Below, one piece after another: positions 1 through 64,000 of a DNA stretch of 64,000 bases. Position 1 is the stretch's first letter, and each line of letters starts with the position of its first letter. Source of the DNA: Zancudomyces culisetae HAW-14-8. Taxonomy: Eukaryota; Fungi; Kickxellomycota. Both the position numbers and the translations under genes were made by a program. The stretch spans positions 1,798,001-1,862,000 of the forward strand of contig JBNJNM010000021.1 in assembly GCA_052426225.1 (NCBI GenBank). Reading direction: 5' to 3'. The notes beneath the pieces are model-generated. The model was not told where the DNA came from, did no database searches, and saw only the letters and a program-made list of their open reading frames with translations.

Positions 1-1509
1 GGGTGAGACAATAAGAGATTCCAAATGAGAATACATAGCCTCTGCGTGGCTAGATTCAATTTCTTCATAATCATAGCGTGTAAAGTAATTGCGACCATAT
101 TTCAGATAGAATCTGTTCATAATTGCACGGATGCTGCATGGCAAATTGAGCTTCAAATCAACATAGGCAATTATGTTCAACCAGGCTACAATAGCCCAAA
201 GGCCATCCTTCTCTCTGATGTGGTCTGATCCCGTTCCAAATGACTCCTCACCACAAATTGACAAGCGACCAGCATCCATAAGATTACCAAAGAACTTCCA
301 ACCTGTAGGAACCTCAAACATTTCTACATTTAATTTCTTGGCTACACGATCTATAGCTCCAGAGGTTGGCATTGAGCGAGCCAGACCTTTAACACCTGTC
401 TTTTTGAAGTATGGAATAGCTTGGGCTGCATACTCTGCAATGACAGCAACGGAATCTGACGGAGTGACGAACCAGTCTTTGCTGATAATCATATTTCTAT
501 CACCATCACCATCAGAAGCAGCACCTAGATCAACCCCCATCTTGTTAACGCTATCGACCAGCTTATGGGCGTAGGTCAGATTTGGGTCTGGGTGTTCGCC
601 GCCAAAATCTACAAGAGGTACGCATTGAATTGTAGAGGTTTCAGGGAGTCCCAACTTTTCGGTAAATATTTTCTTTCCATATGGACCTGTTACACCATTT
701 AGTGCGTCAAATAGAATCTTGAAGTCGGGGTTTTTGGAGAGGAATGCTTTAATCAAATCAAAGTCAAATATCGTCTCGAGCATTGAAACGTAGTCTGCCG
801 CCGAGTCAATTATTTCCACCTCGGTTTCTCCGTACTTCCTTATCCCAACAGTGTCCAGATCGATCTCACCAAACTGAATTTCCTTATACTCTGTTATTTC
901 GGTGGTTGCTTTGTAGATTGCGTTGGTAACGCTCTCTGGTGCTGGTCCTATTCAAGTGTACAGTAAAAGCTCAGTGTAAGTACTGTTTTTTTTTAATTAA
1001 AATGAAAATAAATAAATAAATAAAAAACTGTATTCATGGAAAGACGCGCGCATAAAGAATGTCACGTAGGTGATACTAGAACTACAAGGCTTACCTCCGT
1101 TTGATACATTATACTTGATACCAAAATCGTTCTCTGGACCACCTGGGTTGTGTGAAGCTGTGAGTAGAATTCCTCCTGTGGCTTTCCTAGTTCTAATCAC
1201 ATTAGATGCAGCTGGTGTAGAGAATATCCCCCCTTGGCCGATAATAAACTTTTTCACTCCGTTTGCAGCTCCGATTCTGACAATTGTTTGAACAGTTTCT
1301 CTCATGAAGTATCTTCCATCACCACCAACCACCATAACTATGTCCTGGGTATTTGATTCATCTAGAACGGTGGAAAAAGTTGCTTGCACAAAGTTTTCGG
1401 TGTAGTTTGGCTGCTGAAAGACCTTTACCTTCTTACGAAGTCCAGAAGTACCAGGCTTTTGACCTGCGAAGGGGGTTGTAGGTACTGTTTTAACGTTGAA
1501 ATCGGGCAT
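1..1509 (-). CDS. PGM: Phosphoglucomutase (5' part; runs off the window). Exons 1509-1095 and 947-<1
   Basis: GQKPGTSGLRKK and catalytic TASHNPGG motifs. Intron GTAAG...TAG (1094-948) restores NGGPAPES. Exon 2 contains HPDPNL, DGDGDR, FEVPTGWKFF and CGEESFGTGSDH. Confidence 0.96.
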
Positions 1510-3219
1510 TCCTGTTTGCTGTGCTATGTTTTATCTTTGATGTATTGCTTTCTTTATTTTTTTTGAAAGGTGCTGAGGAATACTCGGTATTTTTATATAC
1601 GTTTGTTTGCTATATATCCGGCTCAAACTATTTTCAAACAAAATCAACAATTTTTTTTTTGCTGAGGATGCGAGATGTTTTATTTTATAACGTTTTGAAT
1701 TTTTTTGCAAACAAAAGCTAAATTAGAGTCAGATTAGACTGCCTATTTTGCCAATTTGCTTTGCAACCTTATGTGCATTAAGCTCATTATCAATTCCATA
1801 AGATTAATGAAATATGCGAATATTTATTCGATGAGCTTCGAGTGTTTACAATAATTCTTATACGTCAATCAATTTGGCAACTAAAAAACCATTGTAGCCA
1901 TTGGTTTGAACCAGAAAAAGTGAATGTTTTTATTTGGAAATGTTGTTTTAAGGTCGCAATTTGAGTAATGGCATTTTTGTTTTGGTCGCTCAATTCTGCT
2001 TTTTTGTTTTTGATTGCTTGATAATAACAAACCCATAGAAAAAGGTGGTATCTAGATGAGAAACAAAATAGTTCGTTTTTATTTTTTGCAATAATCTGTG
2101 TAGATTAATATATTCTGCAAATGGGAGGCAGGCAATTGAATAGCTGATAATGCCTGACATTTGAATTACCAACAATAGACACTCTCATCAAGTATTTTGC
2201 GTAGATACCCTTGGCCGGAAAATATGGTTTAACTTTCCCCTCCCCCATAGTAGGAATCACGGCAATAAATATCTTGATGATAACCATCATTCTTATCGAT
2301 AAGAAAAAAAGCTGCAATGTTTTGAGAGAGAAGTGACGTACTTTTGGTGCTTGGTATTGACATGAGCAGACCTGCATATCCAATATATTGTGGTATTATA
2401 GGAAAGAGTGTCAAAAGCAACAATTCTTACACCTTGCTTTGTGCCAACACTATTAAAAAGGGTTGTATTTTAAAGAATTGCCTATCTATTGACAAATCGT
2501 GTTGAGTGGCACCACTTAGTATCAACCAACAAAGACCTCAACTAAAACAAGCACAGTATAAATCTAAGGACTATTTTTTTACCACCAGTGTACTGAAAGT
2601 TCTAAGCCTTGATAATCCCAAAAAAATGGTTCATTTTGCTGGTAATTCGATGAGCACATATTCTACAAACATATCTGGAACAATATATACAAATCAATAC
2701 AATGTATAAATATACCTATGCTTTCAAAAATTAGAAAGAGTATTAATAACTACTAATAATTATTAAAATACGATGCAAAGAATTGGGTTAACAACAACAA
2801 AAGCCTCTAGAAATGTTAGGGTCTTCTCAAATACTCCAACAATAAATAAAAAATTACAAGTTTAGCATCTTGACCTTCAGTCTGCTATAGCAAGCAACTG
2901 CACAGCAAAATTGTTCAGAATTATGGGCATATACACGACCAGTCGATATACCTGGCTAAAAGCCAGCTTACATTTTCTATCTCTTGCTATGTTTTATGAA
3001 ATAAATTAAATTAACAAATATTTTTTATAAAAAATTATTATTCGAATAATATTAAAGATAATCTCGTTTTAACGCGAACCATTCTGTTTACAATTTGAAA
3101 AAAATGAAATAAAAAGTGAAAAATAAACAAAAGAAAAAAATCTAACGATATAGAGTACAAATATAATTAGTAAAAAATAAAAAAAAGATATATTAGCGAA
3201 ACGAAGCAACAAATCAAAA

Positions 3220-4771
<1,552 letters not shown>

Positions 4772-5111
4772 CTATAGCGTAAAATGCAGAGGGGCTACAA
4801 TATTTCCAGTTGATTGTGCGCTTGATGTGATGTTCTTTTGCTGCCAAAACAAAGAAGAAATTAGAAAGGGTAGATCTCTAGTGTGTTTTTGACCTTTTTG
4901 TTTATTATGTCTTATTACTAATTTTATTTTATCATTGTTTGAATTATAAATCAGATGCTTCCCATTAAACCTTGTCAAAGCTACTGCTTTTGCATGTATC
5001 TTAGCTGTTCAATATTAAAAAAAAATTATAGTGCGTGGTTGATCTGATTTCATTTTTATCAAATACATTTTTTTTTCAGCTCTGTTTTATTAGGAGCTAG
5101 TTGTGAACAAG

Positions 5112-5878
5112 TTAAAAGAAAAACGCTAGCTCTAAGGATACCATCACCAACAAGCTGAAATACAAAACACAGTGTGGTGGTAAAGCGACAGCCGCGTTTG
5201 GGTTATAGTTTTTTGGAACTCCCTCGTTGGTCTGCTCATACCTCGAGTTGTAAAATGCTATTGGTAGTGTAAACTTTTGCATTCGCCCGGCTGGGGGTGC
5301 ATCACTATTAGAAAAGCCCAAATCACCATCGTACATGTGTAGAAAGTACCCTTTGCCCTCTTGAAGCCCAAAGTCTGAAGGTTTGATATGCGCCAGATCC
5401 CATTCAAAGGAGAAAAGGTTGTTCCGAGACTTTACCTCAGTTGTGACGTTTTGAGCGATATCAAACATGAGTGCTGGTGATCTTTCACCTTGAAATTGGT
5501 TTTTGTTTTGTTTGGGAAGCTGAAGACGAAATGAATATTTTTTTGGTGGCCGGGCTAGGTTTTCATCATAGGTCCACTCCAGGTTAAGTTTACTTCCAGT
5601 GGCCACCATTGGTGTTTGTACATACTTGGGTGGCGTTTTTATTACAACTCGTCCTGGTATACCTAGCTCGTCGTCTTGGTCCTGGTCATCTTCGTTCCCT
5701 TCTTTGTCCGCTTCTTCGTCTTCTTCTTTTTCTATATTCGGTTTGTGCCTTTCGCCCACATTTTCCCTATCAGGACTATCTTCACTGTTATGTGCATCGG
5801 TATTGGCATCACCTGCATTTTGATTTCCATTATTCTCACCAAAAGGCTTTTTATTATCGGCTGCACCTGTTGTGTTAT
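5112..5878 (-). CDS. Last exon of a secreted, putatively GPI-anchored protein (acidic linker, beta-rich domain, hydrophobic C-terminus; DUF7137-like). Upstream exons uncertain, possibly to the ATG at 6916
   Basis: Open frame from a TAG acceptor near 5879. GRVVIKTP...LEWTYD domain and C-terminal NAAVAL plus hydrophobic tail. A signal-peptide-like ORF starts at 6916 (MFRLKMLVLIYFILAQNVNS), with candidate small exons near 6068-5990 and 6380-6350. Confidence 0.55.
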
Positions 5879-8800
5879 CTAGGTTATTAAGTCGAGTTGG
5901 TTAATTTTGTACAATAGCTGTCTAACTGTATAAAAATAATGCATCAAGCCGAATATATGACATCAGTCAAGAATATGCATCTAAAAACCAGTGGATGATG
6001 AGGAGTTGCCACTTTCGTCATCATTAATTGCTGGGTCTGGGATTTCTTTTTTTTGGGGGGGAGATATCTATGAGTTGATGTCATTCTCATAGTGTTATAC
6101 TTTTTAGAGTCAGCTCACAAGTATAATATCTTTCGGGAAAAATGATGAAATGACCATGGTTACCAAAAGTAAAAAGATTATAAAAATACACGTTCATGTA
6201 ATCTAAACACAATCTATTATTTGGTTAATTTGTGTCACCTTTATACTTTGATATCTTTATTGAATTATTGTTTAACACCATATCACTAATGTTACGCGCA
6301 CCTGATAACATCCCCATGCTGGGTGGTAGTGTTTCTCCGCCTAACCCTTTTACATCTGAGGTATTTGCCGCAGCATCTATGAATATCACAAATTATGATT
6401 ATTGTTTCCCATTGCTTCATTTTACTCAAAGATGGATCAAAATAATCATAAAATCAAACCAGTGTTGTTTGTAAGAAATCGCTTCAATTTTAATACTTGA
6501 TTCTCCCTTTTTTTTACGAAGAACCCATAATTCTGTTCACATAACGATGTCAATTGTAACATTACTGCAACAATAATATATATGTACAATATTAAGAGCC
6601 AACAACTTTTTCGATGAATTTTTTTAGATGAATGCATGATAAAATCAACGTTCATCGTTATTTCTTTTAGACTCGGATAAACACTACTCAACGTTTTGAG
6701 TAGGTAATGTTTATGTTCAAACTGATAAATATGATAAATATAATAAGGAGGTTGCCAGTATTTCTTAAAGTTAATGGTTGTTGAAATCTTTGGGTTTGTT
6801 AAGTGTAAATAAGAGTACCAACCTGAAGTTCTCGATATGGGTTGCTCATTTATCTCTGAATTTACGTTTTGCGCCAGTATAAAGTAAATTAATACAAGCA
6901 TCTTGAGCCTAAACATAATTTTTTCTGTGTTTTCGGTTTTTTTGTTTTGATTTTGCGTTTATACTCGAAAATATTTTATGTATTCAAAAAAGTTGAGTGG
7001 AGAGAGGAAACGGTAGGTGTAATATACAGAGCACAAACCAATGTGACTCTCTATATAAAAGACTATATAACTTATACTGGGCGTATACTTGTGCTATATG
7101 CTCGCACAACCTATTATGAATAGAGATATTATGTTCTACTTTCTCGTATTATTTAAATGTATTCCATCAGTTTTTACACAGAAAGTGATAATACTTGACT
7201 TTTGTTATAATAGTACTATAGTAGGTGTGCACTCTTTCTCCTGTTATCTTCACTCCCCACTCCTCCACTTTACTATCACTATAATAATACTGCTCATTAT
7301 CACCATTTACCCACCTGCGTCTGTGAGTATTAAGGCAAAATTATCCCTAGAATTGAAAATGTGAACAATTTTTATATTAGCCCGAAGGCCAGTAATGCAC
7401 TTTTACCCATTTTCCATTGTTACTGTACTTCAATGTAATCTTTGGAGGCAGCCTGGTGAATGCCAGTTCCCAAAATTAATTAGTAATTAAAAACTCCGCT
7501 AGCGAAAATTAACTCATTTGGACAGTATGTAGCTGCCCACTGGTTTAGATAAAGTTGTTATGCATGTTGTATAAATCTATACAATTACAAAAGCTCCTAC
7601 ATGTAGCCATATAGATAAGTGATCTGCGTATCTGTGTGTGTTAGTGTTTATGCTTGAACAAATTCTTATATTGACTAGCACTGTTACTGATGCCACAGTA
7701 TAGCATAAAAAACTAAACAGGTTTGCCCGGCTATTTTTCGTGGTGCTGCTCTAATGCTGAATGGCATTCGAATCAAGTGTTTCCATTGGACTTTTTATCA
7801 TTTCCAATGCTCGGATTCCTTTGATTTTCACTGTTTACGTAAAAAGCGATTGCAATAATTGTGCGACAAGTCAATGTTTCAAATTTCAAATTTTTTGCTA
7901 ATAGCCATTATCATTTTTAGAGTGGAGGTTGAAATGTTGGGGACGTCGGTGGTAGATTGTAGCTAACATTAATCAAAAAAGTTCTCATAATAAATGTAAG
8001 GGAAGATAAAAAAAATTAAAACATATCGACGATTTTGCGTTCATTGGGGGTCAGCCTCTGCTTTCGGTTATATAATTATCCTTAATTTTATAGAATTTTT
8101 AATTATGTAGTTTAGCGGATTTGATCAATAAAAGCGCGTCGTATTGTTTAGTAATAATGAAGACAATATAACAGCTATAAATTAACAGAAAGTACGAAAT
8201 AGAAAGCTACCAAAAACAAAAAACAGCAAATGGCGCCTGAAAGGCCATAGAATTTTTAGCGGATATGTTGAAAAGTCTCAGAAAATAAATACATGAACAG
8301 TTAATTATAGATTGAAAATCTAAAAAAGCGTATATTCATAGATACAAACTATAGCTGCACCTATTCCCCATCGAATTACCAGAAAACTAGGACCTATTGC
8401 AGGATTCTTGTTTGAGTTTGTCTAAAAATAATTCTGCTTGGCTCATTTGCAACAAGCTGTACAGGTCTGGCTATTCATTATGAAACGAAAAAAAGTGGGT
8501 TGTGGATAGAACAAAACTATTGCAAATGTAAATGCCATAGTGCTATGTGTTTTGTCAGCCATTTATCGGTTAGTGTAACATTTCTAGTTCAAACTTTGGT
8601 TTCAAAATTGTCATGAGACCACTCATTTAAAAGGATGCATTAATTTTATTATCCTTGGGAATAATACAATACACATAGCTCGGAGGGTTTATTGCTACTA
8701 CCCATCGTTTTGTTTTGTGACCATTTTCGTTTTATTTTCATTAGTATTATTGATGCCGATTTCATATAAAAGCAGAAAAGGGCATCCCCTGAACGATGTT

Positions 8801-9357
8801 GTAAGTACAATCAAAAAGAATAAGAGAGTTTAAAACCATTTTTAACAAACAGCTCATAATTTAACATAACAAAAAAGGATCATTGAGAATAAAAAAGGAC
8901 ATATCATAATCATAATCATACACTACACATAAAAACACACATAAAATACACATACTCACTGAATATCGAAGCTGTGGCAGATACAATAAAATGTGCAGAA
9001 TAAACATTTCCGAAAATCATGCATCCATACCTGAAGGTGTAACAGAATGTACGTTTACTGATGCTACATTACCAAATAATATTGTTTATGAACAACATCA
9101 CTCGATTAAAAGTGATTCAAGTAATGCCTACACAAACTACTGGGTGTATTGGCTCAAGAACAAATAGGGAAATAAGAAAAAAAATAACAACATATTTTGA
9201 ATATACACAAATAGCCGAAGATATAACTTTCGAGTCTGCTACACTAATGCAATCAAAAGAGAACATCCACAATCAACAGCATAAAATACAAAAAAGTGAG
9301 CAATCATAATAGCGCATCCTACACTTACCATATTAGGCATTCTCATTTATATTATGT

Positions 9358-10532
9358 ATGTATATGCATATAGAAAAGCATTCAATATTTACCAAAGCAA
9401 AAAATGTACTATACTACATTGCTGTGTTGTTTTTGGTAATAAGGCTCACAATGTTTGGAATTGACCACCTGGATGTTCATCCCACTAAGCAATTATCCAA
9501 GGTATGTGTATTTTATCCAAGTAAATTTCATTTGCTAAAAAAATAAAAAGTTTTGTATTTTTATAACCTCTCAACATGCTTTGTTAATTAGGACAAACAT
9601 ACCCCAAAGAAACAGAAGATTTTGGAAAGGGTAAAGGCAACTGCAAAGTTTCCTACAGCACAAGTTAAGAGAATCATAATCTTTAGCGAGTTGTGGATAG
9701 ATGTCGATGTTACATTTGGATTTGATAGATTAGAGAGAGATAACATTAAAGTCATCTCAGGAATATATCAAAATCCAGACAGTCCAAATAAGGTCAAATC
9801 AAATTTTACGGTAACAGGCATGGATGGAGTCACTTTAAACTTGTTACTAGAGAATCAGAGCGAAAAGCTTGGGGATGCTAGTGCAAAGGCCGTAGTAGAT
9901 GTCAAAGTTCCAAGAGGATATAGCGATCTGGAGACTTTGCTTATATACACAAAGCAAGGAAGTTTCAAGTATGACGAAACATCATTAAATAGGCTCCCAT
10001 ATGTCACCAACCTACATTACGAATCTTCACTTGGAAAGCTCAAAAGCAAGGTAAGTTTTATTAATAATCCGTTTAGAAGAAACGATTTGAATACAGCCAA
10101 TGGTAAAGTGTAATTTTGTTATTTTACTATACTTTTACATAGCTTGTCAAAGCAAGTACTGCAATAATCAAAACAAAAGCAAACAGCATTGATACAGCAT
10201 TCTACGTTGAAAAGGGAGTGACTCTGCAAACATACGATGCCAGTATAACAAGCAGGATATTTTTACAGAACGCTGATAATTCGTACGTGGATGTAAGAGC
10301 GAAAAACGGAAGCATTGATGTTAGCATGCTTAGCAAGTATTCAGGTCTTATTGGTCTCAGGGCATTCAAAGGAAGCACTAGAATTGTAGACCGTGGAACA
10401 AATATGAATTTTGAGCTGAATGAGGCAAAAACACGAGGTTATGTATTTAACACTAACCTTAACCCAAAACAAACCAACTCTAGTATAGTTTTAGAGAACA
10501 ATGAAGGTCCAATATCACTTCAGTTTTCCTAA
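9358..10532 (+). CDS. Membrane-anchored beta-strand-repeat protein (DUF4097/adhesin-like). Exons ?-9501, 9592-10050, 10143-10532; true start uncertain (perhaps 8991)
   Basis: TM helix (VLYYIAVLFLVIRLTMF). GTATGT and GTAAGT introns join in frame. Repeats such as TKQGS, SSLGK, AKNGSI, FKGS and NNEGPISL. Confidence 0.55.
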
Positions 10533-11674
10533 AAAAGGCTAATTGTCTTGGTTTTTGTTGTTGATTCTTTTATTGTTTTTTTTTTTTATTTTGCATCTTA
10601 TCAAATTCTCTATGTTATGTGGATGTTGCTAATAGTAGCAACCAGGAAAATAAATAAAGAGATAAAGAAGGTGAGTCGCTTGGTAGATATGTTATTAAAT
10701 ATACAAAACTGATAGAAAATAACTATTCATCTGGTTATTCAGTATTAGGGGCGCAATTTAAGTTTTTTATGTAGGTGTGATGGTGTTCTTTTACATAATC
10801 ATCCGGCGGCCTTTCTAGTATTATTAAAGTATACTTTGTGTTTATAACATCTTCCGATACGGACATGATCTTCATCATGAGGTGTATAGTGTAATGACCT
10901 CTAAGTTGATTCAACATCACCTCTACACCAAGATTGCAATTTCACTACCTCTTGCTCTTGGCTGGTGGTTAAAACAGGGAGAGGAAGTACGATAATATAG
11001 ATAAAATTTTCACTTTTCATTTTTCAATTGTTGCTTTGACATGGTTGCTTGCGACAGCGCAATAGTTTCAGAGAGTTGATAAAGTAAACCTCATAGCACT
11101 CAAGTATTCGAAACAGAAAACACAATTTCTTGATGAATCTAAAGCAGCCGCGTGTTGATAGCTTGGTCATGTAAATAGATGTTATTCAAACAGTTAGTTA
11201 CATTACCAATACTGATGTTATTGCTATTATAATTTATTATTTTCACCGCGACAGTTCGAGTTACCACCTCTCCCTCCCAACAATGTGTATAGCTGAGCAT
11301 TGCACATTTTGATGGGCCGAGTGTGAACAGGTTGAAATATACAAATATTGTTCAAGCTTTGACATGGGATTGATGGACGAATTATCACTATTTGAATCAT
11401 CCAATTGAAAAAGGCGTAAAATATTTGACCAAAACTATGCGCTTTTACTAATACAGGCTGTTGGTTGGCCAGAAATATTCGCAATTCTTCATAATGAGCT
11501 AATTAAATTGTTATCAATGGTTCCATGATTAGCAATTCGAGAATCAAAATAGAAAACCCCGTGAAAAGGGAGGTTTAAGAGATAGAATCAAGCATACAAT
11601 TATTCTGGTTTTCTGTAAACAAAAGCGTAAAAAAGAACTACTGGGTTGTGTATTTTTGCGTAAATGAAGGTGCG

Positions 11675-12895
11675 ATGGAGGAAATTTCATTAGAAAGAAT
11701 ATTCGAGTATGACAATGAGAAGGTACAGCGAATCCAAAAGGATTTGGAAAATCAATTGGATATTTTGAAACATCTTCCCAAAAAGCAGACAGCCCGGCGG
11801 TTCGGAGGAAATGCTGGTGACATAGAAGGAAGGACAATAGAACAGGGAATGGGGCTTGAACATCGAAAACACAACTTTGGACAAAAAAACATGCCTCTCG
11901 CTGGTCGTAGTGGCTTGAAAGGTAATAGCTTATTTATAGTTTAGATCAGAATGCAAATTGCTTTAAAGTTCATATTCAAGGTATGGCATATTAGCTCGCA
12001 TAGATGGGTGAAAAAGCATAAAGAATGTATACATATTTTTGAAATTTCTCTATAGACAACGAATCGGAGCTGGACTGTGCGATCTGTGGAAGAAAAATTC
12101 AAGCAGATATAGATTTTAGCAGCATGGAACAATGTGCCGTGACATACGTCTGCGAAAGCTGCGAGCTGAAGATGAATGCAAAGAGCCCCCCACAGTCTGC
12201 AAAATTTCAAGTTGACCAGGATGTGAGGCTATCTACCAGACATAGAGAGCACGATGATGGTGATCTTATTGGTCTAAAGAGCGGTGTAGACTCCAAGGAG
12301 AACAAACTTTTATGTCACGATTGCAAAAAACCCCTAGGAAAGGTAATTTAAATTATACATTTATTGAACTCTGGAGATATCTTTCCAATGGGTACCAAAG
12401 TTATACTTGGAAAGGGAGTATTTTAATACTCATATAGTAAACCATAAAAACAATAAAAATGAACACTAGGCATATCTAAATATACAAGGCAAACGATATC
12501 ATCTGCAGCATTTTGTATGCAATGACTGTCGTTTACCTTTATATGCGCTGGGAGGGTATTTTCGGGAGCCAAACGGGAAAAACAAGTATTATTGCCAACG
12601 AGATTATCTACAGAGATTTTCACCATACTGCCACCGGTGTAACCTACCAATAACGATAGGAGAAATGGTAGTTTCGCTCGGGCAAAAATACCATTCGGAA
12701 TGTTTTGTATGCAATGAGTGTGGTTGCAGGCTTGAAAACGGAAAGTGCTATGAGCATGATGGAGACCCACTTTGTGAACGACACTGGCATAGCAAGAATG
12801 GAACAATCTGTGGAGATTGTGGCGAGATAATTAAAGGAAAATGCATCGCCTTTGAAGGCGCAAAGTACCATCCCGATTGTTTTTATATGGAATAA
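11675..12895 (+). CDS. LIM-domain (paxillin-like) protein. Exons 11675-11921, 12056-12342, 12470-12895
   Basis: Two full LIM domains (CHDC...YHLQHFVCNDC...CQRD; CHRC...YHSECFVCNEC...CERH), a terminal half-LIM (CGDC...YHPDC) and an N-terminal CxxC/CxxC finger. Confidence 0.85.
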
Positions 12896-12898
12896 AAC

Positions 12899-14392
12899 TC
12901 AGTTTGTAGATGATATTTCGGCTGGAGCCAATTGGAATTTGGCCTGCACGAATATTCGGTCCACTTTCACATTGCGTTTGACGTTTGACGTTTCTTTGAA
13001 TACGTAGCGGTTTTCCTTTTCTACGAGTTTTCCAAAATCTACAAACAGGGCACGCAGTCTTTCCACAGAGAAGTAATATGACATCGTACCATCTTGGCGG
13101 ACGTACAAGTTCTCTTCCAACCTGTGACCCGGCTTGAATCTTAGCTGAGCTTCGTCGTATAGCCCATAATCTCTGAATATTATTATTCCACCAGGCTTTA
13201 GCACCTTTTATGTAAATTTAAATATGATATATAGGTTAGTAATTCTTTTTATCTCAATTTCGACTCTTTATAGTAGACAACATAAAATAATACAGTACGC
13301 AGTTGTAGTGCACATTAAAGTGTTTTCTTTAACACAGTTAAATTCGTTTAAATTCTCGCTTCTATCTTGTGGGTGGACTTTTGGCCTAAACCACAGCTAA
13401 CTGTACTAGCACCGTTCAAACTTACTTTTAAAAGATTTTCTACAGCAAATTGCATCTTTTCTGGAGCCAATGCCGAAAACACAAAGATCAGAGAAATGAT
13501 ATCGATTGATTGGGGCGGAATGTTGTCCAACAGATCATCTTTTGTGATGTCACATACAAAGGCCTTGCATCTTTCTTCAGTATAGGATTTGTGCTCCTAG
13601 TGAAATATGCCAAAATATAATTTTTTTAGGATTTCTATACGCGTATTGATTATGGTTTTTGCCATTTGAGGTTGAATTGTAAATAAATACAGAGGTAAAG
13701 CATGATAATTGTATAGTAGAATAAAACGCTGAGTTCCAACTTTTCAAGTACCTTTACAAACTGAACAGCGCGAGGAGAAAAATCGCAGCAATAAACCTTT
13801 AGTTTTGGATTCTTTTCCAACAGTGGCCATATGAAATTCCCAACACCACAGCCAACTTCAAAGATGTGTGTCTATTTTTACATTGTAGATGAGTTGGTAG
13901 GATTTACTTGTGCAACAAAAGTATATTAAACTGATCTATGATCAAAAATCATCGATAGCTGCAAACAAAAGATGTTATGAGAAGAGAATAATATAGTCTA
14001 GATAAATTCTTACCTCTTCCCCAGGATTAGAATTTTCACTTTCTTCGGCCCTTAGTTCCTCGAATTCTCGATCAGTCCAATGGCGATCTTTATAAAAGTT
14101 TGTTGTGTTTCTTTTGTAGAAGAGATCCCTAATTTTACACAGACCTTATGTCTTAGTTGCTGCAGGACCTTCTTTTTTTTCTTATGATAAAAAAAGCTAC
14201 AGCAGGAATTTATCAAAAATCGGAAAACAAAAAGAAGGCATGCAAAATGCTAGTAATCCATTAGTTTACTCACCAATTCCTTTTAGCCTCGGTTTTGTAT
14301 TTGTTGACCCAAAATTCCGGGACAACAACAGTATCTTTCTGTAGCACTTCTTTTGCGTGTGCTTCTCTGGCAGCTATCTGTTCTTTTGACAT
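12899..14392 (-). CDS. METTL6: tRNA N3-methylcytidine methyltransferase, METTL6/Trm140 family (5 exons)
   Basis: Spliced translation gives NWDLFYKRNTTNFYKDRHWTDREFEEL, EVGCGVGN, CDFSPRAV, IFVFSA, LKPGG...FRDYGLYD.AQLRF and YVRQDGT. Confidence 0.9.
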
Positions 14393-14912
14393 TGGATATA
14401 AGTAATAATGTGTTACTGTTACTGTTATTGTTGTTGTCTTTGAAAGTTGTTTGGTATGCCTTGATGTCTTGCTATACTTTGGCAGTTCCTACTAATGATT
14501 GATTGATCGATATGTTTTACAATTCGCTTTATAAATTGTTCTAAAGTACAAAACTTGCAACTATCTAGACGTGCGAATATTTATTAACGATCAGGCTCTC
14601 CACACGAAATCTTGAAATATACTGACAGGGTAGCTCCTACTTGTTAACAAAGCAAAAAAAGGACTCAGAAAAATAAAAAGCAAAAGTCGAAAAATTTTAT
14701 TTCTTTTTTTTTTGGTGAAATCCAAGATCTTTATTTTTATTGGCGAATAGATTTTGTCTTTGGTTGGAACGATTTTTACAATTAAAAACCTTGAACAGAA
14801 ATCTACAAAAAAATTTTAGTAACATTTGGTTTTAATACTTTCTATTACAAGTCGGAAGATTCCTCTTTTTATTTTTTGACAATTGCCAGACCAAGCGATA
14901 AATATTGTAAAG

Positions 14913-16033
14913 ATGTCTAGAGTAAGTCAATTTTTTGCCTTTAAAGTATACTTAGAACGGACGCGACGTCAGTGCAGCTATCAGAGATTATTGGGTTACA
15001 GAATTCGTTGTGGTCTCGTTGAAAGTTTATTTAAGGATTCAAATCGTTAGCGGAACGATGAAACTAAAATTAATGTCCAATTTGAATCTGTAAATGTACA
15101 GGGGAATGAAAGGGGCATTACTGCAACATTTTCTAAAATCCAATATGATAATCTCTGCATAGTGCGGTTGGGGGGTTTTTTTGCACAACTGTTGCTTGAA
15201 TATAGCTTTTGTTTTCATTTTGTGAACAAGATATGTGTATATACATGCAATCTAAGGACTGTCGTTATTAACAAATGTTTTAAAATTGTACAATTTTACA
15301 GCTTAGAGAATACCAGGTTATCGGACGCAAGTGCCCAACTGAGAAGGAACCAAAGCCTCAATTGTACCGCATGAGAATCTTTGCTCCAAACGAAATCATC
15401 GCCAAGAGCAGATTCTGGTACTTTTTGACCAAGCTCAGAAAAGTCAAGAAGACAGCTTCACAAATCGTTTCGATCAACGAAATCAAAGAAGATAAGCCAT
15501 TGACCGTCAAGAACTACGGTATTTGGATCAGATACGATTCTCGCTCTGGCACCCACAACATGTACAAAGAGTATAGAGAATGCTCACGTGCTGATGCCGT
15601 TGAGGCATGCTGTAAGTATTTTTCATAATACCAACACTTGTGTTTTTCTAGCAATGGAATGATACGGCGATGTACTTTGAACTAAACTAAAAACGAATGA
15701 TTTTTATAAAATAATAGACCAAGATCTTGCTGCCCGCCACCGTGCCCGTTTCAGATCCATCCACATCATCAAGGTCGCTCAAGTTGCTGCCGCTGATGTC
15801 AAACGCAACTATATCAGACAATTCATTGTAAGTTTTTTCTCATTATTCTGAAGTTAGTTATGATGGTATCACTAAGTACTTTTGTCATATTTTATCAACA
15901 TCTTTTAAATCTTTTCTTTTGCTCTAAATAGGACTCCTCCATCAGATTCCCACTCCCACAACGTATCAAGAAGCCAGCACAAAAGAGACACAGATCTCTC
16001 ATCATTGCTTCCCGCCCATCAACCTTTTACTAA
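14913..16033 (+). CDS. RPL20: 60S ribosomal protein eL20 (L18a/L20). Exons 14913-14921, 15302-15611, 15718-15827, 15932-16033
   Basis: [55 protein letters not shown] and RPSTFY*. Strong codon bias. Confidence 0.97.
14973..15166 (+). other. Long imperfect stem-loop within RPL20 intron 1 (candidate structured RNA)
   Basis: Nested complementary arms: cagagatta/taatctctg, ttgggtt/aatccaa, gttgtggt/actgcaac (with G-U pairs) and ggattcaaat/atttgaatct. Confidence 0.6.
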
Positions 16034-16320
16034 TAGTTTAAAGAAATTTGTTTTTTTTCCACAACTGTTTATGTTTTAATTTGCTGTTTTAGTCACCTAA
16101 AATTATAAAGTTAATAAAACTTTGATTGTTTCTACTAATTTCACTTGTTCTAAGACATCAGTGCTTTTCTGTGGCCCTGGATATCAAGATTATTTATTTT
16201 AAAGCTTTATATATGTACAAGAGAACATGTTATAGAAATAAAAACTGCTCGAAAAAGTTCAAATCCAGCTCATACAGAACGTTAACTTGATATCACACAC
16301 CCATGCCTTTGAATATTTGA

Positions 16321-17921
16321 AGCGAGAGCAAAGATGGACCACAAAGGAATTGGGTCGACTTACAAGCGGCTTTTCCACAGTACATGAAACACATTCTTTT
16401 CGTAGGTCGAATTCGAATAGGTCAATTTTGGACCGCCACGAGATTAGCAAATTCGGGTTTTATAGATCCAGATTACAAAGCCAAATGTCCGTTCTGTAAG
16501 AAAGAAGAAAAAGAAACAGTTGAGCATTACTTATTAGATTGCAGTAGATGGGACGAAATTAGGAAGGATTTACTTACTGAATTTATAGATTTTTATAGTT
16601 CTTTTTTATCTAGCACGATTTCCGAGTGTGTTGAGCTTCGCAGGAAAATCGTGGGTAAACTCCTGGGGGAGGAGTTAAAGCTCAAACTACCTGGGATTCT
16701 TCGGGATCCAAACGCCACTTGCGTTAGAGCAGTGGTTTCCACAGCCCGGTTTCTTAACGAGACCTTTTTACCTCGCTACCTAGTGTTGAAAGACATTAGT
16801 GTAGTCCCACTCCCCTTGAACCAATGCCCATCGGGTACGGAGACTCTAGAGAGTCGAAGGGGGATAGGATGAGTTTAGATTATAGATTGTTTTTATTTTT
16901 TTTAGGAACTGTTTATTTTCTAAATAAATTTTTTTTCTACCGAAAAAAAAAAAAAAAAAACAAAGCCAAATGTCCGTTCTGTAAGAAAGAAGAAAAAGAA
17001 ACAGTTGAGCATTACTTATTAGATTGCAGCAGATGGGACGAGATTAGGAATGACTTACTTACTGAATTTATAGATTTTTATAGTTCTTTTTTATCTAGCA
17101 CGATTTCCGAGTGTGTTGAGCTTCGCAGGAAAATCGTGGGTAAACTCCTGGGGGAGGAGTTAAAGCTCAAACTACCTGGGATTCTTCGGGATCCAAACGC
17201 CACTTGCGTTAGAGCAGTGGTTTCCACAGCCCGGTTTCTTAACGAGACCTTTTTACCTCGCTACCTAGTGTTGAAAGACATTAGTGTAGTCCCACTCCCC
17301 TTGAACCAATGCCCATCGGGTACGGAGACTCTAGAGAGTCGAAGGGGGATAGGATGAGTTTAGATTATAGATTGTTTTTATTTTTTTTAGGAACTGTTTA
17401 TTTTCTAAATAAATTTTTTTTCTACCGAAAAAAAAAAAAAAAAAAACAAAGCCAAATGTCCGTTCTGTAAGAAAGAAGAAAAAGAAACAGTTGAGCATTA
17501 CTTATTAGATTGCAGCAGATGGGACGAGATTAGGAATGACTTACTTACTGAATTTATAGATTTTTATAGTTCTTTTTTATCTAGCACGATTTCCGAGTGT
17601 GTTGAGCTTCGCAGGAAAGTCGTGGGTAAACTCCTGGGGGAGGAGTTAAAGCTCAAACTACCTGGGATTCTTCGGGATCCAAACGCCACTTGCGTTAGAG
17701 CAGTGGTTTCCACAGCCCGGTTTCTTAACGAGACCTTTTTACCTCGCTACCTAGTGTTGAAAGACATTAGTGTAGTCCCACTCCCCTTGAACCAATGCCC
17801 ATCGGGTACGGAGACTCTAGAGAGTCGAAGGGGAATAGGATGAGTTTAGAATATAGATTGTTTTTATTTTTTAGGAACTGTTTATTTTCTAAATAAATTT
17901 TTTTTCTACCGAAAAAAAAAA
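16321..17921 (+). mobile_element. 5'-truncated non-LTR retrotransposon (LINE) 3' end, in three tandem copies each ending in poly(A)
   Basis: C-X2-C-X9-H-X4-C knuckle (CPFC...ETVEHYLLDC..W), typical of the LINE ORF2 C-terminus. Short 3'UTR with AATAAA and a poly(A) tail. Units of 485-486 bp start at 16476, 16961 and 17447. The 5' boundary is approximate. Confidence 0.88.
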
Positions 17922-18825
17922 CTGGACATGTCCAGTGGTCTGAGTTTTGATTTTGTATAGATATAATGTCCTATCATCCTTATTTCGAGTAGATTATGGA
18001 TGGTCTAACTAAAGTAGCCTGTGTTGACTATACAGGTGGTTGTATAATATAACAAATGTGGAGTGGAGAGGGCGGGGGAGAAGAGGATTATACCCAAGTC
18101 AACCTTGTAAAGTCCAGGGAGGGGAGGTGGAGAGGTTTGTGGTTTTCTACAAAGCGCGGTGGCGTTTTTTTTTTTCAATGTTATTTACTGTTATGATTTT
18201 ATTTTTTTTACTAGTAAATTTGCGATAGTTTTGGCCAATTGTTTAGCAAGATTGACAGTTAATTTCTGTATAGGATTCCCGTTTAATGATGTTTCCTGAT
18301 TTGTTACATCTTTTCATTTTTTCCCCCCTTCCCCCCCTCCCACATTCTTCCCTTTTTACTCCTATATCAAAAAGGCAAATTATTGGGATATCTGGAAATA
18401 ACAGTAAAAATATATTATAGTAATAAAAAAAGGTGATAGAATTATACAACAATATTATAATCTTTTTTTCCATATACGTGACTCCCCCTTCCCCTTCCTC
18501 ACATTCGTCTACTATATATTCCTAATTCATATAATTTCCATCATTTTTTGTGGTATAGGGGAAAATAAAATAATTTTTGTTCAAATATTTTACTATAAAA
18601 AAAATTATCAAATAAATAACAAATATATTTGGTTAATACACGAAAACTAGGTTGTTGGGATTTGGATTTAATATATTAAATATAAAATATAATATACAAA
18701 CGGAATAGACACAAGAACAGTACTATTGCAAAAAAAATAATCTAATAAGATAAGAAAAACAAAAAGAGGAGGAAATTCATAGGAAACAATTAACAAACGA
18801 GTTTTATGTAGAGAGCTGAAGAATA

Positions 18826-20547
18826 ATGGAAGAATTTATAGGCTCGGCAGTAAAGATTAATTTAAAAGATACAAAATTCTCACGTGTATGTGGAGTAATT
18901 GTAGATATAGATGTAGATACCCAGAAAATAGTTATCAATGAGGCGATAGCATTGAATGGGAAAGGGTATGTGGAGATAGGAAAACATGAGTTGTACGGAG
19001 GGATGATCAAGGACATACAAATAATAGGCAGGGACAAAAACTGGAAGAGCAAGGAATTGAAGGCCGCACGAGGGAGTGCGTTTGAAAAAAATCTCGAGCA
19101 AAATGGGCGAGAGAAGAAGGAATACGTAGATGTAGAGAAAAAGATTGAAGAGGCGGATATGAGAGGAGAGGCGGAGAAACTGAAGGAAGAGAGTTTGAAA
19201 CAGCGGGAAAAGCTGGTGAAGATGATGGGAAGTTTGACGGTGGAGAAAAAAATAGGAGGAGAAAACGAGAGTAACAAAGAAAAGAGAAAAGAGGAAGCGG
19301 ATATGAGTTCCTATAGCAGGCAACAGGGGCAAAACGGGAGGTACACGCCAAAACAGCGGGAGAGAAATGGAAAGGTATACAATTCGGGGAGTAAGGGTAA
19401 AGGAACCAAGGATACGTGGATGAATGAAGATGTGAGCCGGTATAACCAAGAGTTTGATTTTGAGGCTAATTTGATGTTATTTGACAAAAAGACGATATTT
19501 GAGGAGATTAGGAACAAGGAATCGAAGGATGAAAGCGAATTATTGGTAAATATCAATAAGCCCAAGGGATCACAAAGCAAGACACCAGTGGCAGCAGGGT
19601 GGAAAGAAAGCGGAGTAGGAATGGGAGTAGCAGTGGGGGTAGGGGGAGGAGGAATGGGAGGAGGAATAGGAGGGTTTAGAGGGGCAAAAGGAGAAAAAGT
19701 GGGGGTAATGGAAGCAGCCGAGTGGAAGAGAGTAGAAGAGTATGCAAAGAAGGAGTATGGGATAGACGAGCAAGTAATAATAGAGATGGCGGGGTATTTG
19801 GGAGCAGAGAAAATCTGCAAAGAAATGGAAAGAGGAGGACGAGTGTTGGTGATAGCAGGAAATGGAAGAAATGGTAGTTATGGATTGACAGCGGCCAAGA
19901 GATTAGTTAACAAGGGATATGAAGTGGATGTGATTCTGATGTTTAGAAGCAAGCGAAAGACAAGCGCAATGAATACGCAGCTGGTAAAGACAATCAAGGC
20001 GAATGGAGGCAAGATCTACAAGGAAATAGCAAAGTATGAAGGGTTGGATAAAGTCGAGGTGGTTGTCGATGCGATATACAGTGCAAACAGTTCTGATAGT
20101 ATCAACAGACGAAATGTGCAAAAGGTAGCAGGATTGATTGAAAAGAACGGAGCGCGAGGACACAGAACCAAGTTGGTATCGTTTGAATATCCACTAATTA
20201 GAGGAGTATTGGCAAACACATTAAGAATTGAAGAGTTGAGACAGGAGGAAGGAGGAATGAGTTCGAGTTTTAGCACGGATAGTGAAAGTGAGGGCAGCGA
20301 AAGAGGAGGGAGTAAGGATAGCCAGGGTAGGTATGGAGGAGAGAGTATAATAGCATCGAGTCACGTGATAGTGTTTGGAGTACCAAACAGGAGCGTGCAG
20401 CAACAGGTAGTGGGAAGCCGAGTGTATGTAGCAGATATTGGAATGCCACAAACAGCATACAAGGCAGTGTTTGGAAACAATAAGGATGTAATGGATAATA
20501 AAAATATCTTTAGGCAAAGTAGTATGGTTGAAATTAAAAGTTTATAA
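18826..20547 (+). CDS. EDC3: Enhancer of mRNA decapping 3 (LSm, FDF and YjeF_N domains), intronless
   Basis: N-terminal LSm (FIGSAVKINLKD), EFDFEANLMLFDK, and YjeF_N motifs AGNGRNG, VVVDA and VADIGMP. Confidence 0.9.
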   Translation: MEEFIGSAVKINLKDTKFSRVCGVIVDIDVDTQKIVINEAIALNGKGYVEIGKHELYGGMIKDIQIIGRDKNWKSKELKAARGSAFEKNLEQNGREKKEYVDVEKKIEEADMRGEAEKLKEESLKQREKLVKMMGSLTVEKKIGGENESNKEKRKEEADMSSYSRQQGQNGRYTPKQRERNGKVYNSGSKGKGTKDTWMNEDVSRYNQEFDFEANLMLFDKKTIFEEIRNKESKDESELLVNINKPKGSQSKTPVAAGWKESGVGMGVAVGVGGGGMGGGIGGFRGAKGEKVGVMEAAEWKRVEEYAKKEYGIDEQVIIEMAGYLGAEKICKEMERGGRVLVIAGNGRNGSYGLTAAKRLVNKGYEVDVILMFRSKRKTSAMNTQLVKTIKANGGKIYKEIAKYEGLDKVEVVVDAIYSANSSDSINRRNVQKVAGLIEKNGARGHRTKLVSFEYPLIRGVLANTLRIEELRQEEGGMSSSFSTDSESEGSERGGSKDSQGRYGGESIIASSHVIVFGVPNRSVQQQVVGSRVYVADIGMPQTAYKAVFGNNKDVMDNKNIFRQSSMVEIKSL

Positions 20548-20569
20548 ATAAAGTTAATAAAGTTAGTGG

Positions 20570-20617
20570 TAAATAAATAAATAAACAAATAAATAAATAA
20601 ATAAACAAATAAATAAA
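20570..20617. repeat. (AAAT/AAAC)n microsatellite between the convergent EDC3 and VPS18 stop codons
   Basis: Visible tandem aaataaataaataaac. Confidence 0.8.
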
Positions 20618-20630
20618 CATGTGGTGTTTG

Positions 20631-22772
20631 TTATAATGACCAAGAGGAGGATTGGTGGTCAGTAGAGAAATCAAATAATGGAAGATTAATAGATTTGATG
20701 ATATATTCGCCACACAAGACGCAGTCCTTTGCGACTAAATCATCAAGACGTTTGTAGCAAGAGTCGAGTGAGTTGGTGATTGCAATAGTATTCGGGGAGG
20801 TTGTAGTGATTGGAGAAAGAGGAGAAGAAAAAGAAGGAGAAGAAGGAGAAGGGTCAGAGGACAAGAGTTTGAGGTTAAGGTTGCGTTTCTTCTTGGAGAG
20901 ATCGTTTATGGAAACTAGGATGGATTTGATGAGTTTGGAGTTGATGGGTAAAGTGAAGGGTGAGGTTTGGATATGTTTGATTAGACAATCAGCATGGAAT
21001 GAATGTTGGCAAGGAAACACATAGATGTTTTTGCTGTTTTGATTATAAGAACTACCCATACTATTCCCGCTTGTATGAACATTTCCAAATCCAGATCCAA
21101 ATCCAGATCCAAATCCAGATCCAGATGAAGATGAGAAAGAATATGAAACAAGTGGCAAGTTACATAAGTGGCATGGCTGGTTGGACTCGTCAAGAAGTGC
21201 AAACTTGGTTACCAATAATTGGTTGAGACTATCGCGGATTACATTTGCATTACTCAACGAGTCAGAGATGTCTCTATACAGATTGTTGGTGGCAGTTTCG
21301 TAGTTCAAAAGTAGGTCCATCACCAAGTTTCGAATGTTTGGATTTTCTAACATTGTTGATAAAACCTTGTCATTAAGTAAAAGCAACCCTCCATTGGTAT
21401 TATTGGCAGTACTACTAATACTAATATTAATATTACTGTTGATGTTGTTGTTGTTGTATTCACGTGAATTTTTTGTTCCCATCACCATTGTCGATGCCAT
21501 ATCCAAATTCGTCAAAATTTCAATAACCTTGTTATAATCTTTCTTCTCGTTAATCAAATAATCTATTATGCGTTTCCACAGCTTTTCATTTTCCTTGTCA
21601 TGCTCAATACTACGATTATTTTTACCCTCATATATAACACCCTCTGACGCTGAATTCCCCTCTTCTCCATGCCCTTCCCCTTCCCCGATAATCCCCATAC
21701 CCATCCCCATATCCATACCATTGATTCCATCCTCTGGTGAAATCATATTCGACTTTGAACTCTCTCGCCTCATCCCTCCTTTCATCATGTTTGTATTATT
21801 GCCTACAGGAATTTGTGCAATCGCTAAATCCACATCGTCCATCTCCACTATAGCCAACTCTACTGCTTGTTCATAGTTTTGCATCTTGGTATATATTTCC
21901 ACGCATACATTGTACAGTCGATGCTTCTTACATATATTTAGGATAATGTTCAAGTCGCAAACATTTTGGTTTTCAGTATCTAGTACTCTGCGCTCTTGTA
22001 CATTTTTTAGAACCTTTCTCGCCTCATCCTCATCCTCCTCATCCTCACCCTCACCCTCATCTTCCTCACCCTCCCCACTACCACTACCACTAACACTACC
22101 ATTATTGCTGTCATTGTCGAGCTGTGTTTGATGACTATAATAACTATAATATCGATAATAATATCGATAATAATATCGATCTAAAAACTCCAACAACCGC
22201 TTATCCATACCTTGCTTAGCATACATTAATACCAAATAATAATATACCGATTTTTCCACAACCATTGCATGCTGACCATAACCAGAATGCGAATAATATC
22301 CGTCATTTTCAACGTCGTATACTTGAGTTTCTTCCATCTCTGATAAACGTTGCATCTGATGTTGTGGCTCAAATGTATCAGATTGGTCAAGTGCATAATA
22401 CACCAAACTCTCCAAAAACTTGATGATAATATTCGCCCGTGCATTTCTGTCAATATTTTCACCATCATTTTTTTCGGCATCACTGCCCAATCCCTTTACT
22501 GTAGTTGTCGTTGTTGTTGAGGTTTCGTTACTGTTTTCATATTTTACAAACATCGGTATCAACTTTGAAACGTTGATTATACAATTTGCACCTTTGCTTT
22601 TTTTAATCAGCAACAACACAACCCGCATAAACTTTTCTCCCGTATTCATCAACAAGTCGTACCCATACTTATATATATACTTTTGCACATCTTCCTGTTT
22701 TACTTCAGTCATGGTATTCTCCAAACTATCTCCAAACCCATCATATCCTTCATGATGTACCGATTCTTTAAA

Positions 22773-22809
<37 letters not shown>

Positions 22810-25464
22810 GGCGTTTTTACCAAATTTTGTGGCAATGAAATTGTTGTCAGCACACCTAGTGCCTGCTCATACTTACCCACAGACATATAGTGTTCCATTG
22901 CACGTTTATAATCCTTCAAAACCTTGGTATAGTAAAACTCTAATGTACTATCCATACCATCAATTCGACTACTCAACATTTCAATCACTTTGTGTGGTAC
23001 CAAGTACTTTTTGTATGTCGATAAATACATTTGGAAATCCTCTATTAATAGATTCAATTCTTCAACCACAACGCTATTCTTGTTGCTATTGTTTCTATTA
23101 CTTTGCCCTCCAGGTTTTTTAATACCTTTTTGAATTTGACTCTTTGCCTGATATTCATCCCCTCTATGTTGTTGTTGTTGTTGTTGTTGTTGCTCTTTTA
23201 CCACTTTTTTTTTGTATACTGAAACCAGTTGTAAATAGACCTCTACCATCAAAAGTGCCATAGTCTTTAAATCATGCACTTTTTTGTTCGTTACTACCCT
23301 TTCTTTCCCCCCTATTGCAATCACTTGCTTTCTTACCTGCTTCATCTTGCTCGTCAAATATGTCTTGAGCGCCTCCATCTCATTGATTTCTATAAATTTG
23401 ATACTGATTTTTATAAATTCATCTTCTCCGGTTGCAGGCATCTGCTGACGTTCCATCTCCTCCAGTTCCTCCGTCTGATTCGTGCTCTCAGCATAGTACC
23501 TTGCCGACAATTCATATTTTTTGTTTTCAAAATACGAATCTGCCTGCGCTGTCACTACTTGGTTTCTTTGACTCTGATTCTTGCAATACTTTAGTGCCAA
23601 CTCATACCGCTTATTTTCTAAATATATCTTCCAAACATATCTGTCCTCTTCTACCACCACTAACTCTAGTAGTTTCTTTCTTGTTATAATCCAGTATGTA
23701 CCCTTGATACTATCCTTAACCAACCGTATCGCCCTATTATCACCTTCTCTCTCTTCTTGCTGACCCATGCCTTCGTCTCCAACCTCGTCTATCTGTTCAT
23801 TGTATATCTCCTCTCCCTTTAACTTTGATATCACCTTGATACTCCCACTGAACAGCAGTATAATATGAAACTCTGTTATCAGCATATCTATCGCTTTTTG
23901 TTCCATTTCTTCCCAGTGATATGGTAATAATGTTCCCCCCTCCACCACACTACCTCCTGCCTCTTGCGACCCATATACTATATTTCCAAAATATATCCCA
24001 TTGCTCGTTAGCCATCCAAACGAGTCTGCCACACTTTCTACTGTATACTCTTGATACTTGTTGTATACTGATAGTTTCCCTGCTCCTTCATCCTCTTCCC
24101 CCTCAATCTCCAAAAAATCTACATATATTTATAATACGCTTTACTTTTAGTTTCTGTTTTAAAACCTTTTCCATACTAGAAAAACATCATACTAGACTTG
24201 ATTATCGTTCAAAAAACTTACTTGGTTTGCTCCCATTGTTACTAAAAAACCATCCATATATCCCCTGTGTGTTTGAACCATATTTCCCCATTCCCATTCC
24301 CATTCCCATTCCAATACCCATCCCCATCCCCATTCCTGTCGTCTTCGTCGCAGACACTGACCTTCCAGATCCTGGTGCCCCATATCCTGCCATGTTCAAA
24401 CTTCCAATAATCTGATACATTCTTGTTGCCGTAGTTATCATTACCAGTCTTTGCTTACTTCTTCCTGGAAATGTCTCCACCGCCAGTCCTACTATTTTTT
24501 CTTTCACTATCAACTCAAACACCTTTTGACAGTATCTAATGCTTTTTTTGGCTTGACTTTCGTTGGTCTTGAATTCTATTTCCCAAACACTCCCGTTCTC
24601 GAGTCCCAGTAGCGCCACATCGCTGCCCTCCGCGTATTCTTCGCTTGTATTGTCCCATCCAACCGAGCTTATCACCATACCCTATTTTTATTCATCCCTT
24701 GTTGTATTACATACTGGTTGTTTAAGTTTTTTTTTTTCGAGTACGCGTTTATTCAGAATATCATTTAGGTTCCTTAAATATATATCCAATCACTTGCAAT
24801 TTCTAAAAAAAATAATAATAAAACAGTTCTTATATTCGCAAATATATATATACCTACCTTCAACTGTGGTATTGGTATCGCTTTATTCCATTTTGTATTC
24901 ACATAATAGTTATCTCCGTTTTCGTATGTGATTATTATGTGCCTTGCTAGCTGATCCATATATATTTTCCCATTTATCTTGAAATTTTCCCTTTTTATGG
25001 GAATTTCCAAATCTATAACATCCCGCACACCATCATGTATTAAAAGCAGTTGTAAAACTCAGTGGCCTTTCAAGTATAGTAATAATAACACACAAATTCA
25101 CCCTCCCCCCTTTGATTCAAATTCCGAAAATAATACACGCAGCTTTAATTTCTTTACTTACCGTTAATCTTATATGCCTCGTTCAGATTTATCAACTGTA
25201 ATCTTCCCTCTTGCAAAAATACAACTACAATATCATTCGAAACCGCTAGGGATAACAACTCGTTCTTAACTTCGTATTGTACCTCCTCCAAACTAAACAT
25301 TCTTTCTTCTTCCCCAGCCTTCTCCATTTCCTCCTCTTCTTCAAAGATTGTTTTACTCTATTATAATATATAATCCATATACATATATTTAGGTCTTGCC
25401 AACAGGTTGGATAACATCAGTTTTTTTTATAGTTTACACTTGGCTAGCTACTTGCCTTTTTCAT
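20631..25464 (-). CDS. VPS18: Vacuolar protein sorting 18 (Pep3), multi-exon; start codon inferred through a GC-AG intron
   Basis: FGWLTSNGIYFG, TEFH, EDRYVWKIYL, SARYYA and clathrin-type repeats, plus the C-terminal RING-H2 (C..C...YVFPCQHSFHADCL...DCVLCGE..I..I..P). Confidence 0.92.
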
Positions 25465-26112
25465 TGTATTTTTTTATATACTGTTGGCTGGTCTTGTTTC
25501 TATTCTTGTTTGTTTGTTATTATTCGCTTTTTATAATCCCTGTATATACATAAATTTAACAATCACAGGGTTGTTAATTTTAAACACTTGACAATACTCT
25601 AACAAAATTGCAATAGCACGCAAGTACTCAAATAATAAGGTATGTTCCAATAACATTAAACATAAATACAACTTTTAATGTTGCTGAATTAGAAATGTTT
25701 AGACCAAACAAAATTCACCATAAATTTCTTTCCTTATCCCCACTCTTTCATGTTTAATTTAGCCAATTTCATCTGGAAATATGAAATAAAAAACGAAATA
25801 AATCTGCGTGTAATTGTATTATATTATTATTATTATTAATTTATTTCAGTCAACTTTTGTTCCTTATTATTTTGAAGATACAAAAAAAAAACAAAAAAGT
25901 GGAATAAAGGTGTATTGTTCATTAATCCTGCAAATCTTAATTCTACTCACAAAAAGTTTGTCCAAACTCATTCAAAAAAACCGAATTTTTACTCCAGAGT
26001 GTTCTTCTCTGCCTCACTTTTCTGCGATAATCTCTTTTAAAAAAAAAGGTACTATTTAAAATCAGCATATATCCTCGATTACACTTACCAAAGGAACGAA
26101 ACCAAGACGAAA

Positions 26113-26632
26113 ATGGACGACCTCGATATCCCAAAGCTTGACGAATTAAATGTTTTGGACAATATTATCACTCTTCTTTCAAAATGCGAATCTGGCGAAT
26201 CTTGGCAACAAATATCCCTTCAGGTAATTTTCTTGTTTTCACTCATACTTGCGCACCAATTTTTGTTGCTGGTATTTTGTACAGACATGCCATCACATTC
26301 TCGCCCTTTATTTCTCTCCGCATACTAGATTTATAATAATATGGGATCTCACTGTAACAATCCTGAATAACATATGCATATATATTTGCTACTTAGATTA
26401 ATGAACTTGGTGATAAATTACAACAATTGCAAAACCAGGTTGATAATTTACCAGGAATACATCTTTCCTTAAATGAACAACAGCGAATTTTGGAGCAAGA
26501 ACAAGAAACTCTGTATTTTAAAGCGTAAGATTAAATTCTTCTATTTCTTCACTTTTACTAATTTTCTTTATCAACTGAATATTTTTCAATACTACAAATA
26601 GTAAAGAGCTTCAAAAACATTCTTCGACATGA
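26113..26632 (+). CDS. MED9: Mediator subunit 9-like small protein. Exons 26113-26223, 26397-26524, 26602-26632
   Basis: Spliced product contains LQNQVDNLPGIHLSLNEQQRILEQ, matching the Med9/Med21 LPGI...EQ coiled-coil motif. GT-AG introns are in frame. Confidence 0.65.
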
Positions 26633-26745
26633 AGCATTGAAACATAAAAAGGAGTACCTATTGTTTTTAACTGAGAGAAAATTGCCGATATTCAAGAATT
26701 TATCTGTACATATGAACAGATACACATTTGATGTGTGTATTTGAA

Positions 26746-26788
26746 TATGAATATGAGTATGAGTGAGTATGAGTATGAGTATGAGTAT
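26746..26788. repeat. (ATGAGT)n hexamer microsatellite
   Basis: Visible tandem repeat. Confidence 0.8.
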
Positions 26789-28302
26789 GGGAAGAACTAG
26801 AAGAAGAGGGATCAAGTGGCTGTGGTATGAGCACTCAAAACCTGTGTTTCTATCGCGCTCACACTTTTATTCGATCATATTTGTGTACTAGCTTTACTTT
26901 TTTTCTTTTTCTTGGTGTGTTTTCCATTATGTTTGCGAGTCCGTTTAGAGTTATTATTTATTTTTTGTTTTTATGATACTATCGCACTAATTTAGATCTG
27001 CTAACTATTTGTTAAACAGTAACATTCGCAGTCACTATCCTCCCTCTGGCGTTTCACGAGTATCAACACTCAACATTCCATTCACACTCATGTGGAGCTT
27101 GAAAAAAATTAAATAAACACTGTAAAGTATGATGCGTTTTGTTTTTTCGTGTATTTATTTTTCCTTATGCCGGTTCATGCACTTGCATCTCACAAAGATT
27201 TGACTTTAGTCTTGGCTTTAGTGTTCATGGTGTTTATTTTCTCTTTTAAAAACAAAGCAAAAAGAAATAAAACAAAAGCCTCCACCACTTACCTTTTCCC
27301 GTCTCTCCACATTTATCAAAGTTAGGTGTATTAATATTGAGGCCCATAATATTGGGGAAGTATTTAATACGCCTATGAAACGCATATGCTTATAACATTA
27401 GGCAGCTTATATTTAGCATGCATTCTATTTGCTGCGTCCACACCCGCTATGAACGTAAAGTTAGTCTGTTTAGGTAGAAAATAGTAAAGGGTTTGCGTTG
27501 TTAGTGTTCTTACTCTTTCTACTGTTATTTTTTTGGGTGTGGTGGTGGTATGGGTAGTGGTAGTGGTAGTGGGTTTCCCTTTTTTTTATGTATACTGGAA
27601 GAATATAGAACGTCTAGTAGATGAAATGCAAAAAAAAAAGTAGTCACTAACCTCTCATTGTACATTCTTATTCCATTTCTTGGTTGAAAATTAAAAATAT
27701 CATTATTAATATAATTATTAAATGCTACATGTCCAACCAAATTTGCAAAACAACCAAACCATATGCTATTCTAATATTACTTTTTTATTAAAATATCGCT
27801 TGTAATTGAAATCCAATGTAACTCCCGTTTAATAAACTGATGATGAGAACTCGAGTATCTACTACGTCGATAAAACTGTTTATTTTTTTTTTGCGATACG
27901 TTGACATGCGCAGATATTTAGTTTCAAAAAAGAACAAGAAATAGTAGCAGTATTATGAGAAAATGCAACTATCTACTTTTCCTTTTCGCTAAACATTCTT
28001 TACACTACTGTTTCTGGCTCAAACATTTTCTAGGTTTATAATTACTACATTTGCCTCTTTCCCCCCTTTGCCACGTTTATGAGAGGTAAAGATTCAGCAT
28101 AAAGAATAACAAAAATTCTAATGAACTCTAAAATAACACCATTTTAGCGAAAACAATTTCTCACTCTTGTAGCTATATTAAAAAGCAAGATATCCTGTTC
28201 TATTTAACTTTGATGGAATAATTAATTGATAGTTAATAATAGAAACTGTCTTTTATAGAGATAAAAAAGTGTAAACCAGTATAGTAATACAGAAACAGGG
28301 TT

Positions 28303-31300
28303 ATGCAAAACAACGAACGATCTTCGCTCAGTAGGTCCACGCCAACACCTGGATTTTCCCTGAAACACATAGACAAGCAATACACACCGCTGTTACCGCC
28401 AAACAGTAAAGAAAAATATCTAGCACATGCAACTTTTAGACATATAGAAAGCGATGGTAATGGTAATTCACAAAAGGTGCCAGACAGCGCCAACAACATA
28501 AACAACAACACAAGTGTTCCGAATGCCTCGAGTTTACCAAATCTGGCAACACTATTTGAATATTGTGCTAGAGGAGACTTGGAAAAGCTTCAGAGCTTGA
28601 TACCACACAATGACACGGCTCTTAATGCATGTGATGACAATGGTATAACGCTACTTATGTTGGCTTCTAGTAATGGCTATGATAAAATTATATCATGGCT
28701 GTGTAAACGTGATACTGTAAATCTAAATCAGAGAGGTAAGTCGGCAAACACAACTATTTTATAATATATATTATTATGTGTAATGAAATAAAAGAGTAAA
28801 ATGTGTGTATACACAACAAAACAGATAATAGAGGAGATACAGCATTACATTACGCAGCCATGGGTCGGCATCACAAAAGTGTAGAGTTATTGATTGTATT
28901 TGGGGCAAGTGTAAACATAGAAAACATGGTAAGTAGTTCTTTTTTTTGTATTACAGCGTATCGGGGGGGGGGGGGGTTGTATTTTGAAGAGGATCGCTAC
29001 TATAAACCTTTGCATTCGCATTTACATTCACATTTAACCAAAAAAGATAATTACATCATCTAAATTCTAGCTACATAAACAAAAAAAAATAGGTTGGTGC
29101 AAGGCCTTTACAAGCGGCTTCGTTTTATGGATGCCCAAAATGTGTCGAAAAGATATTGTTAGGCGGTGACTTAAATGTAAACCACAAAGACTGCAGGGGT
29201 GAAACAGCATTGATGTTGGCAGCCTACAAGGGCTACAATGCAGTTGTATATCAATTGCTGCTACGGAATGCCAAAACAAAAAAGTTCGATAAGGTACACA
29301 CCCTAGTTTTATACAGGACTATTATTTATTTAGTAAATATATCAGACCTAACACCTAATACCGATACTTGTTGTAAATACTGATAGGCGGGATGGTCAGC
29401 ACTAATGTTGGCAGCATACACAGGAAAAATTGGAGTGTGTCATGCAATACTGGATTATGAACTGAAGGTTGGTGTAAAACCCGGCTCTCATAGACAGATT
29501 GTTGCTGAGTTGGCTGCTAAGGCTGGGTATCGTGAGATTTCCGAAATAGTAAATGAATATGAATCTAGGCAAAGCAGTACCACACATTCGATCAAAGGTG
29601 ATAACAAACGTATTGAGAGGAGCATTCCGTCCACTAAAGAGACTCCTCAAGACGAAAAAAAACAATCCTTGCGAGATGAATCGAATGACATCCAAGGAGC
29701 TGTAGAACCACGTCGAAATGAAAATGCTGATATTGATATTTCTCAAAGAGTTGAAAATATATTAGCAGACGGTTTGGATACAATAAAAAAAGCTTCCCAT
29801 ATACCTATGGAAAATAGTGGTCTGTACAAACCTAGTACTGAACGGATAGAGATGCCTAGGGTTACTAGTATATTTGAAAATAAAACAAATAACCTCGAAG
29901 GTGGCGCAAACGCTTCACGGCAAATTTCGGAGAATGTGGAAAATATAAATCGACAACCTATTACAGGCAGCAGTAATAAAAGTGAGTTCAAAGATCAAGA
30001 GCACCAAGACACTTCAACTCGGAACTTCACTACGCTTGCAAGGGAATTTAATAGTAACGAAGAAAATACACCAGAAATGCACAAAGTGGATACAAGCACC
30101 TTTGTAGAGGCCACACGTGGATTAGAACCAGAAGTGTCATCGATGCAGGGTGCTCATAATAATCCAAAGGTGTTGTCAAATACACAAGAAAGCAAAAAAA
30201 GTATGCATAAACCCAATTCAATCGATGTTGGTGGCGCACACTCCCAGATATATACCGATAGATGCGTAAGCAAAGAGAACAAGTTACATCAAAACTCGAA
30301 TGTGTTGAATGGTGGTTTAGAAATCCAGGCAGTGGCGAGCAACACAGTTGCAAAAGGTTTTGGTAAACCAAACGCATCGTTTACCACTAGTCAAAAACCA
30401 ACAAGTATTGCGTCAAAAGGGAGAAACGTGCAAGGAGAGACAGTAGAAAACTCGTTTAAGAGATCTCATATCCAATTGGGTTCAGCTCGAGAACATGCTG
30501 GTGATCCGGTTGTGGTACCAAACTCACATAATAACTTTGAGCATTTGAAATCACTCTCACAAAAGATGGACAAGGAGCAAGTTGGTGGTAACAGTGAAGA
30601 TATTTCTTTACTACGAGCTAGAGTAAAGAATATAATAAGCAAAGACTTCAAGATTATCACACCCATGGATTATTCAAAGAAGATAAAAGATATTGTAAAA
30701 CACGAACCAGAGGGAAAAATTGATGTTCAAGACAAGATCTTATCTAGGCTACCCTCACAAGATGAAAAACAAGCTACCTCTGGTGGGGTTTGTCCTGGCG
30801 AGACACAAAACCCAAATACAAGCGTGGTACAAGCTGCACCAAGCGATAAGTTTATCAGTCTTCAAAAAAAGGCATCTGATATTGTACAATCTAACATTTT
30901 AGACAGAGATTCAGATACACCATCAGCTGCAATAGGATTGTTGCAGCATCTTGGGGGTGTTGAAAATAGTTGTAACAAAAATGGCACTGCAAACACTGAA
31001 AGTATGGATAAGAATACTCATAGAGACCCAAGCGTTGAACAAGTAATGAAATCATACAAACCTCTACCTACACCGATGCCGAAAAGTCGGGTGAGCATTT
31101 ACAACAACTCTAGCCAAGAACCAGCGGTTAATAACGACGAGTTATTGGACACCGAGAAAAAAATGCAGACGGCTACTAGTATAGAAAGGTATGATATACC
31201 AACATTAGGTTAATAATAGGTATGACGGCTCCCAACCTTTTTATACTGTGCTCGTGTGTCTTGTTTGTGTTTTATTTTTTCTTTCTACTTGATATTAAGC

Positions 31301-34300
31301 AACATTAAAATATCATTAACATATTAAATAAACGTGAAGCATAAGGAATCTAAAAGCAAAAACAATATATAAAAAATATTCACATAGATTTAACGAGAGT
31401 AATGTGCAAATAAACGTGGTGGACAACAGAGTGGACCCAAACCCCATGCACAAAAATCAGACGGAGTTTTTAATAATGGATAACCAAACTACGTCTAAAG
31501 CCAAAGAAAGCCAAGCTGAACTCAGTAGTATACCAAGTCATAGCGAACATTTAAATGGCGCTACTCAAGAAAATGTGGTTTCTGAGAAAAAGGAAGAAAC
31601 AAGCGTAAGCAAAATGAGAAAGTATTTTTTGCAGAAAAAGAAAGAGAGGAAAAACCAACTTGTAGGCAAAAACGCTGCTGATGGATTGATTTCCAAGTCA
31701 TGGCGCATTTTTAGCAAAGTGGTAACAGGATTTATACCTAGTTTTGTGATTAGAAAATGCAAAAATACACAAGATGACGAAAGAGTTCAGGCGTGGAGAG
31801 AAAAGATAACATTGTGTTTGCTAATATTATGCATGTGTGGTGCTATGGTGTTCTTCACTTTTGGCTTAACACAGTTATTTTGCGTTTACAGCGAACCCAT
31901 CGATACGTACGGGTTGCAAAAAAACCACGGCGCAAGGAGCAAAAAAAGATATGTTTCGGTTTATGGGAGCATATACGATGTAACGAACGGTTTTGGAATA
32001 CCAAATCATCCCAGGGTAAATGCCACATTGATTGGAAGCGACATTTCAAGATTTTTTTCCACGACATATCCCAGAGCAGAAAAGTGTAAGTTTTGGCCGG
32101 TTGGAAAGTCGCCAAGTACGTGTCTCTTTAACGATGGTAAATTTTGCCACAATTCGGCTACCATTGGAAACACGCTCAGTGGACTGGATACAAATAAAAA
32201 AATTACATACCAATGGAACGATATCTACAACAAAAAATACTATCTCTTTGTTTACAATGGCAGTGTATTCAATGTGTACAACTACCTGGAACGGAGTTTG
32301 GTAAACAGAACAGGGTATTTGGGAGCTCCACACATAACGGATAGCATAATACAAATGGTGGGGACAGACGCCACTCAGTATATCAACAGCAAGAGTGAAT
32401 TAAAGCAACTTGTTAGTTGTTTCTATGCACAATATTTGGTTGGTGTGGTAGACGGAACACCAGTTGGTTGTATTCTGGTAAACGGCTTGCTAGCAGTAAG
32501 TATGATGATGGTTGGGATGGTGACACTCACAAAGTTTTTTTGTGCAGTGCTTTTTAACTGGACATATAAATGGCGGTTCTGCAGAAATTACAATAATATA
32601 TATACTATGCGTGACAAGAATCATAATGAAGTTCACGAGTTGCCCTATGTGCTGATACTGGTTACGTGTTATTCGGAGGGCAAGGATTCGCTAAAAAAGA
32701 CTTTGGATTCTATAGCTGAAACGTACTATCCAGAACCAAACAAGGTATTGGTAGTCATTGCAGATGGAATGGTGAGTGGTGAAGATGAAAATAAGAGTAC
32801 CCCTGAAATTGTGCTTGAGCTGATGGGAGTTAACAACCCATCAGACATGCGTGCTCATAATCCATACAGTGATGATCAAAATAGCGCTGCAAGAAAACAG
32901 TCAGAAGATCCCAGACCTCTTGCATACAAGTCTATTGGGCATGGCGAACATGGTTATAACAACGCCAAGGTGTATGGTGGAGTTTACAATGCAAGTATTG
33001 GGAACAAAATCAATATGCTTGCGGTGATCAAAACAGGAAACTCTGTTGAGATCAGTAACAACAGTAGCAAACCTGGAAATCGTGGAAAACGCGATTCTCA
33101 GCTAATAATAATGCAGTGGCTTAAAAAGGCGTGTTTAAACGAACCCATGACACCACTAGAGTTTGAGTTGACCGAGATGCTTTTTGAGGTTTGCAAAATA
33201 CGACCTGATGTATTGGAGCTTATTTTGATGATTGACGCAGATACCAAGGTGGAAAAAAGAAGTTTGTGTTATATGATTAGTGCTATGATGGATGATTACA
33301 AAATAATGGGAATTTGTGGAGAGACGCAGATAGAAAACAAAAGCGAGAGCTTCATAACAAAGATTCAAGTTTTTGAATACTTTATATCACACAATTTGAG
33401 CAAATCATTTGAATCGGTTTGGGGAACGGTCACCTGTTTACCAGGCTGCTTCTCTATGTACAGAGCATATTCGCTGATCGGAAACATAAAAACCCCGTTA
33501 TTTGTTTCTCCGGATGTTATATCATCTTACAGTTGTAATGAAGTGGTCACCCTCCACCAAAAAAATTTATTGTTACTTGGTGAAGATAGGTTTTTGACAA
33601 CCATTATGTTGAAAAACTTTCCCAACAGAAAGACAATATACCTACCTAGTGCGATTTGCAAAACAATTGTGCCAAGCACCTTTAAAGTATTGCTGTCACA
33701 GCGACGTAGATGGGTCAACTCAACGGTTCATAATCTAATGGAGCTTCTTCTGGTTTCTGAACTATGTGGTACTTTTTGCTTTTCAATGCAGTATATGGCC
33801 TTTGTCGATCTTGTGGGCAATTTCACGCTGCCAGTTTCCTTTTTTACAACAGTTTATATAGCTGCAAACATACTTGCACAGAAAGCTTTTAAGATGGGGG
33901 TATGGCTGATTTTCACAATTGTCGTTGTATTTGGAGTTCATGCAGCCATAGTACTAACCATGTCTATAAGGAGGTATGTATATTTTTATTGGCTTCTCTG
34001 GTATATAATCTCAATTCCAATTTGGAATTTTGTGATTCCTACATATTCCTTTTGGAGATTTGATGACTTTTCGTGGGGAAAAACAAGAACTGTCATCGGT
34101 GATGCTAAAACAAATTCTGGTCCGAGTGGTGGTTCAAATATGGTTTCAAACATTGCGACTTTCTCAGCGCAGCAACAACAAAAACAACAACAACAGTTAA
34201 ATTCCTTGGATTCTGGTAAAAACCCGCGCAGAAACGATAAACATAACAAACCAGATATATCTAGCAACGTTCCTATAAAGCTATGGGCTGACTGGATTCG

Positions 34301-35366
34301 TGAAGGAAATGGTAGTCGTATTTACTCCAACAATATTCCAAACAACATTCCTATGGATGGACCTCCTTCCAATAGTTCCAACACTCGCTTCTTTAATAGA
34401 AATAGAATATCCAGAGCAATTGCACCATACATTCCCAGTATTGGGTTTTTTAATGAAAATAGAGTTTCTGTAAACTCAAATGGAAACTTTAGCACAAACG
34501 CAAACCCAAACGCAAACCCAAACGCAAACCCAAACGCAAACCCAAACGCAAACCCAAACGCAAACCCAAACGCAAACCCAAATCCGAGCCCGATCCCGAT
34601 TGCAAACGCAAATGCAAACACAAACCCGAATGCAAACACGAATGCAAACCCGAATTTCAAACCTAATCTAAACACAAATCCAAATTCAAACCTAATTCTA
34701 GATCCAAATACTACCAACGCCGGTCTCATGAACAAGATCAGGTATAATTTCAAAAACTGGTACAACCGCAACTCGGCAACTTCTTCTGCAAATGGTAATT
34801 TTATGGAATACACCTACGAACCTGCTCACTACACCTCTCCAAACATAATTGATGCACAACCACAACCATATATGCGGACGCAACCACGGCAACAGTATAT
34901 ACAGCCACAACAGCAGCCGTGGCCCACCCCATGGGTACCTGTAATAGATCCCAATGCGTTTGAACAAAACAAAAATGCGCGTGTTAGAGTACAACCACCA
35001 GAGGTAGTTAGAGATAGCAACGTTAACTACCATCCACACAACCCGGTCGGAAATATAGCAACACTAAATGCTCCATTTGACCGTACAAACAATACCTATA
35101 ATGCACCTCTCGCTAACCACTATAGTCCAATTAATGCTGGCTCCACCAACCCTACTGCAAATCTTCCCAATGTATACAGTGGTACTAATCGTTATCCTGC
35201 ATTTAATCCCGCTAATAATGGAAACTACTATGGCAATAACAATAATTTTCAAAATCAGTACAACAATAGACCCCAGGTTAATAATGATCGTGAAGCAGCC
35301 GGGCAAAACACTTACTCCACTATCCCTGTGCCACCAATTTTGGGATCACATAAAAGCACTCGATAG
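28303..35366 (+). CDS. Ankyrin-repeat-fused class IV (Chs3-like) chitin synthase, ~2172 aa. Exons 28303-28735, 28825-28928, 29093-29293, 29387-31188, 31388-35366
   Basis: Ankyrin motifs (GITLLMLAS, GDTALHYAA, GARPLQAAS, GETALMLAA, GWSALMLAA). A phase-2 intron GTATGA...CATAG joins to the CHS ORF. CHS motifs AWREK, cytochrome-b5-like region, KPGNRGKRDSQ, IDADT, IQVFEY, CLPGCF, LGEDR, QRRRW and DDFSWG. Exon lengths sum to 6519 nt. The CHS call is near-certain; the fusion is a splice inference. Confidence 0.8.
34497..34580 (+). repeat. (AACGCAAACCCA)7 coding repeat encoding (NANP)7
   Basis: Seven perfect 12-mers in the chitin synthase C-terminal tail, followed by degenerate copies. Confidence 0.95.
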
Positions 35367-35694
35367 TTTCGTGAAAGTTTGGACCTTTATTAGCTATCCT
35401 TTTGCATAAACTGTGGAGGGCTATAACATTCGTTTGCTTTTTTGTTTGGTTAGCTTTTCATTAATTTGAGTTCCGATCCAATAAAATAAATCTCCCTTCA
35501 AAAAATTTTTTAATCAGTCTTCAATGCTGAATTTTAGCCAAAGAAATCAACCTAAATTCGGAGAGTCTAGTTATAAATAGCAGCACTTCATTTCAGCTAG
35601 GTTTCCTATAAGAATTAAAACGGATCTAACAACTGTTTTTCTTGTGCTTGACGGCCAGAAGATTAGCGATAGAGTTTAGTTTAAAACAATCAAA

Positions 35695-36543
35695 ATGAAT
35701 CAAGTATTAGCTCGTAAGCATGTTTACTATGAATATTTCTCATATCCTTTAATTTATAAAACAGAAATGTAAATGAACATCAAAAACCACTTTTTGGAAA
35801 TAGGTCCCATCGTATTTTTCGGCCCATCGGGCTCTGGAAAGAGTACATTGCTGAAGCTACTATTTAATGAATTCCCGAATCAATTTGGATTCAGTATTTC
35901 TCGTAAGGAATTTTGGTTTGTTAATTCTCGATATATCCATTCATCGGAATATGTACTAACTATAACCTTTAAAAAAAATACAAATTAATATTGTAGACAC
36001 AACGAGAGCTCCTAGGAAAGGAGAGACAAACGGTATTGAATACCACTTTGTCACTAGAGATGAATTCCTCGAAGGCGTCAAAAAAAACGAGTTTATAGAG
36101 CACGCTGAATTTTCAGGAAATCTTTATGGAACCTCAATAAAGGCTGTAAAGGATGTAATCGAATCTGGAAAGACCTGTGTATTAGACATTGAAATGGTAT
36201 GTCGCACTTACTCTTACAGTACTGTTATGAATACAGCTATAGAAATCTAACATTTAATCTTCATGACTAATTCCTAACATAGCAAGGAGTAATGCAAGTC
36301 AAAAAAACGGATCTCAATCCGCGAATTATTTTTATTTCACCGCCATCAATGGAGATACTTAAAGAACGTCTAGTTAATCGAAATACCGATTCGGAGGATG
36401 CGATTAGAAAGAGGCTTGATACAGCGATCAAAGAGATGGAGTACGGCAAGTCCAGCGGTGCCTTTGATTTTCACGTTGTAAACGATAACTTGGATAGTGC
36501 ATACGAAAAGTTAAAAGGTTTTATTTTCAATACCACACAGTGA
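35695..36543 (+). CDS. GUK1: Guanylate kinase. Exons 35695-35713, 35804-35902, 35997-36196, 36283-36543
   Basis: [10 protein letters not shown]-loop, [36 protein letters not shown] and VNDNLD. Confidence 0.95.
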
Positions 36544-36884
36544 TTTTCTACGGTTAGTTTTTTTTAAGGTTTGTAACTTTGAATATAAAGGATCGAAAGT
36601 AAGAATGGGTGTAATCTGGAACATTTTTGTATAAAATCAGAACATTAATCTCTAAAATATGATCATCCCCTTGTTTTCAACCCACGCTTGATTGAGCAAA
36701 CATTGTTAAAAACATGAAGGCGATAAACGCAAAAAAATCAAAATATCAACATGTGCAAGGTGTAAGGCGTGGACACGTTTATTTTTGATATAAATAAACG
36801 GAAGACGTGGTGATGTTCTCTGTAGAACTGACACGAGAACAGGAACAAATGAGAAACCAGAGAAAGTTTTATTTAAAAAATGTC

Positions 36885-38090
36885 TCATAAAGGAGGCAAA
36901 TATTGTTCTCTTCCCAGCTTATGATCCTCAAAAGTGCGAACAAGTCTAGCGTTGGGGCTAAGCTTGGGGTTCAAAATAAATTCTGCCAAAATCCCTGTCC
37001 ATGAAGTGTGGTAGTAGAGGGACTTGTAAAACTCACCAGCTATTTTCATTAGATCCTCCATTCTGGTCCACGGAATCTATTGGGTTTTGGCATTTAAATT
37101 AGTTTGTGATTATTATAAGTTTGCTATTGGCAGTAATCTGTTTAGAAAAGAGCTTGTATTCGTAGTGATAGTTGACAGGCCAAATAGAAGTGAATAAAAT
37201 AAAAATAAAATTACCTGAGTAAAATCATGATGCTCGTTATGGTAACCTATGTTCATATACAACAGATTACCAGGACCATAGTATGAGTAGGTCTCCTGTC
37301 CATCAACAAAAATAAAGTGTTCTTGAATAAAGTGTGCTGCGCCAGGGTGTAAACCATAGCCTAAAAAGACTGAAAGACCCAGGTACGCCAATGCTCTGCC
37401 ACCTAAAGTGCTATATATTATCGTGTTTACAAGAACCATGGTGAGCGTATTTACTATCTCCCAAAATGTCGGCTGCTTTCCAAGCCTCAGTCCTCTCACC
37501 ATATACATTACTCCGTATGACATGACCCATAGTAGTTTTAAAAAAGATGAGTTTGAAACCAATTGCACTTCTTCTTCAAGAGGAAGATCAGGGTCCATTC
37601 CCTTCACTCCTTGAAACTGATGATGCTCAAGATGATATCGACGGAAGCTCTGTGAAATTGGGACCACCATCGGAATATTTATTACTAACCCAAATAGCCT
37701 GTTGTATAACAGCTTCTTAAAAACTAAGCAATGTGAGAGTTCGTGAATAATCACACCGTACATACTGGATACTGTTCCACCGATGGCATATGTGACGGCT
37801 AAAAGTAATGTTCTGTTCATATCCTTCCATTTAGTACTCACAAGGTAGGCCATGTACAACTGTATGCAAACCAAAAAGACTCCTATCAATGCTGTCCTTG
37901 GTTCATTTCCATATAGCTTTTTGATTTCCGGGTATTTTTGCAACATCACTTTTTTTCTTTTCAAGTGTGGTTCATCGAGGAACTCCGTCTCAAAAGCCTT
38001 ACTTTGATATCTTGAACCCTTCTTCCATTGCCCCAAGTATAAGGGGTGTCTTGGGTCCTTTTGCTTCAACTTTCCTTTTTGTACTTCCAT
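36885..38090 (-). CDS. DES1: Sphingolipid delta(4)-desaturase/C4-hydroxylase. Exons 38090-37215, 37076-36885
   Basis: EPH..R...L.KYPEIKKL N-terminal domain, His boxes HELSH, HLEHH and HNEHH, and ETYSYYG. Exon 2 reads IPWTR...EFY. Confidence 0.93.
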
Positions 38091-39258
38091 TGTATTATCG
38101 CTATACCTTTCTACCTTTATTTCTGTCTTTGCACTCCGTTATTTGATAGCTCTATTTATTATTGCTTTTTTTCAAGTTAGAGTAGTGGGTTCACAATAGT
38201 TGTTCCTTTTTTCTGCTATATACGATATTTAAACACATATTTGTGTGGATTTTCTGATATATTGAAAGACGTGGAAAGAGTGATTTTACAAACAAAGAAT
38301 AGATAATTGTATAGTAAAAAGTGGACTAATCATTGTTTAAAAAGTGCAAGGTTTATAAACAGAGAAAAGATAACCCTTTTGCTCTGACGTGTCTTGCGGT
38401 TGGATACTTTTGAGCTGTTTGGACTATTTGGACTGTTTGAACTGCTCGCGTTTTGAAGTTTGATGCAGGAAATCATAAATATTTTTCTCCTTTTACATTG
38501 GCTTCTTAATTTTTTTGCTTTTATTTTTGGAACTCAACTTATGCCAATCGAGAAAATCAAGCTGTTTGTTGATTAGATTGATGGTACGATTTGTTTATTC
38601 TCGCTTATCAAGACCTTAAACGCTCAGCCAGTTAAACCTAAAGAAGCGGCAAAATAAATGAATATCCGCCCTCCAGGTTGGTATGTTTTCCTCACCATCC
38701 TTGTAAGTGTAGCCACACATCCCCTCCCTTCCATTCTCTCCTCTGAAAAAAGGTGCTAATATATCAAAAAAGAAACTAAACCTTCTTGTCTTTATTCATG
38801 AAGCTAGAGTGTGTGTAAATAGTGCTTAGCCCGGCCTATTAAGTTTTGACAATGCCGCTTGTTTGTATTTTTTGGGATGTGGGATATGCGGCATTTGATA
38901 AACATGGTTTACTCCCCATTTGCCAACAAGAACTGTAGTGAGTAAACCGAAACGGTTACTGGGTTTTTGTTTTATACTAGTCTTATATGTACCTATCCCA
39001 ACAAATACAATGAAATGTGACAAACAAAAGAAAGGCATGACAGTATTGGAAAAGACCAAGCCTCTCCCCACCTTCTCTGAAGATTTTATTTAGGATAATC
39101 CGCCCCATCGGGTCGGAGAAAACAAAATTTGAATCAACTACCATAGTAGCCAACTTTTAACAAGTTCGTTGGACAGCATTTTATCCAACTATGGCCTTAT
39201 TTTTGTGTGGTATTTGTGATATATTTACTACAAAATAGTTGAGCCAGAAAAAAATAAC

Positions 39259-39290
39259 AATGAGCTGGGGAATGAGCTGGGGAATGAGCT
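39259..39290. repeat. 12-bp tandem repeat (AATGAGCTGGGG) x ~2.7
   Basis: Visible in intergenic sequence. Confidence 0.75.
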
Positions 39291-39621
39291 AGCCAATTGG
39301 ATAAAAAGAATGATCGACAGACCATGACTATTTATAAGAAATCTTTGATACAAACGTTCAAACATTCGTCTTTTTGTAAAGACATGTTACGCAAAAAAAA
39401 AAGTGGATATGCAACACAGCTGGCCATACAGAAAAAGCCAATGGAAACGCAACACAATGTTGGGCCAATCAGTGAGTTTTTAAGCCACTAATTGTTTGGT
39501 TCTCCTTTGTGGTGTTTTTACTATTCTCCTGCAATATCAATATAACCTAGAACTGGATGTATTTGTGACAAAAGATTGGATTGTATGACGAATAATCAAC
39601 CAGATTAATGCCTCATTCCAA

Positions 39622-39680
39622 CACACACATACACATGTACATATATACATATATACATATATACATATATACGTATATAC
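39622..39680. repeat. (AC)/(ATATATAC)n microsatellite
   Basis: Visible tandem repeat. Confidence 0.8.
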
Positions 39681-41067
39681 AATTCAGTGTTTCGATCATA
39701 GAACACACAATGAGGATTATAATATTTGAAAAGGAAATAAACCAATGGCAGCCACAAATTTACAAAAATTAGAGGGCTAAAGGTCTAATAATATTAAACA
39801 GTTCTCGGTTCTTTGACTCTTTCAAAGAACAATTGAATAAACAACGTAGGGTTTAGTCTATTGACCTTCATTACATGTTCTTGAAATATGAACATTTTTA
39901 ATGGATGTCCAAACGGCTATTTTTGACCTAATAATATGTATTTACCCAGAGACCAACTATGCCTTTGGACAGCCCAGTGTATGAAATATATGGTTCGGTC
40001 AATTATTTTCTATTTAGCAAATATATTGTATATATCGGCAAGCTTGTAGGAATTAGGCATCTGCGTACCATATTAAGAAGCCTAGTCATTTATCCCTAGG
40101 TATATGTTCATCACTTTACAGTTATTTACGGGAATTTTGAGGGTAATCAAAATATCTCCGGAAAACTCAGTTAATGCTAAACTAAATGTTGGGAATGAAA
40201 TACATCACCATGTCTATTGTCAAGTATATCAAATAATCACGGTGTTTTTATAGTGTTGTACATATTTTTGATTAAAAAAAAGGCATGTTTGTTAATCTGC
40301 TATAATGTAATTGTACTTAATAGCTTATTTGATGACACTCCTAGAAAATCTAGACTGAATTTCGTCCAGTTCTGTGTTCATTTATCTCTAACCTGCTGAT
40401 CTAGAGTTTTGTGTTGGGAAATGCCTAATGACTAACTTTTTGCTGTCTGGATGTTTATTGTGTGTAGATTTTTTTGATGGTGTTTACTCGGTGGAGAAAA
40501 TGATCTATTATTAAAAAAACCGGGAAAAGAATCCTTCAACCTAAAGAGTGTTGGAAATCCAAGTAAAACAAAAAAGTTCATAATACTAAGTAATCATCTA
40601 AATCTTGGATAGTGCCTTAAAAAAATGCACATGCTACTGCAAAAAAAAAAAAAGTATTAAAAAAAAAGACTCAGCCCTACCAGTAAAAGTTGCTCAACCC
40701 AAATCATTTCGCTGTTTTTTTCCTTCAAAAAAATTTTTTTTAGAGTTGCACATGTAAACAAAATCTTTTTTTTTTACAGAGGTGAAGCGAAAACTTACAA
40801 ACAGTAAACTTAAGGAACCAACTATCAAGAGTCGATATGGGAAGTGTGATACGAATTGTCATTCAAAACACAAATGGCAAGTGGAGCGCCCAGTTGCATA
40901 AATAGGGGGGGAAGGGGTGTTCGTATGTTTGATTATGTAATTCTATCCTAGAAGCCATTTTCTAAACAAAGCTGCTCGCTTTGTAATATTATTGCCACTT
41001 TCAAAACATACTCAAAAGGCAAAAAAAAAGCAGAAAGTAAAAAACGGGTGTTGGTGTCCGGTATACA

Positions 41068-42411
41068 ATGGAGTGCATAAAGGAAAATCTTAGTAATGAA
41101 GAGATATATCTAGATACTAAAGAAGCTCTCGGAAACACTACATCAGGGAGTAGCAGCGCAACAGAAATAGAAACATACAAGGAATATGTGGATCATGGAG
41201 AAAAGCCTGATACCGGTAAGGCATGGCTGATCCTAGCTATAGGGTTTGCAAATTATGTTGTGTTATTTGGGTGCTATATGTCGTTCGGAATTTTTCAATC
41301 ATACTATCTGAAAGTGATGTTTCCGGATACGCCAGCAAAGATCGTTTCGTGGATAAGCACAATATCTACATCATTTACAATGTTTTGTGGACCCACAGCT
41401 GGACCACTGCTGTCGGTTCTTGGTATAAAGCCAACTTTGGCTCTTGGATCAATACTTGGATCTCTTGGACTGCTTTTGGCATCATTCTCGTCTCAAGTTT
41501 GGCAGCTTGTTTTAACACAAGGAGTGATGTTTGGATTTGGCGCAGCACTTGTCATTAACTGTTCGTTAACACTGACGTCGATATGGTTTGAGAAAAAAAG
41601 GTCACTTGCACTGGGTATAGTCTCATGCGGTGGCTGTGTAGGAGGACTCATATTAGTTCCCATTCTGTCTGCTGTGCTTACAAAGATTGGTTTTGACTGG
41701 TCATTTAGAATTTTGTTTGTTCTCAGTATTGTTACAACAGGCATAAGCATATTTATACTTAAGCCCAGGCAAGGGTTCAAACCAGACAGCAAACCTTTGA
41801 ACTTATCTCTACTGAAGGACAAATATATGATACTCCTTGCTCTATACTGTTTCATGACTGGGATGGGTGAATTGGTACCATTTCAGTATTTTTTGGCAAG
41901 TATAGTAGATATGGGGGCCAGTCCAAGCCTGTCATACAACCTTCTCATGATTTTTTGTGCCGCCAATCTTATTTCTAGGTTCTGCATTAGTTTGATTGCT
42001 GATAGGGTTGGGATCACGAATATTATGATTGTATGTAATACAATGACAGGGATATTTACAGTTACGCTGTGGTATATGAGTACATCCTTTGCTACCAGCT
42101 TAACTTACTACATCGTGATTGGGTTGATATCAACTGTCGGGTTTTCAGCTGGACCTATGCTTGTGGGTGCTCAATATCCTAAGGAGCTAGTATCGCAGGC
42201 TAACGGATTATTATATCTTGCGTATGGTGGCTCATACCTCATCAGCGGTCCGCTGGTAGGGTCCATTTTTGATAACGTTGGCCACAGAAAATCATATTCA
42301 GCAATCATAATAGCATGTGGAATTTTTTACCTGATATCAGGAGCCTTAGCCTTGGGAATAAGAATCTACTCGAGAAAATACATCCCACGACTCAAAAGCG
42401 GGCCCCTGTAG
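41068..42411 (+). CDS. MFS transporter, monocarboxylate (MCT/MCH) family, paralog A
   Basis: DTGKAWLIL, SFGIFQSYY, LTQGVMFGFG, WFEKKRSLALGI and ADRVG motifs; about 12 hydrophobic segments. Confidence 0.9.
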   Translation: MECIKENLSNEEIYLDTKEALGNTTSGSSSATEIETYKEYVDHGEKPDTGKAWLILAIGFANYVVLFGCYMSFGIFQSYYLKVMFPDTPAKIVSWISTISTSFTMFCGPTAGPLLSVLGIKPTLALGSILGSLGLLLASFSSQVWQLVLTQGVMFGFGAALVINCSLTLTSIWFEKKRSLALGIVSCGGCVGGLILVPILSAVLTKIGFDWSFRILFVLSIVTTGISIFILKPRQGFKPDSKPLNLSLLKDKYMILLALYCFMTGMGELVPFQYFLASIVDMGASPSLSYNLLMIFCAANLISRFCISLIADRVGITNIMIVCNTMTGIFTVTLWYMSTSFATSLTYYIVIGLISTVGFSAGPMLVGAQYPKELVSQANGLLYLAYGGSYLISGPLVGSIFDNVGHRKSYSAIIIACGIFYLISGALALGIRIYSRKYIPRLKSGPL

Positions 42412-44517
42412 TGTTCAAAATGAGGAAACAATAGGCACAGCACAGCCTTTTACTGTTTAGCGGTTGTAGATTATATCATCTATTAAAAAAGGCTGGTGTG
42501 CCCGAAGAGTTCACAGTGTGACACAATTTGGTTTCTTTTAGTTTGCTGACGATTTCTTATAATTTATGATGTAAACAATACATTTTCTTTGTCATTATTG
42601 GACTTAGAATTGGAATTGGAATTGGAATTAATATTGATATTGATATTAGAGGTGGAGAAGATGATGATATTCGAATTAGTATCACATCAATTGTTTTTTT
42701 TAACAACAGCTCGGAGCGCTGTGTAAATCAAAAATATGCACCATGTCCAACTTTCCGAAAACAATAGTATATTGTTTTTGTTGGAGAAAGTGGAGTTGAA
42801 ATGATACTTTATTAGTTTACGTGTCATCCTCCGAATACCGAATTTACACAATGCGGCTTTTACGCTATAAAAAAAGACATTTTTATGGCGAGATGAATGC
42901 GGTATTCCCGTCGTTAATTTAAAATATTTTTTATACATAAGTGCCTCACTCGTTTTAGTCGAAATAATCTCACCATTTATTTATAGAATAACATGTTTTC
43001 TTTTTCAATTGAGGGTATGTTTGTTTGTAAATCTTATATAATAAATTACACAAACGTGTTCTGCAAGTTTATGCCTTCGCCTGTTTATTTTTGGAAATAT
43101 GGACCTTAATTAAGTGGGTACATGGTATGAAGACGGTTTCTTGTCTACATAGTGGTTACATTAACAACAATGTACATCCAATTGAATCGGAAATCGAAAC
43201 GTAAAATAGTTTCGTCCCCAACAATAAATTATGTATTTTTTTTATTGTTGCTTGAAGAACGTATTAAAAAAATATCACATAAAGCTACAAAAAAATAATC
43301 CTAAATGGTATCTACCTATCCAATTCCCCTCCGTTCCTCTAGGAACTTGATACCCACCAGGTGTTGATTCAAGTTATGATATGTTTAGTACCTTGTAACT
43401 CATCTGTAAGAAAAAAGAACCACCAGTATGTACCCAACGACACAGGTTCACTATAGTAGGGTCAAGCATCACTCATCATATTATAACGAACAGAATGCCA
43501 TCCCTTCCAGCAACGTGCAAACACCCAATCCTTGAACTAGCGCTCAACTTCCACCGTGAGAATATGGAAGCTCAAAAAACAGACGAAAATTTTTTTTGTG
43601 CTACTCCACCGACACGTATAAACATGATAGTTGTGGCTTTGGGGATGTTCCTTTTACATGCGTCGTAATACGGCTTATGATAGGCCTTCCATAGTCATCC
43701 AAACCTATAATTAGCTTAAAAGGGATATCGTGCTTGGTTATTCATCAAATCGAGCTTCCCTTGTTACGTCAAATCTGGAGAGTATAGAGAACACCTAATT
43801 TCAAAAAAAATTTTTTTTTTCTCGATATGCACCGGATCCCACGGGATTTCAGGGCTTGTAGCCTCTAGGCTGTTGGAAAACATCTCACATTTCCCATTTT
43901 ATTAAATCGGATAATATTACGTAACTATATACCAATACTTTGACATTTACTTAATCTCATCCCATGTAGAGCATGGGAAAGTATTAACTGTTAAACGATT
44001 CCAAGTCTCCCCAACAATATTTGATTAACAACAGAATCCACTGTGTCAGGATTACATAGTGTTGAGCTGTATTCAAAATAAAAAAAACAAATGTTTGCTA
44101 AATGCTTAATAAGTATTATTAATGTTGTACAAATGGCAACAAGTGGAAAATTCTAGCATATGTTGAAAGAAAACCATAGTGGATCTATGGAATTTAATGG
44201 CAACGTGCCAGAAACGAAGTGATTAACTTGCTCTGGGCTAATCAGGGTAATGCGAACCGAGGTTACAGGGAAAAAATGACAGGAGTGAATGCCGGTTGCT
44301 TGCTATTCATTACTAGCAAGCTTTATCCTTACTTTCACCTCCTCCTAAAGTATCATGGTACATTATTCTGCTTTCATTCATTTGCGTATATAAACAAAAA
44401 GTTTTTCCTCTTTATCCTAAAAATAGATATCAAATTCATCTATCAATAACCAGATACCAACTTAAAAGGTGGTGCGAATAGCATTAAAAAAAAACACCCA
44501 TACAACGTGAGGACAAA

Positions 44518-45843
44518 ATGGGTAAAGAAAATAGAATATCAAGTTGCGCAAATACAGTTGTGGACGGCGAGTTTTCCAGAAAATGTAGTTTTGACAGCGT
44601 AAACGGCACTGAGAACCAGAGCAACTTAAAGGAACAAGTTGATACTGGTAGAGCATGGCTGATATTGGCAGTAGGTCTCGCAAACTATATTGTGTTATTT
44701 GGGTGCTACATGTCGTTCGGAATATTTCAATCATACTATCTAAAAGTGATGTTTTCAGACACACCAGCCGATGTAGTTTCATGGATAAGTACAGTATCTA
44801 CCTCTCTTATGCTTGTATGTGGGCCTGTAGCCGGCCCGCTCATGTCAGTTCTCGGTATAAAGCCAACTTTGGCTCTTGGATCAATACTTGGACCTCTTGG
44901 ACTTCTTTTGGCATCATTCTCGTCTCAAGTTTGGCAGCTTGTTTTAACACAAGGAGTGATGTTTGGATTCGGCGCAGCAATTCTCATCAACTGCTCGGTG
45001 ACATTGACATCAATATGGTTTGAAAAAAAGAGACAATTCGCATTAGTTGTGCTTTCATTTGGATCTCCGTTGGGCGGACTTTTCTTTGTCCCCGTAATTT
45101 CTTTTGTACTCAATGGGGTTGGTCTCAGCTGGGCATTCAGAATTCTTTTTGCCATTAGCTTCGTTATAACTTGCGTAGGAGTATTTGTGCTTAAACCCAG
45201 ACAAGGGTTCAAGCCAGACAGCAAGCCTTTGAACCTATCTCTGCTGAAGGACAAATATATTATACTACTTGTACTTTACTGCTTGGCAACGGGGATGGCA
45301 GAACTAATACCATTTCAATACTTCTTGGCGAGTATAGTGGATATGGGATTCAATAAGGGCCTATCATACAATTTACTGCTAATATTCTGTGGAGCCAGCT
45401 TGTTGTGTAGGGTTACCATGGTACTCATTTCGAATAGAGTCGGAATCACAAACATGATGCTGGTTTCTAATACATTAACAGGGATATTCACGCTTGCGAT
45501 GTGGTATACAAGCACATCCATTCCTACTAGTCTGGTCTACTACGTTATCTTGGGCTATGTTTCTGGTGTAGGATTTTCGGCTGGACCTGTACTTGTTGGT
45601 GCCCAATACCCTAAAGAGCTAGTATCACAGGCTAATGGGCTGTTATATCTTGCGTATGGTGGATCCTATCTTATTAGCGGTCCACTAGCCGGCTTTATTT
45701 TTGATAAAGTTGGCCATCGAACATCATATTCGGAGGTAATACTTGTGTGTGGAGCCTTCTACTTGCTTTCTGGAGCCATAGCTCTGGGAATAAGAATCTA
45801 CTCGAGGAAGTATATTCCACGACTCAAGAACGGGCCATTATAA
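44518..45843 (+). CDS. MFS transporter, monocarboxylate (MCT/MCH) family, paralog B (tandem duplicate)
   Basis: Same motifs as paralog A, colinear with it, and a shared C-terminus RIYSRKYIPRLK.GPL. Confidence 0.9.
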   Translation: MGKENRISSCANTVVDGEFSRKCSFDSVNGTENQSNLKEQVDTGRAWLILAVGLANYIVLFGCYMSFGIFQSYYLKVMFSDTPADVVSWISTVSTSLMLVCGPVAGPLMSVLGIKPTLALGSILGPLGLLLASFSSQVWQLVLTQGVMFGFGAAILINCSVTLTSIWFEKKRQFALVVLSFGSPLGGLFFVPVISFVLNGVGLSWAFRILFAISFVITCVGVFVLKPRQGFKPDSKPLNLSLLKDKYIILLVLYCLATGMAELIPFQYFLASIVDMGFNKGLSYNLLLIFCGASLLCRVTMVLISNRVGITNMMLVSNTLTGIFTLAMWYTSTSIPTSLVYYVILGYVSGVGFSAGPVLVGAQYPKELVSQANGLLYLAYGGSYLISGPLAGFIFDKVGHRTSYSEVILVCGAFYLLSGAIALGIRIYSRKYIPRLKNGPL

Positions 45844-46021
45844 ATACAAATTTTGGCAAACGTGTTGATAACATTTAACCTTTATTTTTGCATTTTTCAA
45901 TTGTATATATCACTTCAATCCATTCCCCATTTTTTTACAACTGTTTATTTCTTGTATATAGTTTTCAAAAATAAAAAAGCCTTATAAATAAAATAAAATA
46001 AAACAAAATAATACTAGCAAA

Positions 46022-46540
46022 TTAAGGGCGTGCTCCTTGATACTCTTGTTTTTCTAAGAGTGGGATAGCTTTAAAGCTTATAGATTCTGCTTGGTTATTA
46101 TATGTCGCTTGGTATGCACTGTTGTTATTCATTTCTTCCAACACTTGCTCCAATTCATGCCTAAAACTTTTGAACTGGTAAATGTAATCATATTTCGCCA
46201 CAACAGTTGTAAATATCCATAAGGCTGTTCCGGTAGAATTCACTTTGACCGAGTACTCTGCTGCCATATTATAAGAGTCGCTAATTTGTGCCAGGTTATA
46301 ATCGATATCCCAAGTTCCGATTGCATATGTTGGTATTTTAATGAAATCTGTCTCCCTTTTCCCAACAATTATGGTACTCATTAGATCTTTGTAATAAGGT
46401 TCTGTTCCACAATGTGCCCAATCCTCTGCATTGTCATTACATACATATGCCTTTGCATGTAACAACAGTAAATATAAAACCATGATAATATATGCTACTC
46501 CTCTACTCGCTAAGATGCAATTATTGTTTTTTCTCTCCAT
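46022..46540 (-). CDS. Hypothetical secreted protein (172 aa)
   Basis: ATG-initiated intronless ORF with a hydrophobic leader ending AKA and a globular-looking mature part. No family recognised. Confidence 0.6.
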   Translation of the reverse strand: MERKNNNCILASRGVAYIIMVLYLLLLHAKAYVCNDNAEDWAHCGTEPYYKDLMSTIIVGKRETDFIKIPTYAIGTWDIDYNLAQISDSYNMAAEYSVKVNSTGTALWIFTTVVAKYDYIYQFKSFRHELEQVLEEMNNNSAYQATYNNQAESISFKAIPLLEKQEYQGARP

Positions 46541-47188
46541 CTTTGTTTACGACTTTGTTTCAAATCAACTGATGTTTATTGGATTACAGTTAAAAATAAA
46601 AGTGTGTTAATGCTAAAATTTTGAAGTGCTCCAAACACTGTATTGATGTATACTATATTTAGACTAATTCACTTAATTAGAGATGTTCTTTATAACTTGG
46701 GCTATCTAATAAATACAAAAGCTGAATTTTTGTACAAGCATATTTAGAACAGTTGGATTGCAAATATTATTATCATAACCCAGTAGATGTGTGTGTGTTT
46801 TATCCGTCGCCTAGTAAATCTTAGTGTGGTGATTTTTACAAACTGTTAGTTCAGCATTGCAAAAAAAATACTAGTTTATTTTGTATATAATTTTAACATG
46901 TTCTAGTAAATCAAAACACCTGTTCGTAAAGCACTACTTCAAATACCAGAATTATTAAATAAGTACTTCTGCACTACTAAAAAGTCCCAAAGATATAAGT
47001 AAAAAACAAATTAACCGCGAACTCATAAAAACATGAAAAGAGCTACTCAAGACCATGTTTGACAAATTAAAAATTATATTGCCCAAAACCTCGATAAAGA
47101 ATCTAAATACTTGGATTACTTGGTCTATCTTGCGAAAAAAATAAAAATAAAACGGATACAACACTGGTGAAGTGAAGTAAGCTGCCAT

Positions 47189-48325
47189 TTATAATAAGCT
47201 ACGCAGTGTTTTTGCTGCGGATTCGACAGTAATGTCTCTTTGTGGCTCGGCGAGCAATTCAAAGCCCACTAAAAATTTTTTAACGTTTTTTCCTCTTAAT
47301 AAAGGAGGATAAAAATGCATGTGGAAATGAAATAGGTCCATTTTTGGGTCATTCAATGTAGGAGACTGATGAATGCCCATGGAAAAGGGAAAGGTGCAGC
47401 TGAAAAGTTTGTCGTATGTGCGATTAACTACCAACAGTATGTCTGAAAAATCGTCTAGCACCGTGGGGCCGCCGTGAGATTCAGGAGCAATAGTAGGTGA
47501 TGTTATTTCGGCTATCGATGCCAGATGTTTTCTAGAAACAATCAAGAGTTCGAATGGCCACACAGCCCAAAAAGGTACAATTGCAACAAATGATGCATTT
47601 TTGTAAAAAACTCTATTCTTGGCATCATGTTTTTCGTTCAACAGCTCCACCCTCGTGTATTCACATAGTAAGCATTTTTGATTGTTCTGCTCACTAAACA
47701 TCTCAAATGAAACCATTTCTTTATAGGGCTCACCTACAAGCTTATTCAGAGCCCATACCTGGCAGTGAGGGTGTGGGTTAGAGCACCCCATTATGCTACC
47801 TTTGTTTTCAAAGAGTTGAATATAGTTAATATGAGGCTCTGATGATAATGAAATGTAGATATCGGACCACGTTTTTATAATAGATTTGACGTCTATTGGT
47901 GTAAAATCGGAAAAGCTTTGATAGTGATATGGAGAGTACACAATAACTTTACATTCTCCTGTTACTGGTTCTACTCTAAACAAAGATTCTGTAAAATCTG
48001 ATTGTACCGTCAAAGTTCCAATATTTTCACCAAAATCCATGCCTTCATTTCGAGAGTTATTTGATGATATTGCTGAAAAATCGTTTTCAAATACATAGGT
48101 CGACTGATAATTCTCGTTTACTTTCCCATTTGCGCGTTTGTTTCCGGGGCACAAATAGCAATTTGGATCATATTGTAGCGAACCTTTGTTTTTTTCGGTG
48201 CTTTCAGAGTCTTCCAGCTTTCCTTGCCAAGGTCTTTTCATCCGTTGAGGAGAACATAACACCCATTCTCGAATCAAAGGATTATATCTTTGATGCGAAT
48301 TGTTGTTAAAGTCGAATTCCTCCAT
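47189..48325 (-). CDS. GAL7: Galactose-1-phosphate uridylyltransferase, intronless
   Basis: RYNPL..EWVL.SP.R.KRPWQG, CYLCPGN, FENKG..MGCSNPHPHCQ, VPFWAVWPFE and HFYPPLLR...KKFLVGFE. Confidence 0.97.
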   Translation of the reverse strand: MEEFDFNNNSHQRYNPLIREWVLCSPQRMKRPWQGKLEDSESTEKNKGSLQYDPNCYLCPGNKRANGKVNENYQSTYVFENDFSAISSNNSRNEGMDFGENIGTLTVQSDFTESLFRVEPVTGECKVIVYSPYHYQSFSDFTPIDVKSIIKTWSDIYISLSSEPHINYIQLFENKGSIMGCSNPHPHCQVWALNKLVGEPYKEMVSFEMFSEQNNQKCLLCEYTRVELLNEKHDAKNRVFYKNASFVAIVPFWAVWPFELLIVSRKHLASIAEITSPTIAPESHGGPTVLDDFSDILLVVNRTYDKLFSCTFPFSMGIHQSPTLNDPKMDLFHFHMHFYPPLLRGKNVKKFLVGFELLAEPQRDITVESAAKTLRSLL

Positions 48326-48542
48326 TCTGTAAATAATAGACCAAGAAATACTTCTGAACTCCTATGTTCTACGACAAAAGAAACGATAATTTATGATGAT
48401 TTGCTGGTGGCTTAGCTAATTGAGGCTCATTATCGTTGTCCTTAATCATTTGAACTTAAAAAAAAGTTGATAAACACGCAAAAACTGTCCAGAAAAAAGA
48501 TGGTCACGATAGATTTATTTTTTTCTAGTTAAACCAAATAGA

Positions 48543-49857
48543 ATGCATAGATATCACTACTTTTCCAGGGGGCCGGTCAACAGGGATATACGATGTATCA
48601 GTGGAATGTCGACGCTAGCCTGGCTACCGGGGAGTAGGACGGCAATTTACAATGCTCAACCCGCTTTAAATGCCTTTAATAGCCTGATTTACAGGAAAAT
48701 CCACTGTAGAAATAGCCACCCAAACAGCGGGCCATGTGGAAAAGAAAAAGAACTGAAAGATAAAATAGCGCACAAGATGGACTCAACAAGAAACACAAAT
48801 AGATTGTGGCTTAGTGGCCGAACCAATTTTTCAACCACAAGTGTTGCAAGTACAACCGAACGTACAACAGGCCCATCCTTGGGTACAAGCACCGACATAA
48901 ACAATGGGGCTCACAAGAATATAATTAGGGGTAGTGGACCTATACTGATATTTAATTCGCGCTTTGAAAACTACATCAAGCTGATCAAAATCACCTCTTT
49001 TTCCTCAGCAGCATTTACCATTTCAATGTCGTCTGGGTTGTTGTATGCCCAGGAATATGGTTTGGTTAGTGCTCCTGAAGCACCACCACTGCTATTTTCT
49101 ATTATTTCTGCCAGTCTAATGACACTAACGGCAGTCCTGACATTTAGATATTTTAAAAACTTTGTTGTAAAAGTATTTTTAGTACCAAGCAATGCAGAAA
49201 CAAATGAAAAAGTACACGATTTGGAAAAGGGTACTAGTATGAATAATCAGTCAGGAGTAAAGAGTTTTGGTGAGATTATGGCAAAGAAGTTTGATGCTAA
49301 TGTACATAAAAACGCTCACAATACCGGTAATAGCTTAGACAATGGGATAAAAGAGGTCATAGATGGCATGCTTCTAGGCCCATTCACTGTCAATGGTAAA
49401 AAAAATGTTTATGTGGATGTTACGCCCGATTCACAATTGGTTTTTTCAACACCAAGGCTCTTTAACCTCGGAAAATTAAACCATACAATTTCCAGGATCG
49501 ACTGTATTAACCAAATATATAATAACAAGTATAAGATCAGAAAAAGTGGTAAACCCCCTCAGGCCGTAATATATGGTAAGTTTCCGTAATGGTGAAGGTA
49601 GCGATAATAGCGGTGTAACCATAGTAAACTAGAAGCAGAAGGGGGGAAGTGATGTTAAATCTATGTTCTAAAGCCAGGTATATAACAGGTGATGTATACT
49701 ACTTTTAGATGGAGAGAATTTTGTTCCACAAACGGGCAAAGAGGCTAAGAAGCCGACGATGGATCTATTTACGCTATATTCGAATCATTCAAGAAGCCAA
49801 GCTGAAAAGGGATTCATGAAGCAGATAAATAGAATTCTGGGGAAAAAAGTCATGTAG
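48543..49857 (+). CDS. Probable mitochondrial two-TM membrane protein (TMEM70/TMEM186-like). Exons 48543-49575, 49709-49857
   Basis: Arg/Ser-rich presequence-like N-terminus and two TM helices (KITSFSSAAFTISM...; LLFSIISASLMTLTAVL), followed by KNFVVKVFL. The GTAAGT...TTTTAG intron is in frame. Confidence 0.5.
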
Positions 49858-50147
49858 CAGTGTTGATTTCCAGGGCTCGAACTATCGGCTTATATGATAT
49901 TCGTATCCACTAGTGAAAACATCCTGCTATGAATTGTGTATTCCTTGCTGTAAGCTTTACCGTTGTTATTTTTTTTTGAATTAAAAGTTAATGATTTCAA
50001 TTAATGATTACAGAAAAGGACAAGAATCGATAATAAATTATAGTTTATGCTGACAATATTGGGTTTGATAATTAATGCCTATGATGTTTTTGTGATGGTT
50101 CTGGAAGTACCAGAAAAATAAAGGGCAGTTTAAAGCAAAAACTGGAG

Positions 50148-51179
50148 TTATTGTAAAGTGGTATAGTTTTGCGATTTCTCTCTAGCAAGTTTATATCTTC
50201 GAATACGCTCGATTCGCCTTTCAAGTTTCTTATTTTCATACAAGTCCTTAACCGAGATGGTGTGTACACAGCCAACGACAGGGCATTGTTTCTTAGAATT
50301 ACAAAGATACTCAACAATGGCTCTTTTAGAGTAGCTGTGACCACAGAATTTGCTCGTCATCGGTGACTCTAGGTAGTTTGTGGTTAGTGGGCAGTGCAAC
50401 ACAACAGTTGTGTCGGCAACTACAAGATCCTCGTCATCCTCATCTTCCTGACCTTCAAATAGTGGCGGCATTGGAACATTTGGGTTTTTTAGCTCCCAAA
50501 GCTGCGTTTTATAGTCTTTGTACCATTCCTCTTTTCCCAGCTTTTTTCCAGAAGGTAGGTTTTTATAACTTTCGTACTGAGAATTTATTTTTTGGAAAAA
50601 ATCTTTTTTTAAATTGCTGTCGTGCTATAATTGTTTCGTAGAGTCATTATGTATAAAATGAAACGAAATAGACATATTTGTTATAATGACATATGTATCC
50701 ATTGTGCACAAAGAAATGGGTTGTATTAGAGAATGCTTACTCTAATCTCAGAGTTGCGGAGACTATCAATTTCGTTGATTGAAATATCTAAATGATGCTG
50801 AACATGATTTAAGTCGGTAAAAAGGCATTCAGTATCTACAATTTCCTATGTTTATGATTTTTTTTTGAAAAAGTAAGTATTAGATCACATCGAATAGGGG
50901 AAGAGGGTTAGTAGTATATATTGATACTTCACTAGCTCAGAAAATTTGAACTGAATCGGGATAAACAGGTAATCTTACCGAAACGTCTACATCAAACTCT
51001 TCGAGATCGATACACGTCAGAACCGAGGAATCTGTTAGTTTTTGTAGTTTGTTTTTTAGAGCATTTAGATCTTGGTTGATTCGTGTTAAATTGTTTTTAA
51101 AAATAGAAGAGTCAGCAGCACCCGCACTCGATCGCGTTATTGTTGTGGTTGGTGATGTTTCTTCGATATCCGAGCTCAT
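50148..51179 (-). CDS. NSE2: SMC5/6 E3 SUMO ligase Nse2/Mms21 (3 exons)
   Basis: Acidic DEDLVV followed by the SP-RING CPLT...P..S..CGHSYSK.AI..YL......CPVVGC. Confidence 0.88.
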
Positions 51180-53953
51180 TGCTGCAAGCCAAAAGTTATT
51201 TTATTTCTTTAATTAGTGAGACTGGTTGGCCAGAGTTGTGTTTGGATATTTGTGGGTACAAAGTTGTTAGCATGTGAACTGATCTTGAAATAGTTGGCGA
51301 AGCTGGCAAACATAAATATTTTTTCTGATAACTTTATTGGTAAATAAATACCGCCAATGGTACGGTCCGATGCGTAACATGTGATTTAGTGCAATATATT
51401 AGGTCTTTCATCTCAAAATATCCCCAACCCGAAAAAACAAGAAACGTAAAAGATATCTGCTTACCTAGGCCAAGAAAGAAAGTTATGTGTTGAGTTTGTT
51501 TAAATGTAACAACACCAACTTTTGGTACCAAAGATTGTTGGGGAAGGGATTTGTACAGTAAACGTGTCATTTGAACGGTATTAAAATACTGTGAAAAGAA
51601 AAATGGGGGAGGTTGTGGTTGAATATACAGTACACAAAATGGTAACAAGACGAGTTAGTACTTTAGGAAAGAGTGTCATGATTCTAGTTGGCCATCCGCT
51701 GGATTTTCGATTAAACCAGCACTTATCCAAGGACATTTAGCAGTTGATAATCTGAACCTAGCAAAGCAGGAAAAGGCATTTGTATGGTGACTGTACTAAA
51801 ATTAAACCGGAAACTTCAACTTGTACAATTGTCTTGGAATCACTTGTACTGGTATTCGGATGTATATTGACACTTTTTGATGACATGCTCGGTTAGCCTT
51901 TTAGTGTTAAAAGGATATACAGTCTAAAACAAACCAAAGCAAAACAAAAATAACATGTTCCTGAATTTTGCTTGCCCTATTTTTTCTATGTATCACAAAA
52001 GTATAAAAGTATACTGGGTACAGGAAGTTGGCGTCAAAGGAATGTTGGGGAGTACTTTTTTTGGGGGGGAATGTGTGGGAGGGAGGGAAATAGAGGAGGT
52101 GTTCCAATAGTAAGATGTTGTGTAGAAAAAAAATAAAGCAAAGATTTTGAGGGCAATGCTATTGGTTTTTTATGAGTTGCTTTGTTGATTGGGTAATGAC
52201 AATCCTGGGAAGACCATTTATGTAAAAATGAATTGGAAAGAAATAGTCGAGCTTCACAGGATTGGTGATGGAGAAAAAAATAGGATAAGAAAAGACATTT
52301 TAATTGAAAGGTTGAGGTGAGAGGAGGTGAGAGGAGGTGAAGAGAGAAAAGGAGGGAAGTTACAAAGTCAGATTGATGGGTTGACAGATACAATTTAGAT
52401 AGCCAGCTTAAAAAGCAGATAAAAAACTGTTGGTTTTCCTTCTTATCCGGCTGTAATCGTGTATGTACTCGGTTTTAGCATTTCAATTCTGACTGTGTAC
52501 AAATGATTTATCCTTATTTATAATATTTTCATCGTTTTTATAATTATTGCCTTAATTATTATCTCCTCATTCCCCACCTAAAAATAGGGTAAAATAAAAA
52601 GCGGGAATCAGTAATTGATTTTGATGTTCACGATTTAATTTAATGATGAAAGGAGATGAATAATGAAATAAAAAGGACCTTTTAGTGTAAAGGAAAAAAA
52701 AAACTAGGCGAATAGCAAATGGGAATTGGAAATTGGTAATTGATAAATAAGGGAATCAAATGGGTAAATCGATATTCAAATGATGAAAAAATTCGTGTCG
52801 GGTGCTAAAGGAAAAAAAAAAGAGAGAATTGAGAAATAATATGATTTGATGGTTCAAAGTATAAAAATAAGCGTAAACAAGAAAATCGAGTAATTATAGT
52901 CGCAAATTAAAACATTGGGATTTATTTACCATTTATGGGTTCTGAGAGTTGTAAAAAAAAATTGCAGTAAATAAATAAACTCGAAATATATTAAATATTT
53001 CAAAGAAAGTGGATTAAGATTTGGAGCAAACAACTAAAGTACAAGTTTGGTAAACAAAATACTAAAAATATTAGCAATTTGAAAACGGGTGGTGTAGAAG
53101 GTATTGCAAGTGGTTGAAAATAGAAAGCAAAGGGTATTGATATTTTTAAAATAAACACAATAACATTTGATATGAAAGGGATCCAGCAAAAGAACGCATG
53201 CTATTATTAAGCGAGAAAGATATTGGGACAAAAATGAAAATTATTTGATGAAAATCATCAGCAAAATCAAAAAAAAAGGGGGGGAGAAAGGAAAACCTAA
53301 CATTTTTTCCAGTGCGACTTCTCGTAATAAAAAAAATTGATCCACTTGAAATTGCGAGGTGAAGGGGAGAAAGGTAGGAGGACGATTAAATTATCTTTTA
53401 TTTAAAGTTACAACAGAAATTCCAGACTTCCAAATTTTAGGATTTAGCAATAGTCAGGCAAAGTTTGAAAGACTCCTAAATAATAAATATTTGCCCAGTT
53501 AACACTGGTATGAAAAAAAAAAGCCAACACAGCTAAAAACATCAGAGCGGGAAATATAATAAAAATAAAAGGATTGTTATTTCGTAATTGGTAGCGTTAT
53601 ATTTTCATTTATGGTGTTCAAATGAGATAATACAAAATCAAAAAGGAAAGATTGAAGAATTATGTAAAGGGCTATAAATATGATAGAGCAAACGGCAATA
53701 CATAAAAACTAATGTTGAACAGTATTTCTAAAAAAAAAAAAAGATAGCACTTTTTGTCTAAAAGATATTACGGTTTGTTATAATAGACTTGCATATAAAA
53801 AACCAATAGCTATAAACTAGACAAGCTAGATACAGGCATAAATAGATATAGAACTGATATTATTATAGATAGATAATATACAAAATAAAGAGATAGGCAG
53901 AAAGAAAAAGAAAAAGAAAAAGAAAAAAAGAAAATAAAAGAAAATAAAATAAA

Positions 53954-56900
53954 ATGGAGCGACAGTCGCGATATAATGGACGAACAGGCTCGATGGGAGG
54001 GGTGGACCAGTCGCAGCATATACGTATGGATGAAGAAGGGGATGATATTTTCAAGATGGGAGTAGGGTTTCAGGAGGATATTCAAAAAGGGCAGCAAGAT
54101 AGAGTGGGGCTGCAAGGGATAGAGGGAGAAGAAAAGGCGGAGAAGGTGGTGCTACGTGATAATATAACAGAACTTGACCAAACATTCGGGCGGAAGGTAT
54201 GGGTGGCAATTACATATATGCTTACGTTTTTGGTTCCGTCGTTTATGCTGCGGCGGTGTGGAATGAAGCGGGAGGATGTGCGGATGGCTTGGCGAGAGAA
54301 AGTGGCGATATGTATCATAATAGTGTGGATCTGGATAGTGATGCTGTTTTTGATTATCGGGTTGGGACTGCTCCTGTGTCCCAAGCAGAATGTATATACA
54401 ACAGTAGAAGTTGGTTACAATGCCGATCCAGAAGGAGCATTTACATCTGTTAGAGGAAAAGTATATGACATTACAAACTTTGTCAAACAGAGACACGGGA
54501 TGAGTGGCAATTTAGCATCAACAGAGTCTATGATGTACTATGCAGGGTACGAGACAAACGCAAGCTTTCCCTTGGAGGTGCGAGTGGCGTGTCCAGATCT
54601 GGTGAGCAGCGACGACGATCCAAACTACACAATGTATCTGAGTTCAGAGAACATTGAAGAAATGTATAACTACTGGGTTTCACACAAGGTTGGATCAGTA
54701 GCAAACTCGCAAGAGCTGAGTGATGTTAATTTTTACTTTAAATATTGGGTGCCAAAAATGCAACAGTATTACAAGGGTGAACTGGTATGGGATATATCGA
54801 CATTGGAGAGCTGGCACAAGAATAACGGAATGTACTGGCGGGTAATTAATGGAGAGGTATACAATTTTGATGATTATTTCTACACATCGCAACAGCCATT
54901 CAATGCGAATCTCAAGAAATGGAATTTCCTAGACAAGGGGTTGACGGGGATTATCGATGATGGTGGGGTTGGGACAGTAGACATTAGTGACAAGTGGGCC
55001 AAACTGAGCATAAGTGATAGTGACCGAGCAAACAATCTGAAATGTATGCGTAATCTGTTCTATGTGGGACGAGTAGACACTCGAAAGAGTACCAAGTGTT
55101 TGTTTATGAACTATATGTTGTTGGCGTTTGCATGTTTGTTGGTGTTGGTTGTGCTGATCAAGTTTATGGCGAGTTTACAGTTTGGAACAGCAAAAAAAGT
55201 TGGGCGACAAACAAAATTTGTGTTGTGTCAAGTGCCGTGCTATACTGAGGGTGAGGAGAGTATGAGTAAAACGATTAACTCACTGGCCAATATGGAATAC
55301 GATGATAAGAAGCGGCTGATAATGGTAATTTGCGATGGAAACATAGTAGGAAGCGGAAACGAAAAGTCGACGCCCAAGATAGTTCTGGATCTGTTGGGCG
55401 TGGATCCAGAGATGGAGCCTCCAAGTCGTGATGCGATAGCGGTTGCAGAAGGATCAATGATGCACAACCGAGGCAAGGTGTACAGTGGGCTTTATGACTA
55501 CGAAGGTCATCTCGTGCCGTTTGTTGTGGTGGTCAAGGTAGGCAACCGACATGAAAAGAACAAGCCGGGAAACCGAGGCAAGCGTGACTCGCAGATTTTG
55601 TTGATGCGATTTTTGAACAAGGTGTATTTCGAGCTACCAATGACACCACTTGAACTTGAGTTGAACCATCACATGACACATATTATTGGAATTCCACCAC
55701 AGTACTTTGAATACCTGCTGCAGGTTGATGCAGACACAGTAGTCGGGCCAGAGTCAATGTCGCGATTGGTGGCGCATTGTGTGGCAGACAACAACATTGC
55801 AGGGATATGCGGTGAGACAAGAATTGCCAATGAACAAAATACGTGGGTGACAATGGTGCAGGTATATGAGTACTACATTTCACATTTCCTGTCTAAATCG
55901 TTTGAGTCATTGTTTGGGTCAGTTACGTGTCTTCCTGGTTGTTTCTGTATGTATCGACTGGTATCCAGTAAGGACAAGAAGCCAATTCTAATCAACAAAC
56001 AAGTGGTCGATGCGTATTCCGAGCGACACGTCGACACGCTACACAAAAAGAACCTGCTGAGTCTGGGTGAGGATCGTTATCTTACAACGTTGATGTTGAG
56101 GCAATTCCCACACTACAAGCTGAAGTTTGCACGCGACGCATTCTGCTATACCACAGTGCCTGAGTCGTGGTCAGTGCTGCTCTCACAACGGCGACGGTGG
56201 ATCAATTCAACAGTGCACAATCTGCTCGAGCTGATTATGATTGAAAATCTATGTGGATTCTGCTGCTTCTCGATGCGGTTTGTAGTGTTTTTGGACTTGT
56301 TTGGTACAGTAACTATGCCAACTGTTCTGCTGTACTTCATCTACTTACTGGTTGCCTCTATCACCAAATTCAGCACTGTCGGATTCATCTCGCTGATTAT
56401 TCTGGGTGCAGTCTACGGCTTGCAGGTTGTAGTCTTTTTGATACGTGGCGAATGGCAGCACATTGGCTGGCTGATTATCTACCTGCTATCGTTCCCGCTG
56501 TGGTCGTTTGTTTTACCTATTTACTCGTTCTGGCACTTTGACGATTTCAGCTGGGGCAACACCCGTACAGTTGTTGGTGAACGTGGTAAGATTAAGCTGA
56601 TTGTTGCCAACGATTATCAATTCAACATTGACGACATTCCTCTCATCACGTGGAGTGAGTATGAAGCAAATCTCATTGCTCTTGGAACCGTCAACTCGCC
56701 TCCTCAGGTCAACCCTTCCTACGAATATGCCGAATCTTACACCTACGGTAATGACTTCAATCGTTTCTCCACTGCTTCTCCTCAGCTCAACCCTCACGCC
56801 TCGGTTGTTGTAGGTGCTGTTCCTCAAAACTTTTCCCCAAGTAGAGCCTCCTCTCCTTCTGTTTCCACCTATTCTTCTCCACCTTCTCTCTCCAACTACC

Positions 56901-57481
56901 AACAACAACCTTCAAGAATGTCTAGACACCAACCAACTAGACAATCTCACATCAATCCTTATGGCACAGTCATGGAATCTCCAAACATTCTCATGTCTGA
57001 AGATAACGAACCTCGTCCTTCCTCGTTTATTCAACCACAACAACCCTATCGAGCAACTATGTCTTCTTCCCGACCTTCCTCATTCATCCAGCAACAACAA
57101 CAACTTCAACAACAATTTCAACAACCTCATCCATATCCACAACATCACACATTTACTCCTATGCCCGCTCCTCCTCCTGCTGCTGCTTCTATTGTTGCTC
57201 CGATCTCTCCTCCAACTCCTACTCCAATCCAACAAACGCAACATGCCTCTTTCATGCGCTCTCCTACTCCCCAGCTGGCACTCCAACAACAACCTGTCTA
57301 TTTCCCCTCTGACCAACAGATCATTGACGCCATCAAACTCATCCTTTCTCAAGCTGACCTCACTCTTGTTTCCAAAAAAATCATTCGCGACTCTCTTTCC
57401 GCCCAGTTTGGTGTCGATATGACTCCCAAAAAGTCCTTTATCTCCCAAATTGTTGACCTTGTTCTCTCTGGAAACCTCTAG
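53954..57481 (+). CDS. Chitin synthase, class V/VII-like (cytochrome-b5-like region, CHS domain, DEK_C) with no myosin motor; intronless
   Basis: MAWREK, CQVPCYTEG, KPGNRGKRDSQ, LQVDADT, VQVYEYYISH, LGEDR, QRRRW and DDFSWGNTR. C-terminal PSDQQI...IL..ADL..VSKK.IR..L...FGVD is DEK_C. Confidence 0.93.
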   Translation: MERQSRYNGRTGSMGGVDQSQHIRMDEEGDDIFKMGVGFQEDIQKGQQDRVGLQGIEGEEKAEKVVLRDNITELDQTFGRKVWVAITYMLTFLVPSFMLRRCGMKREDVRMAWREKVAICIIIVWIWIVMLFLIIGLGLLLCPKQNVYTTVEVGYNADPEGAFTSVRGKVYDITNFVKQRHGMSGNLASTESMMYYAGYETNASFPLEVRVACPDLVSSDDDPNYTMYLSSENIEEMYNYWVSHKVGSVANSQELSDVNFYFKYWVPKMQQYYKGELVWDISTLESWHKNNGMYWRVINGEVYNFDDYFYTSQQPFNANLKKWNFLDKGLTGIIDDGGVGTVDISDKWAKLSISDSDRANNLKCMRNLFYVGRVDTRKSTKCLFMNYMLLAFACLLVLVVLIKFMASLQFGTAKKVGRQTKFVLCQVPCYTEGEESMSKTINSLANMEYDDKKRLIMVICDGNIVGSGNEKSTPKIVLDLLGVDPEMEPPSRDAIAVAEGSMMHNRGKVYSGLYDYEGHLVPFVVVVKVGNRHEKNKPGNRGKRDSQILLMRFLNKVYFELPMTPLELELNHHMTHIIGIPPQYFEYLLQVDADTVVGPESMSRLVAHCVADNNIAGICGETRIANEQNTWVTMVQVYEYYISHFLSKSFESLFGSVTCLPGCFCMYRLVSSKDKKPILINKQVVDAYSERHVDTLHKKNLLSLGEDRYLTTLMLRQFPHYKLKFARDAFCYTTVPESWSVLLSQRRRWINSTVHNLLELIMIENLCGFCCFSMRFVVFLDLFGTVTMPTVLLYFIYLLVASITKFSTVGFISLIILGAVYGLQVVVFLIRGEWQHIGWLIIYLLSFPLWSFVLPIYSFWHFDDFSWGNTRTVVGERGKIKLIVANDYQFNIDDIPLITWSEYEANLIALGTVNSPPQVNPSYEYAESYTYGNDFNRFSTASPQLNPHASVVVGAVPQNFSPSRASSPSVSTYSSPPSLSNYQQQPSRMSRHQPTRQSHINPYGTVMESPNILMSEDNEPRPSSFIQPQQPYRATMSSSRPSSFIQQQQQLQQQFQQPHPYPQHHTFTPMPAPPPAAASIVAPISPPTPTPIQQTQHASFMRSPTPQLALQQQPVYFPSDQQIIDAIKLILSQADLTLVSKKIIRDSLSAQFGVDMTPKKSFISQIVDLVLSGNL

Positions 57482-57791
57482 ATTTCTCTACCTTTATTAT
57501 TATTATTATTATTATTATTTATTACCATTAATACTGGTGTTTTTTTTTGCTTATTTATTTATTTAATATTTTCAATTATCCCTGTTTGGTTTAATCCCAA
57601 TTCAATTACTATACATTACATTACAATACAATAAAATTCACCAAGTTTTGAAACTCCTTATTCTCCTTTTCACTATATATTTTTGTCCTTGCTGTTAGAA
57701 TTTACTTTTTATTACTATTATAACCAAAAATAATATATAAAACTACATTCTCCCCCCCCCCTTCATTCTTCAATTCTCCTAAACTAGACAA

Positions 57792-60015
57792 ATGAATGCT
57801 ATCAGTTTTTACATTCTCTCGGATTTAAAGTATGTTCCCTCACCTTTACCTTTACCTTTGCCCTTTTTTTTTTTTAAACCAAAACTCATATTTACAATTC
57901 TATATTTTTAGGACGATTTTACTACAGGTACATAATGCGGATTCGATAAAGATTCAACGTGCCAAGCTAGCCATCCATCTCTATATTTCCGATTTCGATT
58001 CAACACCACAGCCTAGTACGGAAAGTGGCAACGAAACAAATAATCCCAAAACTAGGAATAACAATATTGATCATTTTGTAGATAAGACCACTCATGAATT
58101 GCCAACAGCCTTTACCAATGATCACACTTTCAAACTACTCCGCCTAGATAGCTACAATCTTTTGTTAGCAACTTTTACATTGTATAGAAAGGGTCTACGC
58201 TTGTTTGAATATGTCTTGATTTTTTCTACTCCCCCTTCAACCACAATCACTAGTACAAACACATCAACAATGACAACAATTACTGCAACTGACGAGCTGG
58301 CTGTTTATCAACAACTATTTAAGTTCAATCTTCTACTCAAAAACTACCTACGAATAGGCTTGGACTCTGCTTTCAGCTCCTCAACTATTATCAAAGACAA
58401 TGTAGTTTCTATATATCAACTGGCCCTTTTCACATTACTGCTCACAAATTCCAATTCAACCACCATCACCAATAGTGTAGACTCGGGCCTTGGTTCAATA
58501 AGTGACACCAATCCCTCAACCACTACAATTGTTGGTATTGGTGAGCCTTTCCTTGTTGACTTTGACTATATACATGCAAAACATCTGATTGGCAATTATT
58601 CTGCAACTTCATCCTCGATTTCTGCGACAACCACGAATGTAGTAGTCTCAGAACTACCCAAATTCTTCAAGAAAATCATGGACAAAAACGCAAGTCCAAG
58701 TCCAAATCTAAATCCAAATACACCCTTCGGTTCCAGTAGTGCGTTTGGGACTGGAGCTGGGGCTGGTTTTGACAGCAATACCAATACAAATGAAAATAAC
58801 ATAAGTTGGAGAGCTTTTCCAAATTCCATCTCATACCTAAACAACTCGTTTCTGTTGGAAATAACCGAAACCATTGATATCAAGTACGGCACCAGTAGTA
58901 CGGCTACTCTTTTTACCACACACCCAAAATCGTTATCACTTTCGGGCCAAATAGTGGCTATCAGCAGAGTTTCTGGTAGTCCTTCGCTAAGTCTAAAGCT
59001 CGTAAACAACGGCGGGGGAGTAATTGACGATGGCTATACGTTTGGATTTCATCGATGTGTATTGTTAAAGAACTGGATTAAATACAAAACAATAGATTTC
59101 ATTCCACCAGACAAATCGTTTATTTTGGCAGACTATTTTGGGTGTACAAACAGACTGGTCAATACCAACATGAACACCAATACAAAGATCAATAGATCGA
59201 ATGTTTCCGATGGAGGATTTGTGGGAGTAGACTACAAGTTTCACCCGAACTTTGCAAACACTGGATTATTGGAGTTTTCCTGTTTTGCCATCAATAACGG
59301 TAAGCATGTTGGCGGAGATGATGGGAGTGGTAACTGGGATCTGCATTCATCGATTTCCAGCTGTGTAGTGGATATTTACATTCCAACCACATTTTTCCTT
59401 GCAAACAAAGGAGCAAGTATAAATGACAGTGAAGAGGAACGTGATGGTAGCGAGCCTAGCATTTCTGACTTTGTAAATAATATTTACATAAAATCCAACA
59501 AATCCACAACTGCCACTATTTCTCTACTGCAGTCACCACACCTCAGAATCAAGGGCATTTCCGACACCAGAAATGGACTTGGGGATAGTCGCGACAAGAT
59601 GGTTTGTATCACCTGGACGATCCCCAGTTTTTCGACTCCACACTCCAGTATTAAGGCCAAACCTAGATCTAGCCCTGTTCCTCAATTTATGTCCAAACCA
59701 TCATCAGCTGGTTCCGGTGGTCAGAGCAGTGATAACTGGCTAAAAATCAAATTCCACAATCCTTCGCAACTTCCTATCCACCATCTACAAACTACTACAG
59801 ATAGTAAAATCAGGGACGGTACGGTGCCAAGTTTGTTTGTTGAATCCAAATACTCGGTTTCTAATTTTCTGCATTCATCATATAAGGTTGATTCACTCAA
59901 TATTTACCATCCACATATTTCTGGAGTTAATAATCCAAGTAACTTGAATATCAATCCCAATTCGCTGTATAAGGGTGTAAAATATACCTCTAATTATCAT
60001 GTTTGCTATTACTAG
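57792..60015 (+). CDS. APM3: Divergent adaptor complex mu subunit, AP-3 mu-like. Exons 57792-57829, 57912-60015
   Basis: ISWR...I.Y.NN, EI.ETID, G.I...S..SG.P, FHRCV, FIPPD..F.L..Y and YKGVKY motifs of the mu homology domain. Confidence 0.75.
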
Positions 60016-60094
60016 CCTGATTATTTTATGTCTTTTATTTTATTATTTTATTATTATATCTTATTTACTACTTGATATTAGAGTTTCCATCTAT

Positions 60095-60119
60095 AAACAA
60101 ACAAACAATCAATCAATCA

Positions 60120-60178
<59 letters not shown>
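60095..60178. repeat. (CAAT/CAAA)n tetranucleotide microsatellite
   Basis: About 20 tandem copies between two convergent genes. Confidence 0.9.
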
Positions 60179-60270
60179 TACATTCCAAGCTACCAGTTGT
60201 CATATTCACATCTTATCTTGGCCACCTTTCCCCTCCCCCCCCCCCCCTCCCCCAGTGTGTTTTTACTCAA

Positions 60271-61880
60271 CTATACCATCCAAAATGGCTTTACATATTT
60301 TACTTTCCGGCCATCTCCCGAATCGCTATCAGAAGACCTCTTCTCATTGTCCCCTTCTATTCCTGCATTCTCATTATCATTATCATCACCCTTTTCTTTG
60401 CTACTTTTACCACTGTCACCACCTTGAAGTAAAATCGAAAGAGGATCAGATGATACATATGTGGGTAATAATCCAGATATAGATATAGGCACACTCTCCT
60501 TCTTTGCATCTTCTCCTGTCACAGATGAAGAATCACTATTTTCATTGCTTTCATCTCCTTTATCTTTGTTTGTGACAAGCTCTTCTACCATCCCCTGCTG
60601 TGGCTGTGGTTGTAGTTGTTGTTGTGGTTGTAGTTGTGGTGGTGGTGGTGGTGGTTGAGGATGTCCACTATTATAGTTATAGTCATACCCATGTCCATAA
60701 TTGTAATTATAATTATAATTGTAGTTATAACCATAGCTATAATCCTGATTTTGGCTTTGGCTTTGGTTTTGGCTTTGGTTATAGTTATACTGATTGCCAT
60801 ACCCAGCATAATAGTTGTAATAGTAATCGTTGTATTGCTGAGTAGCCGTGTTAGGCTGTCCTGGTGTTTGTATCGCTCCATATGGTGGATAAGCATGTTG
60901 TTCTACATCTCCACTACTCACATTGCTATTAACAACCTCGCTATTCCTAATCCCTCCAGTGTCATTTTTAACATTAGCAGTCCCAGAACTAGAACTCATA
61001 CTCTTTCCTCTGACAAACTCTGTGTATTCCTTTTTGACTGTTTCAATCAAATCCAAACAGTACCGCTCCGCACTCTGCATCTTTTGGGCATCATTATTAA
61101 CTATATAAAAATACATCGCCTCATACGACTCCGTGCCCGATGTTCCTTCAATGTATCCTGATCCTTGGCCCCGCAACTGAATTTTCGAGTTGGTCATCTG
61201 CTCGATGTACCGGATGTTTTGCCCACTGATTCCTACTAGTTTTGCCCTCACGCTGAACCCCCTTTCATTCTCCATTCCTACAAATACCCGCTTTGTTGCT
61301 GTCGCGCCCATCGTTGGTGTTGCTCTTGGCACTGCCTTATCTCTTACCCCCACCAGATTGCCACCACTACCGTAACTGCTAGTATTTGTGCCGCTGTTTT
61401 CTGTTGATACCGTGCTTGCTCGGGTTGTGCTATTTACAAATTGAATAGGTGCCTCTGTTGCCCGTTCACCGACACCCCCGCCATCATACCTGTTGCTTGC
61501 TCCTATTCCGCTCTTTGCAGCTCTGTGGTATTGCTGACTCTGCTCATTTTGAGGCTTTTGTGCCTTGCCATCATACATTATTTTGTACAGTATACTTTTC
61601 CCCTCGCTTTCACCCAGGTCGATATTTTTTCCCTCCTCGACCACTTCATTGTTGTCTACTCGTTTCTCAGATTTCGGTTCATGAACTATACATTATTAAA
61701 TACATACTGTATTAATTTACTACCCTGGTATATTAAAACATTGTATTATATACCTTTTTGGATCTGAGTGGTATCCGTTGTATCCACTTTGATTTTTTTG
61801 TCACCTTGTCCTACTATTTCACCACGATCATCCAGATCCCATCTCCGTTTCCTTTTTCCTGTATTACTCTTGCTATCCAT
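60271..61880 (-). CDS. KH-domain RNA-binding protein, KHDC4/BLOM7-like. Exons 61880-61754, 61685-60271
   Basis: RKRRWD N-terminal motif; FSVRAKLVG..GQN..YI...T..KIQLRGQGSG.IE..SG.E..E.M...A...C.DL..TV; Tyr/Gln/Pro-rich tail. Confidence 0.8.
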
Positions 61881-64000
61881 TTTACTTTTTTTTTTTACAT
61901 TTATTCAATGATACAGAATTCTTCGGGTGGTGTTAGTTATTTACTCCTAAATTTTAACTCTATTAAGAAATTGCTTTGCCTGAGTATGGATAAGCATTTC
62001 CAAAAAAAAAATCAATTTAGATATTTAATAACTCCATGCTACTCAATCCCGTACATCCTGAGAATTGAGACCTCATTAAAAGTATCTAGCCTTAGACTTA
62101 CCTAACTCTTGATTTTACTCCAGAGTTATATCGTAGAGGGTATTCTGTGGCAGTTTGTAGGCCTTCTTCTCCAAAATCTCTTTATTCACAAAGCAAGTTG
62201 TTGATTTTAATTTTTACATTTTCAATATTGCACAATTATCCAATTCAATCCATACACCCCCTCAATCAAACTCTTCAAATCAACGTGTATCTAATATAAA
62301 AAAAAAGTTTTAAATCACAACCCAACCAATTAAACTACATAATTGAGCAATGCTTAAAAGACTTGGACTTTTATCACCACAGCTGGTTTGTGTAAGAGCA
62401 AGGGTATCATAGCTATGAGGAGGTGAGTTATATATAACAGTACAAAATACACGTAAACATGCATTGGTTATTTGGTTGTACGGTGTGGTATTGACTGGCT
62501 TTTCATTCAACTCTCCCCATCATTCACTTTTATCCTACAATATCATATTTTAGCACTTTACATATACTAAACTGTGAGTCCGCTATAAAAGCTCTAATTA
62601 TTTGTTGGTTTGGTACCTAGAAAAAAGGATAAATAATTTTACATCTTTTGCTAGAATCATTATCAGGTTTTATGCATTTCAAGTAAGCCTTAATAATACA
62701 ATGCAAAAATGACAGTTGTGAATAACCCCCAAGTATACATAGCTCGTACTGTACTTTCAAATCAGCTAAGAAAGTTTTAATGTTTTTCTATAATCACACG
62801 CATTTACATCATTTTTCTCTATGCTGCTATTTAAAGCTTGATTATGGATTTAATCTTTATATAAATTGCTAGTAAATATGCTGATGTGAGTTTAAAGATG
62901 TTTACATATAAATTTTGGTAGTATAATACAACAATGGTATCAATATTGGTGGTTATGAACTGGTTTGTATGATCAAATGTTTGTTTTATCTTTATTGACC
63001 TCTGCTAAGAGTATAAAGCATCATTTTTCTAGCACAGAGTATCAACATGTAAACTCACAATATGCATGAAAAGAAAGTTAGCTCAGCTTTCAGGAAATGT
63101 TAATAGCCAAGAAGGTGCTATAAAAGGTAATTTTTAGGTGTACCATACAGTCTTTGATGCACTCTTTCTTTTCTTTAAGGAGTAAATAGCGATGCTAAAA
63201 GTGTCAGTATTGCTAAACCAAAAGACAGCTTCTATATGGTTTATTGAAAAAGAAGAAAATAGATCGGAAAAAAATATCGATAGTGACGTGCTAAAGGCAG
63301 CCTTACAGTGATCTATGTATATTTCAGGCATTCTTTGCATAACAATGTATAGAAAAATCCGGACATAAGCATGTCACCAATTCAGTAAAACCAGTTGATG
63401 AAACGTAGCAAAAATACGTATTACACAAAAATCTAATTTGATCACTGAATATTTGGGGAGGGGTGGAGAAGAAAAATGAGAAATGAAGGGTGTTGGTGGC
63501 ATCAGTAAATGTGGGACGTAACGCGGCACAAAATTATAATTGTTTGGGATCACAAGTGTATATTGACTTGAAATAGCTGGTGAGCATTCGTTATAATCTT
63601 GTGATAAAATACTATACCGATAATAGTGATAATCGATTGTTGCAGGCATGTTACACTTTTGACTAGTTGTACATTGGGGGATTTTTTTTTGTTTAAATTT
63701 TATAATAAATACCAACACAAAAAACATTCTTTTGGGAAGATGAATGTGGTATAATCTGTGCACTATCGTGTTATACTGTTCCTGAGAAATGTCTGGTACT
63801 TGCAGAGTGTTTTTTTAAAGTAGGATGTGGTAAAGCATGTGGTTTTTACTATTACGATTATGCTTATCTAAATCAATTTTACTGTAGATTGTTTGCAACG
63901 ATACACGCAGGCCATGAAAAGAAAAAGATGTTGGTGTTGGCAAAAAGTAATGAAAAACTTTTAATCCAAGGGTTGAGGTTGTTCTCTTGATATGCAAAGC

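Follow-up and report, generated by a model that had tools for sequence, protein, structure and literature searches.

The question raised by this locus is whether the ankyrin (Ank) repeats and the chitin synthase (CHS) that follow each other on the forward strand of Zancudomyces culisetae are made as one polypeptide, and whether such an enzyme is peculiar to its lineage. The locus occupies positions 28303-35366 (+) of the window, the window being the whole stretch of 64,000 nucleotides that was analysed. An earlier note had read it as an ankyrin domain spliced in frame onto a class IV CHS, and had regarded the product as lineage-specific.

The gene model and its two parts

On the whole, the locus can be read as five exons joined by GT-AG introns (Table 1), and their sum, recomputed here, is 6519 nt, that is, 2172 codons plus the stop TAG, with 0 internal stops, just as the earlier note had it for an open frame in a multiple of three. 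Exon 1 ends in phase 1 (AGAG/GTAAGT), and reading the sequence with intron 1 removed restores the repeat start D-NRGDTALH across the junction with exon 2. Putative intron 4, with a GC content of 0.27, is like introns 1-3 (0.25-0.34) and unlike the exons (about 0.40). Read unspliced, it holds the TAA of the Ank ORF (31213-31215), an AATAAA at about 31328, and a TGA at 31335-31337 which closes the CHS frame upstream. It is this TGA that is the real stop ahead of the CHS frame, and not, as had been stated, a TAG; the TAG at 31385-31387 is part of the acceptor and does not lie in that frame. The in-phase junction at 31188/31388 had also been offered as evidence for the fusion, but of the 56 GT/AG pairs in the relevant stretch 18 keep the frame, as do two of the four that pass a stricter splice consensus, so the junction is no better than chance and splice arithmetic was rejected as statistical support. 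A second in-frame acceptor is present at 31430, and exon 5 has in-frame ATGs at 31446 and 31476 as alternative starts for a stand-alone CHS, the latter in a good context (A at -3, G at +4).

Table 1. Features of the Ank-CHS locus in window coordinates; a slash marks a splice boundary.
Feature	Position	Strand	Description
Exon 1	28303-28735	+	433 nt; start ATG, ~80-aa polar N-terminus, Ank repeats 1-2
Intron 1	28736-28824	+	89 bp, GTAAGT..ACAG, GC 0.25
Exon 2	28825-28928	+	104 nt; Ank repeat 3
Intron 2	28929-29092	+	164 bp, GTAAGT..ATAG; G run inside
Exon 3	29093-29293	+	201 nt; Ank repeats 4-5
Intron 3	29294-29386	+	93 bp, GTACAC..GATAG
Exon 4	29387-31188	+	1802 nt; end AG/GTATGA
Exon 4, first part	29387-29563	+	last Ank repeat and C-terminal cap; family signature GWSALMLAAYTGK ... 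AELAAKAGYREISEIV
Exon 4, remainder	29564-31188	+	polar, non-conserved linker; ends ...ATAGAAAG/GTATGA, phase 2
Putative intron 4	31189-31387	+	199 bp, GTATGA..CACATAG, GC 0.27; splicing inferred
Exon 5	31388-35366	+	3979 nt, after CACATAG/; stop TAG 35364-35366
Exon 5 start	31388-31688	+	rest of linker
Conserved N-terminal CHS region	31689-32630	+	W..FS..VT motif, TM1, Cys-rich loop, TM2
TM1	from about 31806	+	hydrophobic segment
CHS4 domain	32202-32444	+	in Cys-rich loop, with weak Cyt-b5-like match; TM2 after
Chitin_synth_2 catalytic domain	32631-34115	+	DAD, QVFEY, EDR, QRRRW, SWG
C-terminal tail	34116-35366	+	N/P/Q-rich, low-complexity
(NANP)7	34497-34580	+	inside C-terminal tail

In the Pfam search, run like every search here exon by exon, ankyrin families are identified in exon 1 (Ank_2 at 2.5e-06, Ank_4 and Ank), exon 2 (Ank, 7e-09) and exon 3 (Ank, 7.2e-09; Ank_2, 1.6e-08), and none in exon 4. 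The first 59 aa of exon 4 are, by eye and by alignment, the last repeat with its cap, which brings the total to 6-7 repeats; this cap region has 32% identity over 59 aa (E 8e-10) to residues 246-304 of the Coemansia protein P0005. With an Ank profile built on eight members of the family described below, exon 3 covers profile positions 3-68 (40.9 bits) and exon 4 positions 69-123 (37.7 bits), showing that the module is collinear with that of the family and retains the signature of its last repeat and cap, which reads D..GWTALM.AAY.GR ... A..LA.DAGY..VADM in the family and AGWSALMLAAYTGK ... AELAAKAGYREISEIV in the window. At the sequence level this similarity lends weak support to membership and is not exclusive to the family: generic Ank proteins of the same genome reach 71.5 bits in one piece and the Ank exons of the locus, taken singly, are not the best match of the genome, generic Ank genes outscore the locus when a single Coemansia module is searched against the Z. 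culisetae genome, and the family profile improves on such a query only if the scores of exons 3 and 4 are added. The linker, comprising the remainder of exon 4 and the start of exon 5, has 641 aa, is 75% polar and non-conserved; its exon 4 part has no Pfam family, and its sole database match is the species' own model.

The last ORF carries Chitin_synth_2 (PF03142, 5.6e-186, residues 410-904), which a genome-level search places at the same coordinates, together with CHS4 (PF22997, 2.7e-11, 44.1 bits with the cut-off at 27) and a weak Cyt-b5 match of 27.5 bits over the whole protein, in which no single stretch passes alone. Neither the division-1 domains PF08407 and PF01644 nor Myosin_head and DEK_C are listed by Pfam for this ORF. 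The catalytic motifs are intact, namely DAD 597, QVFEY 641, EDR 713, QRRRW 752 and SWG 876 (numbering from ATG 31446), and the N-terminal CHS region has 32% identity to Coemansia over 303 aa (E 6e-59), with the invariant Cys and Trp columns conserved in the alignment. Domains, motifs, N-terminal region and clade, all read from sequence, agree in assigning the predicted enzyme to division 2 and superclass IV, the Chs3 type.

Relatives and phylogenetic placement

Among 5.8 billion proteins searched, the nearest relatives of the CHS ORF are Coemansia proteins having Ank, CHS4 and Chitin_synth_2 together, followed by Endogone. The top three among 1.84 billion representatives are all proteins of this Ank clade, with Ank repeats present in P0241 and P0242, and the top match, P0018, a partial Coemansia record that lacks its N-terminus through truncation, groups in the tree with the Ank-bearing Coemansia proteins. 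Overall, the three-domain combination is found in at least 14 Coemansia clusters, in Endogone, Calcarisporiella, Ambispora, Geosiphon and Syncephalis, and in two environmental contigs. At least two dozen Ank-CHS proteins from several early-diverging phyla form one clade beside canonical class IV, ranging over Kickxellales, Syncephalis, Endogone, Calcarisporiella and Glomeromycotina; the deposits include Coemansia P0005 and P0002, Endogone sp. FLAS-F59071 P0020, Calcarisporiella thermophila P0121, Ambispora leptoticha P0122, Geosiphon pyriformis P0123 and Syncephalis fuscata P0124. The Coemansia records are mostly misnamed 'ATP-dependent RNA helicase'. The two parts of the window locus would be joined via a predicted in-frame GT-AG intron; relatives have both in single ORFs. 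Coemansia L001:3489-7799 is a single ORF of 1437 aa with Ank_2 (5e-40) and Chitin_synth_2 (7e-198), no splicing being needed; in Endogone one ORF, L002:1320-3503, spans an Ank repeat, CHS4 and the beginning of the CHS domain; and on the Logan contig L012 a single ORF encodes P0241 with its two domains. For a comparison of the junction itself, no Harpellales orthologue was returned with the CHS ORF, with the linker exon, or in the 50% representative library, which may hide close relatives inside the locus's own cluster.

The same design in so many other early-diverging fungi shows that Ank-CHS is an old subclass and not an invention of one lineage, as had been supposed. The earlier note had also known of no standard CHS class that carries ankyrin repeats at its N-terminus; the architecture is in fact already widespread in databases, which that note had itself named as an outcome speaking against its proposal. 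Among the Dikarya relatives returned by the protein searches, none has Ank repeats. CHS classifications rest mainly on Dikarya. In a full-text literature search, Ank-CHS went unmentioned in most of the main CHS classification papers and appeared only as a supplementary-table entry for Rozella allomycis, where EPZ33276.1 is a class IV CHS with Ank and a singleton (Liu et al. 2017, PMC5353729, Table S3). Ank-CHS is thus an overlooked old subclass, present in databases and barely described.

The catalytic-domain tree, rooted on myosin-CHS, separates myosin-CHS from superclass IV with an SH-aLRT of 100, and the CHS of the window falls on the IV side. Superclass IV has a support of 100 in this tree, and over two catalytic-domain trees the Ank clade has 87-92 and the window's CHS with Kickxellales 97-98, so that the CHS-domain phylogeny, which the earlier note had asked for, groups it with Ank-CHS, on a long branch. 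The Ank-CHS clade is a branch inside superclass IV and stands beside the canonical groups IVa and IVb (for superclass IV and these classes, see Goncalves et al. 2016, PMC5122149); the former label of class IV is roughly right. An independent partition, TM1-CHS4-TM2, unites the window's CHS with Kickxellales at 91 and joins them to the other Ank-CHS at 89, and in this region its highest identities are to rows of the Ank clade. When the Kickxellales are removed, the window's CHS keeps its place as sister of the Ank clade in this partition, weakly (67), but in the catalytic-domain tree it leaves the clade and falls to the base of superclass IV. That placement is lost because of the long branch, and long-branch attraction may be at work in the catalytic-domain partition: the terminal branch of this CHS measures 1.4-1.9 substitutions per site, against 0.2-0.4 for the nine other CHS loci of the genome. 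In addition, the Z. culisetae genome has canonical class IV copies (L003, L004 and L005) and six myosin-CHS loci.

One gene or two

From sequence comparison we consider it highly probable that 28303-35366 (+) is one five-exon Ank-CHS gene for a protein of about 2172 aa, the Harpellales member of the old Ank-CHS branch of superclass IV, which occurs in Zoopagomycota, Mucoromycota and, from the literature, Rozella. What argues for one gene is the architecture conserved in the relatives, not the splice arithmetic on which the earlier note had leaned for the same claim.

The public annotation gives two proteins at the locus, P0240 and P0001, and this speaks for two separate genes, which would go back to a fission within the Harpellales lineage. 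An ankyrin protein of about 855 aa would then end at the TAA at 31213-31215, a CHS of about 1300 aa would have its first codon at ATG 31446 or 31476, and the 199-bp 'intron' would be a very short intergenic spacer. The models themselves are demonstrably wrong in other respects: P0240, the ankyrin protein, skips Ank exon 2 and partly retains intron 3, while P0001, named 'chitin synthase 7', starts at 31476, has its catalytic core deleted and runs into a guanylate kinase gene. With such defects both resemble ab initio predictions that had no transcripts to guide them, and the annotation was rejected as evidence for two genes; corrected, the two faulty models together most likely give one enzyme of 2172 aa. 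The AATAAA in the spacer and the good context of ATG 31476 do make an independent CHS transcript physically possible, and the in-frame splice is, as said, at chance level. Against this stand the relatives, since nearly all clade proteins that have their N-terminus carry Ank on the same polypeptide, the lone exception being P0276, and in three of them the fusion lies inside a single ORF. Two genes would also have to fit the 3' UTR and poly(A) site of one and the promoter and 5' UTR of the other into only about 230-260 bp, and the Ank module has kept the family-specific cap, as one would expect of a module that still acts together with the CHS. We thus regard fission into two genes as unlikely.

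Less likely again, and in our view distinctly improbable, is that both forms are made, namely a full-length Ank-CHS mRNA alongside an mRNA that retains intron 4, an internally initiated mRNA for an Ank-less CHS, or the two together, so that the targeting module would be optional. With intron 4 retained, a stop comes only 8 codons past the donor and the mRNA would yield an Ank-only protein ending at 31213, and the in-frame ATGs closely downstream of the acceptor, as well as the second acceptor at 31430, would suit such a scheme, but the single-ORF relatives in Coemansia cannot use intron retention in this way. A decaying, non-functional copy, with the long branch (1.4-1.9 against 0.2-0.4) reflecting relaxed constraint and the Ank/CHS juxtaposition being a remnant, is hardly credible, for although no other complete CHS-domain match of the genome has so low a Chitin_synth_2 score, the frame runs open through 2172 codons at 60% A+T, the five catalytic motifs and the Cys and Trp columns are retained, and the Kickxellales orthologues are likewise on a long stem, which makes fast evolution a property of the clade.

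Proposed role and comparison with known systems

Taken as one gene product, the predicted protein would begin with 6-7 cytosolic ankyrin repeats and a disordered-looking linker of about 640 aa, followed by TM1, an extracytosolic Cys-rich CHS4/cyt-b5-like loop, TM2 and a cytosolic GT2 chitin synthase domain, with TM segments and the low-complexity tail on the C-terminal side. We infer this membrane topology from the two hydrophobic segments ahead of the catalytic domain, and under it the Ank module and the catalytic domain would both face the cytosol. The Ank module may be a built-in protein-protein docking platform for a trafficking, anchoring or regulatory partner, a role which the myosin motor of class V/VII CHS has in cis, and Chs4 and the exomer in trans for yeast Chs3. 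The earlier note's proposal of an interaction or targeting module within the enzyme is thus a reasonable hypothesis. The enzyme may also be handled like a Chs3-type cargo, as suggested by the gene for the ER-export chaperone Chs7, which is the head-to-head neighbour of the Ank-CHS gene in two Kickxellales genomes. This neighbourhood was seen in Kickxellales only and does not define the whole Ank-CHS clade; Chs7 does not adjoin the window locus, and the Z. culisetae homologues are on contigs C12 and C11.

A broader proposal, to which we lean a little less than to its denial, is that Ank-CHS is an ancient and formally unrecognised division-2 class, sister to canonical class IV, which already existed when Rozella, Zoopagomycota and Mucoromycota diverged and which Dikarya later lost; with its ankyrin platform in cis it would do some of what partners of the Chs4/exomer type do for Chs3 in localisation or activation, and the Z. 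culisetae version would be a fast-evolving and greatly extended one. For cell-wall biologists, Ank-CHS would offer a natural Chs3-type enzyme with a putative built-in interaction module, of use for studying the targeting and activation of class IV enzymes and for asking what Dikarya have lost or replaced. It is not a new principle, since the fusion of a targeting module to a CHS is already known from myosin-CHS.

Compared with the deposited Ank-CHS, the window protein has the same order of N-terminal Ank, variable linker, TM, CHS4 loop, TM and Chitin_synth_2, the same terminal Ank repeat with its cap signature, and the same CHS grouping in two independent alignment partitions. It differs in that its halves are joined only through the predicted 199-bp intron, both its linker of 641 aa and its N/P-rich C-terminal tail of about 370 aa, which includes (NANP)7, are much longer, it is with about 2172 aa the longest of the set, and its CHS domain evolves much faster; unlike the Kickxellales genes, it is without a Chs7 neighbour. 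Canonical class IV enzymes, such as S. cerevisiae Chs3 and Aspergillus ChsD, share with it a Chitin_synth_2 without division-1 domains, the CHS4/cyt-b5-like N-terminal region, the same catalytic motifs, the absence of myosin and DEK_C, and the position inside superclass IV; however, they have no Ank repeats, and the Ank-CHS clade branches beside and not within them. In yeast, these canonical enzymes depend on separate partners, namely Chs4/Skt5, the exomer and Chs7. The class V/VII CHS resemble the window protein in carrying a cytosolic localisation or interaction module on the N-terminus of a division-2 CHS, but there the module is Myosin_head with DEK_C in place of Ank, and they form a separate clade with a support of 100.

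Gene structure and domain content

Zancudomyces culisetae belongs to the Harpellales (Kickxellomycotina), and in its 27-Mb assembly of 25 contigs the window occupies C21:1798001-1862000. The five exons that the earlier note joined into one gene for ankyrin repeats (Ank) and a chitin synthase (CHS) hold on recomputation, their sum being 6519 nt, a multiple of three, which gives 2172 codons and a terminal TAG in a frame that no other stop interrupts. All four introns are GT..AG, with lengths of 89, 164, 93 and 199 bp, the fourth being predicted. However, the CHS frame is closed upstream by an in-frame TGA at 31335, and the TAG to which the note had ascribed this belongs to the acceptor; the CHS frame has ATGs at 31446 and 31476. 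The acceptors of introns 1-4 (28736-31387) are preceded by A-rich rather than pyrimidine-rich tracts (ACAACAAAACAG, AAAAAAAAATAG, AAATACTGATAG, ATATTCACATAG), introns 1-3 fall at the boundaries of Ank repeats, and a run of about 11 G is found inside intron 2.

Features of the Ank-CHS locus and other features of the window
Feature	Position	Strand	Basis or content
exon 1	28303-28735	+	base-by-base reading, recomputed
exon 2	28825-28928	+	base-by-base reading, recomputed
exon 3	29093-29293	+	base-by-base reading, recomputed
exon 4	29387-31188	+	base-by-base reading, recomputed
exon 5	31388-35366	+	base-by-base reading, recomputed
(NANP)7 run	34497-34580	+	in the C-terminal tail of the CHS
guanylate kinase gene	35773-36543	+	at least one intron; begins 406 bp past the CHS stop
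second Chitin_synth_2 domain	55151-56668	+	G000:C21:1853151-1854668; 9.7e-225; open frame 1177 aa

Pfam assigns ankyrin families to exons 1-3, no family to exon 4, and Chitin_synth_2 (5.6e-186), CHS4 and a weak Cyt-b5 to the last ORF. By alignment, residues 1-59 of exon 4 are the last Ank repeat with its cap, giving 6-7 repeats in the locus, and from the cap to the first conserved CHS motif runs a non-conserved linker of 641 aa, 75% polar. The module is collinear with that of the family described below and has retained the characteristic final repeat and cap. A family Ank profile built from eight members aligns across its positions 3-123 with window exons 3 and 4 (40.9 + 37.7 bits), which mildly suggests membership, because generic Ank genes of the same genome score as high as 71.5 bits in a single piece. 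The protein ends in a tail of about 370 aa (23% Asn, 13% Pro), which on the sequences compared is specific to Z. culisetae, since other Ank-CHS proteins stop soon after the catalytic domain.

Ank-CHS relatives in the databases

With single exons or ORFs as queries, we found the architecture, which the note took as lineage-specific, to be already present in databases, an outcome that the note itself had named as refuting its reading; the gene of Z. culisetae is probably a further case of it. Against 5.8 billion proteins, the best non-self matches of the CHS ORF are Coemansia proteins of 1300-1600 aa holding Ank families, CHS4 and Chitin_synth_2, followed by Endogone; a search seeded with Endogone adds Calcarisporiella, Ambispora, Geosiphon and Syncephalis. 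A full HMMER scan over 1.84 billion representatives agrees with this: its best match is P0018, a partial Coemansia record grouping in the tree with Ank-bearing Coemansia proteins, and the second and third, P0241 and P0242, both have Ank repeats. The domain order common to all relatives is Ank repeats, variable linker, TM, CHS4 loop, TM and catalytic domain. In Coemansia sp. RSA 376 a single unbroken ORF of 1437 aa carries Ank_2 (5e-40) and the entire CHS domain (7e-198). An Endogone ORF combines CHS4 with one Ank repeat and the first part of the CHS domain, and P0241 is encoded on a Logan DNA contig as one ORF with both domains; thus the fusion in the relatives is independent of gene prediction. 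Most of the Coemansia matches are misnamed 'ATP-dependent RNA helicase', and this NCBI name looks like a propagated misannotation. The architecture is nearly invisible in the searched literature, yet present in databases. Liu et al. 2017 (PMC5353729, Table S3) include an Ank-bearing class IV CHS of Rozella allomycis; the word 'ankyrin' is absent from Goncalves et al. 2016, from a 2025 review, from a 2026 paper on chytrid CHS and from further papers on CHS classification.

Placement within superclass IV

The class IV placement of the earlier note agrees roughly with our catalytic-domain tree, rooted on myosin-type CHS, in which the window CHS lies inside superclass IV (split support 100), with support of 92 for the Ank clade and 98 for the window plus Kickxellales Ank-CHS; a second tree is similar. 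Nine other CHS loci of the genome group with canonical class IV (three) or with the myosin type (six), none beside the window CHS. Its branch is very long (1.4) and, with the Kickxellales rows left out, shifts to the base of superclass IV, so that long-branch attraction may contribute to the placement in this partition; we therefore analysed the TM1-CHS4-TM2 region (297 columns) separately. Here the window joins Kickxellales (91) and this pair groups with the remaining Ank-CHS (89); a tree that omits Kickxellales keeps the window as sister of the Ank clade, weakly (67), and its top identities in this region are to Ank-clade rows. These sequences suggest that Ank-bearing CHS form an old branch next to class IV, with no Ank in the Dikarya relatives found here, a broader point of modest interest.

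The Ank-CHS clade also includes P0276 (1534 aa, from the representative library), whose N-terminal extension of about 860 aa has no Ank match at E <= 1e-5, a lack that could stem from loss, from divergence or from a faulty model. At least 11 Chitin_synth_2 loci occur in the genome, and in the tree the second such domain of the window groups with the myosin-type (class V/VII) CHS.

One gene or two, and a probable role of the Ank module

We consider it likely that the locus is one gene for an Ank-CHS of about 2172 aa. Two genes separated by a lineage-specific fission are unlikely. The exon 4/exon 5 junction is by itself not meaningful: the final 150 nt of the Ank frame and the open stretch ahead of the first CHS-frame ATG contain 7 GT and 8 AG sites, and 18 of their 56 pairs are in frame, as are two of four under a stricter consensus, one using a second acceptor at 31430. 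The spacer between 31188 and 31388 has a GC of 0.27 versus 0.25-0.34 in introns 1-3 and about 0.40 in exons, but intergenic DNA in the window is likewise A+T-rich, and the spacer holds an AATAAA, a word occurring at 1.67 per kb across the window.

Two public Z. culisetae models split the locus, P0240 (99% identity with the linker exon) and P0001 (99% with the CHS ORF), but their defects leave them without weight either way on the fusion. P0240 (826 aa) skips Ank exon 2, translates part of intron 3 and runs past the exon 4 donor to TAA 31213, while P0001, of 1020 aa, has its start codon at ATG 31476, lacks the stretch with QVFEY, EDR and QRRRW, and reads on into the downstream guanylate kinase gene (Guanylate_kin match 1.4e-37 at residues 904-1003), onto which the CHS tail is wrongly spliced. 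Both differ from the window translation by scattered residues (about 1-2%, many in the linker), so that their source is a different isolate or assembly, and the linker tolerates replacements. Co-existing isoforms appear still less probable than fission. That the copy is decaying is scarcely credible; DAD, QVFEY, EDR, QRRRW and SWG are all intact in its CHS.

Ankyrin repeats are protein-binding scaffolds. For the single Ank-CHS protein, two hydrophobic segments lie ahead of the catalytic domain, with invariant cysteines in the loop between them, a topology that would place the N-terminus, and with it the Ank module and the linker, on the cytosolic face, where the active site also lies. The probable role of the module is to dock the enzyme to a partner in trafficking, anchoring or regulation; alternatively, the module could fold back onto the catalytic domain. 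The Ank-CHS gene of two Kickxellales genomes stands head-to-head with Chs7, described in PMC11803449 as the ER-export chaperone of Chs3, which suggests that Ank-CHS is handled like Chs3; in Z. culisetae the Chs7 homologues are located elsewhere in the genome. Synteny is kept between the two Kickxellales loci (L001:931-7802 of Coemansia and L013:1-7123), with Chs7 upstream and divergently transcribed and Mpv17/PMP22 and Snf7 genes downstream. The design logic of Ank-CHS is the same as that of the myosin-motor CHS (class V/VII), whereas for yeast Chs3 the corresponding docking role is done by separate proteins rather than by a built-in module.
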